Shown: positions 1 to 64,000, counted from the first letter of the stretch. The stretch is DNA of 64,000 nucleotides from Nitrospiraceae bacterium (GCA_036004925.1 DASYRC010000063.1:29970-93969); one strand, 5' to 3'. Numbers and translations: made by a program. Notes: generated from the sequence alone by a model not told the origin.

Positions 1-812
1 AGGATTTGGAGATCAGCCGCTGAACCTTGCCGTGCCAAACCGATCACGTCTTGGTCGGTTGTCGTCGTTTGGGTGATGCGTTGTTTTTCAAGTGTGCGTT
101 CGAGGTTGAAGAGCCGATCGCGCAAGCGCGCCGCCTCCTCGAATTTCTCACGCTCCGCCGCCTCTTCCATCTGGGTGCGCAAGTCATCCAGCAATTCATG
201 GTCGCGTCCTTCGAGAAACTGGCGGACCTGCCCAACGATGTGGTGGTAGTCCTCTTTCGATTGATTGCCGGTGCAGGGTGCCATGCACCGTTTGATTTCG
301 AATTCAATACAGGCTCGCTCCGCTTTGCCGTCGATCTCGATCGTGCAGGTGGCCAAGGGGAAAGCTTTCTTGATGACTTTCAACGTCTCCCGCAAGGCGC
401 CTGCCGGCGTGTAGGGACCATAGTAGAGAGCGCCGTCTTGTTGCACACGCCGGACGATGGAGAGGCGCGGGAAGTCCTCTTTGATCGGCAGGCGAAGGTA
501 GGGGTATTGCTTGTCGTCCCGTAAGACCACATTGAACCGGGGCCGATGCTGTTTGATCAGATTGCTTTCAAGGATGAGCGCTTCGAGTTCTGAACGGGTG
601 ACGATCGTTTCGAGGTCTGCGATGTGGCTGACCAGGACAGTGTTTTTCGGGGAGTGGTCGGTCCCTTTTTGAAAGTAGGACCGCACCCGGTTGGACAGGA
701 CTGCGGCCTTCCCGATGTAGAGCAAATCGCCCCGCTCGTCCCTGAACAGATAGACGCCGGGCAGGTCAGGTAGGTGGTCGAGTTTAGATTGGAATTCGGC
801 AGAAGTAGCCAT
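1..812 (-). CDS. uvrC: Excinuclease ABC subunit C (UvrC), N-terminal part; ORF runs off the left edge
   Basis: Not in the ORF track because there is no in-window stop. The reverse complement from the ATG at 810-812 reads MATSAEFQSKLDHLPDLPGVYLFRDERGDLLYIGKAAVLSNRVRSYF (GIY-YIG nuclease N-terminus). Further on it reads EREKFEEAARLRDRLFNLE (UVR domain). The listed + ORF 27..524 is its mirror frame. Confidence 0.85.
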   Translation of the reverse strand, partial: MATSAEFQSKLDHLPDLPGVYLFRDERGDLLYIGKAAVLSNRVRSYFQKGTDHSPKNTVLVSHIADLETIVTRSELEALILESNLIKQHRPRFNVVLRDDKQYPYLRLPIKEDFPRLSIVRRVQQDGALYYGPYTPAGALRETLKVIKKAFPLATCTIEIDGKAERACIEFEIKRCMAPCTGNQSKEDYHHIVGQVRQFLEGRDHELLDDLRTQMEEAAEREKFEEAARLRDRLFNLERTLEKQRITQTTTTDQDVIGLARQGSAADLQI

Positions 813-870
813 CAGCGATCAGCCTTCAGTGGTCAGCAAGGGAAGAGTGCTTGTGTGGCACCATTCTATC

Positions 871-1116
871 AGGCTGCGAAGAAACTATTTTAACACGCGA
901 GAACTTCGAAGGTCCTCACGTGTAGTACAACAGGAGAACACTCCCGCAGGCTGCTCAAAAAGTTCGTCCAGCAAGGCCGCAGCGAGTGAAGGGCCGAGGA
1001 GTACCCTCTGGGGGACGTTGAAGGTCTGAACGATGCGGGAACGCCGCATGGGAAAAGGCGCGTCTCGGCGCGCCGGGCTCGGGTGGGTGAGAAGAGCGAC
1101 TTTTTCAGCAGCCTGC
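871..1116 (+). repeat. Composite intergenic repeat, copy 1A
   Basis: Leader is AGGCTGCGAAGAAACTATTTTAACACGCGAGAACTTCGAAGGTCCTCACGTGTAGTACAACAGGAGAACACTCCC. The palindrome runs from GCAGGCTGCTCAAAAAG (946) to CTTTTTCAGCAGCCTGC (1116). Confidence 0.85.
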
Positions 1117-1193
1117 TAAGGCCCGAAACCCCCTGGGGCAACTCGGTCGGGGGATTGAGGCTGAAAGCTGATCGCTGACGGCTGATTGCTCGC

Positions 1194-2063
1194 TCAGCGC
1201 AAGCTACGCACGAAGGAGGGACTAAGGCTTCCCCGCGCGACTTCCGCGACCGGACCCTTCATGGTGAGACTGAAGTCCGCGGCGACCTCGATGTTGAGCT
1301 GGCCTCCAGGCATTTTCACCGTGACAGGGCTTTCCACGAGCCCGAGCCGGACTGCCGCGCTCGCAGCGGCGCAGGAGGAGGACCCGGAGGCCTTGGTTTC
1401 GCCGGCCCCGCGCTCCCAGATCAGGATGGAGAGTTCTTGTGGGCCGGTCGGCACGGCGAGTTGAACGTTCGTTCGCTTCGGAAACAGGGAATGGTTCTCT
1501 ACTGCCGGTCCCAATTTCAGGAGATCCTCGCGCGACCAGGATTGTCCGGCCGGTTTGAAGATGACACAATGAGGATTGCCCACGCTTACCCCGGTGAAAG
1601 TGAGCGACTGGCCGGCGACGGCGATGGGCTGTTCAACAAGCTCGCGAGTCATGAGGGTACAGGGGAGTGCGGCCGGCAGAAACGTGGCCCGGCCCATTTC
1701 GACGGTGACGGCGCTCGCATCCCCATGCCGGTCCACATGCAGCGCAATCGTTACCAGCCCGCCTCTGGTCTCGACGGTGAAATGTTTCCTTTTCGTCTTG
1801 CCGGTCGCGTGAAGATAGCGGGCAAAGATGCGCAATCCGTTGCCGGATTTTTCTGCTTCGCTGCCGTCAGGGTTGAAGATGCGCAGGCCGAAGTCCGCTT
1901 TCTTTGACGGGACCAGCGCAAGGATTCCATCACTGCCGAGGCCCCAGTTGCGATCACAGATGGTTTTGATTTTTGCTGGGGTGAGCGAGAACGACAGGTC
2001 TTTTGGATCCATCACCACATAGTCGTTGCCCAGCCCATGCCCGCGGAAGAACCCGTTTTTCAT
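1194..2063 (-). CDS. dapF: Diaminopimelate epimerase
   Basis: 289 aa. Motifs GHGLGNDYVV, SVGNPHCVIF and ERGAGETKASGSSSCAA, giving the two catalytic Cys contexts typical of DapF. Confidence 0.9.
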   Translation of the reverse strand: MKNGFFRGHGLGNDYVVMDPKDLSFSLTPAKIKTICDRNWGLGSDGILALVPSKKADFGLRIFNPDGSEAEKSGNGLRIFARYLHATGKTKRKHFTVETRGGLVTIALHVDRHGDASAVTVEMGRATFLPAALPCTLMTRELVEQPIAVAGQSLTFTGVSVGNPHCVIFKPAGQSWSREDLLKLGPAVENHSLFPKRTNVQLAVPTGPQELSILIWERGAGETKASGSSSCAAASAAVRLGLVESPVTVKMPGGQLNIEVAADFSLTMKGPVAEVARGSLSPSFVRSLR

Positions 2064-2192
2064 TCTCGAAATCTCCGGCTTCGTCCATCGTCAAAGGTCA
2101 ACGGTCAAGCAGGGCAGAGGGTCCTTGGTCACCCTCTTCCTAACATGGGGGCACAGAGAAGGGAAAGGGGGTGTAGGAATTGTGAGGGCAGG

Positions 2193-2591
2193 CTACACAA
2201 GTGCCGTCCCCCGCGGACGTTCGATGAGTTCGACTTCGTAACCGTCCGGGGCATCGATGAAAATGAAGCGGCTACCGGATGAGGTTGTGGTCGGCCCGTC
2301 CGTAATTCGAATCTGTTTGGCGCCGAGTTGTTCAATCGTGTCGTCAAGGTTCTCAACTTGGAAGGCCAGGTGGACGAGGTCTTCCTGCACCGTCACCGGG
2401 CCACTTGACGGGAAGCTGCAGAGTTCGATCAGTTCCTCGTTGTTGGGCACCTTGAGAAAAGCCAGATGAGAGCCGCGAGGCGAGACCTTTCGCTCCAGGA
2501 CCTCCAGCCCGAGGACATTGGTGTAGAAGGTGATCGTCTGGTCGATGTCGCTGACCCTCATGCGGGTGTGGAGGAGCTTCTTGACTCGCAT
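2193..2591 (-). CDS. VOC / glyoxalase I family protein (lactoylglutathione lyase-like)
   Basis: 132 aa. N-terminus LLHTRMRVSDIDQTITFYTNVLGL and C-terminus FIDAPDGYEVELIE are typical of the glyoxalase/bleomycin-resistance fold. Substrate not determinable. Confidence 0.7.
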   Translation of the reverse strand: MRVKKLLHTRMRVSDIDQTITFYTNVLGLEVLERKVSPRGSHLAFLKVPNNEELIELCSFPSSGPVTVQEDLVHLAFQVENLDDTIEQLGAKQIRITDGPTTTSSGSRFIFIDAPDGYEVELIERPRGTALV

Positions 2592-2678
2592 AGGTTCCTT
2601 CTAAGGAAAAAGTTAAAAAGGAAAAGCCAAAAGCGGGATACAAGGAATCGCCACTTTTTACTTTTACCTTTCTATATT

Positions 2679-3152
2679 CTACTGACCCCTTGCTGGCCCC
2701 GCCGTCTTGCGCAGCAGAATCTCGGCACTGCCTGGGATCAGAAAGTTCGGCATGGGACCGATCTCTCGGTAGCCCTGCTTCTTGTAAAAGTGCCGGGCTT
2801 GGTCGTTGAAATCCGATACGCAGGCGAACAGGTTCTTCGCCCTAGCGAAAACAGCCGCTTCGACGTGGGCGAGCAACCGTCTCCCTAGCCCCTTGCCTTT
2901 CGCCCAGTCCGCTACTCCAAGCAGTTCTAGATAGTCGCCGAGCAAGAACTTCTGACGAACGACCGCGATGCCGGCCACTTTGCCGTTCTGGTCCACGACG
3001 TAGCTGTCACGTCCCTGCGGGAGCGGTGTGAAATAGTTGTCCCAGTCATTGGCTTGGTAGCCCAGCCGTTTCCACGGGTCGGAGTCGGCGAGCAACTCAA
3101 TGACGGCTGCCCGATCCTCCGCCGTCATGAGACGAACGACTTGGTCGGTCAT
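2679..3152 (-). CDS. GNAT family N-acetyltransferase
   Basis: 157 aa. Acetyl-CoA binding region LLGVADWAKGKGLGRRLLAHVE (Q/R-x-x-G-x-G/A type) and FYKKQGY. Its start overlaps the upstream gene's stop by 4 nt (3149-3152). Confidence 0.7.
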   Translation of the reverse strand: MTDQVVRLMTAEDRAAVIELLADSDPWKRLGYQANDWDNYFTPLPQGRDSYVVDQNGKVAGIAVVRQKFLLGDYLELLGVADWAKGKGLGRRLLAHVEAAVFARAKNLFACVSDFNDQARHFYKKQGYREIGPMPNFLIPGSAEILLRKTAGPARGQ

Positions 3153-3865
3153 GGGGTTGCCTGGCCATTACAGATTAGGAGATCACTCATGGTCATGGGG
3201 GTAAGGTTTCGCTCCGGCAAGAGATGTTGATGGAGGTCCTGCACCACCTCGTGCGTATGTCTGCCTTTCCCGTTGGCATGCATCACGATGACGCTACCCT
3301 TCCGGACTAACTGCTTCAATCGGTCTTCGATGCGCTTCGCCGTCAGCGCTGGGTCGGGATCGCCGGACTCGACATTCCAGAGAATGAACTGGAGGCCGAG
3401 GGCGCGGGCCACGTTGACGGTGTCGTCGTTGAACTCCCCATAGGGAGGGCGAAACAACGTCGCGTCATGACCGTACTTGGTTTTGAGCAGACGAACTGGT
3501 CCGAGAATTTCTTGTTTCTGCTCGTCAGCTGAATGGAGCGGCAGATGGGCGTGGACCTTCCCATGGGTGCCGACTTCAAAGAACGGGATCTGGAGGAGGG
3601 CTTTTACTTGTTCATCGTGTCTCGTCATCCAATTTCCGGACATGAAAAAGGTGGCGGGGATCTTTTGCTCAATCAAATAGTCGATCAGTGCCTGATCGTA
3701 GCCCGCTCCATTCCGCACCGGGCAGAGGTCGAACGTCAACGCGACTCCGGGACAAGAAGACGCCCCTGATTTAATCACTTGGGCTTGCGTGAAGGGGGGT
3801 ATCGCTGGGCCAAGCAGCATCGTGAGGGCCAGGCACAGTATCCCTGAGGAGTAGCGCGGTCGCAT
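3149..3865 (-). CDS. Polysaccharide deacetylase (NodB homology domain), secreted
   Basis: 238 aa. N-terminal signal-like segment ILCLALTMLLGPAIPPFTQAQ. NodB motifs TFDLC, GTHGKVH and RPPYGEF. Confidence 0.75.
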   Translation of the reverse strand: MRPRYSSGILCLALTMLLGPAIPPFTQAQVIKSGASSCPGVALTFDLCPVRNGAGYDQALIDYLIEQKIPATFFMSGNWMTRHDEQVKALLQIPFFEVGTHGKVHAHLPLHSADEQKQEILGPVRLLKTKYGHDATLFRPPYGEFNDDTVNVARALGLQFILWNVESGDPDPALTAKRIEDRLKQLVRKGSVIVMHANGKGRHTHEVVQDLHQHLLPERNLTPMTMSDLLICNGQATP

Positions 3866-3938
3866 GGTGATGAGTATACCCGATCCAGGAGGCGAAGCCG
3901 AGTTGACGCTCGAATTCCCGCACTGTTACGGTGGACGT

Positions 3939-5090
3939 ATGTCTTTGCCCAATTGGAGAATCGGCCGTGCGCTCGGCATCCCGATTCACGTGCATGCCTC
4001 CTGGTTTGTGGTGTTCTTCTTTGTGAGCTGGTCATTGGCGACGGGCTATTTGCCGGAGACGTTGCCTGGTCTGGCGGCTCCACGCTATTGGGGGATGGGT
4101 GGCATTGCCGCCCTCCTGTTGTTCCTCTCAGTCCTTCTCCATGAATTGGGACATTCCTATGTGGCGTTGCGCTACCAGATCCCTATCAGGCAGATTACGT
4201 TGTTCATCTTCGGGGGAGTGGCGCACATGGGAAAGGAACCACCCAGTCCGCGGGCCGAGTTTTTGATCGCGATCGCAGGACCGCTCGTGAGTTTGATTCT
4301 GGGAGCCGGTTGTCTCGGCGGAGCCATGGCGATGGAATCATTGTTCGCGCGATCCGGGCTTCGAGGGCTCATCGTCCTTGGAAGCTTGCTCGGCATGGTG
4401 AATGTACAGCTTGGACTATTTAACCTGATCCCGGGGTTCCCGTTAGATGGCGGACGTGTCTTACGGGCTGGACTATGGGCCTGGAACAAGGATTTCAATC
4501 GAGCGACCAGCCAGGCCGCGTTGGTGGGAATAGGATTCGGTGTTGCGCTTGGGCTGATCGGCGCGGGCTTGATGGTGGGAGCCTGGTCCGGCGCTCTGGG
4601 ACGTTCCATCGCGACGAACGGGGGCTGGCTCATCTTTATCGGTGTATTCCTCTTTTCGGCGGCCCTGGCAAGCAGACGGCAGGCAGCCCCGCGGATTTCG
4701 TTGGCGTCAGTGACGGTTCGCCAGGTCATGGTCCACCGCGTCGTGACCCTGCTACCGGATATGAGTGTGCAGGACGCGGTCGATCAATACTTTGTCGCGC
4801 ATGGATTTGGTGGATTTCCCGTGTGCGAAGAGGGGCAGGTTCTCGGGGTGGTCACAGTGCGAGACGTGCAAGCGCTTCCCACGGCACTCTGGCCGTGGCG
4901 TCGCGTTCGCGAGATCATGCGCCCGGCGTCGCCGGCCTTCTGTATCCCTCCGGACTGGTCTGTCATGCAGGCGATGGAACGTATGGTCCAGGGCGAGTGG
5001 GATCGTCTCGTGGTGATGGAGAACGAAGAGATCGTAGGGCTCATCACTCGATCGGGCATTGCTCATTTCTTACAGTTGCACAAAGCGTGA
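3939..5090 (+). CDS. Site-2 protease family (peptidase M50) with C-terminal CBS pair
   Basis: HELGH zinc motif (LLHELGHSYV), NLIPGFPLDGGR motif and multiple TM segments. The C-terminal roughly 120 aa look like tandem CBS domains. The track ORF starts at 3864, overlapping the divergent deacetylase start. I prefer the ATG at 3939 (MSLPNWRIGRALGIPIHVH), which is preceded by GGTGGA. Confidence 0.8.
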   Translation: MSLPNWRIGRALGIPIHVHASWFVVFFFVSWSLATGYLPETLPGLAAPRYWGMGGIAALLLFLSVLLHELGHSYVALRYQIPIRQITLFIFGGVAHMGKEPPSPRAEFLIAIAGPLVSLILGAGCLGGAMAMESLFARSGLRGLIVLGSLLGMVNVQLGLFNLIPGFPLDGGRVLRAGLWAWNKDFNRATSQAALVGIGFGVALGLIGAGLMVGAWSGALGRSIATNGGWLIFIGVFLFSAALASRRQAAPRISLASVTVRQVMVHRVVTLLPDMSVQDAVDQYFVAHGFGGFPVCEEGQVLGVVTVRDVQALPTALWPWRRVREIMRPASPAFCIPPDWSVMQAMERMVQGEWDRLVVMENEEIVGLITRSGIAHFLQLHKA

Positions 5091-5125
5091 GACGTAAGGT
5101 GCGAAAGGTGAGGGATAAGGGGCAG

Positions 5126-5160
5126 CGCTGACAATGACCATTCAGCATTGTATTTTTTTT
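5126..5160 (+). terminator. Possible intrinsic terminator after the M50 protease gene
   Basis: Short hairpin (CAATG 5132-5136 pairs with CATTG 5146-5150; alternatively GCTGA/TCAGC) followed by a run of 8 T at 5153-5160. The stem is short and AT-rich, so confidence is modest. Confidence 0.4.
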
Positions 5161-5560
5161 AGAGTGATGGCAGCAGTGCCTTCAGCGTCGCGGTTACCGC
5201 CGCAATCAGATCAGTCGGCCTTCTAAAGTCCCACTGTTCGAAACACCTGTCTTGGGAAGGGCCGTGCAGGCCTGCTTCAGTTTCATAGATCAAGAGTTGT
5301 GCCCCTATATTCCCTAAATGGTGCTTTCAGATGTACCGTGTTGTCCTTACAGGTGATTCGTTCAAAGGAGGAGGCTGGCAAGTGAGGTGCTCACATCGTT
5401 GAGGCACTGGTTCTGATATGTCGTTAAGCCATTTCCCTCTATTTCCCCCATTGAGGCAAATGTACTCAGGTGATCGTGCCGCCATTGTCGAGATTCTCGC
5501 CACCAATCGATAACGCGTCCAAGCATTACTGCTGTCTCGCTAGTAGTCCTTGGCGGCCTA

Positions 5561-6919
5561 CTAGCCATCCGACCGGGCGATGGAAATGTTTTGCGCAATG
5601 GCAATACGCACGAGGTGGACCACGAGCAGGAATCCGTAGACGACGCAGAAGAATTTGAAGGTGGCGCGGTAAAAGTCTGTCAAGAGGATGGGGAGACAGA
5701 GGGCAAAGAGCAGGCTTGCGATCAGCGTCATGAAGGTCAACCGCCTACAGAACTCCTGAGGGGCTTCCCGGCCGACCTGTTTTAGCGCGCGGGCATAGCG
5801 CTCGGCTCGTTGAAGTCTGGCCGCGTGTAGAGCCGCCTCGCCGATGCCCCAATAGCGCAAGTAGCCATAGCCACCTAGAATCAGCAGCCACGGCAATGCC
5901 CACAAGGGCCAGTAAATCTCTCCTCCGTAGGTCTCGCTGCTGAGCAAGGCAGCGAAGGAGGGGGCATAGAGCAATCCCAACACCAGCGGCAGGATGCGCT
6001 CATCATTGGGACGTTCGCCCTCCGGTCCGCCATGAATCAGCTCCCGTTCAAATAGGGGGTAGCCGTACTTGAGGACCACGAGCGCGATGGCGGCGCTCAT
6101 GGTTTTATCAGGAATATATCGGATCCAGTTCTGGAACCAATTCACAATCCACCAACTCAGACTTTCGCCCCAGGTGAACCCGAAGAGAGATTCGAGGTAA
6201 AGATGCGCAGTGTGTTCCCATTGAAGTACACGCAGGCTCATTGACTCGGCGACGTCGGGGTTCAAGGCAAAGGTCGTTTGCTCATGCAGTGCAGCCTGGA
6301 CAAAGGTTCCCGGCAGGCTCATGACGATTGCGCCTCCGACCCCGAAGATATAGAGGAACCAGGCATGGGACAGGGCGGAACTGCGTCCTGTGCGGAGATA
6401 CTTTTGAAAGCCGGCTTGTCTGGCCATCCAACCCCAATAACAGGCGCCGGTCATACTCACGAGCGACCAGGGGAAAATCACCACATCCCCGCCGGTTTCC
6501 GGGTACAAGAGCCAGTTCACGACAGAATTCGAGAGGAGGGCCACGATGGCTCCCCACCAGGGGCCCAAGAGGAAGGCGACCATCGCTGTTCCAGTCATGT
6601 CGAGGAACAGGATGCTCTCCATATGACGACTTAATGTGAGCCCAACATAGTTGAGCAGCAGGCCTGCTGCGACGATCACGCTGGTTTCGTACAAGAGAAG
6701 ATAAGAGACACCACGGAAGGGCTTCGACGAAAAGAAATCGATCGTGGGAAACGAGTCAGAGGTCGGGCGTTCGGTTGTGGAGGGCGATTTGCGTTCCTTC
6801 TTCGATGTCAGCCGGTTCTTAACATCCAGCAGCTTCTCCATGAGAGTCAACAACGCCGCGATGAAGCCAATCACGGTGCCACCGAGCATGAGCATGTCTT
6901 TGCCGAAGTCTTCGGGCAT
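5561..6919 (-). CDS. Hypothetical polytopic membrane protein; central part resembles an ECF-transporter S-component core
   Basis: 452 aa, roughly 10 hydrophobic segments. The segment FLDMTGTAMVAFLLGPWWGAIVALLSNSVVNW resembles the D-x-x-G-x(5-7)-GP-x-x-G signature of ECF S components. The rest is unrecognised. Confidence 0.55.
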   Translation of the reverse strand: MPEDFGKDMLMLGGTVIGFIAALLTLMEKLLDVKNRLTSKKERKSPSTTERPTSDSFPTIDFFSSKPFRGVSYLLLYETSVIVAAGLLLNYVGLTLSRHMESILFLDMTGTAMVAFLLGPWWGAIVALLSNSVVNWLLYPETGGDVVIFPWSLVSMTGACYWGWMARQAGFQKYLRTGRSSALSHAWFLYIFGVGGAIVMSLPGTFVQAALHEQTTFALNPDVAESMSLRVLQWEHTAHLYLESLFGFTWGESLSWWIVNWFQNWIRYIPDKTMSAAIALVVLKYGYPLFERELIHGGPEGERPNDERILPLVLGLLYAPSFAALLSSETYGGEIYWPLWALPWLLILGGYGYLRYWGIGEAALHAARLQRAERYARALKQVGREAPQEFCRRLTFMTLIASLLFALCLPILLTDFYRATFKFFCVVYGFLLVVHLVRIAIAQNISIARSDG

Positions 6920-7003
6920 GAGGCAGTTCCCTTATAGTACCGGTTGTTATTCTAGCCACGAAGAGATATCCCCGCCAGCAAAAGTCCAGAAGCCGACAGG
7001 CTG

Positions 7004-7082
7004 ATTTGGTTTGTCTGGTTTGTATGATTCATCTTGTTGGTCTTGTTCAACCAAATAAACGAGACAGACCAGATCAACCAGC
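7004..7082. repeat. GGTTTGT-word hairpin repeat, copy 2A
   Basis: T/G-rich arm TGGTTTGTCTGGTTTGTATGATTCATCTTGTTGGTCTTGTT, followed by the complementary A/C-rich arm CAACCAAATAAACGAGACAGACCAGATCAACCAG. Same word family at 14961-15073, 47533-47637 and 50736-50816. Confidence 0.8.
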
Positions 7083-7100
7083 CGGTCCTCCCGCTTTAGG

Positions 7101-7341
7101 AGGATGCGAGAAAACTATTTTGCACGCCGAAACTTCATTGGGCCGCATGTCTTGGACAACAGGAGTACGCCATGCAGGATGCTCAAAACGGCGACCTTCT
7201 CACCCGCCCAACCCTGGCGCGCCAAGACGCGCCTTGTCCCTGGCAAGGCCGCAGCGATCGAAGAGGCGAGGCGTGCGCTTCGGTACCGTTGTGCTCTGCG
7301 CAGAGCGAGAACGAAGCCTACGGATTTTTTCAGTATCCTGT
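7101..7341 (+). repeat. Composite intergenic repeat, copy 1B (leader module plus long palindrome)
   Basis: Leader is AGGATGCGAGAAAACTATTTTGCACGCCGAAACTTCATTGGGCCGCATGTCTTGGACAACAGGAGTACGCC. The palindromic body is bounded by GCAGGATGCTCAAAAC (7174) and TTTTTTCAGTATCCTG (7340). Related copies at 871-1116, about 50823-51179 and 58130-58326. Confidence 0.85.
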
Positions 7342-7351
7342 GAGGGTCTTC

Positions 7352-8236
7352 TTATGCCGCCGGGCCATTGGGCAAGGCTGGATCTGATTGAGCGGTTCTC
7401 GTGGCTGCGGCTGACCGTGCCTGCGCCTGTTGTTGAAGGTGGTGGGCGACCTCGGCGCCTATCAGCAAGAGGGCAGCGGAGTAGTAGACCCATAAGAGCA
7501 GCAGAATGACTTCTAAAAAGGATCCATAGAGGTGAGCGTACACGGTCGCATAGGTGCTATAGGTCACGAATAAGAGTTTGGCTGCGACCCAAAGCAGACT
7601 AAACGTAAGCGCCCCGATCATCGCCTCACGCCATTGCGGCTGCCGCCGAGGCACGAGCCGATATAATCCTGTGACCGCAAGGAAGGCGAGCGCAAAGGGG
7701 AGCGTATAGGTGAGAAACAGATCATGGGCTGCGAGGGCCAGGAAATCGAGCCCCCAGAGTCTTGGCGCATACGCCGTTAAGAAGTTGATGATTTGGGTCG
7801 CGCCATAGGAAAGCAGCAGCACAAGTTCGGTCACAGCGAGCAAGGCGACGGCGATGCCGGTTGAGATGAGGGGATGGCGGCGCCAGGTGCTCTCGAACAC
7901 GACGTTCATCGCATAGTCGAGTTCATAGAAGACCAACGTGCCGAACCAGACGAAGGTCAGAAACACGGCCCATCGGACGGTTTCTAAGGCGCTCACCCGA
8001 TGCAATTCCTTTACGACATGTTCTCCCAGCGAGGGGAGGAAACCCTTGAGGAAACTGAGGAGGACCTGTTCCCCCATCACGTCATGACTCACGACGAAAC
8101 TCAGGCCGTACAGCAAGAGGAAGACGAGCGGGAAGAGGGAGAGCACGGAGAAAAATGCAAGAGAGGCCGCCAGACTGGTGCACCCATGGCGCAGAAATGA
8201 TCGTGCGAGGTCTCGGAGAAGACGTATGGGCTGCAT
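7352..8236 (-). CDS. YihY/BrkB (virulence factor BrkB / RNase BN-like) family membrane protein
   Basis: 294 aa. N-terminus LLRDLARSFLRHGCTSLAASLAFFSVLSLFPLVFLLL is characteristic of the YihY family. 6 TM segments. Confidence 0.75.
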   Translation of the reverse strand: MQPIRLLRDLARSFLRHGCTSLAASLAFFSVLSLFPLVFLLLYGLSFVVSHDVMGEQVLLSFLKGFLPSLGEHVVKELHRVSALETVRWAVFLTFVWFGTLVFYELDYAMNVVFESTWRRHPLISTGIAVALLAVTELVLLLSYGATQIINFLTAYAPRLWGLDFLALAAHDLFLTYTLPFALAFLAVTGLYRLVPRRQPQWREAMIGALTFSLLWVAAKLLFVTYSTYATVYAHLYGSFLEVILLLLWVYYSAALLLIGAEVAHHLQQQAQARSAAATRTAQSDPALPNGPAA

Positions 8237-8366
8237 AAGTCGCGATGGGTGAAGAGCTTGTCACCACCGTAACACGAGTCGCCCTCTCGTGCACCTGTTC
8301 AGGGTGTCGTCCGGTGAGAGGATTCTGCTCCTTCGCCGACTGCCCCATACCTTGCCGCGAGGAGCT

Positions 8367-9854
8367 TCATTTGAGAGTCAGGACTGATTGGAGAGCGAAG
8401 CTGACGAGAGGGTTGGGAAAGAGGCCGAACAAAATCACGCCCGCGACGGCACAGGCCAACACGAAGGATAACGCTGGCGAGGTCACGAAGCGTGGCTGCG
8501 CGACGGAAGAGGGATTCGGATCGCGCATATACATGACCATCACCACCCGCATGTAGTAGTAGGCCGATACGGCGGCAAAGATCAGGGCGATGGCAGCGAG
8601 CCAGGCCAATCCTGCTTCGACTGCCGCCATGAATACATAGAATTTCCCAATGAAGCCCGCGGTCGGCGGAATACCCGCGAGGGAGCCCATGAAGACCAGC
8701 ATGAGAAAGGCCGCGAGCGGCTGGCGTTTTGCGAGTCCTGTGAAATCCTCAATCTCTTCTCCCTCGACCCCGCCTTTCCTGAGCATGCCAATGACGGCGA
8801 AGGCGCCGAGTGTCATGAATGAATAGAGGGCGAGATAAATCATGATACTCGCAAGACCGGGCGTTCCCCCGGACGCACCGACCCCACGGCCAGCCGCTAC
8901 AAAGCCGATCAACGCGTAACCGGCGTGCGCAATGCTGGAGTAGGCCAGCATCCGTTTGATGTTGGTCTGCACGATGGCGACGACATTGCCGAGCACCAGG
9001 GTGGCAACGGAGATGAGCAGGAACAGAAACGACCAATCTGCCTTAAGTCCGCCGAGTCCTTCGACGAAGACACGCATGAAGGCGGCAAAGCTCGCAGCCT
9101 TTGAGGCCACCGCCATGAAGGCCGTGACGGATGTCGGGGCGCCCTGATAGACATCGGGCGTCCACATATGGAACGGCACCGCCGCGAGTTTAAAGCCGAA
9201 GCCGACTGAAATCAGAATCGTGGCGATCAGTACGAGGGGATCAGCCGCCCCGCGAGTCCCGATGGCGCCTGCGATCGATGCCAGCTTGGTGCTGCCGGCC
9301 AGGCCGTAGAGCAACGAGATGCCGTACAACAGAATCCCCGAGGAGAAGGCGCCCAGGACGAAGTATTTGGCTGCGGCCTCCAATGAGCGAGGCTTAGACC
9401 GGTTGAGCCCGGTCATTACATAGAGCGAGAGGGACATGAGCTCGGTGCCGAGATAAATCGTGAGCAAGTCGGCACCGGAGACCATGACCATCATGCCGGA
9501 GAGGGCGAGGAGGATGAACCCATAGTATTCGCCGAGGTGCACGCGCTCCGCTTTCAAATAGGGCAGCGACATCAAAATGGTCAGGCCGGTCACGCCATAG
9601 AGGAGGATTTTCCAGAATCTGGCATAGGCATCGATCACCACCAGGTCACTGAACGCAGACACCCGGACATTCTGTACGTTGATCTGCCCGCCGGTGAGCC
9701 CAAGACAGAGGGCGAGGGCACCCACACTCAGCCAGGCCAGGAGATCTCGTCGTGAGGCTGGGGTGATGGGGTCCAATGCGATGATGAGACAGGCCGTGAC
9801 GACGATAATGAGCTCGGGAAGCAGGGCCATGAGGTCAGTGCCGTACAGACTCAT
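8367..9854 (-). CDS. nuoN: NADH-quinone oxidoreductase subunit N
   Basis: 495 aa antiporter-like subunit with KRMLAYSSIAHAGYALIG. Last gene of the nuo operon. Its start overlaps the nuoM stop (9851-9854). Confidence 0.9.
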   Translation of the reverse strand: MSLYGTDLMALLPELIIVVTACLIIALDPITPASRRDLLAWLSVGALALCLGLTGGQINVQNVRVSAFSDLVVIDAYARFWKILLYGVTGLTILMSLPYLKAERVHLGEYYGFILLALSGMMVMVSGADLLTIYLGTELMSLSLYVMTGLNRSKPRSLEAAAKYFVLGAFSSGILLYGISLLYGLAGSTKLASIAGAIGTRGAADPLVLIATILISVGFGFKLAAVPFHMWTPDVYQGAPTSVTAFMAVASKAASFAAFMRVFVEGLGGLKADWSFLFLLISVATLVLGNVVAIVQTNIKRMLAYSSIAHAGYALIGFVAAGRGVGASGGTPGLASIMIYLALYSFMTLGAFAVIGMLRKGGVEGEEIEDFTGLAKRQPLAAFLMLVFMGSLAGIPPTAGFIGKFYVFMAAVEAGLAWLAAIALIFAAVSAYYYMRVVMVMYMRDPNPSSVAQPRFVTSPALSFVLACAVAGVILFGLFPNPLVSFALQSVLTLK

Positions 9855-11410
9855 CGCGATGGGCCTTGGGGATTCAGCTGCTCTACACTGTCAGCCAGCA
9901 GTGGCGCTGTCCCTCCGGCAGAGGGGTGGGCGGTCGGCGCAACCTTCGCGCGGGACATGGAGGCAATCGTATTGGTCACGCTCTGGTGCATCCGACTCAC
10001 GAGCGGATTCGGAAAGAGCCCGATCAAAAATATCAGCAGGGCCAGCGGTATCAGCGTGGCGAGTTCCCGTTGGTTGAGGTCCCTGAGCTTCGGGAGGTGG
10101 TGTGGGGATGGGACCCCGAAGACCACTCGCTGGATCATCCATAGGAGATACGTGGCGGCGAGAATGATGCCCAACGACGCAAAGGCGGTCGCGGCCTTGC
10201 TCCATAGGAAGGTGCCGACGAGCACGAGGAATTCTCCGACAAAACTATTGGTGCCAGGGAGGCCGAGGGAGGACAAGGCGAAAATCACCAACAGGGTGGC
10301 ATACTGAGGCATCGGCGCGGCCAATCCAACATTGTCGGCGATCAACCGGCTATGAGTGCGCTCATAGATCATACCGACGCAGAGGAACAGCCCGCCGGTC
10401 GTAATCCCATGGTTGACCATTTGGAGGACGGCTCCTTCGATGCCCTGTTGGTTCAAGACAAACAGGCCCAGGGTGACGAAGCCCATGTGGCTCACGCTCG
10501 AATAGGCAATCAGTTTCTTAAGATCGACTTGGGCCAGCGCCATATAGGCGCCGTAGATGATCGCGATGATCGAGAGAGCGACCATCATGGGCGTGAAAGC
10601 GCGGCTGGCGTCCGGCAGCATCGGTAAACTGAATCGCAGGAATCCATAGGTGCCCATTTTCAGGAGGATGCTGGCGAGGATGACGCTGCCGGCAGTTGGG
10701 GCCTCGACGTGGGCGTCTGGGAGCCAGGTGTGAAACGGAAACATGGGGACTTTCACGGCGAAGGCGGCGAAGAACGCCAGGAAGAGCCACATTTGCAACG
10801 AAGCAGGGTACGAACCCTGGCTTAAGGCGAGGATGTCGAACGTGTGTCCTCCATAAAAGTACAGGACAAGGATGGCAACGAGCAGGAGCAAGCTCCCTGC
10901 GAGGGTGTACAGAAAGAACTTGATGGCCGCATAGAGCCGGTTGGACCCTCCCCAAACGCCGATGAGGAGGTACATCGGAATCAACATCGCCTCCCAAAAC
11001 ACATAGAACAGCACGAAGTCCAACGCGATGAATACCCCCACCATGGCCGCTTCCATGACCAGCACCATGGCCATGAAGCCCCGGACTCTTGTGGTGATCG
11101 CATTCCAGGATACCAAGACACAGAGGGGCATGATCCCGACGGTCATCAAGACCAGCGGTAGGCTGATCCCATCGAGACCCAGGCTGTAGTAAATGGGAGG
11201 GGTCGTGACCCAGGCGACATGTTCGGTGAACTGCATCTGAATGGCCTGTGGATCAAAGAGCCACCAGAGCGGGAGGGCTACAAACAGGTCGGCCAGTGTC
11301 GCGACTAGCGCAATCCATCGAGCGCTCGATTCCGTCGCGAAATACATCGCGATGGCTCCCGCAAGGGGAAGCACGAGGAGGAGTGAGAGCCAGGGAAATG
11401 AACTGGTCAT
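9851..11410 (-). CDS. nuoM: NADH-quinone oxidoreductase subunit M
   Basis: 519 aa antiporter-like subunit with KKLIAYSSVSHMGFVTLG and WLPDAHVEAPTAGSV. Confidence 0.9.
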   Translation of the reverse strand: MTSSFPWLSLLLVLPLAGAIAMYFATESSARWIALVATLADLFVALPLWWLFDPQAIQMQFTEHVAWVTTPPIYYSLGLDGISLPLVLMTVGIMPLCVLVSWNAITTRVRGFMAMVLVMEAAMVGVFIALDFVLFYVFWEAMLIPMYLLIGVWGGSNRLYAAIKFFLYTLAGSLLLLVAILVLYFYGGHTFDILALSQGSYPASLQMWLFLAFFAAFAVKVPMFPFHTWLPDAHVEAPTAGSVILASILLKMGTYGFLRFSLPMLPDASRAFTPMMVALSIIAIIYGAYMALAQVDLKKLIAYSSVSHMGFVTLGLFVLNQQGIEGAVLQMVNHGITTGGLFLCVGMIYERTHSRLIADNVGLAAPMPQYATLLVIFALSSLGLPGTNSFVGEFLVLVGTFLWSKAATAFASLGIILAATYLLWMIQRVVFGVPSPHHLPKLRDLNQRELATLIPLALLIFLIGLFPNPLVSRMHQSVTNTIASMSRAKVAPTAHPSAGGTAPLLADSVEQLNPQGPSR

Positions 11411-11499
11411 CGGCTATTGGTCAATAGGCAATCGGCATTGGCAAGAGGACAGGTGTTCGTTGTTCCCATTGACCAGTGACCGTTCACCATTGACACTCC

Positions 11500-13398
11500 T
11501 TAAAAGAATAAGAACATCGTAAAAAGGACCACAGCCCCCAGTGCCATACCAAGCGCATAATGTTGCGTCTGTCCGCTTTGCATGACCCTCAAGAGCCACC
11601 CTCCCCAGGCGATCGCACGGGCCACGCCGTTCACCGCGCCATCGATCACGTTCACATCCACGCGCTTCCATAGTTCGGTTGCGGCAGAAAAGGTGGGGCG
11701 GACGATCGTTCGGTCGTAGGCCTCGTCGACATACCATTTGTTCAGTGAGGCCTGATACAACGACTGCCACCGTCGAGCGAATTGATCCGGCAGCGCCGGG
11801 TTGAGTACATAGGCATAATAGGCGCCGGCGATCCCAAGTAATCCCAAGCCCGTGGCCACCACCATGATGCCTATGGCGGCTCCTCCCTCATGAGCCGCGC
11901 CGCCTGCGTCTGTCTCGAACATCGGTCCAAGAAACTCCGGAATGCCCAGATAGCCTGTGACGATGCTGAGCGCTGCCAGGACTATCAGCGGCAGGGTCAT
12001 GGTTTTCGAAGGTTCATGTATGTGGGCTGCATAATGAGGGTCGACATGCGAGGGGCCCCAAAACGTGACGAAGACCAGCCGGAAGCTGTAGAACGCCGTC
12101 ATTAACGCAGTCACGAGTCCCAGAATCGTCAAGCATTGACCGAGCGGGCCAGCCGACCAAGCTGAGACAAGCAGGTTGTCCTTGCTAAAGAATCCTGACG
12201 TCAGGGGGAATCCTGCGAGCGCGAGGGAGCCCACCACGAACGTCCAATAGGTGACCGGCAATTTGCCTTTCAACCCGCCCATGCGCCGCATATCCTGCTC
12301 GTGATGCAGGGCGATGATGACGGACCCGCAACCGAGAAACAGGAGGGCTTTGAACGCGCCGTGGGTCAGGAGATGATACATGCCTGCGGCATAGGCGCCG
12401 AGACCACAAGCCATTATCATGTAGCCGAGCTGGCTGACTGTCGAATAGGCTACGACTCGCTTGATGTCGGTCTGGGTTAAGGCGATGGTCGCCCCAACGA
12501 CCATCGTCACTCCGCCGGTGATCGCCACGACCGCCATGGCGACGGGAGACAGGTTATACAGCGGAGCCAATCGCGCGACCATGAACACGCCCGCCGTGAC
12601 CATCGTCGCAGCATGAATGAGCGCCGAGATGGGGGTGGGGCCTTCCATCGCATCCGGCAGCCAGACATGGAGCGGCACTTGGGCCGATTTGCCCACTGCA
12701 CCGGTGAACAATAAGACGCAGATGAGTGTGAGCACGGAAACGTGCCAGGTTCCTCCAAACGGACCGAGGACATTCATGACGTCGCCTGCGGACTCGTGCG
12801 CGCGGGCAAACATTTCATAATAGTCAAGTGATCCAAAGCTGGACCAGACCAACAGGAGGCCGAGCATGAAGCCGAAGTCGCCGACGCGGTTGACGATGAA
12901 GGCCTTGGTGGCGGCGGAGCAGGCAGCCGGCCGCTCGTACCAGTGGCCGATGAGCAAATAGGAGCAGAGACCGACTGCTTCCCAGAAGATGAAGAGTTGA
13001 AGCAGGTTGTCCGCCATGACCAACATCAGCATCGAGAAGGTAAAGAGGGCGATGTAGCTGAAAAAGCGGGCATAGCCAGGATCTCCGCGCATGTATCCGA
13101 TAGTATAGATGTGGACGAGCGAACTGACGGTTGTGACCAGGAGCAACATCACAGCGGTCAGCCGGTCGATAGAAAAGCCGATGTGAATATTGAGCATGCC
13201 CGAGGTTAGCCAGGTGTAGAGAGTGAAGCTCGTCTGGTGGCCGCCTGCCACGTCGAAGAAGACCAAGAGCGAGAGCAGCAACGACACGACTACCGCTGGT
13301 ACGGCGACGAGATGGGCCTTGTCCTTGATCCAATGTCCGAAGATCCCGAGAATCAGGAACGACACCAACGGAAGGAGCGGAATGAATTCGTAGGTCAT
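11500..13398 (-). CDS. nuoL: NADH-quinone oxidoreductase subunit L
   Basis: 632 aa with WLPDAMEGPTPISALIHAATMV and DIKRVVAYSTVSQLGYM, plus the long C-terminal extension typical of NuoL. Confidence 0.9.
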   Translation of the reverse strand: MTYEFIPLLPLVSFLILGIFGHWIKDKAHLVAVPAVVVSLLLSLLVFFDVAGGHQTSFTLYTWLTSGMLNIHIGFSIDRLTAVMLLLVTTVSSLVHIYTIGYMRGDPGYARFFSYIALFTFSMLMLVMADNLLQLFIFWEAVGLCSYLLIGHWYERPAACSAATKAFIVNRVGDFGFMLGLLLVWSSFGSLDYYEMFARAHESAGDVMNVLGPFGGTWHVSVLTLICVLLFTGAVGKSAQVPLHVWLPDAMEGPTPISALIHAATMVTAGVFMVARLAPLYNLSPVAMAVVAITGGVTMVVGATIALTQTDIKRVVAYSTVSQLGYMIMACGLGAYAAGMYHLLTHGAFKALLFLGCGSVIIALHHEQDMRRMGGLKGKLPVTYWTFVVGSLALAGFPLTSGFFSKDNLLVSAWSAGPLGQCLTILGLVTALMTAFYSFRLVFVTFWGPSHVDPHYAAHIHEPSKTMTLPLIVLAALSIVTGYLGIPEFLGPMFETDAGGAAHEGGAAIGIMVVATGLGLLGIAGAYYAYVLNPALPDQFARRWQSLYQASLNKWYVDEAYDRTIVRPTFSAATELWKRVDVNVIDGAVNGVARAIAWGGWLLRVMQSGQTQHYALGMALGAVVLFTMFLFF

Positions 13399-13513
13399 CA
13401 GAAATCGCTTCTCGTCGTTCGTCGCTCGTGAATCCCCAGTGATGAGCCGTATCCCAATACACGTACTCCGTCAGTCGCGAACGACGCTTCACGTTTCGCG
13501 AAACACGGTTTGC

Positions 13514-13819
13514 TCACCATTTCAGCAACTGAAATTCGTCGATGTTGATCGTGGACTTGGCTCGATACAAGGCAATGATGATGGCCAACCCGACCGCGAC
13601 CTCTGCCGCGGCGACCGTGAGGGCAAAGAAGACGAAGACTTGCCCTGCGACATTGTGAAGGTACTGCGAAAAGGCGACGAAGTTGATATTCGTCGCATTC
13701 AACATCAATTCGACCGACAGCAAGATGATGATGATGTTCCGACGAAGGAGAACTCCGATGACTCCGGTCAGGAACACGATGCCGCTCAGCACGAGATAGT
13801 AGGACAATGGGACCGTCAT
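13514..13819 (-). CDS. nuoK: NADH-quinone oxidoreductase subunit K
   Basis: 101 aa, three TM segments, [15 protein letters not shown] motif. Overlaps the nuoJ stop by 4 nt. Confidence 0.9.
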
Positions 13820-14337
13820 GACTCCGTAGGCTCCCCCAGGTCTTTCTTGGCCAGGATGATCGCGCCGATCATCGCCACGAGCAGAATCAAGGACGCCACC
13901 TCGAAGGGAAACAAATAGGTGGAATAGAGCACGTCACCGATCGTCCCGGCATTGCTGGTTCCCTCGACGGTAGTCTCTGTGCCGGTTGCCACGACAGGGG
14001 TTGTCCAGCCCTTCATCGCCGTAAGGATGACGGCCTCGATGACTATCGTCAGTCCCACCGCGGCAGCCATGGGCCATTGCCGATGGTAACGATCATCATG
14101 TCGCAGGTTCAGCAACATCACGACGAAGAGATAGAGGACCAGGATGGCGCCGGCGTAGACGATGATTTGAACGGCTGCGAGGAACTCCGCGTGGAGCGTG
14201 ACGAAGAGCCCCGCTACGTGAAAAAACATGATCAGCAGCGCCAGCGCACTGTAGATAGGATTGCGCGCCGCGACGACGAGCACCGATGCGACGGCGATCA
14301 CACATGCAAAATAGAAAAAAAACACCTGTTCCATCAC
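13816..14337 (-). CDS. nuoJ: NADH-quinone oxidoreductase subunit J
   Basis: 173 aa hydrophobic protein in the conserved nuoI-J-K position. [20 protein letters not shown] is typical of NuoJ. Confidence 0.85.
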
Positions 14338-14417
14338 ACGTCTTCCTCTGTGCCACTAGCAGGATTCCGGCACAGTCTGCCGGCCCCACAGACCGTGGCG
14401 CGTCATGCGCAGGCGAT

Positions 14418-14957
14418 TCAGTCGGGTTTTTGCGGCAGGTGCTTGAATGCGACGTTGAAGAACGCCACATTCGGGTGTTGGAGCTCCAACTGCTTCTCGC
14501 GAACGGGGAACGACCGGTCGCCGATGGCGAGCAATTGTTCCTTGTTGAGGTGCAGTTGCCGCTTATCGTACACCGACCACTCGTATTCGCGGGTCATGCC
14601 GAGGGCATCCACCGGACAGGCATCGACGCACATCCCGCAAAATAGGCAGCGGGTCATGTCCATGTAATATTCTTTCGAGTAGCGCTTCGTCGGCTCGCCC
14701 GGCACTTCCGCGCTGACCACGCGAATCACCCGAGACGGGCAGGCGGCTTCGCACAGGTCGCAGCCGACACATTTTTCCGTCCCGTCGTCGTACCGCAACA
14801 GGGCCAGCATCCCGCGATAGTTGTCCGGCAGCGTCCGCTTTTCATGCGGGTATTGCAGGGTGCTTGGCCGATAGTGCAACAGGTGCGACATCGTGGCTTT
14901 CATCCCGACGAGGATTTCGTAGAAGGTGATGGTCTTGATCCAATGTTTGAATGTCAT
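14418..14957 (-). CDS. nuoI: NADH-quinone oxidoreductase subunit I (2x[4Fe-4S])
   Basis: Two ferredoxin motifs, CVGCDLCEAACP and CLFCGMCVDACP. The track ORF starts at 15059, but its first 34 codons translate the GGTTTGT-word repeat. I use the ATG at 14957 (MTFKHWIKTITFYE). Confidence 0.85.
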   Translation of the reverse strand: MTFKHWIKTITFYEILVGMKATMSHLLHYRPSTLQYPHEKRTLPDNYRGMLALLRYDDGTEKCVGCDLCEAACPSRVIRVVSAEVPGEPTKRYSKEYYMDMTRCLFCGMCVDACPVDALGMTREYEWSVYDKRQLHLNKEQLLAIGDRSFPVREKQLELQHPNVAFFNVAFKHLPQKPD

Positions 14958-14960
14958 GTT

Positions 14961-15073
14961 GCTCTGGTCTACTTGTTCGTCTGGTTTATTTGGTGGTTCT
15001 GTTTTGTTTAGTTGATTTCGATGTCTGTGCCCTCTGGCCAATGCAGTGAAGCACACCAACCAAACCAGATAAC
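14961..15073. repeat. GGTTTGT-word hairpin repeat, copy 2B, inside the nuoH-nuoI spacer
   Basis: T/G-rich arm CTCTGGTCTACTTGTTCGTCTGGTTTATTTGGTGGTTCTGTTTTGTTTAGTTG. The complementary tail, after a loop, is CACCAACCAAACCAGATAACC. Confidence 0.75.
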
Positions 15074-15078
15074 CTGTT

Positions 15079-16194
15079 TCAGCCTCTCGGAAATAAATAC
15101 ACGGCGATAGCCGTAACGACGATGTTGGCCAGCGCGATCGGCAACATGACCTTCCAACCGAACCGCATCAATTGATCATAGCGCAGTCGGGGCAACGTGG
15201 CGCGTATCCAGATGAACAGGAAGAGGAAAAAATAGACTTTAGCCGCAAACCAGGCGATGTGTTCCACCCAGGCCAGCTGTTCGAAGCCGACATACTCGAA
15301 GATCGTGCCAGGATAGGGGGCGTTCCAGCCACCCAAGAACAACGAGGCGGCGACGCAGGACACGAGGGTCATGCTGGCATATTCAGCGCTGACGAAGAAA
15401 GCAAACCGCATTCCGCTATATTCCGTAAAGAATCCAGCCACGAGTTCGCTTTCTGCCTCCGGCAGATCGAACGGGATACGATTGGTCTCGGCCACGGCAG
15501 AAATGATGAAGACGACAAAGGCAAAGATTTGGGTATGTATCGGAAAGAATCCGTCGGGGCGTGCTCCCCAGATGAACCAATGCCAGAATCCGCCTGCCTG
15601 GGCTTCTGTGATCTCCACGAGGCTCAGAGATCCTGACAATAGCAGCACGCCGACGATGGCCAGCCCGACGTTCAACTCGTAGCTGATGACCTGGGCCGCG
15701 GCGCGCAAGCCCCCCAGCAGTGAATACTTGCTATTGGATGCCCAGCCTCCCAGGATGATGCCGTAGGCGCCGATCGAGGCAATCGCCAGGATATACAAAA
15801 TTCCGATATTGATGTCGGCGACGACGAACGGTTTGATTGTGATCCCGAAGATGTCCATGGTGATGTTCGGACCAAACGGGATGACGGCGAATCCGATCAT
15901 GGAGACGACCATGGTCAACATCGGCGCCAAGGCGAACATGGCCTTGTTCGCCCCAGCCGGCGTGATGTCCTCTTTGAAGAACAATTTGATGCCGTCGGCG
16001 ACCGGTTGGAGGATTCCATAGGGACCGACTTCCATCGGGCCCATGCGATCCTGCATCCAGCCGAGCACCTTCCGCTCGAAATAGGTCATGGTCGCGACCG
16101 TTACCATCACGATGCTCATCTCCGCCAGTATCTGGGCGAGCGAAGCTGCAAGTCGCAAGCTTAGTTCAGTCACGACAACACTCCAGGATGACAA
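15079..16194 (-). CDS. nuoH: NADH-quinone oxidoreductase subunit H
   Basis: 371 aa. FDLPEAESELVAGFFTEYSGMRFA is the NuoH/ND1 signature. Confidence 0.9.
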   Translation of the reverse strand: MSSWSVVVTELSLRLAASLAQILAEMSIVMVTVATMTYFERKVLGWMQDRMGPMEVGPYGILQPVADGIKLFFKEDITPAGANKAMFALAPMLTMVVSMIGFAVIPFGPNITMDIFGITIKPFVVADINIGILYILAIASIGAYGIILGGWASNSKYSLLGGLRAAAQVISYELNVGLAIVGVLLLSGSLSLVEITEAQAGGFWHWFIWGARPDGFFPIHTQIFAFVVFIISAVAETNRIPFDLPEAESELVAGFFTEYSGMRFAFFVSAEYASMTLVSCVAASLFLGGWNAPYPGTIFEYVGFEQLAWVEHIAWFAAKVYFFLFLFIWIRATLPRLRYDQLMRFGWKVMLPIALANIVVTAIAVYLFPRG

Positions 16195-16221
16195 ATGAAA
16201 AACCCATTGGTTCTCGACTGC

Positions 16222-18891
16222 TCACGGTGCTTTCGCCACCGACACTGACGTTGTCCGACAGGATGGGACTTTCGTGTCCGGATCGATGACACAGTCAAAG
16301 AGGTGCAGGGCCTCTTGCGCAAAGTGATCGGGGAGCCAGGCCAATCCCTCGGGCACGCGATCGAGCACTTTCACCGTGGTCGTGAACTCTCCCCGGCTGT
16401 TCGAGAGACGTGCTCGATCCCCAGTGTCGAGGGCGAATCGAGTGGCATCCACGGGATTCATCTGTAGGAGCCCGCTCGGTTCGATCTGCAGCAGTCCCTT
16501 CGAATGGGTCGACAGCTTCCCTGAATGGAACAGGCTCTGAACCAGCCCAAGCTGGACCGTTCCATCAGGACGCACGTCTCGCGCGGGTAGAGTATAACGA
16601 GTTGCAAAGTTGTGACGATATCCCTCGTTCACGTATCGGTCGACAGCGGCAGGATCCACTACGGGAGGGATCGGCGATGGGCCGAGAGATCCGTAACCGG
16701 GAATCACCGCCCGGATCTCTTTGAGGATTTCCTTGGCCTCGTTGTATTCCAACGGCGCGCCGAGGAAGACCGAGAGGGCCGATAGGATTTCCCAGTCGGG
16801 GCGGCTGTCCCCCACCGGATCGATCGCGGGCCGAACGACCTGGACATAGCCCTCGGTATTGGTAAAGGTTCCGGCTTTTTCCATGGCGGAGGCTGCCGGG
16901 AGCACCACATGGGCGAGCGCAGCCGTTTCCGTGAGAAATAGTTCCTGGCACACAAGGAGATCGAGTTTGCCCAGCGCCTCTTTGACTCCGGTCTGGGGTG
17001 GAAGGCTCCCGACAGGATTTTCTCCGATGATGAAGAGGCTCTTGATGGTCCCGGCTTGCGCACAGTCGATCATCTCGATGAGTGTAGCTCCTGCTGCCAG
17101 AGGAAGTTCCTCTTTCCAGGCATGAGTCATCTGGGCGCGCGCTTCCTGATCGGTGAGGTCGAGCGCGCCCGGCAGCAGTTCCGCGACCGCTCCCATTTCA
17201 ACCGCCCCTTGATCGTTATTCTCTTCCGCCAAGGGAGCAAAGCCGCAGCCCTGTGCGGTTAACTTTCCGGACAAGAGAAGCAGATCCAGGAGATTGAGAC
17301 AGGTGCCATAGCCACCTTGGCTACGTAATAGGGTCTGGCCGGCCAGCGCCACGACACGGCGTCCTCCAGCCACGGAGGCAGCCATGTGAGCGAACGATTC
17401 ACGCGATATCCCTGTGCTCAGGGCCAGATCGTTCCAGGCCAGTTGCTGGAGCGCTTGAGAAACGGCCGAGACATAGTGTGATGCCTGTTGGCGGAGCGTA
17501 CTGTCGATATGGTTTCCCTCAACCACCGCTTTCAATAGGCCCAGGACGGCTGCGCCGAACTGGGACGGTGCCACACAGAGATGTTGCTGCGACAGGTTGC
17601 TAATATTGCTGATCGTGCCGATCGCAGGCTGGATTGCCTCGATCGTCAACAATGTCGCTTCATGTTTCTTGACGGCCTCTTTGACCTTGAGGCCGGTAAT
17701 CGGATTGGCTTCGGTGATGTTGGTGCCGACCAGGAGGAGCACGTCCGCTTGCGTGATGTCCTCAAACTTCACGGTCCAGCGATGCGTTCCTTGTACCTGT
17801 CGCATGGCCTGCACCCCATTGACATGGCCGTATCGCGCGCTGCTATCGAGGTTATTGGTCCCGATCGTGAGACGCATGAACTTCTGGAACAGATAGAGTT
17901 CTTCGTTGGTACAGCGGCCGGAAATCAGTCCGCCGAAGGCTTGCGGGCCATGCGCTAACTTGAGTCGTTTGGTCTGTTCGGCCACAAACTCCAATACCTC
18001 TTCCCACGTGGCTTCGACCAGCGCGCCGTTCCGTCTGATCAACGGATGAGTCACTCGGCTGGGATGGCTCGTCGCGTGAAATCCAAAAAACCCACGCGCG
18101 CACAGATCGCCGTTGTTCCGACCGGCACCCTGGGCGCTGTTCACCTCGATCAACTCCTGGTCCTTGGTTTGGACCGTGATCTGGCAGCCGTCGCCGCAAA
18201 AGGTGCAGACTGTATCGGCGCGTTTGAGCATCCAGGGACGGTATTCGTACATCGAGAGCCGGCTGGTGATGGCACCGACCGGGCAAATCTGCACGCAGCC
18301 GCCGCAGAACTCACAGTCCAAGGGATGGGCGCCGAAGTGCTTAATCTCGGTCATGGTGCCTCGCCCGCTCGGGGCGAGGGCCTTCACGTCCATCACCTCG
18401 TCGCAGTAGCGGACGCAACGCAAACATTGCACGCAACGGTTCATCTGCGTTTCGATAAGAGGGCTGAAATATTCCTTCTGGAAAATGCGCTTGGTTTCGA
18501 CAAATCGACTGGCAGTCGCGGTGTATTCATGGGAAAAATCCTGGAGATCGCACTTCCCGCCTTGATCACAGACCGGGCAATCCAACGGATGATTGGCCAG
18601 GATGAATTCGAGCACCGACTTGTGGGCGTTGTGAACGACCGTCGTGGCGGTCCGAACAGCCATGCCCTCGGTTGCCACGGTGCTGCAGGAAGTCTGGAGT
18701 TTCGGCATCTTTTCGACTTCGACCAGGCACATGCGACAGTTCGCATCCGGCTTGAGTTTCGGATGGTAGCAGAAGTGCGGGACCATCACGCCGACCAGGC
18801 GAGCGGCTTCGATCACCAGTGTGCCTTTCGGCACCGAGATGGGAATGCCGTCGATCGTCAAGCGAACGGTTTCTGTTGTGGTGCTAGGCAT
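16222..18891 (-). CDS. nuoG: NADH-quinone oxidoreductase subunit G (long, molybdopterin-domain form)
   Basis: 889 aa. N-terminal 2Fe-2S and 4Fe-4S Cys clusters (CYHPKLKPDANCRMCLVEV, HPLDCPVCDQGGKCDLQ, CVQCLRCVRYC, CEFCGGCVQICPVGA). Confidence 0.9.
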   Translation of the reverse strand: MPSTTTETVRLTIDGIPISVPKGTLVIEAARLVGVMVPHFCYHPKLKPDANCRMCLVEVEKMPKLQTSCSTVATEGMAVRTATTVVHNAHKSVLEFILANHPLDCPVCDQGGKCDLQDFSHEYTATASRFVETKRIFQKEYFSPLIETQMNRCVQCLRCVRYCDEVMDVKALAPSGRGTMTEIKHFGAHPLDCEFCGGCVQICPVGAITSRLSMYEYRPWMLKRADTVCTFCGDGCQITVQTKDQELIEVNSAQGAGRNNGDLCARGFFGFHATSHPSRVTHPLIRRNGALVEATWEEVLEFVAEQTKRLKLAHGPQAFGGLISGRCTNEELYLFQKFMRLTIGTNNLDSSARYGHVNGVQAMRQVQGTHRWTVKFEDITQADVLLLVGTNITEANPITGLKVKEAVKKHEATLLTIEAIQPAIGTISNISNLSQQHLCVAPSQFGAAVLGLLKAVVEGNHIDSTLRQQASHYVSAVSQALQQLAWNDLALSTGISRESFAHMAASVAGGRRVVALAGQTLLRSQGGYGTCLNLLDLLLLSGKLTAQGCGFAPLAEENNDQGAVEMGAVAELLPGALDLTDQEARAQMTHAWKEELPLAAGATLIEMIDCAQAGTIKSLFIIGENPVGSLPPQTGVKEALGKLDLLVCQELFLTETAALAHVVLPAASAMEKAGTFTNTEGYVQVVRPAIDPVGDSRPDWEILSALSVFLGAPLEYNEAKEILKEIRAVIPGYGSLGPSPIPPVVDPAAVDRYVNEGYRHNFATRYTLPARDVRPDGTVQLGLVQSLFHSGKLSTHSKGLLQIEPSGLLQMNPVDATRFALDTGDRARLSNSRGEFTTTVKVLDRVPEGLAWLPDHFAQEALHLFDCVIDPDTKVPSCRTTSVSVAKAP

Positions 18892-18985
18892 GGTTAAAAT
18901 TGAATCATTGAGTCATTGACGATTGTTTCATTGTCTGATCGGGGCAATGAGTCACTGGTTCCATGGTGCAATCGTCAATCCAGGA

Positions 18986-20293
18986 TTAGTGTCTTCCCCC
19001 AACCTGTTCGGGACGAATAAGATTCGCTGCCTCCGCTTCGTGAATCAGCGTGACGTACTCAGGCCGCCAATGTTTGAGCGTACTCATAATCGGCGCCACT
19101 TCCGCATCGCCGAACGCGCAGACCGTTCGGCCCTCGATGTTCTTGCATAGATCGACCAAGGTTTCAAGGTCCTCCATCCGTCCTCGCTTCGCGACGATCC
19201 GGCGCATGGTTTGCACCAGCCAGGCGCTTCCCTCGCGGCAGGGGCTGCACTTGCCGCAGGACTCATGATAGAAAAACTCCATGAGGCGGAGCGCGGCCCA
19301 CACCATGTCCGTACCCTCTTCCATGACGGTCACCCCGCCGGAGCCGAGCATGGAGCCGGCGGCGGCAACGGACTCAAAATCGAGTTTGACGTCGATGTGG
19401 TTCGGAGTGAGGAATGGTGCTGACGCCCCTCCCGGGATGAAGGCCTTGAGCGGTTTGTCGGAGCGCATGCCTCCGGCTTCCTCGTAGATCAATTCGCGGA
19501 AGGTAACCCCCATCGGCACTTCGTAGTTCCCCGGCCGTTTCACATGGCCGCTGACGCAGAAGACTCTGGTGCCGGTGCTCTTCGGTGGGGAGCCGATCGA
19601 TGCGAACCATTCGGGGCCCCGGCTGATGATGTGAGGGAGATTTGCCAGGGTCTCGACGTTGTTCACCACAGTCGGTTTGTTGTAGAGACCGTGTGTCGCA
19701 GGGAAGGGAGGCTTGACGCGCGGCAAGCCGCGCTTGCCTTCGAGCGACTCCAGCAATGCCGTTTCTTCTCCGCAGATATAGGCGCCGGCACCTCGGTGCA
19801 CCCACACATTGGCGGTGATTCCTGCGCCCAGGATGTTTGTTCCGATATAGCCGGCGGTCCGCGCTTCGGCGATCGCCTGTTCCAAGATCCTGGCCCCGAG
19901 GACGAATTCGCCTCGTATATAAATGTAGGCGGATTCTGCTCCAATCGCGTAGCAGGCGAGCACGATGCCTTCCAGCATTTGGTGAGGATCGCGTTCGATG
20001 AGCTGGCGGTCCTTGAACGTGCCTGGTTCGCTCTCGTCCGCGTTGCAACAGAGATAGCGCGGGCCCTGGTAGCCCTTGGGCAGAAATCCCCATTTCACAC
20101 CGGTCGGGAAGCCTGCGCCGCCGCGCCCCCGGAGCCCCGACTTCAACACTGTGGCGGTGACCTCGGATGGCGGCACTTTCCCCACGACCTTGCGGAGCGC
20201 CTGGTAGCCGCCCGTTCGCTCATAGTCTTGGAGCGAACCGGTGTACCCAGGCTGCAACATGTTCTTCAGGAGGACTGGTTCGTGCTTTGACAT
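18986..20293 (-). CDS. nuoF: NADH-quinone oxidoreductase subunit F
   Basis: 435 aa. GAGAYICGEETALLESLEGKRG (FMN/NADH site) and ESCGKCSPCREG (N3 cluster). Confidence 0.9.
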   Translation of the reverse strand: MSKHEPVLLKNMLQPGYTGSLQDYERTGGYQALRKVVGKVPPSEVTATVLKSGLRGRGGAGFPTGVKWGFLPKGYQGPRYLCCNADESEPGTFKDRQLIERDPHQMLEGIVLACYAIGAESAYIYIRGEFVLGARILEQAIAEARTAGYIGTNILGAGITANVWVHRGAGAYICGEETALLESLEGKRGLPRVKPPFPATHGLYNKPTVVNNVETLANLPHIISRGPEWFASIGSPPKSTGTRVFCVSGHVKRPGNYEVPMGVTFRELIYEEAGGMRSDKPLKAFIPGGASAPFLTPNHIDVKLDFESVAAAGSMLGSGGVTVMEEGTDMVWAALRLMEFFYHESCGKCSPCREGSAWLVQTMRRIVAKRGRMEDLETLVDLCKNIEGRTVCAFGDAEVAPIMSTLKHWRPEYVTLIHEAEAANLIRPEQVGGRH

Positions 20294-20371
20294 AGTTTTT
20301 CTTCCCGTGAAACGTTAGGCGTAAGGCGTGAGTCGATGCCCCGGAAGTCAGGCCGTTCAACCCCTCACGCC

Positions 20372-20908
20372 TCACCCCTTACTCCTCACGCTCGCCGGTT
20401 CCGGCCACATAAACGGGCCGGTCTTGAGCGAACAGGTCCCGTCTTTTTTGAGATCGGCCAAGATTCGGTCGAATGTTTCTTCTGTGAGCCGTTCGTAATA
20501 GTCCTCGTTGGCCTGCATCATGGGCGCGGTGCCACAGGCGGCGAGACATTCGACCGTGCTGAGGGTAAAGAGTCCGTCGGCTGTCGTTTCACCTGGTCCG
20601 ATTCCGAGTTTCGTCTTGACCCACGCGATGACTGTATCCGACCCGGCCAGCGCGCACATCAGAGACTTGCAGACTTGGAGATGAAATTTCCCCACGCGCT
20701 TGAGATTGATCATCGTATAGAACGTGGCTGTCTCATAGACTTGGGGCGGGGTCAGACGCAATAGCCCCGCGATCTCCTTCATCGCAGCTTCCGACACGAA
20801 GCCCTCTTCCTGTTGTGCCAGGTACAGCAGGGGAATCAACGCCGAGCGTTTCACCGGATACCGGCTCACGATGTCGTCAATTTCTTTCTGATACTTTTCT
20901 TTCAACAT
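20372..20908 (-). CDS. nuoE: NADH-quinone oxidoreductase subunit E
   Basis: 178 aa thioredoxin-like 2Fe-2S protein with VCKSLMCALAG and VECLAACGTAPMMQ. Confidence 0.9.
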   Translation of the reverse strand: MLKEKYQKEIDDIVSRYPVKRSALIPLLYLAQQEEGFVSEAAMKEIAGLLRLTPPQVYETATFYTMINLKRVGKFHLQVCKSLMCALAGSDTVIAWVKTKLGIGPGETTADGLFTLSTVECLAACGTAPMMQANEDYYERLTEETFDRILADLKKDGTCSLKTGPFMWPEPASVRSKG

Positions 20909-20922
20909 TCCACTTCCCCAAC

Positions 20923-21024
20923 GGTGAGGCGACGGGGTGATGGGGCCGACTGCGCGTGTCCAACGAGCACGCGTTTCATCGTGCGCGTTGCACGAGCAAG
21001 GGCCCCATCCCCCGAGCCCTCACC
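20923..21024. repeat. GGTGAKGGG-word long hairpin in the nuoCD-nuoE spacer
   Basis: Outer 7-bp helix GGTGAGG (20923-20929) with CCTCACC (21018-21024). Inner helix GGGTGATGGGGCC (20935-20947) with GGCCCCATCCCCC (21001-21013), one mismatch. The interior contains a further GCGCGTG...CACGCG hairpin. Confidence 0.75.
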
Positions 21025-22831
21025 TATCACATTCTCCCATCACGACGTCGTAGGTCCCGAAGATCGTGATGATGTCGGAAATCAGGTAGCCTCGCGCCAT
21101 GTGGTCGAAAGCGCCCATGTGTACAAATGAAGGCGAGCGAATCTTCAGTCGGTAGGGACGGGCGCTGCCGTCGCTGACGATGAAAAATCCCAATTCGCCT
21201 TTTGGGGCCTCGGTCGCACAGTAGGTCTCGGCCTTCGGTGGCTTGATGCCCTGGGTGTAAATGATGAAATGATGGATCAAGCTTTCCATGTCCCGCATGA
21301 CCAGCTCCTTGGGCGGCGGAATATATTGCGGCGCCTCGGCCATGATCGGCCCAGGCGGCAGCTGATCGAGACATTGTGCGATGATCCTGGCGCTCTGCCT
21401 CATCTCTTCCATGCGGATCCAGTACCGGTCGTAGGTGTCGCCGTTCTTGCCGATCGGCACTTCCCAATCGACTTTGTCGTACACGCCGTAGGGCTCGGCC
21501 TTGCGGACATCGTAGGCGACGCCCGACCCTCGCAATACCGGCCCGGTGCAGCCGAAGTTGATCGCGTCCTCAGCCGAGAGCACGGCCACGTTCTTCGTGC
21601 GGCCGAGCCAGATGCGATTCGACGCGATGAGCGAATCGTATTCCTTGACCTTCTCGGGAAAGATATCGAGGAACGCGATCATCCGTTGGACCAACTCAGG
21701 GGTGAAATCGCTATCGACCCCGCCGATGCGATAGTAGTTCAGCGTCAGCCGGGCCCCGCAGAGCTTTTCGAACATGTCCAACAGTATTTCGCGCTCCCGG
21801 AAGGTCCAGAAAAACACGGTCATGGCGCCGATATCGAGAGCCTGCGTGCCGAGCCAAAAAAGGTGCCCGATGATGCGTTGCATCTCGGCCACGATGGTCC
21901 GGATGTATTCGGCTCGGACCGGCACGGTGATCTCGAGGAGTTTTTCTACGGCACGCACATACGCGTAGTTGTTGGACATGGCGCAAACATAGTCGAGCCG
22001 GTCCGTGTGTGGGATGATCTGCATGTAGGCCAGACCCTCGGACAATTTTTCGACGCCTCGATGGAGATAGCCGAGGTCCGGTGTGGCCTTCACAATCCGT
22101 TCGCCGTCCAGCACGAGCACGACACGCAACACGCCGTGGGTGCTCGGATGCTGTGGCCCCATGTTCAGCAGCAATTCCTCTTTCCGTTGGGAACCGGGTA
22201 CGTCAGGCTCGGCGCGAAAGGTGTTTTTCTGCTCCTCGGTGATTTCGCTTTCAGTGACGTCGAGCGGGGGCTCGTCCAATCTCGGGATGAAGTCGAACTG
22301 GCTGCGCCAGCCACGCCCTTCGGTCGGGAAGTCCTTTCTCAACGGGTATCCCTCGGTATAATCTTCCGGCAACAAAATGCGCCGGAGATCGGGGTGGCCG
22401 GAAAAGTGAATGCCCATCATGTCGTAGACTTCGCGTTCCAGAAAATTGGCTCCCTTCCAGATGCCGGTGACCGAGGCGATCGTCGGATCGTCCTCCGTGA
22501 TGCGCGCCTTGAGGCGAAGGCGCTGCTGAAGAGGGAGCGAATGCAAGTGGTAGACGACTTCGAACCGCAGCTGATCTTCGGGATAGTCGACCGAGCAGAT
22601 ATCGGTGAGATGGTCAAAGGTTGCCTCAGGCGCATCGTGCAAATAGCGCGCAATATCCAGCAGACGCGCGGCGGCCACGGAAACAGCGGTCTCGGCGCGT
22701 GCGACGTCGACGCGGGTCGCGAGGATCGCGTCCGGGAATTTCGTCTTCAGGTTGTCGAGCAGGGCTTGCATAGTTCTTGTTTGCGAAACGGGCCCGACTC
22801 GCGAGACATGCGCGATTTTCCAGTCGCGCAT
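21020..22831 (-). CDS. nuoCD: NADH-quinone oxidoreductase fused subunit C/D
   Basis: 603 aa. NuoC-like N-terminal half and NuoD half with LNMGPQHPSTHGVLR. An alternative start at 22771 (MQALLDNLKTKFP) is possible. Confidence 0.9.
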   Translation of the reverse strand: MRDWKIAHVSRVGPVSQTRTMQALLDNLKTKFPDAILATRVDVARAETAVSVAAARLLDIARYLHDAPEATFDHLTDICSVDYPEDQLRFEVVYHLHSLPLQQRLRLKARITEDDPTIASVTGIWKGANFLEREVYDMMGIHFSGHPDLRRILLPEDYTEGYPLRKDFPTEGRGWRSQFDFIPRLDEPPLDVTESEITEEQKNTFRAEPDVPGSQRKEELLLNMGPQHPSTHGVLRVVLVLDGERIVKATPDLGYLHRGVEKLSEGLAYMQIIPHTDRLDYVCAMSNNYAYVRAVEKLLEITVPVRAEYIRTIVAEMQRIIGHLFWLGTQALDIGAMTVFFWTFREREILLDMFEKLCGARLTLNYYRIGGVDSDFTPELVQRMIAFLDIFPEKVKEYDSLIASNRIWLGRTKNVAVLSAEDAINFGCTGPVLRGSGVAYDVRKAEPYGVYDKVDWEVPIGKNGDTYDRYWIRMEEMRQSARIIAQCLDQLPPGPIMAEAPQYIPPPKELVMRDMESLIHHFIIYTQGIKPPKAETYCATEAPKGELGFFIVSDGSARPYRLKIRSPSFVHMGAFDHMARGYLISDIITIFGTYDVVMGECDR

Positions 22832-22859
22832 CTCCCGCTTCTCTCACTCGTCTCGCGGT

Positions 22860-23339
22860 TTATCTCACAAAGACTTTTTCCCGCTGAATCTTTTCCTGTA
22901 ACTTCAGCAGTCCATCCAGCAACGCTTCTGGGCGGGGCGGACAGCCTGGCACATAGACATCGACCGGAATGATCTGGTCGACGCCTTGGACCACCGCGTA
23001 ACTATTGTAGTGGTTGCCTGAGGTGGCGCAGGAACCCATAGAAATGACATACCGTGGTTCCGGCATCTGGTCGTAGATGCGGCGGATCACCGGAGCCATC
23101 TTGCGAGCTACTGTGCCGGCGATGATCATGAGATCAGCCTGCCGCGGCGAGGCCCGAAAGACCCCGGCACCGAAACGATCCATGTCGTACCGCGACGCCA
23201 CAGTCGCAATCATTTCGATGGCGCAGCAGGCGAGACCGAACGTCATCGGCCACAAAGCCGACTTTCGAGACCAATTTACGACCGCGTCCAGATTGGTCGT
23301 CAGAATATTTGCCTCAAACTGTCTCTCCAGAAAGCCCAT
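22860..23339 (-). CDS. nuoB: NADH-quinone oxidoreductase subunit B
   Basis: 159 aa with [17 protein letters not shown] and [11 protein letters not shown] (N2 cluster ligands). Confidence 0.9.
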
Positions 23340-23364
23340 AAAATTCGCTCAATGTTAAATGATG

Positions 23365-23403
23365 AATGTTGAATGAAGGGATCGGAGCCCTCGATTCAAC
23401 ATT
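23365..23403. repeat. TGAATGT-word hairpin in the nuoA-nuoB spacer
   Basis: AATGTTGAAT (23365-23374) pairs perfectly with ATTCAACATT (23394-23403). After a 2-nt mismatch, an inner 4-bp helix (AGGG/CCCT) closes the loop ATCGGAG. Flanking words of the same type extend from 23349 to 23418. Confidence 0.8.
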
Positions 23404-23440
23404 GAAAATTCAAAATTGCCAATTGCGCGCCTTAGGCGCT

Positions 23441-23812
23441 CTAGTCCCATTCTAACGCCCCCTTCTTCCAGGCGTACCAGAATCCGGCCAGCAGGATGCT
23501 GATAAACACGAGCATTTCGATGAGCCCAAGCAGGCCGAGCGAGTGAAACCTGACGGCCCAGGGGATCATGAAAATGATCTCGATATCGAAAATGACGAAC
23601 AGCATCGCAATAATATAGTAGCGCATCGGAAACTGGATGCGCGCGTCGGAAAATAGCGGGCTTCCGCTCTCATAGGGGGCCAGTTTGGCTCGATACGGAC
23701 GACTCGGCCGGATGAACGAGCCGGCAAGCAGCGCGACGGCGCCGAAGGCAAGGGCAATGCCGATAAACAAGAGAATCGGCATGTAGTTCTCTGGAACGGC
23801 TGTATTACCCAT
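23441..23812 (-). CDS. nuoA: NADH-quinone oxidoreductase subunit A
   Basis: 123 aa, three TM segments, KLAPYESGSPLF and FDIEIIFM motifs. First gene of the nuo operon. Confidence 0.9.
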   Translation of the reverse strand: MGNTAVPENYMPILLFIGIALAFGAVALLAGSFIRPSRPYRAKLAPYESGSPLFSDARIQFPMRYYIIAMLFVIFDIEIIFMIPWAVRFHSLGLLGLIEMLVFISILLAGFWYAWKKGALEWD

Positions 23813-23821
23813 GCAGGCTCC

Positions 23822-23850
23822 GTGAAACGTGAAACGTGAAACGCCAAACG
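23822..23850. repeat. Tandem heptamer (GTGAAAC)x3 plus a degenerate unit, in the nuoA 5' leader
   Basis: GTGAAACGTGAAACGTGAAACGCCAAACG on the + strand, which is GTTTCAC repeats on the transcribed strand. It ends about 10 nt upstream of the nuoA ATG. Confidence 0.85.
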
Positions 23851-23889
23851 TTGTCCGACCGATGGAAGATCATCGTGTTGCTCAATATG

Positions 23890-25068
23890 TCATGCAGCAG
23901 AATGCGCCGCCAGCGCCGAGCCGAAGAAGGGTTTGAATTTCAAGCCGTCCAGTTCCGGATGACTCAGTCCCTTGTGTTGAACGAGCACCTTAAACGTGCT
24001 GCCCATGCCCTCCGGCTTCAGGAGATGAATTGCGGCGCGAAACTCCGGGCTCTCCGGCTCCAATTCCCCGATCATGTCTTCAACGCCGAGCCCCATCAGA
24101 AAACTCATTTGGTTCGTGAACCCCGTCACGTGGAGTCCATGCTTCTCACCGACAGCAGCCAGGCTCGAAAAATCTACGTGCGCGGTCATATCCTGCTCGC
24201 CGACGCGAACGAATGGATATTCGTTTGTCTGCTGCTGGAAATAGCAGAGGAACGTGCCGTCCTTCCGCTCAGGCCCATAGAGATCTTGCGCCGTATGGCC
24301 GTAGTCTATCGTCAAGACAAATCCACGATCCATCCGACGAGCGACCTGCTCCATCCAGTCGATAGCTTGTAGATTCACCTCGGTTCGGTAGCCTTCCGGC
24401 CACGTGGTATCGAGTCGCTGCAGATATTGAGCAAGCGCGGTCGTCGACAGGGGCTTGAGGCAGTCCACAAAGCGTCCGTCCCGATAGTCTACATAGAGTT
24501 CTTCGGTTCGTTCGGCCGTGACTTGAATCCGGTGCACCGGAAAGGCATCGATTAGTTCATTGCTGAAGAACAGACCGGTCACGCTTTGCGGGGCCAGGCC
24601 ATCAAGGTCTTCTACCCAAGTGACAAGACCTGGCTTGCTGAGCCAGGGAGCCAGGTTCTGGCGCTGCAGTTCCCGCATCGCAGGGCTCCGTTCGATCAGG
24701 ACATAGCGGGCACGTGATGCGAAGGCATCGTGTTCCGCATGGATCGCTGTCAGGCAATCTCTGGCTAACATGCCTTTGCCGGCGCCCATTTCGACGATTG
24801 TGAAGGGAGTGGGGCCGCCCAGTAATTCGTCCATTTGCCTGGCCTGCTCGGCAAGTGCGCGACCGAAGATCGGGTATACATCGGAGCTGGTGTAGAAATC
24901 GCCGGACCAGCCGATACGTTCATGGTTTGCACCGTCCGGTTGGCGCATGTAATAGCCAAATTGAGGGTGATAAAGCGCCAATTCCATGAAGCGGACGAAG
25001 GGAATTGGTCCGTTTCTGGCGATTTCGGACGAAATTGCAACGACGAGTTCAGGATGCCCGGTTATCAC
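23890..25068 (-). CDS. SAM-dependent methyltransferase, MidA / NDUFAF7 (COG1565, DUF185) family
   Basis: N-terminus GPIPFVRFMELALYHPQFGYYM...IGWSGDFYTSSDVYPIFGRALA and the SAM motif IVEMGAGKG match the MidA family. The track ORF begins at a TTG (25074). The GTG at 25068 has better spacing to GAGGAG. Confidence 0.8.
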   Translation of the reverse strand: MITGHPELVVAISSEIARNGPIPFVRFMELALYHPQFGYYMRQPDGANHERIGWSGDFYTSSDVYPIFGRALAEQARQMDELLGGPTPFTIVEMGAGKGMLARDCLTAIHAEHDAFASRARYVLIERSPAMRELQRQNLAPWLSKPGLVTWVEDLDGLAPQSVTGLFFSNELIDAFPVHRIQVTAERTEELYVDYRDGRFVDCLKPLSTTALAQYLQRLDTTWPEGYRTEVNLQAIDWMEQVARRMDRGFVLTIDYGHTAQDLYGPERKDGTFLCYFQQQTNEYPFVRVGEQDMTAHVDFSSLAAVGEKHGLHVTGFTNQMSFLMGLGVEDMIGELEPESPEFRAAIHLLKPEGMGSTFKVLVQHKGLSHPELDGLKFKPFFGSALAAHSAA

Positions 25069-25291
25069 AAGCAACTCCTCTTATCCCATCGACAACACAC
25101 GAAAAGTGACAGCAACAGCCGAGGGAACACCCCACCCTCCCCTTATGCAGGGCCGACCGAGAGCCAAAAGTGGCGTAGATTAGCCTCAGGATTACTTCTA
25201 AGTCAAGGCAGAGAGTATTGGAAACTCAGGCAAATCTCCCTAATTCGAGGGGGAGGAATATTCGCGAGAAATGTTTCGTGATGAAGGGGGT

Positions 25292-25387
25292 GGAATGACA
25301 CCCGTGCCGATCCCTTGCTCCCGGAGCGCGCACAATCAGAATGTGCTCGCTCGACGGCCGCAGTGGGACCGGCACGGGTGCCATTCC
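25292..25387. other. 96-nt rod-like inverted repeat in the secA / midA-like intergenic region
   Basis: GGAATGACACCCGTGCCG (25292-25309) pairs with CGGCACGGGTGCCATTCC (25370-25387) at 17 of 18 positions. The interior holds a second helix, GAGCGCGCAC...GTGCTCGCTC. Confidence 0.7.
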
Positions 25388-25610
25388 AAGAGAGAGGCAA
25401 GCAGGCTTGGAAGGATCATTTAGAAGGACAAGCGTCGTCCGACTGGCGCAGGAGGAGCTCCCCCAACCTGAGCCATCCTCCGGTGCAGAGGAAGGTCAGG
25501 TTGCAACTGTGAATGTATCCGGAGAAATGAAAATAGGTTACATGTGGCGGCCCGTCGCATCCGCATCATGGCGATGCCGAAGTTCCACGCCCTTCGTCAG
25601 CAGAGCCTCT

Positions 25611-28337
<2,727 letters not shown>

Positions 28338-28506
28338 GGTACTGTCGTTCAGAACGAACGCCGATGACTCCGAAAGTATTTTGCGCAGTATACAGCATCT
28401 TTTCCATGAATCCTATAATAAGCAGAGGCCTGGCGCTAGTAGCCGACTTGACAGGCCTCGGCGGTGTCCAGTAGCATTCTTCCAATTCACACTGGGTCGC
28501 CTTCTG

Positions 28507-28812
28507 ATGAACCGCATCGTCCTCAAATTCGCGTCGATCCTCCTGGTGCTCTGCATCCTTTCCGTCGGCGGATTGGCGCAGGCGCAGTTGGTCGAGCATG
28601 CCGGGCACCATGCCCATCATCAGGCTGCCACGCATGGCACCGTGCTCTGCTCCTGGATGTGTGCCGCCGGGGCGGTTCTCGATACTGCTGTGGTCACGTT
28701 TCAGGCCGAACTCAGTCCTATTGCTCTCGTCACATTCCCCAATCCTGCGCAGCCCTCGATCGAGCTGTGCCGGACCTCTTCCAGCCGCGCCCCTCCGTCT
28801 TTCTCTCTATAG
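28507..28812 (+). CDS. Small secreted/anchored protein with His-rich plus CxxxC motif, unknown family (paralog 1)
   Basis: Internal ATG of track ORF 28252..28812. 101 aa: MNRIVLKFASILLVLCILSVGGLAQA then QLVEHAGHHAHHQAATHGTVLCSWMCAAG...SSRAPPSFSL. Shares a conserved block with ORF 30636..30935. Confidence 0.6.
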   Translation: MNRIVLKFASILLVLCILSVGGLAQAQLVEHAGHHAHHQAATHGTVLCSWMCAAGAVLDTAVVTFQAELSPIALVTFPNPAQPSIELCRTSSSRAPPSFSL

Positions 28813-28928
28813 TCTCCACTGCCCATCGGCTCGCAGCAGGGCCGCATTCCGTCTCTCACGCGATCCGCTGAGTGGGTTGTAGGACAGGCGGATGGGGCCA
28901 ATTCTTATAGAGAGAAAGGACCAGCATC

Positions 28929-30056
28929 ATGATCGGAGGGAAACGGTTCATACTCGGATTCATTCTCGGCCTTCCAATAGTCTTCTTCTCGTGGCCCGGC
29001 GCCCAGATTGCGCAGGCATCGTGCGGATCCGTCACCTGTTTTGTCGTGATCGGGTCGGCGCAGCAAGTCTCGCCGGCGGGTCTGCTAACCGTAAACACCT
29101 TTTATACCTATACGCCTCAAGGGACGTTGCTGAGTGGCACGAACGGGGTTATTCCCGCGGTCGATCTCGACAATCGACAGCTGATTCTTGGCCATCACCA
29201 GGAGATCCGAACAATTAGTCAAATGTATACGCTGGATTTGAACTACGGCGTCACCGATCAGTTCGGGATCGAAGTCGCGATCCCCTATAAGCGGATCAAG
29301 CATCAGCACATAGATGGATTGGGAGAAGTCAATGGTGGTGCCGGTGATCTCACACGGTTCTCAGATAACGGCATCGGCGACATCTTCATTAACGCGAAGT
29401 ACAACATGTTGCCCACGCTGAGCAGTATGGTTGTAACGGGTTTCGGCGTGTATCTTCCCACGGGTGATCATAATCAGACAACTGCGGGTGTCGAGAACGC
29501 TGAGACGATGGAACCGACAGCCCAGCTTGGACGCGGACAACTCGGTCTTCAAGGATCGATCTATCAAACCTATGAAATCATTCCTCATCGGTTGAACCAA
29601 TTCGCCTCTGCCAGTTACCGGCACACGTTCCGCAATAACTTTGGCTATCAATTCGGAGATCAATTCGATTTGGGATTCGGCGCGAATCTCGTCACGGTTC
29701 CCTGGCTTGTATTGGCCAATCAGTTCAACTACCGCTACATGGTTCACGATTCTTTTAGCGGGTCGCTGGCTCGATCACAGATTCCTAGCGATCCAGGATT
29801 CCCCGGCGAGGCAATTGTGCTCGATCCAAACATCACGAACCGAGCGGTTCCAACAACCGGTTCTTCGTTCCTTGCGTATACACCTGGTTTCCAAATCAGT
29901 CTCGGTGAACTCTTCAAGACCTCTATGACTGAAAATGCGTCGGTATATTTCTATTCCCAGATCCCTGTCGCCCGTGATTTCAATGGGAACCTGGCTCAAG
30001 GTGTCAGTTATGTATTCGGTATCACGAAGTTGTTCCAAGTCCTGAAACCGTCGTAA
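28929..30056 (+). CDS. Outer-membrane beta-barrel protein (transporter/MetA-pathway-like OMP family)
   Basis: 375 aa. Signal peptide ending AQIAQA, then SCGSVTCFVV. Alternating beta-strand pattern and NGIGDIFINAKYN, a motif I associate with the PF13557-type OMP family. Assigned from memory, not from a search. Confidence 0.6.
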   Translation: MIGGKRFILGFILGLPIVFFSWPGAQIAQASCGSVTCFVVIGSAQQVSPAGLLTVNTFYTYTPQGTLLSGTNGVIPAVDLDNRQLILGHHQEIRTISQMYTLDLNYGVTDQFGIEVAIPYKRIKHQHIDGLGEVNGGAGDLTRFSDNGIGDIFINAKYNMLPTLSSMVVTGFGVYLPTGDHNQTTAGVENAETMEPTAQLGRGQLGLQGSIYQTYEIIPHRLNQFASASYRHTFRNNFGYQFGDQFDLGFGANLVTVPWLVLANQFNYRYMVHDSFSGSLARSQIPSDPGFPGEAIVLDPNITNRAVPTTGSSFLAYTPGFQISLGELFKTSMTENASVYFYSQIPVARDFNGNLAQGVSYVFGITKLFQVLKPS

Positions 30057-30087
30057 GCGCAGTACTCCTTGTCATGAGGAAATTGCC

Positions 30088-30609
30088 ATGAAACATTTAC
30101 ATTTTCTGATGGTCGGTATTCTTGTCGCTTCCTTCTGGTTCTTGCCGTCCGATGTCTGGAGCATGGGGGCACGCGTTCCAGCGGTCGGGATGCAAGCGGA
30201 AGATTTTCGCCTGACCGATCTGGAGGGCAAGCAACAGAGCCTCAGCCAATATCGCGGCAAGATCGTGCTCGTGAACTTCTGGGCCACCTGGTGCAAGCCC
30301 TGCACGACCGAAATGCCGGCCATGCAAAAGATTTATGACAAGTTGCGTGACAAGGGCTTCGTGGTCCTCGCCGTCAACGAATTGGAGGACGACGCCAAAG
30401 TGCGCGAGCACATCAAGCAGTACGGCCATACATTCCCGGTCCTGATGGATCGCGACAACAAGGTGGCGAATCAGTTCGGGGTGTTCGGATTGCCGGTCAG
30501 CGTGTTTATCGATGAGAAAGGCGTCGTCCAGGAGTACATCAAGGGTGGACTGCTCACCGAGCAGAAAATCGATGAAACCGTCGCGCGGATTCAGAAACAG
30601 GGCCGGTAA
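30088..30609 (+). CDS. TlpA/ResA-like periplasmic thiol:disulfide oxidoreductase
   Basis: 173 aa. N-terminal anchor, then thioredoxin-fold active site NFWATWCKPC. Confidence 0.8.
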   Translation: MKHLHFLMVGILVASFWFLPSDVWSMGARVPAVGMQAEDFRLTDLEGKQQSLSQYRGKIVLVNFWATWCKPCTTEMPAMQKIYDKLRDKGFVVLAVNELEDDAKVREHIKQYGHTFPVLMDRDNKVANQFGVFGLPVSVFIDEKGVVQEYIKGGLLTEQKIDETVARIQKQGR

Positions 30610-30635
30610 AACCAGCGGCTCTTCGATAAAGGCCT

Positions 30636-30935
30636 ATGAACTGTAAGATTCGACAATTTGCAGTCGGAGGGTTAGCGCTCTGGCTTGTGGCGCTCAGCGG
30701 GATTGTGTACCCGCAGCTAACCGCTCACATGGCGCAACATGCGCATCACAATGCGGCGACTCATGCCACCGCACTCTGTTCATGGTTCTGCACCGCGGCA
30801 GACGCCGTCGAAGGCACAGTGGTCGATGTCGCACCCGTCCGATACTCGACTGCTCTTGAACAAGCGTCTCCTGTTACCCAACTCCATTTCTCCTATGGAT
30901 CTCAGCCTCCTTCGCGCGCGCCGCCGCTCCTCTAA
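30636..30935 (+). CDS. Small secreted/anchored protein with His-rich plus CxxxC motif, unknown family (paralog 2)
   Basis: 99 aa: hydrophobic N-terminus, then QLTAHMAQHAHHNAATHATALCSWFCTAA...PPSRAPPLL. Aligns with 28507..28812 over the H/C block and the SRAPP tail. Confidence 0.6.
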   Translation: MNCKIRQFAVGGLALWLVALSGIVYPQLTAHMAQHAHHNAATHATALCSWFCTAADAVEGTVVDVAPVRYSTALEQASPVTQLHFSYGSQPPSRAPPLL

Positions 30936-31320
30936 TCTCCCCATCCCTATATGTGTGGCGTCATGGTCTATTATCCTGGTGCCACCGCAGCTGGCAACCA
31001 AGCGGCAGCGTCACCCACATCGGGCGCTGCTACAGCATCATCGTAATTGCCAGAACGGCTCGACGATCACGGCATACCGGAATAGTAGAGCGCTCGTCGT
31101 ATCTGTTGCCGTCTGAGTCGAAGGGGGCAGAATACCCTGCCCCCTTCATGCATAACAAAGACCATTTCGACATTGAGAGGACCATGGATAAAGAACTCTT
31201 GCGCGTGAGGAAAGCCGCAGACTTCTTGTCGGTGACAGCGCTCGCTGCAGGCTGGAATTGTACGGCGCGAGTGGATTGTGGTAAGCAGAGGCTGGCGACC
31301 ATTCAACAGGAGGGGAGGCT

Positions 31321-31623
31321 ATGAAAACATTCATCAAGCTCGGAGTTCTGATCGGGTTTTTGTGTGCAATCACGACACCGGCCTTTTCGGCCGATGAGAA
31401 CGTCATGATCATGCTCGGCGGCAAGTACTGCGATGCTTATTTGGGTAATGTCCAAGATGCGCTGACGAAAGTGGCTGGCGTGAAGGCGGTCGATTTCAAG
31501 AGTATGAAGGGCCATGCGATTGTGACGATCGAATCCGGCAAGGTGAAGCCAGAGCAACTCGCCACGGCAGTCAACGGCGTGAAAGGCGAGAGCTGGTATT
31601 GCACAGGCGAGGTCATGAAGTAA
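31321..31623 (+). CDS. Periplasmic HMA-fold-like protein with degenerate metal-binding loop
   Basis: 100 aa. Signal peptide ...TTPAFSA. VMIMLGGKYCDAYLGNVQDALTKVAGVKAVDF...AIVTIE...LATAVNGV follows the beta-alpha-beta-beta-alpha-beta heavy-metal-associated pattern, but GMTCxxC is replaced by GGKYCDAY. Preceded by GGAGG. Confidence 0.55.
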   Translation: MKTFIKLGVLIGFLCAITTPAFSADENVMIMLGGKYCDAYLGNVQDALTKVAGVKAVDFKSMKGHAIVTIESGKVKPEQLATAVNGVKGESWYCTGEVMK

Positions 31624-31702
31624 CGGAAAGTGTTTCTGGCAAGATGCTGAAACAGTCCGTCAGTGCCACAGCCTGATAGGGATAACATTGGATTCGCTCA
31701 AC

Positions 31703-31956
31703 CCCGCATTACTCATGAGCGCTTCTGCTGCAATGGCCGATCCGCTGCTGCGACGAGCCTTTGGCCAGCGGGCTCGCCCCTCGGACCCTTACCCGACTGT
31801 TGGGGACTGGCGCCCTTCATTTTGGCGCCTGTCCCCGTCTGATGAGTAGCGGGACAGGCACCGCCGCAGACGTCGGAGCCAGTCCCCTGAGCTCCGCGCG
31901 CCGGTCTCGCGCCGCGGCTCAGCGATTTCGCGACGAACCGTCACGAACAGTGCGGG
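31703..31956 (+). repeat. MITE-like repeat (family 3), copy 1, degenerate termini, with an internal insertion
   Basis: Begins CCCGCATTACTCATGAGCGCTTCTGCTGCAATGGCCGATCCGCTGCTGCGACGAGCC. Ends GCGATTTCGCGACGAACCGTCACGAACAGTGCGGG. Collinear with copy 2 at 32746-32932. Its last 38 nt overlap the 3' end of the tesA-like ORF. Confidence 0.8.
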
Positions 31957-32701
31957 CTAGCAGTGGCTCAAGCGTTGGGAAGATTCTCTCGACAATTAGG
32001 CGGTAGCCTTCTCCGGTCGGATGAATGCCATCTGCCTGGTTGAGTGAGGACGAACCGGCCACGCCATCGAGAAAAAACGGAATCCGCGTGAGATGATATT
32101 GCTTCGCTAAGGCCTGGAAGAGCGCCTCAAACCCCGTGGTATAGTCCTGTCCATAATTCGGGGGGAGTTTCATCCCCGCTAACACGACGGTGACCGAAGC
32201 CTGTTGGAGTTGTTGAATGATCTGTTCCAGGTTGGCTTTCGTCTCGTGCAGGCTGAGGCCGCGGAGCCCATCGTTGGCACCGAGTTCCAGAATAACGATT
32301 GCCGGCATGCTGTTCAGGACCCAGGAGACCCTCCGGATTCCTCCGGCTGTCGTATCACCGCTGACTCCCGCGTTCACGACTCGATAGGTATAGCCTGCTG
32401 CGTCCAGCGTCCTCTGCAGATGCGCGGGATACGATTGATCCGGCGGCACACCTAAGCCGGCCGTCAAGCTGTTGCCGAAGGCGACGATGCGGGGGCGTTC
32501 GGCTGAGACGTGCCCCTTCGGTTGGTCCGGCTCCGTTGTCACATTGGTTCCCAGAGGTGGTCCCGTGCCCTCGCGCGGGGGGCTCGACAATTGTGGTGGA
32601 GAAGCAGGCGCACTCCCCCGGTCATAACCACAGAGGAGGATGAAGGAGAGGCAGAGGCAGAAAAATAGTTTTGTGAGAAGCCATGAGCAGCGCATCGTCA
32701 T
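31919..32701 (-). CDS. tesA: SGNH/GDSL hydrolase, TesA-like (arylesterase / acyl-CoA thioesterase I / lysophospholipase L1)
   Basis: SGNH blocks IVAFGNSLTAG, ELGANDGLRG and DGIHP. Divergent from ybbA-ybbP, as in E. coli tesA. The track start at 32752 lies inside the family-3 repeat terminus. A start at 32701 or 32695 (MTMRCSWLLTKLFFCLCL signal-like) is more plausible. Confidence 0.8.
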   Translation of the reverse strand: MTMRCSWLLTKLFFCLCLSFILLCGYDRGSAPASPPQLSSPPREGTGPPLGTNVTTEPDQPKGHVSAERPRIVAFGNSLTAGLGVPPDQSYPAHLQRTLDAAGYTYRVVNAGVSGDTTAGGIRRVSWVLNSMPAIVILELGANDGLRGLSLHETKANLEQIIQQLQQASVTVVLAGMKLPPNYGQDYTTGFEALFQALAKQYHLTRIPFFLDGVAGSSSLNQADGIHPTGEGYRLIVERIFPTLEPLLARTVRDGSSRNR

Positions 32702-32745
32702 CCAGTATAATATACCCGTCACCTGGACGATACTGTCGGAGCTGG

Positions 32746-32932
32746 CCCGCATTATTCATGAGCGCTTCTGTTACAATCGCGGACTCGCTGCTGCGACGAG
32801 CCTTCGGCGGGCAGGCTCGTCGCTCGCTCCCTCGACGTACTGTTCAAGTACGCCTCGGGGCCTCGCGGCTCCGCATGCCGTCTCGCAATGCGACTGCGCG
32901 ATTTCGCGACGAACCGTCATGAATAATGCGGG
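32746..32932 (+). repeat. MITE-like repeat (family 3), copy 2, with perfect 16-bp terminal inverted repeats
   Basis: CCCGCATTATTCATGA at 32746-32761 and TCATGAATAATGCGGG at 32917-32932. Internal perfect 11-bp hairpin GCGACGAGCCT...AGGCTCGTCGC. Fills the tesA / ybbA divergent intergenic region. Confidence 0.85.
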
Positions 32933-32944
32933 CTAACGGACAAC

Positions 32945-33649
32945 ATGATCACCCTCTCACACCTGACGATGCGCTTGGCCGGCGGAGGCCATCAGGTCAC
33001 GATCCTCGACGATGTCACACTTGAGATTCCTGATAAGCAGCGCGTGGCCATCGTCGGCCCATCCGGAAGCGGGAAGTCCACCTTGCTGGGCCTCATCGCG
33101 GGACTGGATCGCCCGACGTCCGGCTCCATCATGTTGAACGGCGTGGAGATCTCTGCGATGCGGGAGAGTGCCCTGGCGCGGTATCGTCGCGACCACATCG
33201 GCTACATCTTCCAATCCTTCCATCTCATTCCCACCCTCACCGCCCTGGAAAACGTCCTGGTGCCGCTGGAGTTGGCAGGGATGCGTAGGGCACAGGATCG
33301 CGCGACGGATCTGTTGCAGACCGTCGGCCTGGGAGATCGAATGCATCATTATCCCGTCCAACTGTCGGGAGGCGAGCAGCAGCGGGTGGCAGTGGCCAGA
33401 GCGTTCGCCTGTCACCCTCCGATTCTGTTGGCCGACGAGCCAACCGGCAACTTGGATTCGGCCACGGGACAGCACGTCATGCATCTGCTCCATTCGCTCC
33501 ATCGCGATTACGGCACCACTTTGGTCCTCGTCACGCATGAGCGAGCCATCGCCTCCTCGATGGAGCGCGTGATTGCGTTGCGCGATGGCCGCATCGAATC
33601 CGACACCCTCACCGACTCAGACTATCGGGTCGCAGAGTCATCCCCGTGA
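32945..33649 (+). CDS. ybbA: ABC transporter ATP-binding protein (YbbA / LolD-FtsE-like)
   Basis: 234 aa. Walker A GPSGSGKST, signature LSGGEQQRV, Walker B ILLADEPTGNLD. Confidence 0.85.
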   Translation: MITLSHLTMRLAGGGHQVTILDDVTLEIPDKQRVAIVGPSGSGKSTLLGLIAGLDRPTSGSIMLNGVEISAMRESALARYRRDHIGYIFQSFHLIPTLTALENVLVPLELAGMRRAQDRATDLLQTVGLGDRMHHYPVQLSGGEQQRVAVARAFACHPPILLADEPTGNLDSATGQHVMHLLHSLHRDYGTTLVLVTHERAIASSMERVIALRDGRIESDTLTDSDYRVAESSP

Positions 33650-36312
33650 ATCCCTTCATCTTGCGAATGGCCTGGCGTGAAACCCGGGGAGCCTGGCGGC
33701 ACTTTCTCTATTTCTTCGCCTGTATCGCGATCGGCGTCGGGGCTTTGGTCGGGGTGTCGCTGTTCAGCACGAATGTGGAGCGCGCCGTCACGAAAGAAGC
33801 GCGGGGATTGTTAGGCGGCGATCTCGAAATTCGTCTGACTCACCCCCTGAGTCTCGCTGGACAGGCGGTGCTGGACTCGCTGAACGGACGAGACATGGCC
33901 TTCACCCATGTGAGCGAACTCGTAGCCATGGCCGCGCGCGCAAGTTTCGGGTCCGCTGTGACCCAATCGACCCAGATCATCGAACTCAAAGCGGTCGAAT
34001 CGGTGTATCCCCTGTACGGGGCGATTCGACTCGACCCAGCACAATCGCTTGATGCTCTGCTCCACCCGGATGAACACCGCTGTGGCGGGCATTCCTGTTT
34101 TGGGGCGGTGGTGCAGGAGTCGCTGCTGATTCGGATGGGGCTCTCGGTCGGAGATCAATTGAAGATCGGTCAAGCGATGTTTCTGATCACCGGTATCGTG
34201 CGAACCGAGCCGGATCGAATGGCCAATGCCTTCACCTTAGGCCCACGGGTATTGATTGCGCAGGAGGGATTACGGGCGGCGGAGCTGATCAAGCCTGGAA
34301 GCCGGGTGCGAGAACGGTATCTCGTGAAGATGCCACCCGATATGCCGTTGGAACCGCTCCTCTCTGAGTTGCGCGACCGGCTGGCGGCAGATTCCGTGCG
34401 CGTATCCAGCTATCGCACGGCCCAGCCACAGTTGAAGCAGTTTCTCGACCAACTCTCCCGCTATCTCGGGCTGATCGGTCTCACGGCGCTGTTCATCGGT
34501 GGACTGGGGGTCGGGACTTCGATCCACGCGTTCTTGCGTGACAAGTTGCGGACGATCGCGATCTTAAAAGCGGTCGGCGCGGACTCGGCCACGGTCGTCT
34601 CGACGTATGTGGTGCAAGCGATCTTCTTGGGATGTGTGGGCAGCCTCGCTGGCATCTTGTTGGGGATTGCGCTCCAACGAGGACTGCCTCCCCTCATGGC
34701 TGCTTTGTTTGTGTCTGACCTTCTCGAACAATTAGGCGTCTCCTCAGATTTGTCGTGGTCCTCGATCTGGCCCTTGATGAAAGGGGCGACGCTGGGACTG
34801 TTGTCGACGCTGCTGTTTACCCTGTGGCCCCTGTTGAAGATTCGAGACATTCACCCAGGCGCGATCTTCCGGCGCGATGCAGAACAGGCAACGGTCGAGC
34901 AAGAGACTCCTTCATCACGATGGTGGGTAGCATGGGGACTGGCAGATCGATGGAATGTCGGCACGGCCGGAGGGATCATCCTCGGGCTCTGCGCGCTCTC
35001 GGTATGGCAAGCCGGTTCGTGGCCGATCGGCTTCCTGTTTCTCGGTGCCTTGTCTCTCGCCATCATGGTCCTCTTTGTCTGTGCGCGGGTATTCGTGCGA
35101 GGGCTGGCCTGGGTGCCAATGCCTCGCCTCTTGAGCCTTCGCTATGCCCTGGGCAATGTCGTGCGGCCGGGGAGCCAGGCGACCGGGATCATGGTTGCCA
35201 TCGGCATCGGCGTGATGGTGATTGTCACGGTATCGCTCGTGGAACAAGCGTTGCTCAGCCAAGTACAGGAGAATCGGCCGGCGGATTCACCAACCTTTTT
35301 CTTTATCGACATTCAGCCTGATCAAGCACAGGAGTTCGTGTCGTTGGTTGATCGACAGACCGGCCGAGCGCGTCCGGAGCTCACGCCGCTGGTGCGTTCG
35401 CGACTCCGTGCGATCGATGGACATGTCGTCACGCCAGAAGATGAAGTGGAAAAAGACGACAAGCGCACGGAGGGGAAAGAGGCGCGGGGGAAACAGTGGT
35501 ATCTCACCCGGGAGTATGTGCTGACCTTCCTCGACCAGCTACCGAAAGACAATCAGTTGGTCAAAGGGGAATGGTGGAAGCCTGGGCAAGTCTTCTCGAC
35601 CCCACAGGTTTCAGTCGAAGAAGAGGCTGCCACGCATTTAGGTCTCGCGATCGGCTCGATCGTGGAGTTCGATATTCAGGGAGCCACGGTGTCCGCGGAG
35701 GTGATCAATATTCGCAAAGTCGAGTGGGGAAATTTCTCGACGAACTTCTACATGATCTTGTCCCCAGGCGCGATTGCAGGGGCGCCATTTACTTATGTGG
35801 CAACGGTGCGGGTCTCGCCACAGGAAGAGGTGCCGTTGCAGCAGGCGATCGTCGCCTCATTCCCGAATGTCAGCGCAATCCATGTCGGCGACGTGCTCGA
35901 TGGTTTCGCGCGTGTTCTCGACCGTCTCTCGCTGGCGATCCGGGCTGTGGCATTATTTTGTGTTGCTGCCGGTGGGTTGGTCATGGCGGCGGCACTCGCA
36001 GCGACACGCTACCGTCGTCTCTACGAATCGGTCATTCTGAAGGCGCTCGGCGCCACCCGTAGCCTGATTGCACGAGCCTTTGCCATTGAGTATGTCCTGC
36101 TGGGCGCCGTTGCCGGGTTGATCGGACTGACCCTCGGGAGTGTCTTGTCATGGGCCGTGTTGCGTTATGTGTTCGATCTTCCCTGGAGCATACATCCACA
36201 GGTACTTGGTATCGGCCTCCTCCTCACGATGATGCTGACGCTGATCGTGGGTTTTGCGAGCACCTTCCGGATTCTCGGCCAACGGCCGCTGGCCGTGCTT
36301 CGGCACGAATAA
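33646..36312 (+). CDS. ybbP: ABC transporter permease with two FtsX-like domains (YbbP-like)
   Basis: 888 aa. Two FtsX-type 4-TM modules separated by large soluble loops. Overlaps the ybbA stop by 4 nt. The tesA-ybbA-ybbP arrangement is known from E. coli. Confidence 0.8.
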   Translation: MNPFILRMAWRETRGAWRHFLYFFACIAIGVGALVGVSLFSTNVERAVTKEARGLLGGDLEIRLTHPLSLAGQAVLDSLNGRDMAFTHVSELVAMAARASFGSAVTQSTQIIELKAVESVYPLYGAIRLDPAQSLDALLHPDEHRCGGHSCFGAVVQESLLIRMGLSVGDQLKIGQAMFLITGIVRTEPDRMANAFTLGPRVLIAQEGLRAAELIKPGSRVRERYLVKMPPDMPLEPLLSELRDRLAADSVRVSSYRTAQPQLKQFLDQLSRYLGLIGLTALFIGGLGVGTSIHAFLRDKLRTIAILKAVGADSATVVSTYVVQAIFLGCVGSLAGILLGIALQRGLPPLMAALFVSDLLEQLGVSSDLSWSSIWPLMKGATLGLLSTLLFTLWPLLKIRDIHPGAIFRRDAEQATVEQETPSSRWWVAWGLADRWNVGTAGGIILGLCALSVWQAGSWPIGFLFLGALSLAIMVLFVCARVFVRGLAWVPMPRLLSLRYALGNVVRPGSQATGIMVAIGIGVMVIVTVSLVEQALLSQVQENRPADSPTFFFIDIQPDQAQEFVSLVDRQTGRARPELTPLVRSRLRAIDGHVVTPEDEVEKDDKRTEGKEARGKQWYLTREYVLTFLDQLPKDNQLVKGEWWKPGQVFSTPQVSVEEEAATHLGLAIGSIVEFDIQGATVSAEVINIRKVEWGNFSTNFYMILSPGAIAGAPFTYVATVRVSPQEEVPLQQAIVASFPNVSAIHVGDVLDGFARVLDRLSLAIRAVALFCVAAGGLVMAAALAATRYRRLYESVILKALGATRSLIARAFAIEYVLLGAVAGLIGLTLGSVLSWAVLRYVFDLPWSIHPQVLGIGLLLTMMLTLIVGFASTFRILGQRPLAVLRHE

Positions 36313-36595
36313 ACGCTGCAACCAGACAGCATGAATGAGGGGGCGAATGGACGATCAGATTGCGTGATCAGGAAGGCGCAGGCCGAGGATACGGCGGAGG
36401 CGTCGTTCCTCTGATCGGAGGAGACTGGAAAAGCGAAGTCCTATCCCTTCGACACAACGGGAGCGCACAATGGCACCGTCAATCAAGATGGGATCATCGT
36501 ACTAGGCAGCATAAAATTTCAGCATCACATTGCATCCCGTAGGAATGCGCTGGCTCGTGCTACACGGCACCCCCCGAGAGTCTGGCCGCGGCACA

Positions 36596-37795
36596 TCAAT
36601 TGGGAATGAACTTGAACAGGCCGCCTCCTTGGGTCATTACGTAAAGCTCGCCTGCATCATCTTCACCAAAGCTCGTCACAAAACTGCCCGGCGGGCTGAG
36701 TAAAGGCCATTCTGTCTGCTCAGTGGGTTGACCATTCTGAAAGCGGAAACTCCTCACAAATCCCGCGCAAAAATCCGCATAGAAGTAGGTGCCTTGCAGT
36801 GCCGGCATGACGGATCCTCGGTACACATACCCGCCTGTCACTGAACAAGCTCCACTGAGATGGGGGTAATCGAGCACCGGCAAGGTGAGCCCGCCTGAAT
36901 TGCAGTTGTTTAACGGATTGAAACACAGGAATCCCTCCATCAACCGCCAGCCGTAATTGGCCTGACGGCCTGCGTTGGGGGCGACGGCGACATCGATCTC
37001 TTCTCTCGCACTCTGTCCCACATCGCCGATGTAGAGGTCGTCTGTTATGCGGTCAAATGAGAAACGCCACGGATTCCTTAAGCCCAGACTCCAGACTTGC
37101 TGCGCGCCGCCGAGGAGGACGAACGGATTGATGATGACGTTATTGCAGGCCCCTCCTGTGCTAGGATCGAGCCGAAGGAGTTTCCCAAGCAACGAAGATA
37201 GATTCTGCCCGTTGTTATTCGGGTCGCCGCCATCTCCTCCATCGCCGATCCCAGCATATAGACATCCATCTGGGCCGAACGCTAGCATGCCGCCGTTGTG
37301 ATTCGAAAAGTTTGGGTGTGCCACCGTCAGAAGCGGAGTGGCCGAAGAGGAGTCGGCAAGGTTTGGGTCCGTGGCATTTCTAAGGTAGCGAGCGATGACA
37401 ATGTCACCAGCGATGTTCGTGTAAAAGACGTAGAATTGGTGATTGGAATTGTACTGGGGATCGAATGCCATCCCCAGCAGCCCCCGTTCTCCGCCTGTTG
37501 ACAGAAGGCTACTGATGTTGAGGAAAGGGATTGTACGGAGTGACCCACCAACGACATCAAAAATTCTGATCAACCCTCTCTGCTGGACGATGAAAAGGCG
37601 TGCGGTGTCACCGGAAGGCGCGGTCATGAAGACCGGTAAACTGAGACTTGTACTGATCGGTTGAAGCCGCAGATTATTGGATTGTGGTAACGGTGGTAGC
37701 GAACCTTGGGTGGATCCGTTGTCGGAGCACCCAATCAGGTATCCTGTGCTGACAAGGACCAAACCAGCTATCAACAGGCGCTGAATCGGTACCAT
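36596..37795 (-). CDS. PQQ-dependent sugar dehydrogenase (soluble glucose/sorbosone dehydrogenase, YliI-like), lipoprotein
   Basis: 399 aa. Lipobox-like LIGC near the N-terminus. ERGLLGMAFDP and HNGGMLAFGPDGCLY..GDGG are typical of the GSDH beta-propeller family. Confidence 0.75.
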   Translation of the reverse strand: MVPIQRLLIAGLVLVSTGYLIGCSDNGSTQGSLPPLPQSNNLRLQPISTSLSLPVFMTAPSGDTARLFIVQQRGLIRIFDVVGGSLRTIPFLNISSLLSTGGERGLLGMAFDPQYNSNHQFYVFYTNIAGDIVIARYLRNATDPNLADSSSATPLLTVAHPNFSNHNGGMLAFGPDGCLYAGIGDGGDGGDPNNNGQNLSSLLGKLLRLDPSTGGACNNVIINPFVLLGGAQQVWSLGLRNPWRFSFDRITDDLYIGDVGQSAREEIDVAVAPNAGRQANYGWRLMEGFLCFNPLNNCNSGGLTLPVLDYPHLSGACSVTGGYVYRGSVMPALQGTYFYADFCAGFVRSFRFQNGQPTEQTEWPLLSPPGSFVTSFGEDDAGELYVMTQGGGLFKFIPN

Positions 37796-38320
37796 CAGCC
37801 CCCCGCGTCATGCCAGGCTGTGCGCCCTCAGCCTACTATAGAGTGCTGAATCGCCTCAAGTCGTCCATGTGTGCGGGTAGGTCGATGGGAAAATCTAAAA
37901 AATGTATGGCTTGTCCGGGTCATGCCTGTCCTGTTCACCACTCCAGCACAACTCAATACAGCGCCACTGTGCTCCTCTCCGGGTCAGACACGCCAACCAT
38001 GCGGCAGACAGGCGTAGAAAAGGGGTCGATCGTAATCTTAACCACTTTTACGTTGAGTGCTGTGAATATTGGGCCGATATCGTCTATTTCAAAGACGACG
38101 CTGCCTCGGCATTCGTACTGGTGGTGGTGCCATTAGCGAGAGTTGTGGTCGCAAACACGCCACCTAAAATGTCGTATTCGATCCGGGCATCTGGGAAGAC
38201 AATGCCGTTGTGAGACCGAGGCCTTGCTCGTAAGACTTTTACGCGCGGGAGATTTCTCTCACGGGATACATGGTAAGGACAATGCTCGTGATTATGGGCT
38301 CCCTCCTTGCCAATAACGAT

Positions 38321-41065
38321 CTATCGGTATCTATCCAGGTACGCGCGCAAGGCGCGGCTGTCTCGCTCCCGGACCGTGACGGCGATCCGCAATTGTTCGA
38401 GATATTGATCGAGCGTTTTCCCGCCGAGGTCGATCTTGCGCATTGTAAAAAAGTCCCGCACGTCTCGTTCGAGTTCAGGTGTGGCGAGACTGACAATCCC
38501 GCCGCACATGCGGCGCAGCCCTTGCTTGGGGAACATTTGGTCCATCTTCTCCCAGTTCGTTTTCATAAAGGCCCAGGCCAATTCTCTGCCATAGACATTG
38601 CCCAGGACAGCGCTCACGAGAAACGGCGCATCTTGCGTGCGGATTTCTCCGTTGATGGTGCGGGTCAGTGTGCGTTCAAGCAATGCCGTAGGCTGGAATG
38701 CCGCGAGCGAGAAGAGATAGCGCCGTTCGTCTTGCGGTGTGGGGGCAGTGAGGAAACGTTCGTTAAATTCGTCGTACCTGGTTGCATCGCCCGTATGCGC
38801 GAGGATCGCGACCAGTGAGGGCACGACATTAGGGTCAACGGCTGTCGCGTCAGTACAGTAATCCTGATACAGCTCGGCTGCACGTTGTTGGATGGCCTGA
38901 TCATTACCTAGCTTGCCCTGTGCGCCGATCAGTTCACCCCGCAGTTGTTTCGTCAGCTCGCTCTCGCCGCTTCGTGGAACCCAGCCCAAGTCTGTAACGG
39001 TCGGACCGATCCGACCTCGTACGAACGCTTCGAGCGCCGGACGATCTTCCACGGCGATGATCCGGTTCAGGAAGGAGAAGGAGTCGAGTAGCACGGCCCA
39101 GACATTCTTGTCCCGCTCCGTAGTGAAGCGGGCTGTCAGGTCAAGATAGTCCGTGAGGGTCATGTGGCCGGCGACGGTGGTGGCCCAGGAATCGTTGATG
39201 AGGTTGAACCGCTCGTTGACAGCGAGTCGATCGATGCCGGTGTTCAGGAGCCGATCGAGCAGGTCTGGCACATAGCGCACGCGATAGAAGCCATGGCCTC
39301 CCTCGTTCAGCAGGATGGACTCCCAATCGTGGGGGAGCGGGACCGTCGTGTTGTTCTCCGTCAGCAACATGCGCGATGTGTTGGTCTTGCCGCCGGCGAT
39401 GACTCGCATTTGGAGCGGAATCTGCCATGTGCCGGTCAAGGTGTGCTGGGTGCTGGGTGCTGGGTCGGGCAGATAGGTGAAGCGCTGTTGAGTTAAAACG
39501 AGTTCTAACCCTTCCCGCAGTTCAGCGGTGACCAACGGATACCCTGGTTGGAAGATCCAGCCATCCATGAGTTCAGGCACCGGCTGCTTGGCGATCTTCC
39601 CCAGCGAAACCCAGAGATCGTTCGTATCTGCGTTCCCATAGGCATGCGCGTGCAAGTAGTCGCGGACCCCGTCGCGGAAGACCGTCGGTCCAATGTGCTG
39701 TTCTAACATCCGAAGCACCGACGCGCCTTTTTCATAGGTCAGGACGTCGAACATCGCGTCGGCTTCCTTGGGAGCCTGCACCGGATATTCGATCGGTCTG
39801 GTACTGTGCAGTCCGTCTACGGAAAAGGCCGCGGCGCGCGAGACGCCGAAACTATCCCATCGTTTCCATTCTGGTTTCCAGGCGTCGACGGCCAGCATTT
39901 CCATGAAGGTGGCGAAGGCTTCGTTCAGCCAGAGCCCATTCCACCAGGACATTGTGACCAAATCGCCGAACCACATGTGCGCGTTTTCATGCGCGACCAC
40001 ATCGGCCACGCGTTCCAGTTCGCCGTGCGTGGCGCTCTTCTGATCGACCAGCAAGGCTGTTTCACGGTATGTAATGGCGCCTAGGTTTTCCATGGCCCCG
40101 GAGGCAAAGTCCGGAATGGCGAGTAAGTCGAGCTTGTCACCGGGGTATGGGATTCCATAGTAGCCCTCAAAAAAGGAGAGCGAGGCAGCCGCAATGTCCT
40201 GGCCAAATCGAGCAAGATGCCCTTTCCCAGGGATGGCCCATAGGCGAAGCGGGGTCTGGCCGATCATCACTGGTTCGGTCGGCTCGATCCTGCCTACGAC
40301 GAACGCGACCAGGTAGGTGGACATATTAATCGTATCGGCGAAGTGCACCACTTGCTTTCCACCCGCAAGCGCTTCGGATGCGATCATGGTATTGGAGACT
40401 GCGGTTAGAGTTGGATCGATGACCAGCGTCGTGGCAAAGACGGCTTTGAAGTCTGGTTCATCCCAGCAGGGAAAAGCCCGGCGGGCATCGGTGGCCTCGA
40501 ACTGCGTAGCGGCCATGCTGTGAGTCGTACCATGTTTGTCTTTGTAGGTACTACGATAGAAACCGCGGAGCTTGTCGTTGAGCGTCCCTTGGAATGCCAT
40601 CGTCAACTTCCAGGTGCCCGGCGAGAGAGGCGTGGTGAATGTGAGTTGGCAACGCTGGAGTGCTGGATCCAACGTTATGGTGGCCTGTCTTGCTGGGCCT
40701 GAATCTCCCTCAACCTGCGCCGCGGTGATGTCGAGTTCAATGGCGTTGAGGACGATGTCAGAGGTTTGCCGATGGACCGTGAGGGTGATGGTTTCCTGTC
40801 CGGAAAAGCTTGATGAAGGCAGGTCCGGTTCCAATCGTAGATCGTAGCGAATCGGAATCACATGTCTTGGAAGCCGATATGGATCGAGTGTGCCTGGAGA
40901 AGAGACTTGGTTCATATTCTCGCCTTTCGGTCGTTTGGGAGTTGCTTGCACGAAGGAACTGTTGAGGCACGAGCTGAAGACCGATGTAAGGGGAATGGTA
41001 AGGAGGAACCGGGCATGCTCAATAAGGGCCTTCAGGGTCTGTCTCCTGCTGATCGGTTCAATCAT
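38321..41065 (-). CDS. pepN: M1 family aminopeptidase (aminopeptidase N-like), possibly exported
   Basis: 914 aa. GAMEN exopeptidase motif (FASGAMENLGAITYRE) and the zinc motif HENAHMWFGDLVTMSWWNGLWLNEAFA. The ATG at 41065 overlaps the rpiA stop (ATGA). An alternative start at 40915 (MNQVSSPGTLDPYRLPRH) would remove the N-terminal extension. Confidence 0.85.
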   Translation of the reverse strand: MIEPISRRQTLKALIEHARFLLTIPLTSVFSSCLNSSFVQATPKRPKGENMNQVSSPGTLDPYRLPRHVIPIRYDLRLEPDLPSSSFSGQETITLTVHRQTSDIVLNAIELDITAAQVEGDSGPARQATITLDPALQRCQLTFTTPLSPGTWKLTMAFQGTLNDKLRGFYRSTYKDKHGTTHSMAATQFEATDARRAFPCWDEPDFKAVFATTLVIDPTLTAVSNTMIASEALAGGKQVVHFADTINMSTYLVAFVVGRIEPTEPVMIGQTPLRLWAIPGKGHLARFGQDIAAASLSFFEGYYGIPYPGDKLDLLAIPDFASGAMENLGAITYRETALLVDQKSATHGELERVADVVAHENAHMWFGDLVTMSWWNGLWLNEAFATFMEMLAVDAWKPEWKRWDSFGVSRAAAFSVDGLHSTRPIEYPVQAPKEADAMFDVLTYEKGASVLRMLEQHIGPTVFRDGVRDYLHAHAYGNADTNDLWVSLGKIAKQPVPELMDGWIFQPGYPLVTAELREGLELVLTQQRFTYLPDPAPSTQHTLTGTWQIPLQMRVIAGGKTNTSRMLLTENNTTVPLPHDWESILLNEGGHGFYRVRYVPDLLDRLLNTGIDRLAVNERFNLINDSWATTVAGHMTLTDYLDLTARFTTERDKNVWAVLLDSFSFLNRIIAVEDRPALEAFVRGRIGPTVTDLGWVPRSGESELTKQLRGELIGAQGKLGNDQAIQQRAAELYQDYCTDATAVDPNVVPSLVAILAHTGDATRYDEFNERFLTAPTPQDERRYLFSLAAFQPTALLERTLTRTINGEIRTQDAPFLVSAVLGNVYGRELAWAFMKTNWEKMDQMFPKQGLRRMCGGIVSLATPELERDVRDFFTMRKIDLGGKTLDQYLEQLRIAVTVRERDSRALRAYLDRYR

Positions 41066-41763
41066 GTTCTCGCCGCAGGGTGCGACTCAACTCCGTTGGG
41101 TGTGCCTACTATGAGCAGGTCTGTTCGTCCGACAAAGAGGCCGGTCTCGACAACTCCGGGAATCAGGTTCAAGGCGATCTCGAGTTCTCGCGGGTTGTCG
41201 ATCCGCGGGAGATGGACATCCAAAATCACATGGTCTGCTTCCGTGTTGAATGGCGATCCGTTCCGTTCCCTGAGCACCACACGACTCTGCGTGAGGGCCC
41301 CAATTTCTCGTGCCGTACTTCCCCAGCCGAAGGGGACCACCTCGACTGGGAGCGGGAATGATCCCCCCAGAACGGGGACTCGTTTCGTATGGTCGACCAC
41401 GACGATAAACTGCTTGGCCGAGGCCGCGACAATCTTTTCCTTCAGGAGCGCGCCGCCTCCGCCCTTGATGAGATTGAAGCCTGGATCGACCTGATCTGCC
41501 CCGTCGATCGCGACATCAATCACCCAGGCATCATCGGCATCAATGAGGATGATTCCTTGTTGCCTGGCGAGTGTAGCCGTTTCCTTCGACGTGGGCACTC
41601 CACGAAGTGTCATGCCCGCGCGGACCTTTTCCCCCAGCGCAATCACCATATGCTTGGCCGTTGAGCCGGTCCCGAGACCAACGACCATCCCATCGCGAAC
41701 GAATTCGACGGCTGTTAACGCCGCAGCTTTCTTCAGGCTGTCGAGGTCCTGGCTGCTCATCAT
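41062..41763 (-). CDS. rpiA: Ribose-5-phosphate isomerase A
   Basis: 233 aa with GLGTGSTAKH, DGADQVD and KGGGGALLKEK motifs. Confidence 0.9.
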   Translation of the reverse strand: MMSSQDLDSLKKAAALTAVEFVRDGMVVGLGTGSTAKHMVIALGEKVRAGMTLRGVPTSKETATLARQQGIILIDADDAWVIDVAIDGADQVDPGFNLIKGGGGALLKEKIVAASAKQFIVVVDHTKRVPVLGGSFPLPVEVVPFGWGSTAREIGALTQSRVVLRERNGSPFNTEADHVILDVHLPRIDNPRELEIALNLIPGVVETGLFVGRTDLLIVGTPNGVESHPAART

Positions 41764-42833
41764 GATGCGGGGGTATGGGAGAGAGCCGCGGCGACAGACG
41801 CGGCACCGAGTAGGGCGGTGTGCTGATTCATCACCACTTTGACCGGGATCGAACTCATCAAGCGCTTATAGCGACCTTTGTTGGTGAAGGCCTTCATGAA
41901 TGTTCCATCTTTCAGCTTGGCCAGCAGCTTCGGTGCAATGCCACCGCCCAGATACACGCCGTTAAGCGTCATGGCCTTCAGGGCAAGATTGCCGGCTTCG
42001 GCTCCATAGATGGAGGCGAACAGGTCGAGCGCCTGCTTGGCGATGTCTGCCTGCCCCTTGAGCCCGGCTGCTGCGATCACAGCAGCAGGGTCGCCGGTTT
42101 TGATTTGCTCCGAGAGCCACGTCGGCTCATTCTTCTTGCTGTCGCGAATATAGTCATAGATGGCATGCAGACCGGGGCCTGACAACACACGTTCGTAACT
42201 CACGTGCAGGTAGTTACTGCGTAGATGGCGTAGCAATTCAATTTCATTGTCATCGTTCGGTGCGAAGTCTGCATGGCCGCCTTCCGACTGCATAGGTTGA
42301 TAGCGCGAGCCGTTCCAGAAGAGGATGGATTCGCCCAGTCCGGTTCCCGCCGCGATCAGTGCGAGCGCCTGATTGTGCGGTGGAGGAGTTCCGGTGTTGA
42401 GGATTTCAACTTCGTCCGATCGGAGCAACAAAATCCCGTGTGCCATGGCTTCGAGATCGTTGAGCAGCTTCACTCTCGGTATGTCGAAATGTTTCGCCAG
42501 GGTTGCGCCATCGACCACCCACGGGAGGTTGGTCGTCTGAGAATGGTTCTGAATGACGGGGCCGGCGATGCCGAAGCAAGCCGCGTCGATTTTCGGCGGT
42601 TTTTCCTCTGGACGCTCCGCCTCCGGCTCTGCAGCATCGCTCTTTTCGGTTGTGAGTTCGTCGATAGGTGTCGGGGGCTTCGCCGGGATGAGAAATTCAG
42701 TGAGCATGTCCTCGAGCGAGGTGTAATCGGCACTGTGGAACGACTCCAATCGGACGGGATCGACGCGCTCCTTCCTCCAGTCGAACAGGGCCAAGTGAGT
42801 TTTCGTGCCCCCGATATCTCCGGCAACAATCAT
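41760..42833 (-). CDS. glk: Glucokinase
   Basis: MIVAGDIGGTKTHLAL N-terminus and CFGIAGPV. Start chosen at 42833, 8 nt after the pgl stop and preceded by GAGCGAG. The track ORF extends to 42887. Confidence 0.8.
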   Translation of the reverse strand: MIVAGDIGGTKTHLALFDWRKERVDPVRLESFHSADYTSLEDMLTEFLIPAKPPTPIDELTTEKSDAAEPEAERPEEKPPKIDAACFGIAGPVIQNHSQTTNLPWVVDGATLAKHFDIPRVKLLNDLEAMAHGILLLRSDEVEILNTGTPPPHNQALALIAAGTGLGESILFWNGSRYQPMQSEGGHADFAPNDDNEIELLRHLRSNYLHVSYERVLSGPGLHAIYDYIRDSKKNEPTWLSEQIKTGDPAAVIAAAGLKGQADIAKQALDLFASIYGAEAGNLALKAMTLNGVYLGGGIAPKLLAKLKDGTFMKAFTNKGRYKRLMSSIPVKVVMNQHTALLGAASVAAALSHTPAS

Positions 42834-42840
42834 CTCGCTC

Positions 42841-43614
42841 TCACGCCCTCGTCCGCTGTTGATGTATCGGAAGCTCGGCTGCCGCACCTCGGTCGAGGAA
42901 CCAGATCAGGCGGCCTTCCTCTGGCTCGACCAACGATGCCGGGAGCCGTCGTTCAGCCTCAGTCTTCGGATCGAGGATAGCTCTCACGACTCCTGCTTTG
43001 CTGGCTCCCGCAACGAGAAACAGTATCACACTCGCCCTGTTGATCACACCTAGGGTCATGGTCAGTCTGTTGGGGGGATCTTTCGGAGATTGCGTTGCCG
43101 CAATCAGGCGTTGGTGCTCTTGCAGGACCGGTGCCCCGGGAAACAAGGAAGCCGTATGCCCGTCTTCGCCTAGCCCTAGTAGGATGAGGTCAAGGGATGG
43201 CTTGGCCGATGGTGAGGTCTTCGTCGCAAGACGCAGCTGCTGTTCATACTCAGAGGCCGCCGCCTGTGGGTCACGGGATTCCCCTGCCATTCGATAGATC
43301 TGCGAAGGCGTTATTCTCAGAGGGGTGAACAGGGTTTTGTCGGCCAAGGCGTAGTTGCTCCGAGGATCATCCGGAGGAACGCAGCGTTCATCGCTGAAGA
43401 AAAAGGTGGTCCGGGACCAATCGAAGCGGTCGGCAAAGGCGGGAGAGGTCAGGGATCGGTAGAGGGTTTCCGGCGTCGTGCCGCCGGAGAGTCCGACGAA
43501 GAATCGGCCGTTCGCGCGAACGGCCTCTTGGCCCGTTTCCAGTACGAATGTAGCTGCTGCCGCTGCCCATGTTTGACTGTCGTGAGAGATGCGGATCTCG
43601 GGGGGGCGGATCAT
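42841..43614 (-). CDS. pgl: 6-phosphogluconolactonase
   Basis: 257 aa with VGLSGGTTPETLY, DERCVPPDDPRSNY and GLGEDGHTASLFPG. Confidence 0.85.
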   Translation of the reverse strand: MIRPPEIRISHDSQTWAAAAATFVLETGQEAVRANGRFFVGLSGGTTPETLYRSLTSPAFADRFDWSRTTFFFSDERCVPPDDPRSNYALADKTLFTPLRITPSQIYRMAGESRDPQAAASEYEQQLRLATKTSPSAKPSLDLILLGLGEDGHTASLFPGAPVLQEHQRLIAATQSPKDPPNRLTMTLGVINRASVILFLVAGASKAGVVRAILDPKTEAERRLPASLVEPEEGRLIWFLDRGAAAELPIHQQRTRA

Positions 43615-43615
43615 C

Positions 43616-45316
43616 TTATTTCTTACGGGTACGCCCGCCTTTGGTGTGCCGCTTGGTTGGACGCCGAGCCGGTGTGCGAGGTGCGAGGGACTTTGTCAGC
43701 GCCTGAATCGTCGCGATCGGGTTCTTGCCCAAGGGCAAGACGATGGCCTGTTGCCCATGAGCTTGGAGGGCCTGTATGTCGCCGGCTGCTTGGGCCAGCG
43801 CGAGGGTGCGAAAGGTGAACGGTTTTCCGGGGATCCCGAGATCGGGAATCATCGGATCGACGAGTTGTAAGAATATTCCGCTCTTCGGACCCCCCTTGTG
43901 GAGCTGGCCTGTCGAATGGAGATATCGCGGACCATAGCCGGCTGTCGTGGTCACATGCTGATGGGAGACGAGCGCTCTTCGCAGCGAGCGAATAGCCTGC
44001 TCCATCTTGGACGAGGGTGTCGTATAGGCCAAGATGGCGACGTAGGTACCGGGTCGACACTGTCGCTTGAGTTGTGTCGAGGCTTGTCCCACGGTCGCGG
44101 TGGTCTGTATCGGCAACCGACCGGTGGACTGGATTGTTTCCAGTACGCGGGCGGTGTTGTCTTTGCTTTCTTGGACGTTCGGCTGATCGAACGGGTGAAT
44201 CCCCAGGAGGTGACCTGCCAGAGCGGTGGCGACTTCCCACCGGAAAAATTCTGCCGCGAGATCGTAACGGTCTTGGAGCGGGAGCGTCAGGACTGGGTGG
44301 CCCTGTCGCGCGAGCCCGGCGCTCTGTCGATCGAGCTGTCTATTCCGATCTCCTTTCAACCTCAAATAGACAAAGAGCCGGTCGGTGCTATAGGAGGTCG
44401 CTGAGACAATCGGCTCATTTGCCACAGGGATGAGGCCGGTTCCTTCCTTGCCTGTGCTTTCCGCGAGAAGCTGTTCCGCCCACAGACCAAATGCGGCGAT
44501 CTGTGGTGATGCGATCAGTGTGACCTTGTTGCGTTCTGCTTGCGCCAGCGCGGCCATCGTTGCGCCAAGGTCGGCACCGGGGTTCTTTCCAATAGGGGAC
44601 TGGATTCGACAAGCCTGGGCCATGGCTGCGGCACGTGTGAGCATTTGTGTGGCATCGATCCCCATTAGGGCGGCAGGAACTAATCCAAAATAGGAGAGGA
44701 CCGAGTACCGTCCACCGATGTCGGGTGGGCTCGTAAAGATGCGCCAGAACTGATGCTCTGCTGCCAGTTTTTCCAATCCGGTGCCGGGATCGGTAATGGC
44801 GATGAATTGTTCTCCGCCTTGATGGCCCGGAGTCTGGTGAACATGTTCCCAAAAGTGGGCAAAGAGGGACATGACTTCGATGGTTCCGCCGGATTTGCTG
44901 GCGAGGATGAACAGGCTTCGAGCCGGGTCGATCGCCTGCGTGACCTGCCGAACCCAGCCTGGAACGGTGGAATCGAGGACCCACAAGCGTGGGAACCCGC
45001 GGGATGATCCAAATGACGCGCGCAGCACTTCCGGTCCCAGGCTGCTGCCACCCATTCCGAGCAGGACCATGTCGCGGACGCCGCGCTTTTTGGCCGAAGT
45101 GGCAAAGGTCCGTAACTCCTCGGTCCGATCTTTCATGTACTCGATGATGGTCAGCCAGCCGAGGCGGTTGGTGATGTCGGTGGGATCCTGCTTCCAGAGT
45201 CGATGGTCGTGGGCCCACAGTCGCTCAACCGCATGGGATGCGGAGAGTCGTGCACCAGCCGCATTAACCAGGGATTGAAGGTCCGAGGGAAATGATCGAG
45301 GAGTCTCGAGTGTCAT
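43616..45316 (-). CDS. pgi: Glucose-6-phosphate isomerase
   Basis: LLGMGGSSLGPEV and ILASKSGGTIEV sugar-isomerase motifs. Start chosen at 45316 (MTLETPRSF), preceded by GAAAGG. Carries an unusual basic C-terminal tail. Confidence 0.8.
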   Translation of the reverse strand: MTLETPRSFPSDLQSLVNAAGARLSASHAVERLWAHDHRLWKQDPTDITNRLGWLTIIEYMKDRTEELRTFATSAKKRGVRDMVLLGMGGSSLGPEVLRASFGSSRGFPRLWVLDSTVPGWVRQVTQAIDPARSLFILASKSGGTIEVMSLFAHFWEHVHQTPGHQGGEQFIAITDPGTGLEKLAAEHQFWRIFTSPPDIGGRYSVLSYFGLVPAALMGIDATQMLTRAAAMAQACRIQSPIGKNPGADLGATMAALAQAERNKVTLIASPQIAAFGLWAEQLLAESTGKEGTGLIPVANEPIVSATSYSTDRLFVYLRLKGDRNRQLDRQSAGLARQGHPVLTLPLQDRYDLAAEFFRWEVATALAGHLLGIHPFDQPNVQESKDNTARVLETIQSTGRLPIQTTATVGQASTQLKRQCRPGTYVAILAYTTPSSKMEQAIRSLRRALVSHQHVTTTAGYGPRYLHSTGQLHKGGPKSGIFLQLVDPMIPDLGIPGKPFTFRTLALAQAAGDIQALQAHGQQAIVLPLGKNPIATIQALTKSLAPRTPARRPTKRHTKGGRTRKK

Positions 45317-45899
45317 GGCAAACCTTTCTTCTATTCTAGATATCGAGTGAGAGAAATACAAACATGAGGCTTACCTATTGGAATGTGGTTCGACAGATGA
45401 GAAAGAGCATGCCTCCTGTGAATGTCCAGGCGAAAAATTCTGCATGATCGCGAGGGACGGTGGAAGCAGGGAAGTCGATGATGGGACTTACCTCCTGTCA
45501 AGTAGGTAATGTCCCATGATGTGAGCCTGCATCACCACTTGCTCCTTGTTGGATGGCCATCGCCAGGGATTGCCATCAGTATATGAGAGGGCAATGATCG
45601 TTCCTCTGCCGGTGGAGACCAAGGCGTCCAGCATCACCTGATCGCCTCGTTTGATGTAGCGATGATCCTGAGTCATATCGACGAGAATAATAGGGTAGCG
45701 TCGGCATCAACTGGGTCAGTTGTTTGCCGAGGGTCTCATAATGGACTTGGAGCGTAGGGAGCAGGACGGGATTAATGGCGGAAGGCGAAACGGTAGACGC
45801 ATCAGAGACCGGTCTGCCGCTGCTCAGCACGAGGGTGACGAGGAGGAGTCCACGCAGACCAGATCAGAGCGATAGGAAAAGGCGCTTCTTGACTCCTGC

Positions 45900-47048
45900 T
45901 CAGGTCTCTTCCATCTGATCATCGAGTGTTGCTAAGGTCAACGCCACCGAGTTTTGTTCGTATAGCGCGCCGACGATGGTGATCGGCGTCCCCTTCGCGA
46001 CTCGGTCATAGAGAAGGGCCATTTGCGGATTGTCGAGCATGACGCACCCCAATGTTTGGGCCATTAGTTCGTTCTCAACCCCGTGGATTTCTATTCGTCC
46101 TCCGATAGCTCTCGATGCCGGAATCTGTCCCGACTTCCTCCCGAGCTGGTAGCGTCGTCGATCATCTTCGTTGGGATAGTCGAGAACCAAGGCCCGGTAA
46201 AATTGAGTCTTTCCCTGCCCGTCCTTGCTACTGATCCGATATCGGCCTTCAGGGGTGGCGCCGTCTTCCTGGTATTGCTTCTCTCGAATACCATTGAACC
46301 CGAGCCGGACTGGGTACGATAAAACTTTTTCTCCGTTTCTGTAGAGGGTCAACACTCGATCTGCCTTGTTAATGACAATCGCCGAGGTTCGGTGAATGCG
46401 TGACCAGCTGATGGTACCCTTAGCCATCTGTTGCCACCGTCTGATTTGATCTCGATCGGCGTACCGGCCCAATTCGCTGCTCAGCACGGCCGCTTGCATT
46501 GCCAGACTTTGCGCAGCCCGGTCAGACGCATCGAGAGACCGATCGTAGCGACCCTGTTCGTAGAACGCATGGGCCTGCTTCATCAGTAGGTCGATTTCAT
46601 CGGTTTTCTGTCCCTGCCCGAGCCGACTACCGATGGCACTGACTTGCAAGCTCATGGTCCGGAATCGATCCTCAACCCGGGCGATCTTGTCTTCGGTTGA
46701 GCGGCGGAGCAACTCACGTTCATTCGTAATGCGGGCGACCGTGCGGGCCCCTTCTTCTTGCAGACGGTGTAGGGCGACTTCCAAGTCGTTGGGTTCCCAC
46801 AGCCAACGGATCAAATCCTCGTCGGCCTGGACACGAGCTTTTAGGGCCAGCCATTGGTGTGAGAACTGGGCGTAGTCGGTGGGTAAGAATTCAGCCGCCC
46901 GTAATTCCATCAAGTCGCGATCAATGTTTTCGACCGCTGTGACCGCGTCTTGAGGCACGGCCTCCACGCAGCCAGAGAGGGAGCAGACTAGCGCCAAGGC
47001 CCCCCACCCCAAGAACTCCCATTTTAGTCGTAGACAATGACTAAACAT
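45900..47048 (-). CDS. L,D-transpeptidase (YkuD) domain lipoprotein with N-terminal coiled-coil region
   Basis: 382 aa. Lipobox LSGC. C-terminal YkuD catalytic motif IEIHGVENELMAQTLGCVMLDN. Confidence 0.75.
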   Translation of the reverse strand: MFSHCLRLKWEFLGWGALALVCSLSGCVEAVPQDAVTAVENIDRDLMELRAAEFLPTDYAQFSHQWLALKARVQADEDLIRWLWEPNDLEVALHRLQEEGARTVARITNERELLRRSTEDKIARVEDRFRTMSLQVSAIGSRLGQGQKTDEIDLLMKQAHAFYEQGRYDRSLDASDRAAQSLAMQAAVLSSELGRYADRDQIRRWQQMAKGTISWSRIHRTSAIVINKADRVLTLYRNGEKVLSYPVRLGFNGIREKQYQEDGATPEGRYRISSKDGQGKTQFYRALVLDYPNEDDRRRYQLGRKSGQIPASRAIGGRIEIHGVENELMAQTLGCVMLDNPQMALLYDRVAKGTPITIVGALYEQNSVALTLATLDDQMEET

Positions 47049-47141
47049 ACTGCAAATCTACCTTACTTCTGCTTCGGCAGAGAAGAATTTCTCTTTCCAA
47101 TCTTGGCAAGGGCTCTCTCCATTTTGCTAGAAACGGCCTAC

Positions 47142-47173
47142 CCCGCATTATTCATGATGGTTCGTCGCGAAGT
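47142..47173 (-). repeat. Solo end fragment of the family-3 MITE-like repeat
   Basis: CCCGCATTATTCATGATGGTTCGTCGCGAAG. This matches the reverse complement of the right end of copy 2 (CGCGACGAACCGTCATGAATAATGCGGG) with two mismatches. Confidence 0.7.
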
Positions 47174-47532
47174 CCCATAAACAGCCAGGCGAGAGGAAAA
47201 ACATTCCTTCTGGTTGCCCCTAACCTCGGGCCCCGCGCCTCTAGCCTAACCATTGGTGCTCTCCCACACAAGTGAGAACCCTATCTACTACGCAATGGTA
47301 ATGCCAGTAATCGCATAGCAGTGGTTGGGAGGAAACTGAGCAGTTACAACAATTATCGGTGTAAAAGATTCCGAGGCCTAGGAAATCCTGGGGCAATCTA
47401 GCCTACTCGGCGACAAAAGTGCCTCAATACAAAAGAGTTATCAATGGGTTAGGACCGACGCCTCTCTAAGCTTTTTCAGGATGCGGAACAACGATGCCGG
47501 CCTGCCTGAAATCCAATGGTCCGACTGTCTGA

Positions 47533-47637
47533 GCCAAACCACGTCTGTCTGGTTTCCCTGGTCTATCTGGTTCATCTGGTTTGTTTTGTTCATCTAGTTG
47601 GTCTTGTTTAACGAAACAAACTAGAAAAACCAAATAA
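47533..47637. repeat. GGTTTGT-word hairpin repeat, copy 2C
   Basis: T/G-rich arm CGTCTGTCTGGTTTCCCTGGTCTATCTGGTTCATCTGGTTTGTTTTGTTCATCTAGTTGGTCTTGTTT. Complementary arm AACGAAACAAACTAGAAAAACCAAATAACGG. Confidence 0.75.
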
Positions 47638-47738
47638 CGGTCTACCTACGATGGCGGAATTTTAATATCTTGATAGAGATGATGCACCTCATGATGTCAT
47701 TGAGCAAGGTGACCGGTCTTGGATAGATAGCACGTAGT

Positions 47739-47767
47739 TTGACAGGGTACCACCCCGTCCCTATAAT
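47739..47767 (+). promoter_or_regulatory. Consensus sigma-70-type promoter upstream of rpmH
   Basis: TTGACA at 47739-47744, a 17-nt spacer, TATAAT at 47762-47767. The rpmH ATG lies 42 nt downstream and is preceded by AAGGAG. Confidence 0.7.
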
Positions 47768-47808
47768 GCCCTTGTCATCCATGAGTGTTCTAGGTAAGGA
47801 GTGATCGC

Positions 47809-47946
47809 ATGTCGTTTACATCTCAGCAGCCATCGAATCTCAAGAAGAAACGTGAACATGGATTCCGTAAGAGGATGAGTACGAAGAATGGCCGGAAGGT
47901 CTTGGCTCGTCGTCGCGCGAAAGGACGGGCCCGCTTAACCGTATAG
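47809..47946 (+). CDS. rpmH: 50S ribosomal protein L34
   Basis: Below the ORF-track size cutoff. Translates to [45 protein letters not shown] (45 aa), the conserved L34 sequence. Confidence 0.95.
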
Positions 47947-48037
47947 GTCAAGTGACGCTGCTAGGGCTGCACGAAGGAATCTTTGCCCTCCGTTATGTGC
48001 CCCAGACAAGAAAGTTCCCACCACAGGATGGCGTTGT

Positions 48038-48478
48038 GTGGTCATGACCGAGTCCAGAGATCTGGCCTCGAAGAGGAAGTCCTGTGCAAGTTGGTCCTTT
48101 CCTACTATGACGGCGATGTCGCAGGGTGGGGGTGACAGGGATCTCTTCCTGAAACGCAGCCGCGACATCGAGTATGCTAAGAAGCACGGCAGTCGTATCT
48201 CGACCGCCCTATTTAATCTGGTGATTTGCCGGACTGATGTGAGTGGCAGCCGGGTCGGTATCGTGGTGGGGAAGCGATTCGGGGGAGCCGTCAGCCGAAA
48301 TCGGGTGAAGCGCCTCTTTCGGGAGCTCACGCGGCAACTGCGCGGTCAATTGCTCCCTGGACACGCCCTTGTGGTCTTCCCCAAGCGGGATTCGATTGGG
48401 CAGCCCTTTGCCGTCTTGAAAGAGGTGTGGTTGTCGGCGCTCCAGCACCAACGACTGCTTCGCATCCATGAGGACTAG
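48038..48478 (+). CDS. rnpA: Ribonuclease P protein component
   Basis: Follows rpmH. RVGIVVGKRFGGAVSRNRVKRLFRE is the RNR-motif region of RnpA. The maximal ORF is given. The true start is probably internal (M at 48107 or 48116), because RnpA is usually about 115-125 aa. Confidence 0.8.
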   Translation: MVMTESRDLASKRKSCASWSFPTMTAMSQGGGDRDLFLKRSRDIEYAKKHGSRISTALFNLVICRTDVSGSRVGIVVGKRFGGAVSRNRVKRLFRELTRQLRGQLLPGHALVVFPKRDSIGQPFAVLKEVWLSALQHQRLLRIHED

Positions 48479-48639
48479 CGTGTGCCATTGGTGTCGGACC
48501 CTGCTTGCCGGTTATCATATTGGATTTCGGCTTTCCTAGGAGCCTGTCCGACATTGCCGTTCGTGACGAGGCCAAGGAGGTGCGGCCAGATGCGAGGCCG
48601 CAGGCATGGAAAAACCGGAGGCGTATTCGCTGGAATACG

Positions 48640-48828
48640 TTGAGGATTTTTTCGGGCCGAGAACGACGCAGATGGTCGCGGATCGTTCGCCGTAGTAGAA
48701 AGGTCAATGTCGGACAGGCTCCTTGGGCCAGCTGTCCTTCTGAGCCGGCCTGGTCTGAATATGCGAGGGCTGCGATCAGCCGGTACGGGATGCCACGTGG
48801 ACACAAGCTTGCGTTCTGCGTCTGCTGA
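48640..48828 (+). CDS. yidD: YidD-like (membrane protein insertion efficiency factor) ORF, divergent or degenerate
   Basis: Positional (between rnpA and yidC). SCPSEPAWSEYARAAISRYGMPRGHKLAFCVC loosely follows the YidD pattern C-R-F-x-P-[ST]-C-S-x-Y-x(3)-A-x(4)-G. However, the second Cys is Trp, and the ORF stops before the usual C-H-P..G-G-x-D-P-V tail. The start codon is uncertain (TTG at 48640 is a guess; the track ORF starts at 48505). Confidence 0.35.
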   Translation: MRIFSGRERRRWSRIVRRSRKVNVGQAPWASCPSEPAWSEYARAAISRYGMPRGHKLAFCVC

Positions 48829-48901
48829 AATGTTACCCATTTCTTCGCAGAGGATGAAGTAGTAGGGTCACAATTGGTCACATCGGGGTAGCGGTTTATT
48901 T

Positions 48902-50605
48902 ATGGACAAACGCGTTGTCATTTTTCTTGTTCTGTCGTTAGCGATCATCGTGGGATTTGACTTTCTCATCAAGCAGATGGGGTGGCTTCCTGAGCCGCCT
49001 CCTGCTCAGGACGCCGCTGTCCCGGCCCCCTCCTCCGCGGAGCGAAAACCAACTCCCGCCCCCGTGACAGACAAGGACAGCGGTTCGACTAGTCTGAATG
49101 TCCCAGCCAAATCGAGTCAAAAGTCTGGCGCTCCCTCGTCGGATATTTTGCCACCAGCATCGGAACAGACGGTGACGATTGAAACGGATCTGGTTCGGGT
49201 CGGTCTGTCGAATCGTGGCGGGGTGATTCAAAGTTGGGAGCTGAAGCGATACCACACGGCACCCCCCGAAAAGAAGCCGGTGCAACTCGTCTATCAAGGG
49301 GGAAAGTTCAAAGGTCCACTTTCGATTACGGTAGCGAATGCCGAGATCGACAAGACGATTCGAGAAGGCCTCTATGGAATTGAGAAAGATTTCACGATTC
49401 TCGATGCTGCTCATCCTGTCGGACATGTCACGATGCAGTTCCACGATTCAGCCACGCATCTCGGCGTAGAGAAACGGCTGACCTTTCATCACGATAGTTA
49501 TGTAGTGGATGTATCGGTCGACTTGGAGGGGGTGACAGAACCCTATGATGTCGGGTTGGGGACTAACTTCGGTATCGTGGAATGGGGTAGTGGGTTCATC
49601 GGTGTGATCGGATCTGCCTGGCGGGTTGACGACAAAATAGAAAAAGAGACGCCAGAAAAAGAGCTTGAACGGAAGGGGACGGTTCAGTGGGTCGCATTGC
49701 ACGATAAGTACTTTTTATCGGTGTTGATGCCGAAACAGGGTACGGCCGCCCTAGCCAAGAACGAAGGCGAGAAGATCGTGTCGGCTGGGGTGCGAATGGC
49801 CGCGTCCGGCGTCGCGTCCTCGGTTGGTCTTCAGCTGTATGCAGGCCCGAAGGAACACGACTCGCTCCGCTCGTTGAACGTGGGCCTGGAAGAGATGATC
49901 GATTTCGGATTCTTCATCTTCGGCAGCTGGACTGTTGTGAAGTCGGTCGCCAAGCCGATCTTTTATGTGCTGCGATTCATCCATGAGTATACCTATAACT
50001 ATGGGGTCACCATCATCCTGTTGACGGTGGGGATCAAGCTGTTATTTGCGCCGTTGCAATACAAGAGCTACAAGTCAATGAAAATGATGCGGGTGATCCA
50101 ACCCAAAATTGCTGCAGTCCAGGCGAAATACAAGGGTGACCGCGACCGTCTGAACAAGGAGTTAATGAAGCTGTATAAGGATCAGAAAGTGAATCCGCTG
50201 GGCGGCTTTCTCCCGATGATCCTGCAGATGCCGGTCTTTGTGGCCCTGTTCAATGTCCTCTACACGACGATCGATTTGCGCCAAGCCCCTTTCATGCTCT
50301 GGATTACCGATTTGTCGGTGCAGGATCCCTACTATGTGTTGCCGATTATCATGGGGGCGACGATGTTTATCCAACAGAAGATCACGCCCACAACGATGGA
50401 TCCGACCCAGGCGAAGATCATGTTGGTGCTCCCGGTGGGCATGACATTCCTGTTCGTTAATTTTCCTGCAGGCCTTGTGTTGTATTGGCTGACCAACAAT
50501 ACCCTGACCATCTCCCAACAATTGCTCACGGATCGTTTTGTGTTTCGCAACAATAAGGCATTCATCTCGGCAGGGGCCGAGCAGAGCGGCAGCCCGAACG
50601 CATAG
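48902..50605 (+). CDS. yidC: Membrane protein insertase YidC
   Basis: 567 aa. N-terminal TM, large periplasmic domain, and a conserved C-terminal 5-TM core (NYGVTIILLTVGIKLLFAPL, GGFLPMILQMPVFVALF, GLVLYWLTNNTLTI). Confidence 0.9.
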   Translation: MDKRVVIFLVLSLAIIVGFDFLIKQMGWLPEPPPAQDAAVPAPSSAERKPTPAPVTDKDSGSTSLNVPAKSSQKSGAPSSDILPPASEQTVTIETDLVRVGLSNRGGVIQSWELKRYHTAPPEKKPVQLVYQGGKFKGPLSITVANAEIDKTIREGLYGIEKDFTILDAAHPVGHVTMQFHDSATHLGVEKRLTFHHDSYVVDVSVDLEGVTEPYDVGLGTNFGIVEWGSGFIGVIGSAWRVDDKIEKETPEKELERKGTVQWVALHDKYFLSVLMPKQGTAALAKNEGEKIVSAGVRMAASGVASSVGLQLYAGPKEHDSLRSLNVGLEEMIDFGFFIFGSWTVVKSVAKPIFYVLRFIHEYTYNYGVTIILLTVGIKLLFAPLQYKSYKSMKMMRVIQPKIAAVQAKYKGDRDRLNKELMKLYKDQKVNPLGGFLPMILQMPVFVALFNVLYTTIDLRQAPFMLWITDLSVQDPYYVLPIIMGATMFIQQKITPTTMDPTQAKIMLVLPVGMTFLFVNFPAGLVLYWLTNNTLTISQQLLTDRFVFRNNKAFISAGAEQSGSPNA

Positions 50606-50735
50606 GCGCCTCTCGGTACGCTCCCGTTACAATACAAACCCGCTGGTACAGCGATTGGCCACCTAGCAGGAGTAGTAAAACAGTCGGCCAGCGTCCACGA
50701 GCCATGACGCGTACAGCGCGAGATAGGCGAGAGCC

Positions 50736-50816
50736 GGTTGGTCTCACTTGTTTATTTGGTCTATTTGGTCTGTTTGGTTGAACGAGACCAACCAGATGAA
50801 CCAAACAAACCAGATG
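50736..50816. repeat. GGTTTGT-word hairpin repeat, copy 2D
   Basis: T/G-rich arm GGTTGGTCTCACTTGTTTATTTGGTCTATTTGGTCTGTTTGGTTG. Complementary arm AACGAGACCAACCAGATGAACCAAACAAACCAGATG. Confidence 0.8.
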
Positions 50817-50822
50817 TACCCT

Positions 50823-51179
50823 ATCAACTCGTCCCGCCAGTCTTGCGCGACGATTCTACGCAGGCTAGTACTCCACTGACCTGCCCGTTTGGAACAAAGG
50901 GAAAACGCCTTGCAGGATGCTCAAAAATGCCGTCCAGCAATCCCTGAGACGTGAAACGTCAAACGTGAAACGTGAAAGGTTTCGGAAGAAGAGCACTCGG
51001 TAGTCCTACGTTTCACCTTTTACATCTTACCTTTCACGGTTCTTGAGAGCGAGGCAAGAACGAAGCCTGGTGAAAGGTGCGTCCCTGGGCGAAGAGGCTG
51101 TCTTGGCAGACTCAGGGCGGGCGGGTGAAGTAGCCGCCGAGTTTGGTGGGTGAGAACAGAGGCCTTTTCAGCATCCTGC
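50823..51179 (+). repeat. Composite intergenic repeat, copy 1C, with a nested GTGAAAC-word hairpin
   Basis: Diverged leader ending TTGGAACAAAGGGAAAACGCC. The palindrome runs from GCAGGATGCTCAAAAATG (50912) to CCTTTTCAGCATCCTGC (51179). Inside it, GTGAAACGTCAAACGTGAAACGTGAAAGG pairs with CGTTTCACCTTTTACATCTTACCTTTCAC. Confidence 0.8.
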
Positions 51180-51195
51180 CAGTGAGAGAGTCGTC

Positions 51196-52623
51196 ATGCA
51201 TGGAGGACTCGAAGACACGATCTGCGCCATTGCCACCCCCATAGGGGAAGGTGGTATTGGAATCGTTCGTCTGAGTGGCCCTCACGCGCTTCTCGTCGCT
51301 TCCGAAGTTGTTCGATTGCGGTCTGGTGATCCCCTCTCATCGGTTCCCTCTCATACGCTGCATCTAGCCGACCTTGTGATTCCCACATCCGATAAGCGGA
51401 AAGATGGAAGAGTCCTTCATCACCGCCCGCCTGTATCGGGCCTTCTCGATGAGGCGCTCGTGGTCTATATGAAGGCTCCGCGGTCGTATACAGCAGAGGA
51501 CGTGGTGGAGATCCAGTCTCATGGCGGGGCGTTGGTGCTTGGGATGGTTTGCAAGGTCTGTATAGAGTCCGGGGCACGGATGGCGGAGCCGGGAGAGTTT
51601 ACGAAACGAGCTTTTCTCAACGGGCGGTTAGATCTTTCCCAGGCGGAAGCGGTACTCGATACAATCAGGGCCACATCATCCGTCGGATTGAATATCGCTC
51701 AACGCCAGCTACGGGGCGATCTCGCTCGTGAGGTGGAACAGGCTCGGACCTCTCTCCTGACGGTGCTGAGCCATGTGGAGGCGGGGATCGATTTTGTGGA
51801 CGAAGATATTTCCTTTCTTCAACGCGATGAACTGTTGCGTATCGTGAGAGAGGCCTATGCGGTGGTTCAGAAACTGGAAGCAACGGCGCAGGAAGGGCGG
51901 ATCTTGCGGGAAGGGGCGCGCGTCGTCATCCTTGGCTGTCCGAATGTCGGCAAGTCCAGCTTGTTGAACTGTCTCCTGAGAGAAGAGCGGGCGATTGTGA
52001 CTGCCATTCCTGGGACGACGAGGGATGTGATTGAGGAATCCATCAATCTTGACGGGGTGATGATTCACTTGCTTGATACGGCAGGAGTGAGGGAAACGGA
52101 CGATATCATCGAGCAGGAAGGGATCAAACGTACTCGTGCCGCACAGGACGAGGCCGACCTCTTGTTAGTGGTGGTGGATGGAAGTGTGCCCCTTACGAGC
52201 GATGATCGGAAGCTCTTGAGTGCGACCAGGGATCGCAAGCATCTGGTGCTGCTGAACAAGGCGGATCTTGCCGTTACTGTGGAAAGAGACGCCGCGCTTG
52301 CTGGCCATCTGGTGTATCTTATTTCGGCCAAAACAGGTTTGGGGGTTGAGATGGTGAAGTTGGCTCTTCGCGCTCAGCTGGTGTCCGGGGGCTTTGAGGC
52401 AGCGGAGAGCGTTACGGTGACGAACGTGCGACATCGGGACGCGTTGCGCCTGGCTAGTGAATCCTTGGGCCAGGCTCTTGAGTCCGTGCAGTGTGGGATG
52501 GCCGGGGAGCTTGTCTCGATCGATGTGCGCGCCGCAGCCGACGCGCTCGGAGAAATTACCGGCGCCATTACGACGGACGAGATCCTTGGTCGGATCTTTT
52601 CAGAATTCTGTATCGGCAAGTAG
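51196..52623 (+). CDS. mnmE: tRNA modification GTPase MnmE
   Basis: 475 aa. G1 motif [19 protein letters not shown], and the C-terminal FCIGK. Confidence 0.9.
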
Positions 52624-52636
52624 GAAAAGGTTGAAC

Positions 52637-54535
52637 GTGGGACAGGCAGTTGACGTCATTGTGGTGGGTGGAGGTCATGCCGGCTGCGAAGCCGCCTTGG
52701 CCGCGGCACGCATGGGTGCGCGCACCTTGCTGCTGACGATGGATCATGACCGAATCGCGCAGATGTCGTGCAACCCGGCGATCGGGGGAATCGCCAAAGG
52801 CCATATGGTAAAGGAAATCGATGCGCTGGGTGGGGAGATGGCGCGTAACACTGATCAAGCCGGCATCCAATTCCGCTTCATCAATACGAGTAAAGGCCCG
52901 GCGGTGCGAGCCCTCCGCGTCCAATGCGACAAGAAACTGTACCGAGAAGCCATGCAACAAACGTTGAGCCGGCAGGCAGGGCTGACGATCGGCGAGGGAA
53001 CGGTCGATCGCTTGCTGACGCATGCCGGTGCGGTTACAGGCGTGGTGACGGATCGCGGTGATCACATCCAGGCGAAGGCCGTTATTCTGACATCAGGTAC
53101 ATTCCTTAAGGGACTTATCCATATCGGCTTGAATCATTTTCCTGCGGGACGAGCCGGAGAGGCGTCCGCCGAGCACCTATCTGATTGTATGCGCGACCTG
53201 GGGTTCGAAGTGGGCCGGCTCAAAACCGGCACGCCGCCCCGCTTGGATGGGGCGACCATCGACTTTTCCGTGATGGTGCCCCAGCCTGGGGATGATCCGC
53301 CGCCACCGTTTTCGTATCGGACCGACAGGATTGAGAACCGTCAGCTCCCCTGTCATTTGACCCATACCAATCGCGCGACGCACGAATTGATCCAGCGTAA
53401 TCTGGACCGGTCACCGCTCTACAGCGGCATCATTGAATCGGTAGGGCCGCGCTATTGTCCATCGATAGAAGATAAAGTCGTACGCTTCGCGGATAAAGAC
53501 CACCACCAGATCTTTATAGAGCCCGAAGGGTTGAATAGTCGTGAATTTTATCCTAACGGGATCTCCACCAGCCTACCGGTTGATGTGCAGGCAGCGATAC
53601 TGAAAACGATTCCAGGGTTAGAGCAAGCCACCATGCTCAAGCCTGGGTATGCGATCGAGTACGACTACTTTCCTCCAAGGCAATTGCATCCGACTCTGGA
53701 GACCAAGCTTCTGGATGGGCTATACCACGCGGGACAGATCAATGGGACATCTGGATATGAGGAAGCAGCAGCTCAGGGCCTCATGGCTGGGATCAATGCA
53801 GTCCTTAGGCTTCGAGACGAGTTACCATTAGTGCTCGATCGGTCGCAGGCCTATATTGGTGTGTTAATTGACGATCTCATTACAAAAGACGCACGTGAAC
53901 CCTATCGCATGTTTACATCGCGGGCAGAGTACCGACTCTTGTTGCGCCACGGAAATGCTGATCTTCGGTTAACTGATACTGGACGACAGGTTGGTTTGAT
54001 TTGTGACGAAGTCTATGCAAGGTTCCAGTTAAAACAGCAAGAAATTGAATCTGAGCTCGTACGCCTCGAAGAGCTTCGACCAAGACTCACGGAGGCTGTT
54101 CGTGAACGCCTAGCGAATGTTCAGATTGAGGAAATCTATGGGTCCTACACCGCAGCTCAACTTTTGCGGCGCCCAGGGGCGAGCTATAAGCCTTTGTTAG
54201 AGGCACTTGAAGTTATTGCAGTGCAAGATGTTGAAACTGCTGATGAAATAGAGCTTCAAATCAAGTATTCCGGTTACATCAAGCGCCAGCTACAACAGAT
54301 AAGTCGATTCAAAAATCTTGAAATGAAGCCTATTCCTGTAGCCTTCAATTATGATGATACTCCTGGTTTCTCACGAGAGGTCCGCGAAAAGCTGAGAAAA
54401 GTCCGCCCTGCGTCTATCGGCCAGGCATCGAGAATTTCAGGAGTCACGCCAGCAGCAATTTCGCTTCTCCTCGTGGCGCTTGAAAAGTATAAGGGCGAAT
54501 CCGGTCGAGATAGACTTCGCCCAGTCTCATCCTAG
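52637..54535 (+). CDS. mnmG: tRNA uridine 5-carboxymethylaminomethyl modification enzyme MnmG (GidA)
   Basis: FAD motif [15 protein letters not shown] right after the chosen in-frame GTG at 52637, which is preceded by AGGAAAAGG. The track ORF (52457) extends back over the mnmE 3' end. Confidence 0.9.
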
Positions 54536-54602
54536 ACGAGGAACACAGAGATTTTTCCTATCCATTCCGGAATGTCTTGACCTCATATGCTGATTCACGT
54601 AA

Positions 54603-55262
54603 TTGTTCCACGTGGAACATGAACCAGAATTGCGCGAATTCGTGATCAGTTCAGGAAGGGAACTTGGCCTGACTATCGGGGAAAGCCAAGCGGAGCAGTT
54701 CATCCGCTACCTCGCTCATCTCATTGAGTGGAATAAAGTGATTAATCTCACGGCGATCATCGATCCAAAGGAAATCATCATCAAGCATTTCGTTGACTCA
54801 CTCGTTGCGCTTGTCGCGACTAGTTTTCCACAAAATAACATGGTGCTCGATGTGGGGTCTGGGGGAGGTTTTCCTGGTATCCCTCTTAAAATCGTGAGAT
54901 CAGACTTGCGACTGAACCTCGTAGAGCCAGTTCAGAAAAAATGTTCATTTCTCAACTCAGTGATCGGCCTGCTAAAGCTTCATGATGTTTCTACGTTTGA
55001 TGGCACCATCGAGCAATATGCTAAGCGACCAATCAGCCAAGTTATTGATACGGTTGTGGTAAGGGCATTGAAGTTTGAAGAAATAAAGAAACACATTTCT
55101 GCGTTGTTGACTTCAAAAGGGAAAGTTGTCTTGTACCGAACATCAGCCATCGAAAAACAGGAAATGGGAGAAGAGTTTCATCTTGTGAGCGAAACAGCTC
55201 TTAGGCTCCCGCAAGGATCCGGCAAGAGAGTCGTCACAGTCATTGAGAGAAATAATTCATAA
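54603..55262 (+). CDS. rsmG: 16S rRNA (guanine527-N7)-methyltransferase RsmG (GidB)
   Basis: 219 aa with WNKVINLTAI and DVGSGGGFPGIPL SAM motifs. The start region overlaps a parS palindrome, and an alternative in-frame GTG lies at 54612. Confidence 0.85.
   Translation: MFHVEHEPELREFVISSGRELGLTIGESQAEQFIRYLAHLIEWNKVINLTAIIDPKEIIIKHFVDSLVALVATSFPQNNMVLDVGSGGGFPGIPLKIVRSDLRLNLVEPVQKKCSFLNSVIGLLKLHDVSTFDGTIEQYAKRPISQVIDTVVVRALKFEEIKKHISALLTSKGKVVLYRTSAIEKQEMGEEFHLVSETALRLPQGSGKRVVTVIERNNS
54604..54619. promoter_or_regulatory. parS: parS centromere-like site (ParB binding palindrome)
   Basis: TGTTCCACGTGGAACA is a perfect 16-bp palindrome. It matches the widely conserved parS consensus tGTTNCACGTGAAACa, with the same change in both half-sites. 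Confidence 0.8.
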
Positions 55263-55284
55263 CATAATCAATCATCTATGTATA

Positions 55285-55300
55285 AGTTCCACGTGGAACA
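55285..55300. promoter_or_regulatory. parS: parS centromere-like site, second copy, between rsmG and parA
   Basis: AGTTCCACGTGGAACA. The inner 14 bp GTTCCACGTGGAAC is a perfect palindrome identical to the site at 54604-54619. Confidence 0.8.
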
Positions 55301-55310
55301 TTATCGATGA

Positions 55311-56120
55311 GTGAGTAAGGGAGTAGTCGGCGTAACATTAGATATGGCAAAGATTGTAGCGATCGCAAATCAGAAGGGTGGCGTAGGGAAGACGACAACA
55401 GCCGTGAACCTTGCCGCTGGTGTCGCGCTCCTGGGCAAGCGTGTCTTACTGGTGGATATGGATCCGCAAGGGAACGCCACAAGCGGACTAGGAGTTGACC
55501 CCCGATCTCTACAGACTACTGTGTATAACTGCCTGATTAATTATATAAAATTTCATGAAGCCGTGCAAGTCACAGAAGTGAACGGTTTGTCACTTTTGCC
55601 GGCAAATGCTGACTTGTCTGGTGCCGAAATAGAACTGGTGAATATTGAGGAGCGGGAAAAACTACTTCGGAATTTCCTCCGAGATGTTGAGCAGCTATTC
55701 GACGTTATCTTTCTCGATTGCCCTCCTACATTGGGAATTCTGACGGTGAACGCACTCGTCGCGGCTCACGGCATCTTAGTTCCGGTTCAATGTGAATACT
55801 ATGCCATGGAAGGGTTAAGCCGCTTGATTGGAAATATCGATCGAGTTCGTCAGTCCTTTAACCCGGAGCTTCAGTTGGAAGGGATCGTCTTGACAATGTT
55901 TGACGCGAGGAATACGTTGGCGCGGCAAGTGGTTGAGCAGGTTCGCGAGTATTTCAAAGAGGTCGTCTACAAAACGGTGATCCCCCGCAATGTGACACTC
56001 GCCGAGGCTCCCAGTTACGGACGCCCGGCCATGTTATATAACGTCGCTTCGGCAGGATCTCAAGCCTATTTATCCCTAGCCAAGGAGTTTGTGAGCCATG
56101 GAGAAAAAAGCGCTCGGTAG
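55311..56120 (+). CDS. parA: Chromosome partitioning ATPase ParA (Soj)
   Basis: Deviant Walker A NQKGGVGKTTT. The track start is a GTG at 55311. The ATG at 55344 (MAKIVAIANQKGG) is the more typical N-terminus. Confidence 0.9.
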   Translation: MSKGVVGVTLDMAKIVAIANQKGGVGKTTTAVNLAAGVALLGKRVLLVDMDPQGNATSGLGVDPRSLQTTVYNCLINYIKFHEAVQVTEVNGLSLLPANADLSGAEIELVNIEEREKLLRNFLRDVEQLFDVIFLDCPPTLGILTVNALVAAHGILVPVQCEYYAMEGLSRLIGNIDRVRQSFNPELQLEGIVLTMFDARNTLARQVVEQVREYFKEVVYKTVIPRNVTLAEAPSYGRPAMLYNVASAGSQAYLSLAKEFVSHGEKSAR

Positions 56121-56946
56121 AGGACTCGACGCACTGCTGCCCGCCACCAAGCCCGCATCGATGCCGGAATTGCCGGAGGTTCAACATCTGAGGGTCGATG
56201 CGATCGTACCGAATCGGTATCAGCCGAGACAAACGTTTTCTCCTCTGGAGTTGGCAGAACTCACATCTTCATTGAAGCAAAGTGGATTGCTCCAACCGAT
56301 ATTAGTGCGCCGCAAGGGCGACGGAATATACGAACTCATTTCCGGTGAACGGCGCTGGCGTGCGGCAAAAGAAGCGGGGTTCGAAACGGTTCAAGCCGTC
56401 ATTCGCAATTGCGGAGACGAAGAATCTGTCGTCCTGGCGCTGGTAGAAAATCTTCAACGAACGGATCTCAATCCGATGGATATGGCTAGAACCTACCATC
56501 GGATGATGAACGAATTTGGACTGACTCAGGACATAATTGCGCAACGAGTCAGTTGTGAGCGATCATCGATCGCTAATACCGTGCGTCTTATCAATCTGCC
56601 TTCAGAGATTCAGCAACTGATCGAAACGAATCAACTCTCCATGGGACATGCCAAAGTGATTCTCGGTCTTCCTAGTCAGAATGAACAACTTAGAGTCGCC
56701 CAGCTTGTGGTCTCAAAAGTCCTATCGGTGAGAGAGACGGAAAAACTCATAGATTCTTCACCGGTCGCAAAGAAGCGAGGGACAAAGGAATTACAGCGAA
56801 CCCCCTGGTCTGATGTTGAAGAGCGATTGCAAAAACGGTTAGGCACTAAAGTCGTGATCCAAAAAGGAAGACGTGGCGGAAAAATCATCATTCACTACTT
56901 CTCTCCACCTGAACTCGACGGGATTCTCGAAACGCTCCTGAATTAG
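56098..56946 (+). CDS. parB: Chromosome partitioning protein ParB (Spo0J)
   Basis: 282 aa with KALGRGLDALL, SGERRWRAAKEAG and LVENLQRTDLNP motifs. Overlaps the parA 3' end. Confidence 0.9.
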   Translation: MEKKALGRGLDALLPATKPASMPELPEVQHLRVDAIVPNRYQPRQTFSPLELAELTSSLKQSGLLQPILVRRKGDGIYELISGERRWRAAKEAGFETVQAVIRNCGDEESVVLALVENLQRTDLNPMDMARTYHRMMNEFGLTQDIIAQRVSCERSSIANTVRLINLPSEIQQLIETNQLSMGHAKVILGLPSQNEQLRVAQLVVSKVLSVRETEKLIDSSPVAKKRGTKELQRTPWSDVEERLQKRLGTKVVIQKGRRGGKIIIHYFSPPELDGILETLLN

Positions 56947-57102
56947 TGACCGTATCCCTGCCCTGTAAAAGTCATAAGAGGTAGAGGCATACTTGTTGCT
57001 TCTACGTATTCGTGACCAAGCCAGTTACGATCGACGATGTCCCATAAATAGCACTACAACTGCGCTGGAACAGTGGAGTCACCAGCTCGAGGAGGCGCGT
57101 TC

Positions 57103-57594
57103 ATGTGGGGACAGGAGAAAAAAATAGAGACGAGCTCAAGGGAGCAGGAAGGCGGAGAGGTTGTCATGATTGCTGCTAACCCAACAATTCCTGAAGGGGC
57201 TGGAGACATTTGTGCCTTTGTGGGAAAGGGAGTTGAATTCAAAGGCACTATCACCTACAGTGGCACGGTTAAAATTGATGGGTATCTCGACGGAGAAATT
57301 CATACTGATGGCGTGCTGCTGATCGGTGAAGAGGCCGTCATCCAGGCAAAAATTACCGCCGGAACCATCGTGTGTAAAGGAAAGGTCACCGGGGATGTCG
57401 TGGCGAAGGAGTGCGTGAAGCTTAGAGCTCCGGCCGTAATGAACGGGAGTGTCAAGGCGCCAGTCCTTTCAATGGAAGATGGCGTGCTCTTCAACGGTGC
57501 ACTCGAAATGGCTCACGCCGTGCGCGAGGTCTCTCGGGAGCTGCATGCCGTCGGAATGATCATGCCCCCTAACATTAAGCGAGTCAATGGTTAG
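57103..57594 (+). CDS. Bactofilin family protein (paralog A)
   Basis: Repetitive beta-helix core GKGVEFKGTITYSGTVKIDGYLDGEIHTDGVLLIGEEAVIQAKITAGTIVCKGKVTGDV. ATG at 57103, preceded by GGAGG. Confidence 0.8.
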   Translation: MWGQEKKIETSSREQEGGEVVMIAANPTIPEGAGDICAFVGKGVEFKGTITYSGTVKIDGYLDGEIHTDGVLLIGEEAVIQAKITAGTIVCKGKVTGDVVAKECVKLRAPAVMNGSVKAPVLSMEDGVLFNGALEMAHAVREVSRELHAVGMIMPPNIKRVNG

Positions 57595-57683
57595 TGGGGA
57601 TATTACTATTTAGGTATTTATCCTGCGCATTCTTTGTGTGGTCATGGGCCATGCATGTGTGGGAAGAGTCTTAGGAGGCGATC

Positions 57684-58109
57684 ATGTGGGCAACGAAAGA
57701 ACGGGGCCAGCAAGTCGAACAGAACAGCGAGAATTTTACGCTTCTAGGGAAAGGCGTGGACTTCAAGGGCGTGGTGAGTTTTGATGGCACCGTTCGGGTT
57801 GATGGGCGCGTCGAAGGCGAGATTCATACAACCGGAACATTAATCGTCGGAGAGCATGCCATGATCGAGGGCATCGTGTCAGCCGGAGTGCTCATGAATA
57901 GCGGCAAGATCAATGGCACCATTACTGCCTCTGAAAAGATTCACATCTTGAAACCAGGCGTTCTTGTTGGCGATATCCGGACCCCTGTCATTGCGATCGA
58001 AGAAGGCTCTCATTTCCATGGCATGTGTGACATGGGAGCTCATCATTGGAGTAACCAACGCACCCTCTCGGTCGACACGTCTCCCGGCCTTGTTGCAGCC
58101 GCTCATTAG
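57684..58109 (+). CDS. Bactofilin family protein (paralog B)
   Basis: 141 aa. GKGVDFKGVVSFDGTVRVDGRVEGEIHTTGTLIVGEHAMIEGIVSAGVLMNSGKINGTI. Preceded by AGGAGG. Confidence 0.8.
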   Translation: MWATKERGQQVEQNSENFTLLGKGVDFKGVVSFDGTVRVDGRVEGEIHTTGTLIVGEHAMIEGIVSAGVLMNSGKINGTITASEKIHILKPGVLVGDIRTPVIAIEEGSHFHGMCDMGAHHWSNQRTLSVDTSPGLVAAAH

Positions 58110-58129
58110 CCGCAGAGAGCAGCCCCCTA

Positions 58130-58326
58130 GCAGGATGCTGAAAAAGTCCTCCAGCCGCGTTCTCGCTTCGCTCCGAGGCTCAACGTACCGAAGCGTACGC
58201 CTTCGCCTCTTGGCTCACTGCGGCCTTGCTGGACGGCCTTTTTGAACATCCTGCGCGGTGTTCTCCTGTTGTCCTAGACATGGGGACCATTGACTTCCAC
58301 AGTGCCACAATAATTTTTCCGCAACC
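58130..58326 (-). repeat. Composite intergenic repeat, copy 1D (inverted orientation)
   Basis: Palindrome from GCAGGATGCTGAAAAAGTCC (58130) to GGCCTTTTTGAACATCCTGC (58254). It is followed by the reverse complement of the leader (GTTCTCCTGTTGTCCTAGACATGGGGACCATTGACTTCCACAGTGCCACAATAATTTTTCCGCAACC). Confidence 0.85.
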
Positions 58327-58367
58327 TGCTAGCCCTTTTCCTGTCTCCTCAGTACAATAGCGCCCCT

Positions 58368-59450
58368 ATGGCTCGCCCTACAGTTCTCCTTGGCATGAGC
58401 GGCGGAGTGGACAGCTCTGTCGCCGCAGCGCTTCTGGTACGCCAGGGCTACGACGTGCATGGCGTCACGCTTCAGGTCTGGGAGCACGAAGACGAAACGG
58501 TCGCGGTCTCTAAGCGCTGGGAGGAACGTGGGTGCTGCAAGGTTGGCATCGCCCGGTATGTCGCGCAAACATTGAAGATCCCACATGAGGTGGTCGACAC
58601 CAGAGAAACCTTTCGTGCCGGCGTGATCGATGACTTTATTGCCGGCTATCTCGAAGGCACAACGCCTAATCCCTGTGTCCGCTGCAATGAACGCGTCAAA
58701 CTGCTGGGTCTCATCGAGCTTGCGGACGCCCGCGGGATCCATTTTGTAGCCACTGGCCATTATGTTCGCATTGGCGAATCCGAAGGACTGCCGACTCTTC
58801 GGCGAGCAGCCGATCTCAAGAAAGATCAAAGCTACTTCCTTTATCGGCTTCGTCAGTCATGGCTCGCGCGCCTTCTCTTTCCTGTGGGAGGCATGCAGAA
58901 GACGGACGTATGGATGGAAGCAGAGGCTCTGGGCCTTCCCGTGGACGAATTGAAGGAAAGCCAGGAAATCTGCTTCGTGAGCCACGGCGATTATCGAACC
59001 TTTATCGAAAAGGAAACGCCTGCTGCCAAGAAACCAGGGGCCTTCGTAGACGAAGAAGGCCGATATTTAGGCGACCATGAGGGAATCGCCTTTTATACGC
59101 CAGGCCAACGACGAGGTCTCGGTATTGCGACAGGCCGCAGGCTCTATGTTCAGCACGTACAGCCCGCTACCAATACTGTCGTCCTTGGAACAGAAGAGTC
59201 CCTGCGTTGCGGGCAATGTGATGTCACGGATCTAAATCTCTTCGATTCCTCACTGCTCAGTGGATCAACAGAGGTCGAGGTCAAGGTCCGGTATGCGACG
59301 CCTGCCACGCCGGCGACCCTCCAATCTCTTTCAGAGGGTACCCTGCGCATTCTCTTCCATGAGCCACAACGCGCATTGAGCCCGGGGCAATCAGCGGTGT
59401 TCTATCGAAACGATCATCTGCTGGGCGGCGGCATCATCCAATCACCCTAG
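58368..59450 (+). CDS. mnmA: tRNA-specific 2-thiouridylase MnmA
   Basis: 360 aa. PP-loop GMSGGVDSSVAA and the conserved NPCVRCN. Confidence 0.9.
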   Translation: MARPTVLLGMSGGVDSSVAAALLVRQGYDVHGVTLQVWEHEDETVAVSKRWEERGCCKVGIARYVAQTLKIPHEVVDTRETFRAGVIDDFIAGYLEGTTPNPCVRCNERVKLLGLIELADARGIHFVATGHYVRIGESEGLPTLRRAADLKKDQSYFLYRLRQSWLARLLFPVGGMQKTDVWMEAEALGLPVDELKESQEICFVSHGDYRTFIEKETPAAKKPGAFVDEEGRYLGDHEGIAFYTPGQRRGLGIATGRRLYVQHVQPATNTVVLGTEESLRCGQCDVTDLNLFDSSLLSGSTEVEVKVRYATPATPATLQSLSEGTLRILFHEPQRALSPGQSAVFYRNDHLLGGGIIQSP

Positions 59451-59577
59451 CTTCGTCATTCTCCCACCATCGTATTGACAGTCCTCATCCGCCAATGCTA
59501 ACTTGGCGCGCCGCTTTTCGTGCAAGTGCACGAATACTTATTCCTTTGTCAAAAACAAGAGTAAACGGACCCGTATA

Positions 59578-60117
59578 GTGATTAAGACAGCAGTGGCGCG
59601 ACGTTACGCACAGGCGCTCTTTGAGCTACTCGACGCATCCACCATTGAGCCGACCCGCGAGGCCTTAACGGGGTTGGGTCAAGCGATCAAGGATTCGGTC
59701 GCCTTGCGCCATGTCGTGGTCTCGCCGGTGTTTGGCGCCGAAATCAAAATTGCCGTCCTCGCAGAACTCGGTTCACGTCTGGGATGTCCTCCCGTCGGAA
59801 AAACATTTCTCGGACAGTTGGTGAAGAAGAATCGCGTCGGCTTTCTTCCTGAAATCGCCGAGGCCTTCGCGAAGCTTGCCGATGCGTCGAAAGGCATTCA
59901 GCAAATCACCGTAGCCTCCGCCACGGCCTTGCCCCCGACTGAACAAGATCGAATCAGCACTCGCTTGCGCGAAATGCTCAAGCGTCAAATCGAGGTGACC
60001 TTTCGCACGGATGCCCGCCATCTCGCCGGCGTGCAGATCCATCTCGGCAGCACGGTCATCGATAGCACCGTCCGCGGGCGGTTACAAGCAATGCAGAGTT
60101 TGTTGACGAAGGAGTAG
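59578..60117 (+). CDS. atpH: F-type ATP synthase subunit delta (OSCP)
   Basis: In-frame GTG at 59578 gives (M)[17 protein letters not shown], the canonical delta N-terminus. The track ORF starts 25 codons upstream with non-homologous sequence. Confidence 0.8.
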
Positions 60118-60119
60118 AC

Positions 60120-61640
60120 ATGCAGATCAAGGCAGAAGAAATTAGTTCGATCATCAAGGAAAAGATCAAAGGCTTCGACAAACAGGTCGACGTCAAGCAG
60201 ACCGGCTCAGTCATCCAAGTCGGAGACGGAATAGCCAAGGTCTATGGTCTCGACGGCGCCATGGCCGGCGAAATGCTCGAATTCCCCGGCGGCCTCTATG
60301 GGATTGCGCTGAATCTTGAAGAAGACAACGTCGGCGCCGTGCTCATGGGCGATGACGTCGGGGTCAAGGAAGGCGATCCGGTTAAGCGCACGGGACGTAT
60401 TGCGGAAATTCCAGTCGGCGAGGCCTTGATCGGCCGTGTGGTGAATGCGATTGGCCAGCCGATCGATGGCAAGGGTCCGATTAAGTCGACCCTTTCGTCC
60501 CGTATTGAGGTCGTGGCCCCTGGGGTGAATACACGTCAGTCTGTGCGTGAACCTCTGCAAACGGGCATCAAGGCCATCGATGCCATGATCCCCATCGGCC
60601 GCGGACAGCGTGAGTTGATCATCGGCGACCGGCAGACCGGCAAGACCGCCATTGCCGTCGATACGATCATCAATCAAAAGGGCCTCGACGTCTTTTGTAT
60701 CTACGTCGCCATCGGCCAGAAACGTTCAACCGTGGCACGTGTCGTCAAGACGCTTGAAGAGAACCACGCGATGGATTTCAGCATCGTGGTGGCAGCCACC
60801 GCGAGCGATGCGGCGCCCATGCAGTATCTTGCGCCCTTCTCCGGTGCAGCCATCGGCGAGTACTTCCGGGATAACGGCAAACATGCGTTGATCGTCTATG
60901 ACGACCTCTCCAAACACGCCGTGGCCTATCGTCAGCTGTCTCTCTTGCTCCGTCGTCCCCCAGGCCGCGAAGCCTATCCGGGCGACGTGTTCTATCTGCA
61001 CTCCCGGTTGTTGGAGCGTGCAGCCAAGCTCAGTGACCAGCTCGGGGGGGGAAGCCTCACCGCACTGCCGATCATTGAAACGCAAGCCGGCGACGTGTCC
61101 GCCTACATTCCAACCAACGTCATTTCGATCACCGACGGGCAGATCTATCTCGGCAGTGATCTGTTCTACTCCGGTATTCGCCCCGCGATTAACGTGGGTC
61201 TGTCAGTCTCCCGCGTCGGGGGTTCGGCTCAGATCAAGACCATGAAGCAGGTGGCCGGTACCCTTCGGCTCGACCTCGCGCAGTACCGGGAAATGGCCGC
61301 GTTCGCCCAATTCGGCAGCGAACTCGACAAATCGACGCAGATGCAGCTTGCGCGCGGCGTTCGGATGGTCGAGTTGCTCAAGCAGGGGCAATACAGACCC
61401 ATGCCGGTCGCCGATCAAGTGCTGTCGATTTACGCCGGCGTCAACGGATACCTGGACGATGTCCCGGTTGATACAGTGCAACAGTTTGAAGCCGACCTGC
61501 TGCACTACGTGCAACAGCACCATCATGAGCTGAAGAAAGAAATCGCGAGCATCGGAAAGATCGATGACAAGGTCGCCGGCAGACTGAAAGAGATCCTCGC
61601 GACCTTTAAACAAAAGATGGGGTACGGCGCAAAACCATAG
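60120..61640 (+). CDS. atpA: F-type ATP synthase subunit alpha
   Basis: 506 aa. Walker [10 protein letters not shown] and [41 protein letters not shown]. Confidence 0.95.
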
Positions 61641-61693
61641 TTCATAATTTTCAATTTTGAATTCTCAATTGGGGCGCTGAGGCCCCTGATGCC

Positions 61694-62572
61694 ATGCCTA
61701 GTTTACAGAGTCTACGCCGTAAAATAGCGGCGTTTAAGAATACACAAAAGATTACCAAGGCCATGAAGATGGTGGCAGCGGCGAAACTGAAACGGTCGCA
61801 GGACCGTATTCTGGCGGCGCGCCCCTACGCCCTCAAGATGCGGAGTGTGCTGGGCAACCTGAGCCGGCGGGTGAATCGGTCTTCGCATCCTCTGCTGCAG
61901 AAGCGTGAAGGGAAGAAGGTCGAAGTGCTCGTCGTCACGAGCGATCGCGGGCTGTGCGGCGGGTTCAATGGCAATATTGTGCGGAAGAGCTCGGAGTTTG
62001 TGCGGGAATGTGAGGCCCGTGGCTTACAGGTCAATTTGAGCATCGTGGGACGCAAAGGCCGTGACTATTTTCGTCGCCGCACCTGGCCGATCAGGCAAGA
62101 GTGGACCGGCATCTTCGACAGGCTCACGTTCGAACACGCTATCGATATCGGCGGCGATCTGACCGACCACTTCGTCAAGGGCACGTTCGACGAACTCTAC
62201 ATTGTCTATAATGAGTTCAAGTCAGCCATTCAACAGCGTGTGATCGTGGAGAAGCTGTTCCCCGTCGATGCCGCAGCCGAGTTTGGGGCGGCGCAGGCTG
62301 AAGGCACGACCGGCGGCAGTTATCTCTATGAACCGGACGAAGCCGAGCTCTTAAACGTCTTCGTTCCGAAACATTTCCAGACGCAGACGTTTCGCATTCT
62401 GCTGGAATCAGCCGCGGCGGAACATGGCGCCAGGATGTCGGCGATGGACGGTGCGACGCGGAACGCGGGACAACTCATCATGAAAGTGACCTTGCATTAC
62501 AACAAGACCCGCCAGACCGCCATTACCAAAGAACTGATGGACATCGTCGGCGGGGCCGAGGCACTCAAATAA
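61694..62572 (+). CDS. atpG: F-type ATP synthase subunit gamma
   Basis: 292 aa. N-terminus SLQSLRRKIAAFKNTQKITKAMKMVAAAKL and C-terminus NKTRQTAITKELMDIVGGAEAL. Confidence 0.9.
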   Translation: MPSLQSLRRKIAAFKNTQKITKAMKMVAAAKLKRSQDRILAARPYALKMRSVLGNLSRRVNRSSHPLLQKREGKKVEVLVVTSDRGLCGGFNGNIVRKSSEFVRECEARGLQVNLSIVGRKGRDYFRRRTWPIRQEWTGIFDRLTFEHAIDIGGDLTDHFVKGTFDELYIVYNEFKSAIQQRVIVEKLFPVDAAAEFGAAQAEGTTGGSYLYEPDEAELLNVFVPKHFQTQTFRILLESAAAEHGARMSAMDGATRNAGQLIMKVTLHYNKTRQTAITKELMDIVGGAEALK

Positions 62573-62575
62573 GAT

Positions 62576-62662
62576 CAATGTTCAATGCTAAATTTTGAAT
62601 GTTTAATTTAGGATGAGCGCATTTTCAGCCGATTTAACATTCAACATTGAGAATTCAAAATT
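62576..62662. repeat. TGAATGT-word hairpin in the atpG-atpD spacer
   Basis: TTGAATGTTTAAT (62595-62607) pairs with ATTTAACATTCAA (62632-62644) with one mismatch. The 24-mer at 62639-62662 is identical at 23 of 24 positions to 23394-23417. Confidence 0.8.
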
Positions 62663-62675
62663 ACACCAAAGGTGA

Positions 62676-64000
<1,325 letters not shown>

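Follow-up and report, generated by a model that had tools for sequence, protein, structure and literature searches.

Candidate arrest-type leader peptides with a conserved His/Cys motif head an outer-membrane protein-redoxin module in Nitrospira

The described systems that come closest to the locus analysed here are CutF and CruR. In cutFOG of Rhodobacter capsulatus, the Shine-Dalgarno (SD) sequence of cutO is shielded by a stem, which the stalled ribosome melts (PMC9973294; bioRxiv 10.1101/2025.02.05.636593). CruR (Bp2923) of Bordetella pertussis, a PF11162 protein, heads a TonB-dependent transporter operon and its arrest has been demonstrated (PMC9426467, PMC12992588); changing the spacing between its motif and its RAPP breaks regulation (PMC9426467). 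Arrest at RAPP and RGPP is experimentally established (PMC10951233, PMC12992588), and these are the two strongest arrest cores and are resistant to EF-P (PMC12992588; structures in PMC10951233). Small secreted proteins encoded 5′ of TonB-receptor, copper and thioredoxin genes are enriched in both at their C-termini (PMC12992588). ApdA and ApdP stall when Pro-Pro occupies the P and A sites (PMC10951233, PMC7897499).

Here we examine a window of 64,000 nucleotides, the whole stretch of DNA analysed, from a Nitrospiraceae bacterium. The original prediction had recognised in it two small ORFs sharing a His/Cys block and an S-R-A-P-P end, an outer-membrane protein (OMP) with the mature N-terminus SCGSVTC, a TlpA-like thioredoxin with WATWCKPC and an HMA-like protein with GGKYCDAY in place of GMTCxxC; all of these are present, the small ORFs exactly where it had placed them (Table 1). 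We consider it probable that the small ORFs are exported leader peptides that arrest the ribosomes translating them and act as cis sensors for the operon, and, judging from their sequences, they most likely form an undescribed Nitrospira branch of the known CruR/CutF-type regulators.

Table 1. Features of the small-ORF locus, in window coordinates
Feature	Position	Strand	Remarks
Promoter-like site, sigma-70-type	28448..28477	+	TTGACA-18-TAGCAT; consensus scan; ~30 nt 5′ of small ORF 1
Small ORF 1	28507..28812	+	101 aa; candidate metal-sensing arrest/leader peptide, first in OMP-redoxin module
Sensor motif codons, small ORF 1	28597..28662	+	H31-x3-H35-x2-H38-x4-H43-x4-C48-x-W50-x-C52
R-A-P-P codons, small ORF 1	28786..28797	+	CGC GCC CCU CCG; predicted stall site, Pro-Pro in P and A sites
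Helix, 5′ strand (predicted)	28791..28812	+	Pro-Pro codons, last four codons (S-F-S-L) and stop of small ORF 1
Helix, 3′ strand (predicted)	28905..28940	+	OMP SD region (UUAUAGAGAGAAAGG), AUG in internal loop, codons 2-4 (CGGAGGG)
OMP, beta-barrel, PF13557 (MetA-pathway/transporter-type)	28929..30056	+	Mature N-terminal C-x4-C (SCGSVTC)
Redoxin, TlpA/ResA/DsbE-like exported thiol:disulfide oxidoreductase	30088..30609	+	WATWCKPC (W-C-K-P-C)
Small ORF 2	30636..30935	+	99 aa; candidate paralogous arrest/leader peptide, 26 nt 3′ of redoxin gene
Sensor motif codons, small ORF 2	30726-30791	+	
R-A-P-P codons, small ORF 2	30915-30926	+	
Spacer, from deletions relative to longer Nitrospira loci	30936..31320	+	blastn mosaic against L009, L024, L034
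Strong hairpin in spacer	31118-31150	+	RNA fold
Truncated HTH_17-like remnant ORF in spacer	31184-31324	+	No Pfam match
SD of HMA-like gene (GGAGGGGAG)	31309..31317	+	Predicted pairing at/after small ORF 2 end
HMA/MerP-like exported protein	31321..31623	+	Degenerate metal loop G-G-K-Y-C-D-A-Y

The small ORF 1 protein (...QLVEHAGHHAHHQAATHGTVLCSWMCAAG...SSSRAPPSFSL) and the small ORF 2 protein (...QLTAHMAQHAHHNAATHATALCSWFCTAA...PSRAPPLL) are paralogues with 39% identity (BLASTP, E 2e-9). Homologues are conserved, with 711 clusters for the first and 242 for the second at 90% identity, and the whole family comes to ~205 clusters at 50% identity. Codon differences between orthologues are synonymous in 43-47% of cases, against ~25% expected from random changes, and stop-proximal R[AG]PP motifs number only three in the six frames of the window, two of them being those of small ORFs 1 and 2. 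The homologue numbers, the synonymous excess and the rarity of the motif near stop codons thus indicate that the small ORFs are more than chance. The proteins begin with positive charge followed by a hydrophobic stretch of ~18 residues (hydropathy), and small ORF 1 carries A-Q-A↓Q; both probably have an N-terminal export signal. An AF2 model of small ORF 1 (pTM 0.37) places helices at residues 3-35 and 46-60 and leaves residues 61-101 as coil without secondary structure, suggesting that the C-terminal part forms no folded domain.

The family layout comprises a predicted export helix at the N-terminus, the motif H-x3-H-x2-H-x4-H-x4-C-x-W-x-C, a spacer, and R-[AG]-P-P 1-8 residues before the stop. 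Across 109 divergent members whose mean column identity is only 27%, H31, C48 and C52 are invariant and H35, H38, H43 and W50 are at least 90% conserved, so that the His/Cys positions do persist across the family, as do R94, P96 and P97, which are also invariant. The arrest core in 137 representatives is RGPP (74), RAPP (57), RSPP (5) or RDPP (1), without exception within the stop-proximal range given above; 4 residues separate it from the stop in small ORF 1 and 2 residues in small ORF 2. Its R lies exactly 41 residues from C-x-W-x-C in 132 of the 137, across a spacer of variable sequence, and 41 or 42 residues away in 201 of 201 locus ORFs. The S-R-A-P-P tail, previously taken as an incidental shared feature, is the R-[AG]-P-P ribosome-arrest motif, held at a fixed 41 residues from the Cys pair.

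The layout of CruR is similar, in that this upstream ORF likewise combines a signal for export with a Cys motif and a C-terminal RAPP that lies near the stop at a strict distance from that motif, but CruR has CXXC and a 45-residue spacing where the Nitrospira family has C-x-W-x-C, four His and 41 residues. As in CutF, a small exported protein with C-x-x-x-C, a Pro-rich C-terminal stall motif and its target directly 3′, small ORF 1 has C-S-W-M-C, R-A-P-P and a predicted SD-shielding helix, and the filters of the CutF paper fit the small ORFs (<150 aa, PP in the last 15 residues, a same-strand gene within <1000 nt, metal neighbours and an inferred signal peptide). The differences from CutF are that the Nitrospira target is a PF13557 OMP with a TlpA-like redoxin rather than a multicopper oxidase, that the sensor adds four conserved His to the Cys pair, that the shielding helix would span ~110 nt and use the final codons of the leader itself, where CutF has a local stem-loop in the intergenic region, and that there are several leaders per locus. 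Unlike CruR, the window small proteins fall below the PF11162 threshold, with no match to this model at E <= 1. However, 16 of the 109 family members are co-linear with it at sub-threshold scores, the best being P0367 (residues 15-95 against model positions 37-117 of 117, 20.8 bits, E 6.7e-4, gathering score 23.7). A distant relationship to DUF2946 is therefore likely, where the original prediction saw a likeness in logic only.

The window and 83 Nitrospira loci together contain 201 family ORFs, up to five per locus, and nearly all have a same-strand gene 3′ of them, the next one encoding an OMP (87), a TonB-dependent receptor (TBDR; 26), TonB (24), HTH_17 (10), a redoxin (10) or an HMA-like protein (6). 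Modules are shuffled among genomes, each still headed by a small ORF, and four family members at only ~30% identity also head redoxin, BNR-redoxin-TonB-TBDR or HTH_17-MetA-OMP genes. The expected co-occurrence of the module genes in related genomes was found, and related Nitrospira loci additionally hold TonB, a TBDR, ExbB, a second TlpA-like redoxin, two HMA-like proteins and an SmbP-like protein. Small ORF 2 there heads a TonB-BNR-redoxin module or a second OMP, and a third paralogue directly heads the TBDR, a receptor of generic type that is not among the recognised copper receptors. The genes that small ORF 2 usually precedes are gone from the window, where a hairpin and the remnant of a gene come next; the intergenic gaps 3′ of small ORFs 1 and 2 are 116 and 385 nt, respectively.

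The tail of small ORF 1 is predicted to pair with the start of the OMP gene. The MFE structure joins 28798-28812 to 28905-28919 and 28791-28797 to 28934-28940, giving a tail/OMP-start duplex of -28 kcal/mol, and the fold window as a whole has an MFE of -75.1 kcal/mol (z = -3.7; 0/200 shuffles as stable). Masking the tail changes this value to -49.3 kcal/mol, with part of the SD stretch freed on refolding. RNAalifold recovers the helix independently in 50 orthologous loci, with 96.7% of cells paired. The mean for the tail-start duplex in 50 orthologous sequences is -17.8 kcal/mol; upstream segments give -11.4 and shuffled tails -11.9, and in a wider set (n=61) the values are -16.8 and -11.9. 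The helix is nearly invariant, and as only one pair is changed on both sides, covariation support is weak; its conservation could partly reflect peptide constraint, and synonymous-site conservation in the tail is suggestive, not decisive. Small ORFs preceding a TBDR, the second OMP or TonB gave no tail-start pairing signal as classes. Nor was a C-rich/G-poor, rut-like bias seen downstream of the small ORFs, a point of difference from CruR and its Rho-dependent termination. An alignment of 21 Nitrospira loci shows the promoter with an invariant -35 hexamer (TTGACA) and a conserved -10 element (T..A.T), and no known metal-regulator box was recognised by eye; a near-consensus promoter of this kind fits control after transcription initiation. 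The RAPP motif, the fixed spacing, the upstream position and the predicted sequestration of the OMP ribosome-binding site by the tail together argue for a cis-acting leader peptide; the motifs, distances, gene order and pairing potential can be read from the DNA itself.

The conserved His4/Cys2 set, whose i/i+4/i+7 and i/i+4 spacings would form metal-binding helical faces, would also suit stable membrane-anchored or periplasmic metal binders, chaperones or buffers acting with the OMP, TlpA-like and HMA-like proteins, for which RAPP would serve structure or interaction. Directly 5′ of 78 of 190 family ORFs is a gene for a TlpA-like reductase, and related loci contain HMA-like and SmbP-like metal-binding proteins. 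TlpA reduces ScoI and CoxB. We nevertheless judge such a role unlikely, as the C-terminal 41 residues are fixed in length, variable in sequence and without a predicted fold, and the small ORFs nearly always head other genes. Moreover, ordinary proteins show strong avoidance of R-[AG]-P-P, a motif that arrests in many sequence contexts (PMC12992588), and CutF, the nearest relative to have been studied, escapes detection in vivo and acts only in cis (PMC9973294). The earlier idea of an envelope metal module therefore holds for the gene set, which in relatives includes TonB, TBDR, HMA-like and SmbP-like genes, but not for the small proteins as carriers for acquisition, buffering or delivery of metal: the arrest motif, fixed spacing, upstream position and a tail predicted to pair with the RBS favour leader peptides instead. 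A dual role, as leader and as protein (e.g. metal ligand or TlpA substrate), may nonetheless apply.

An R-A-P-P core near the C-terminus of a small protein with an N-terminal export signal is also what ApdA and ApdP possess (PMC7897499; SecM has RAGP), and the locus adjoins secA in 67 loci, so the small ORFs might be Sec-monitoring substrates that report translocon activity and not metal. This we hold to be very improbable: secA is divergent, on the opposite strand, and hence not open to cis control through small-ORF translation, while the genes that do lie downstream encode OMP, redoxin, TonB and receptor, with no sec or yidC among them. The force of translocation is what ApdA, ApdP and SecM sense in controlling secDF or secA, and none of them has a conserved metal-ligand motif set at a constant distance from its stall site, whereas here an invariant His4/Cys2 at such a distance would be left unexplained. 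Hardly credible at all is the idea of precursors of secreted chalkophore- or methanobactin-like metal peptides that re-enter via a TBDR, for although small Cys/His-rich ORFs do stand beside TonB, TBDR and ExbB in related loci, no locus has MbnB/MbnC-type or other RiPP enzymes or an exporter, the N-terminus is a Sec-type hydrophobic helix and not a leader peptide, the window is without a receptor, and the RAPP motif and fixed spacer would go unexplained.

As exported leader peptides, the small ORFs would be translated from an operon transcribed from the conserved sigma-70-type promoter, the N-terminal hydrophobic helix taking the nascent chain to the Sec translocon. The ribosome would pause when the Pro-Pro codons of R-A-P-P sit in the P and A sites, an arrest that we infer from motif and context only. 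In the corresponding export topology, the fixed spacer would then fill the exit tunnel and the translocon, with His4/C-x-W-x-C at or just beyond the periplasmic mouth, where bound metal would alter the stall duration. Copper is the leading guess for the metal sensed; alternatively, the leader could respond to whether its Cys pair is oxidised or reduced, which the neighbouring TlpA-like reductase might control. At small ORF 1, the stalled ribosome would cover codons otherwise paired with the OMP SD and start region, so that translation of the OMP, and probably of the redoxin, would open, and upon release the helix would re-form. For the direction of the response we favour, by analogy with CruR, stalling that is relieved by metal and thus an ON state at metal scarcity, because the locus of the relatives holds TonB-dependent uptake genes. 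Small ORF 2 would be an internal leader of the same type which, with its cargo deleted in the window, may act on the HMA-like gene.

Of the putative targets, the OMP matches PF13557 (Phenol_MetA_deg) above threshold (27.7 bits, E 3.4e-6, cut-off 22), and its motif AQA↓SCG[SA]V[TS]C is invariant in 20 orthologues examined. The redoxin, like TlpA of Bradyrhizobium and ResA of Bacillus, is a thioredoxin-fold reductase with W-C-x-x-C and predicted export, above the Pfam thresholds (AhpC-TSA 112 bits, Redoxin 100 bits). It differs from them in scoring below the equivalog cut-offs of its best NCBIfam models (ResA 149.8 against 170, TlpA 87.1 against 230) and in a gene context that contains no Sco, CoxB or cytochrome-maturation genes; the N-terminal C-x4-C of the OMP and the leader Cys pair are candidate substrates.

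The SD of the HMA-like gene has a fold-dependent partner, namely the tail codons 30922-30931 of small ORF 2 in one fold and the post-stop stretch 30937-30946 in another. Pairing of tail and SD is also predicted in L034, and as a long-range interaction seen in two loci, with a partner that shifts with the fold window, it is weak evidence that the tail of small ORF 2 contacts this gene. The HMA-like ORF gives only sub-threshold matches (HMA, PF00403, 17.8 bits against 24.8; MerP, E 6e-7), and the protein is fold-like only. In its alignment to the metal-binding domains of ATP7B, the first Cys of GMTCxxC is kept and the second is Tyr, and the same degenerate loop is found in the HMA-like orthologue of Nitrospira locus L003.

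The five ORFs named in the original prediction are all present in the window with the features it described (table), including the His/Cys block and the S-R-A-P-P tail shared by the two small proteins. The block common to small ORFs 1 and 2 reads Q-L-x2-H-x3-H-x2-H-x4-H-x4-C-S-W-x-C, and the two proteins are 39% identical (BLASTP E 2e-9). These are real genes, as there are hundreds of homologous clusters (711 for small ORF 1 and 242 for small ORF 2 at 90% identity) and synonymous changes account for 43–47% of the codon differences among orthologues against about 25% expected by chance. The degenerate MerP/HMA-type (HMA-like) ORF aligns with the metal-binding domains of ATP7B, carrying GGKYCDAY in place of GMTCxxC. 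Across the 20 orthologues examined, the predicted mature N-terminus of the outer-membrane protein (OMP), S-C-G-[SA]-V-[TS]-C-F-V-V, does not vary; the C-x4-C pair exposed there may be a substrate of the adjacent TlpA-like reductase or a metal site. The names carried by near-identical proteins and loci point to a Nitrospira (Nitrospiraceae MAG) as the organism.

Coordinates of the genes discussed, numbered along the window
Feature	Coordinates	Strand	Description
secA	25611–28337	−	divergent to small ORF 1 (28507 onwards)
small ORF 1	28507–28812	+	101 aa, hydrophobic N-terminus
OMP gene	28929–30056	+	PF13557 match above threshold
redoxin gene	30088–30609	+	exported thioredoxin fold, WATWCKPC; best models ResA and TlpA
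small ORF 2	30636–30935	+	99 aa, hydrophobic N-terminus
HMA-like ORF	31321–31623	+	HMA and MerP matches below threshold only
GDSL-lipase gene	31919–32752	−	flanked by direct-repeat pairs

Sequence searches of Pfam, NCBIfam and the PDB with both small proteins gave no significant match, nor did a search of the PDB with a family profile. A profile of both paralogue groups run against 1.84 billion representative proteins recovered a family of 205 clusters at 50% identity, almost all of about 100 residues. Across 109 aligned divergent members (mean column identity 27%), His-31, Cys-48, Cys-52, Arg-94, Pro-96 and Pro-97 are invariant and His-35, His-38, His-43 and Trp-50 are at least 90% conserved; such conservation of His and Cys positions in homologues had been a requirement of the original prediction. 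The C terminus of 137 representatives carries RGPP (74), RAPP (57), RSPP (5) or RDPP (1), always 1–8 residues ahead of the stop. The spacer from C-x-W-x-C to the Arg of this motif is exactly 41 residues long in 132 of the 137, with a sequence that is barely conserved. AlphaFold2, given the 109-member alignment, predicts helices at residues 3–35 and 46–60, the latter over the Cys motif, with a pTM of 0.37; the model has no secondary structure at residues 61–101 and no globular C-terminal domain.

R-A-P-P is a characterised ribosome-arrest core, and cryo-EM structures explain how it blocks peptide-bond formation (PMC10951233). The strongest arrest variants, RAPP and RGPP, resist EF-P, are depleted from proteomes and stall the ribosome when its P and A sites hold the two Pro codons; enrichment is seen near the C termini of small secreted proteins whose genes precede those for TonB-dependent receptors, copper-related proteins and thioredoxin/DsbA (PMC12992588). 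Of the Pfam DUF2946 (PF11162) proteins two have been studied, Bordetella CruR (PMC9426467) and Rhodobacter CutF (PMC9973294). CruR is an upstream ORF in copper-responsive control of a TonB-dependent transporter, with an export signal, a CXXC and a RAPP three residues ahead of the stop, and its motif spacing is conserved to 1–2 residues and required for regulation (PMC9426467). CutF, which has a signal peptide, a CxxxC and a Pro-rich C terminus, functions in cis alone, its protein product cannot be detected, and the ribosome stalled on it opens the stem by which the cutO Shine-Dalgarno sequence is shielded; the same work sorted 5,334 CutF-like proteins into 29 clusters whose motifs are built on Cys, on His or on both, many lying upstream of TonB-like genes (PMC9973294; bioRxiv 10.1101/2025.02.05.636593). 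Nitrospira does not appear in the CutF text examined.

Judged from sequence, the features by which CruR and CutF are recognised have counterparts in the Nitrospira family, the export signal and, for small ORF 1, the shielding RNA structure being putative ones. PF11162 itself matches 16 of the 109 members, co-linearly but below threshold, the best match being P0367 (residues 15–95 against model positions 37–117 of 117; E 6.7e-4, 20.8 bits, cut-off 23.7). A search seeded with P0367 found four close relatives only, none annotated as PF11162. Because of these shared features and sub-threshold matches, we regard the family as distantly related to DUF2946 and not covered by a current model, rather than as a demonstrated Pfam member. 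The system is most likely a new Nitrospira family, so far unannotated, of the metal-sensing RAPP arrest-peptide leaders, a class already known. Whereas CruR combines RAPP with CXXC and CutF has CxxxC, the Nitrospira proteins carry a sensor motif of four His and C-x-W-x-C; this motif, the exact 41-residue ruler, the predicted shielding helix formed by the leader's own terminal codons and the presence of up to five leaders per locus are its notable distinctions.

The original prediction had read the small proteins as part of a periplasmic metal-handling module. The metal-linked envelope context is supported, but for the small proteins themselves we prefer a role as RAPP leaders. A function as stable metallochaperones is possible as a second role; it leaves unexplained the variable spacer of fixed length, the RAPP/RGPP core that proteomes avoid, the missing fold and the constant position at the head of a module.

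That position was followed in 79 Nitrospira loci from a genome scan and four from look-ups; the scan patterns are Nitrospira-specific, so that the results cover Nitrospira and say nothing on other phyla. A motif scan of the window and these 83 loci found 201 family ORFs, at most five per locus. The next gene on the same strand encodes an OMP in 87 cases, a TonB-dependent receptor (TBDR) in 26, TonB in 24, HTH_17 in 10, a redoxin in 10 and an HMA-like protein in 6. The full locus runs small1, OMP, redoxin1, small2, TonB, a 117-aa Plug-like protein, a BNR propeller, redoxin2, small3, TBDR, HTH_17, ExbB, small4, two HMA-like proteins and an SmbP-like protein, and wherever genomes differ by loss or rearrangement of modules, the genes left are still headed by a small ORF. 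Four members of about 30% identity from other metagenomes likewise head redoxin, BNR-redoxin-TonB-TBDR or HTH_17-MetA-OMP genes. The receptor of the related loci matches generic TBDR models only (PqqU-like, far under the cut-off), and none of the copper-receptor models matched it. Small ORF 2 starts 26 nt past the redoxin stop in the window and shares 4 nt with the redoxin gene in a related locus (L003:10001–10004), which suggests translational coupling and an internal leader on the same transcript.

The window holds a short version of the locus, shared with two relatives (L034 and L057), and the 385-nt gap after small ORF 2 (30936–31320) is a mosaic of segments that deletions have left from longer Nitrospira loci. 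The gap contains a strong GC hairpin (31118–31150) and a 46-codon ORF (31184–31324) without a Pfam hit, whose start resembles that of the HTH_17/excisionase-type gene in relatives and which is probably a truncated remnant of it. Absent from the window are the stand-alone 117-aa protein, which matches a TonB-receptor Plug below threshold (L001:11375–11728), the BNR-repeat β-propeller (L001:11737–13023), a second HMA-like protein with G-R-M-C-E-Y-H (L003:17792–18154) and a 97-aa protein that resembles, below threshold, the Nitrosomonas small metal-binding protein family (L003:18591–18884; PF16785, E 1.8e-4).

Among the related loci examined, at least 67 have the arrest-peptide locus directly divergent to secA. 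This adjacency is striking, as release of RAPP arrest usually depends on a Sec-driven pulling force, and we claim no regulatory link from it. It might suggest that the small ORFs monitor Sec, an unlikely reading given that secA is transcribed divergently and that none of the targets is a sec gene. For a reading as precursors of secreted metallophores, the loci offer no modification or export genes.

For the leader reading, the RNA between small ORF 1 and the OMP gene is informative. The segment 28783–28950 is predicted to fold with −75.1 kcal/mol (z = −3.7), and 0 of 200 shuffles were as stable. In this fold the last codons and stop of small ORF 1 (28798–28812, UCUUUCUCUCUAUAG) pair without interruption over 15 nt with the OMP Shine-Dalgarno region (28905–28919), OMP codons 2–4 (28934–28940) pair with the Pro-Pro codons (28791–28797), and the OMP AUG lies within an internal loop of the helix. 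When the 5′ strand is masked the minimum free energy becomes −49.3 kcal/mol and part of the Shine-Dalgarno stretch is freed in the refolded structure; with the P site at 28792–28794, a stalled ribosome would cover about 15 nt downstream, almost that entire strand. The tail/start-region duplex averages −17.8 kcal/mol in 50 distinct orthologous sequences, compared with −11.4 for upstream segments of the same ORF and −11.9 for shuffled tails, a significance overstated by the relatedness of these sequences; in a wider set of 61 the values are −16.8 and −11.9. RNAalifold recovers the tail/Shine-Dalgarno helix unguided, and 96.7% of cells are paired; the helix varies so little, a single pair changing on both sides, that covariation adds little. 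Synonymous sites in the tail codons have low entropy, yet are not clearly distinct from some other codons.

The pairing is significant for small ORF 1 and the OMP only; leader tails are no better than controls against the start regions of the TBDR, the second OMP and TonB, in a test where start codons set by naive ORF rules are unreliable. Whole-region folds of small ORF 2-TonB, ORF 3-TBDR and ORF 4-HMA-like are not more stable than shuffles. The HMA-like Shine-Dalgarno sequence (31309–31317) is predicted to pair at or just past the end of small ORF 2, with a partner that varies with the fold window (30937–30946, just past the stop, or tail codons 30922–30931). A tail pairing is also predicted in L034; this is a weak candidate because of the 350–385 nt span and the two loci involved. 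An Rfam scan of 28000–32000 found no riboswitch and no other known RNA. A Rho/rut relay drew no support: the first 80 nt past the stops have a C/G ratio of 1.05 against a background of 0.97, a marginal difference, and C exceeds G in 49% against 43% of background windows. A promoter-like TTGACA-18-TAGCAT is close to the σ70 consensus, with an invariant −35 hexamer. A second block in the secA-small ORF 1 intergenic region (about 28383–28420), GCAGTATACAGCATCTTTTC.ATGAATCCTATAAT, is kept across most Nitrospira loci; with its GTATAC palindrome and perfect TATAAT, it may be an operator or a promoter, either that of secA or a second one.

Motifs, spacing, gene order and predicted pairing are properties of the sequence itself; for arrest, topology, ligand and the sign of the response we infer the following. 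The σ70-like promoter would drive the operon, and each leader would be translated, exported co-translationally and then stalled at RAPP. The 41-residue ruler would span the exit tunnel and translocon, placing the His4/Cys2 motif at the periplasmic side, where ligand binding or Cys oxidation would alter the force on, or folding of, the nascent chain and hence the duration of the stall. A stall on small ORF 1 would hold the OMP ribosome-binding site open. Given the TonB-dependent uptake genes of the full locus, we favour a CruR-like sign, in which metal would relieve the stall and expression would be on at metal scarcity. Copper as the ligand would agree with the Cys pair, with neighbours of the HMA-like and SmbP-like types and with both precedents; Zn, Ni and Co are also possible ligands given the four His and the generic receptor.

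Nitrospira are the main nitrite oxidizers, some being complete ammonia oxidizers, and depend on metalloenzymes; to our knowledge, their trace-metal sensing and acquisition are largely unknown. If the leader reading is correct, a conserved secA-adjacent locus is under nascent-chain sensing instead of classical transcription factors, the CruR/CutF principle extends to another phylum with a new His4/Cys2 motif, and hundreds of "hypothetical proteins" would be reannotated as regulatory leaders, not structural metal-binding proteins. The ruler and self-contained tail/Shine-Dalgarno helix would then offer a compact testable model of a switch running from periplasmic signal through translocon and ribosome to mRNA. 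A more speculative and rather doubtful extension is that the locus forms a multi-channel sensor array, in which up to five leaders with differing His/Cys variants each gate their own envelope module, the paired TlpA-like reductases set the redox state of the sensor Cys pairs, and arrest combines metal identity or threshold with periplasmic redox. The modules may be OMP-redoxin, TonB-propeller-redoxin, the TBDR and the HMA-like proteins. We know of no such multi-leader layout described for CruR or CutF; were it true, metal acquisition in nitrite oxidizers and comammox organisms would be directly testable.

Elsewhere in the window, the two direct-repeat pairs around the GDSL-lipase gene (31703–31959 and 32746–32935; 99 nt at 80% and 56 nt at 84% identity) may be a small repeated intergenic element. 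The segment 54001–56000, with a GC content of 0.47 against about 0.57 in the rest of the window, may have been horizontally acquired.
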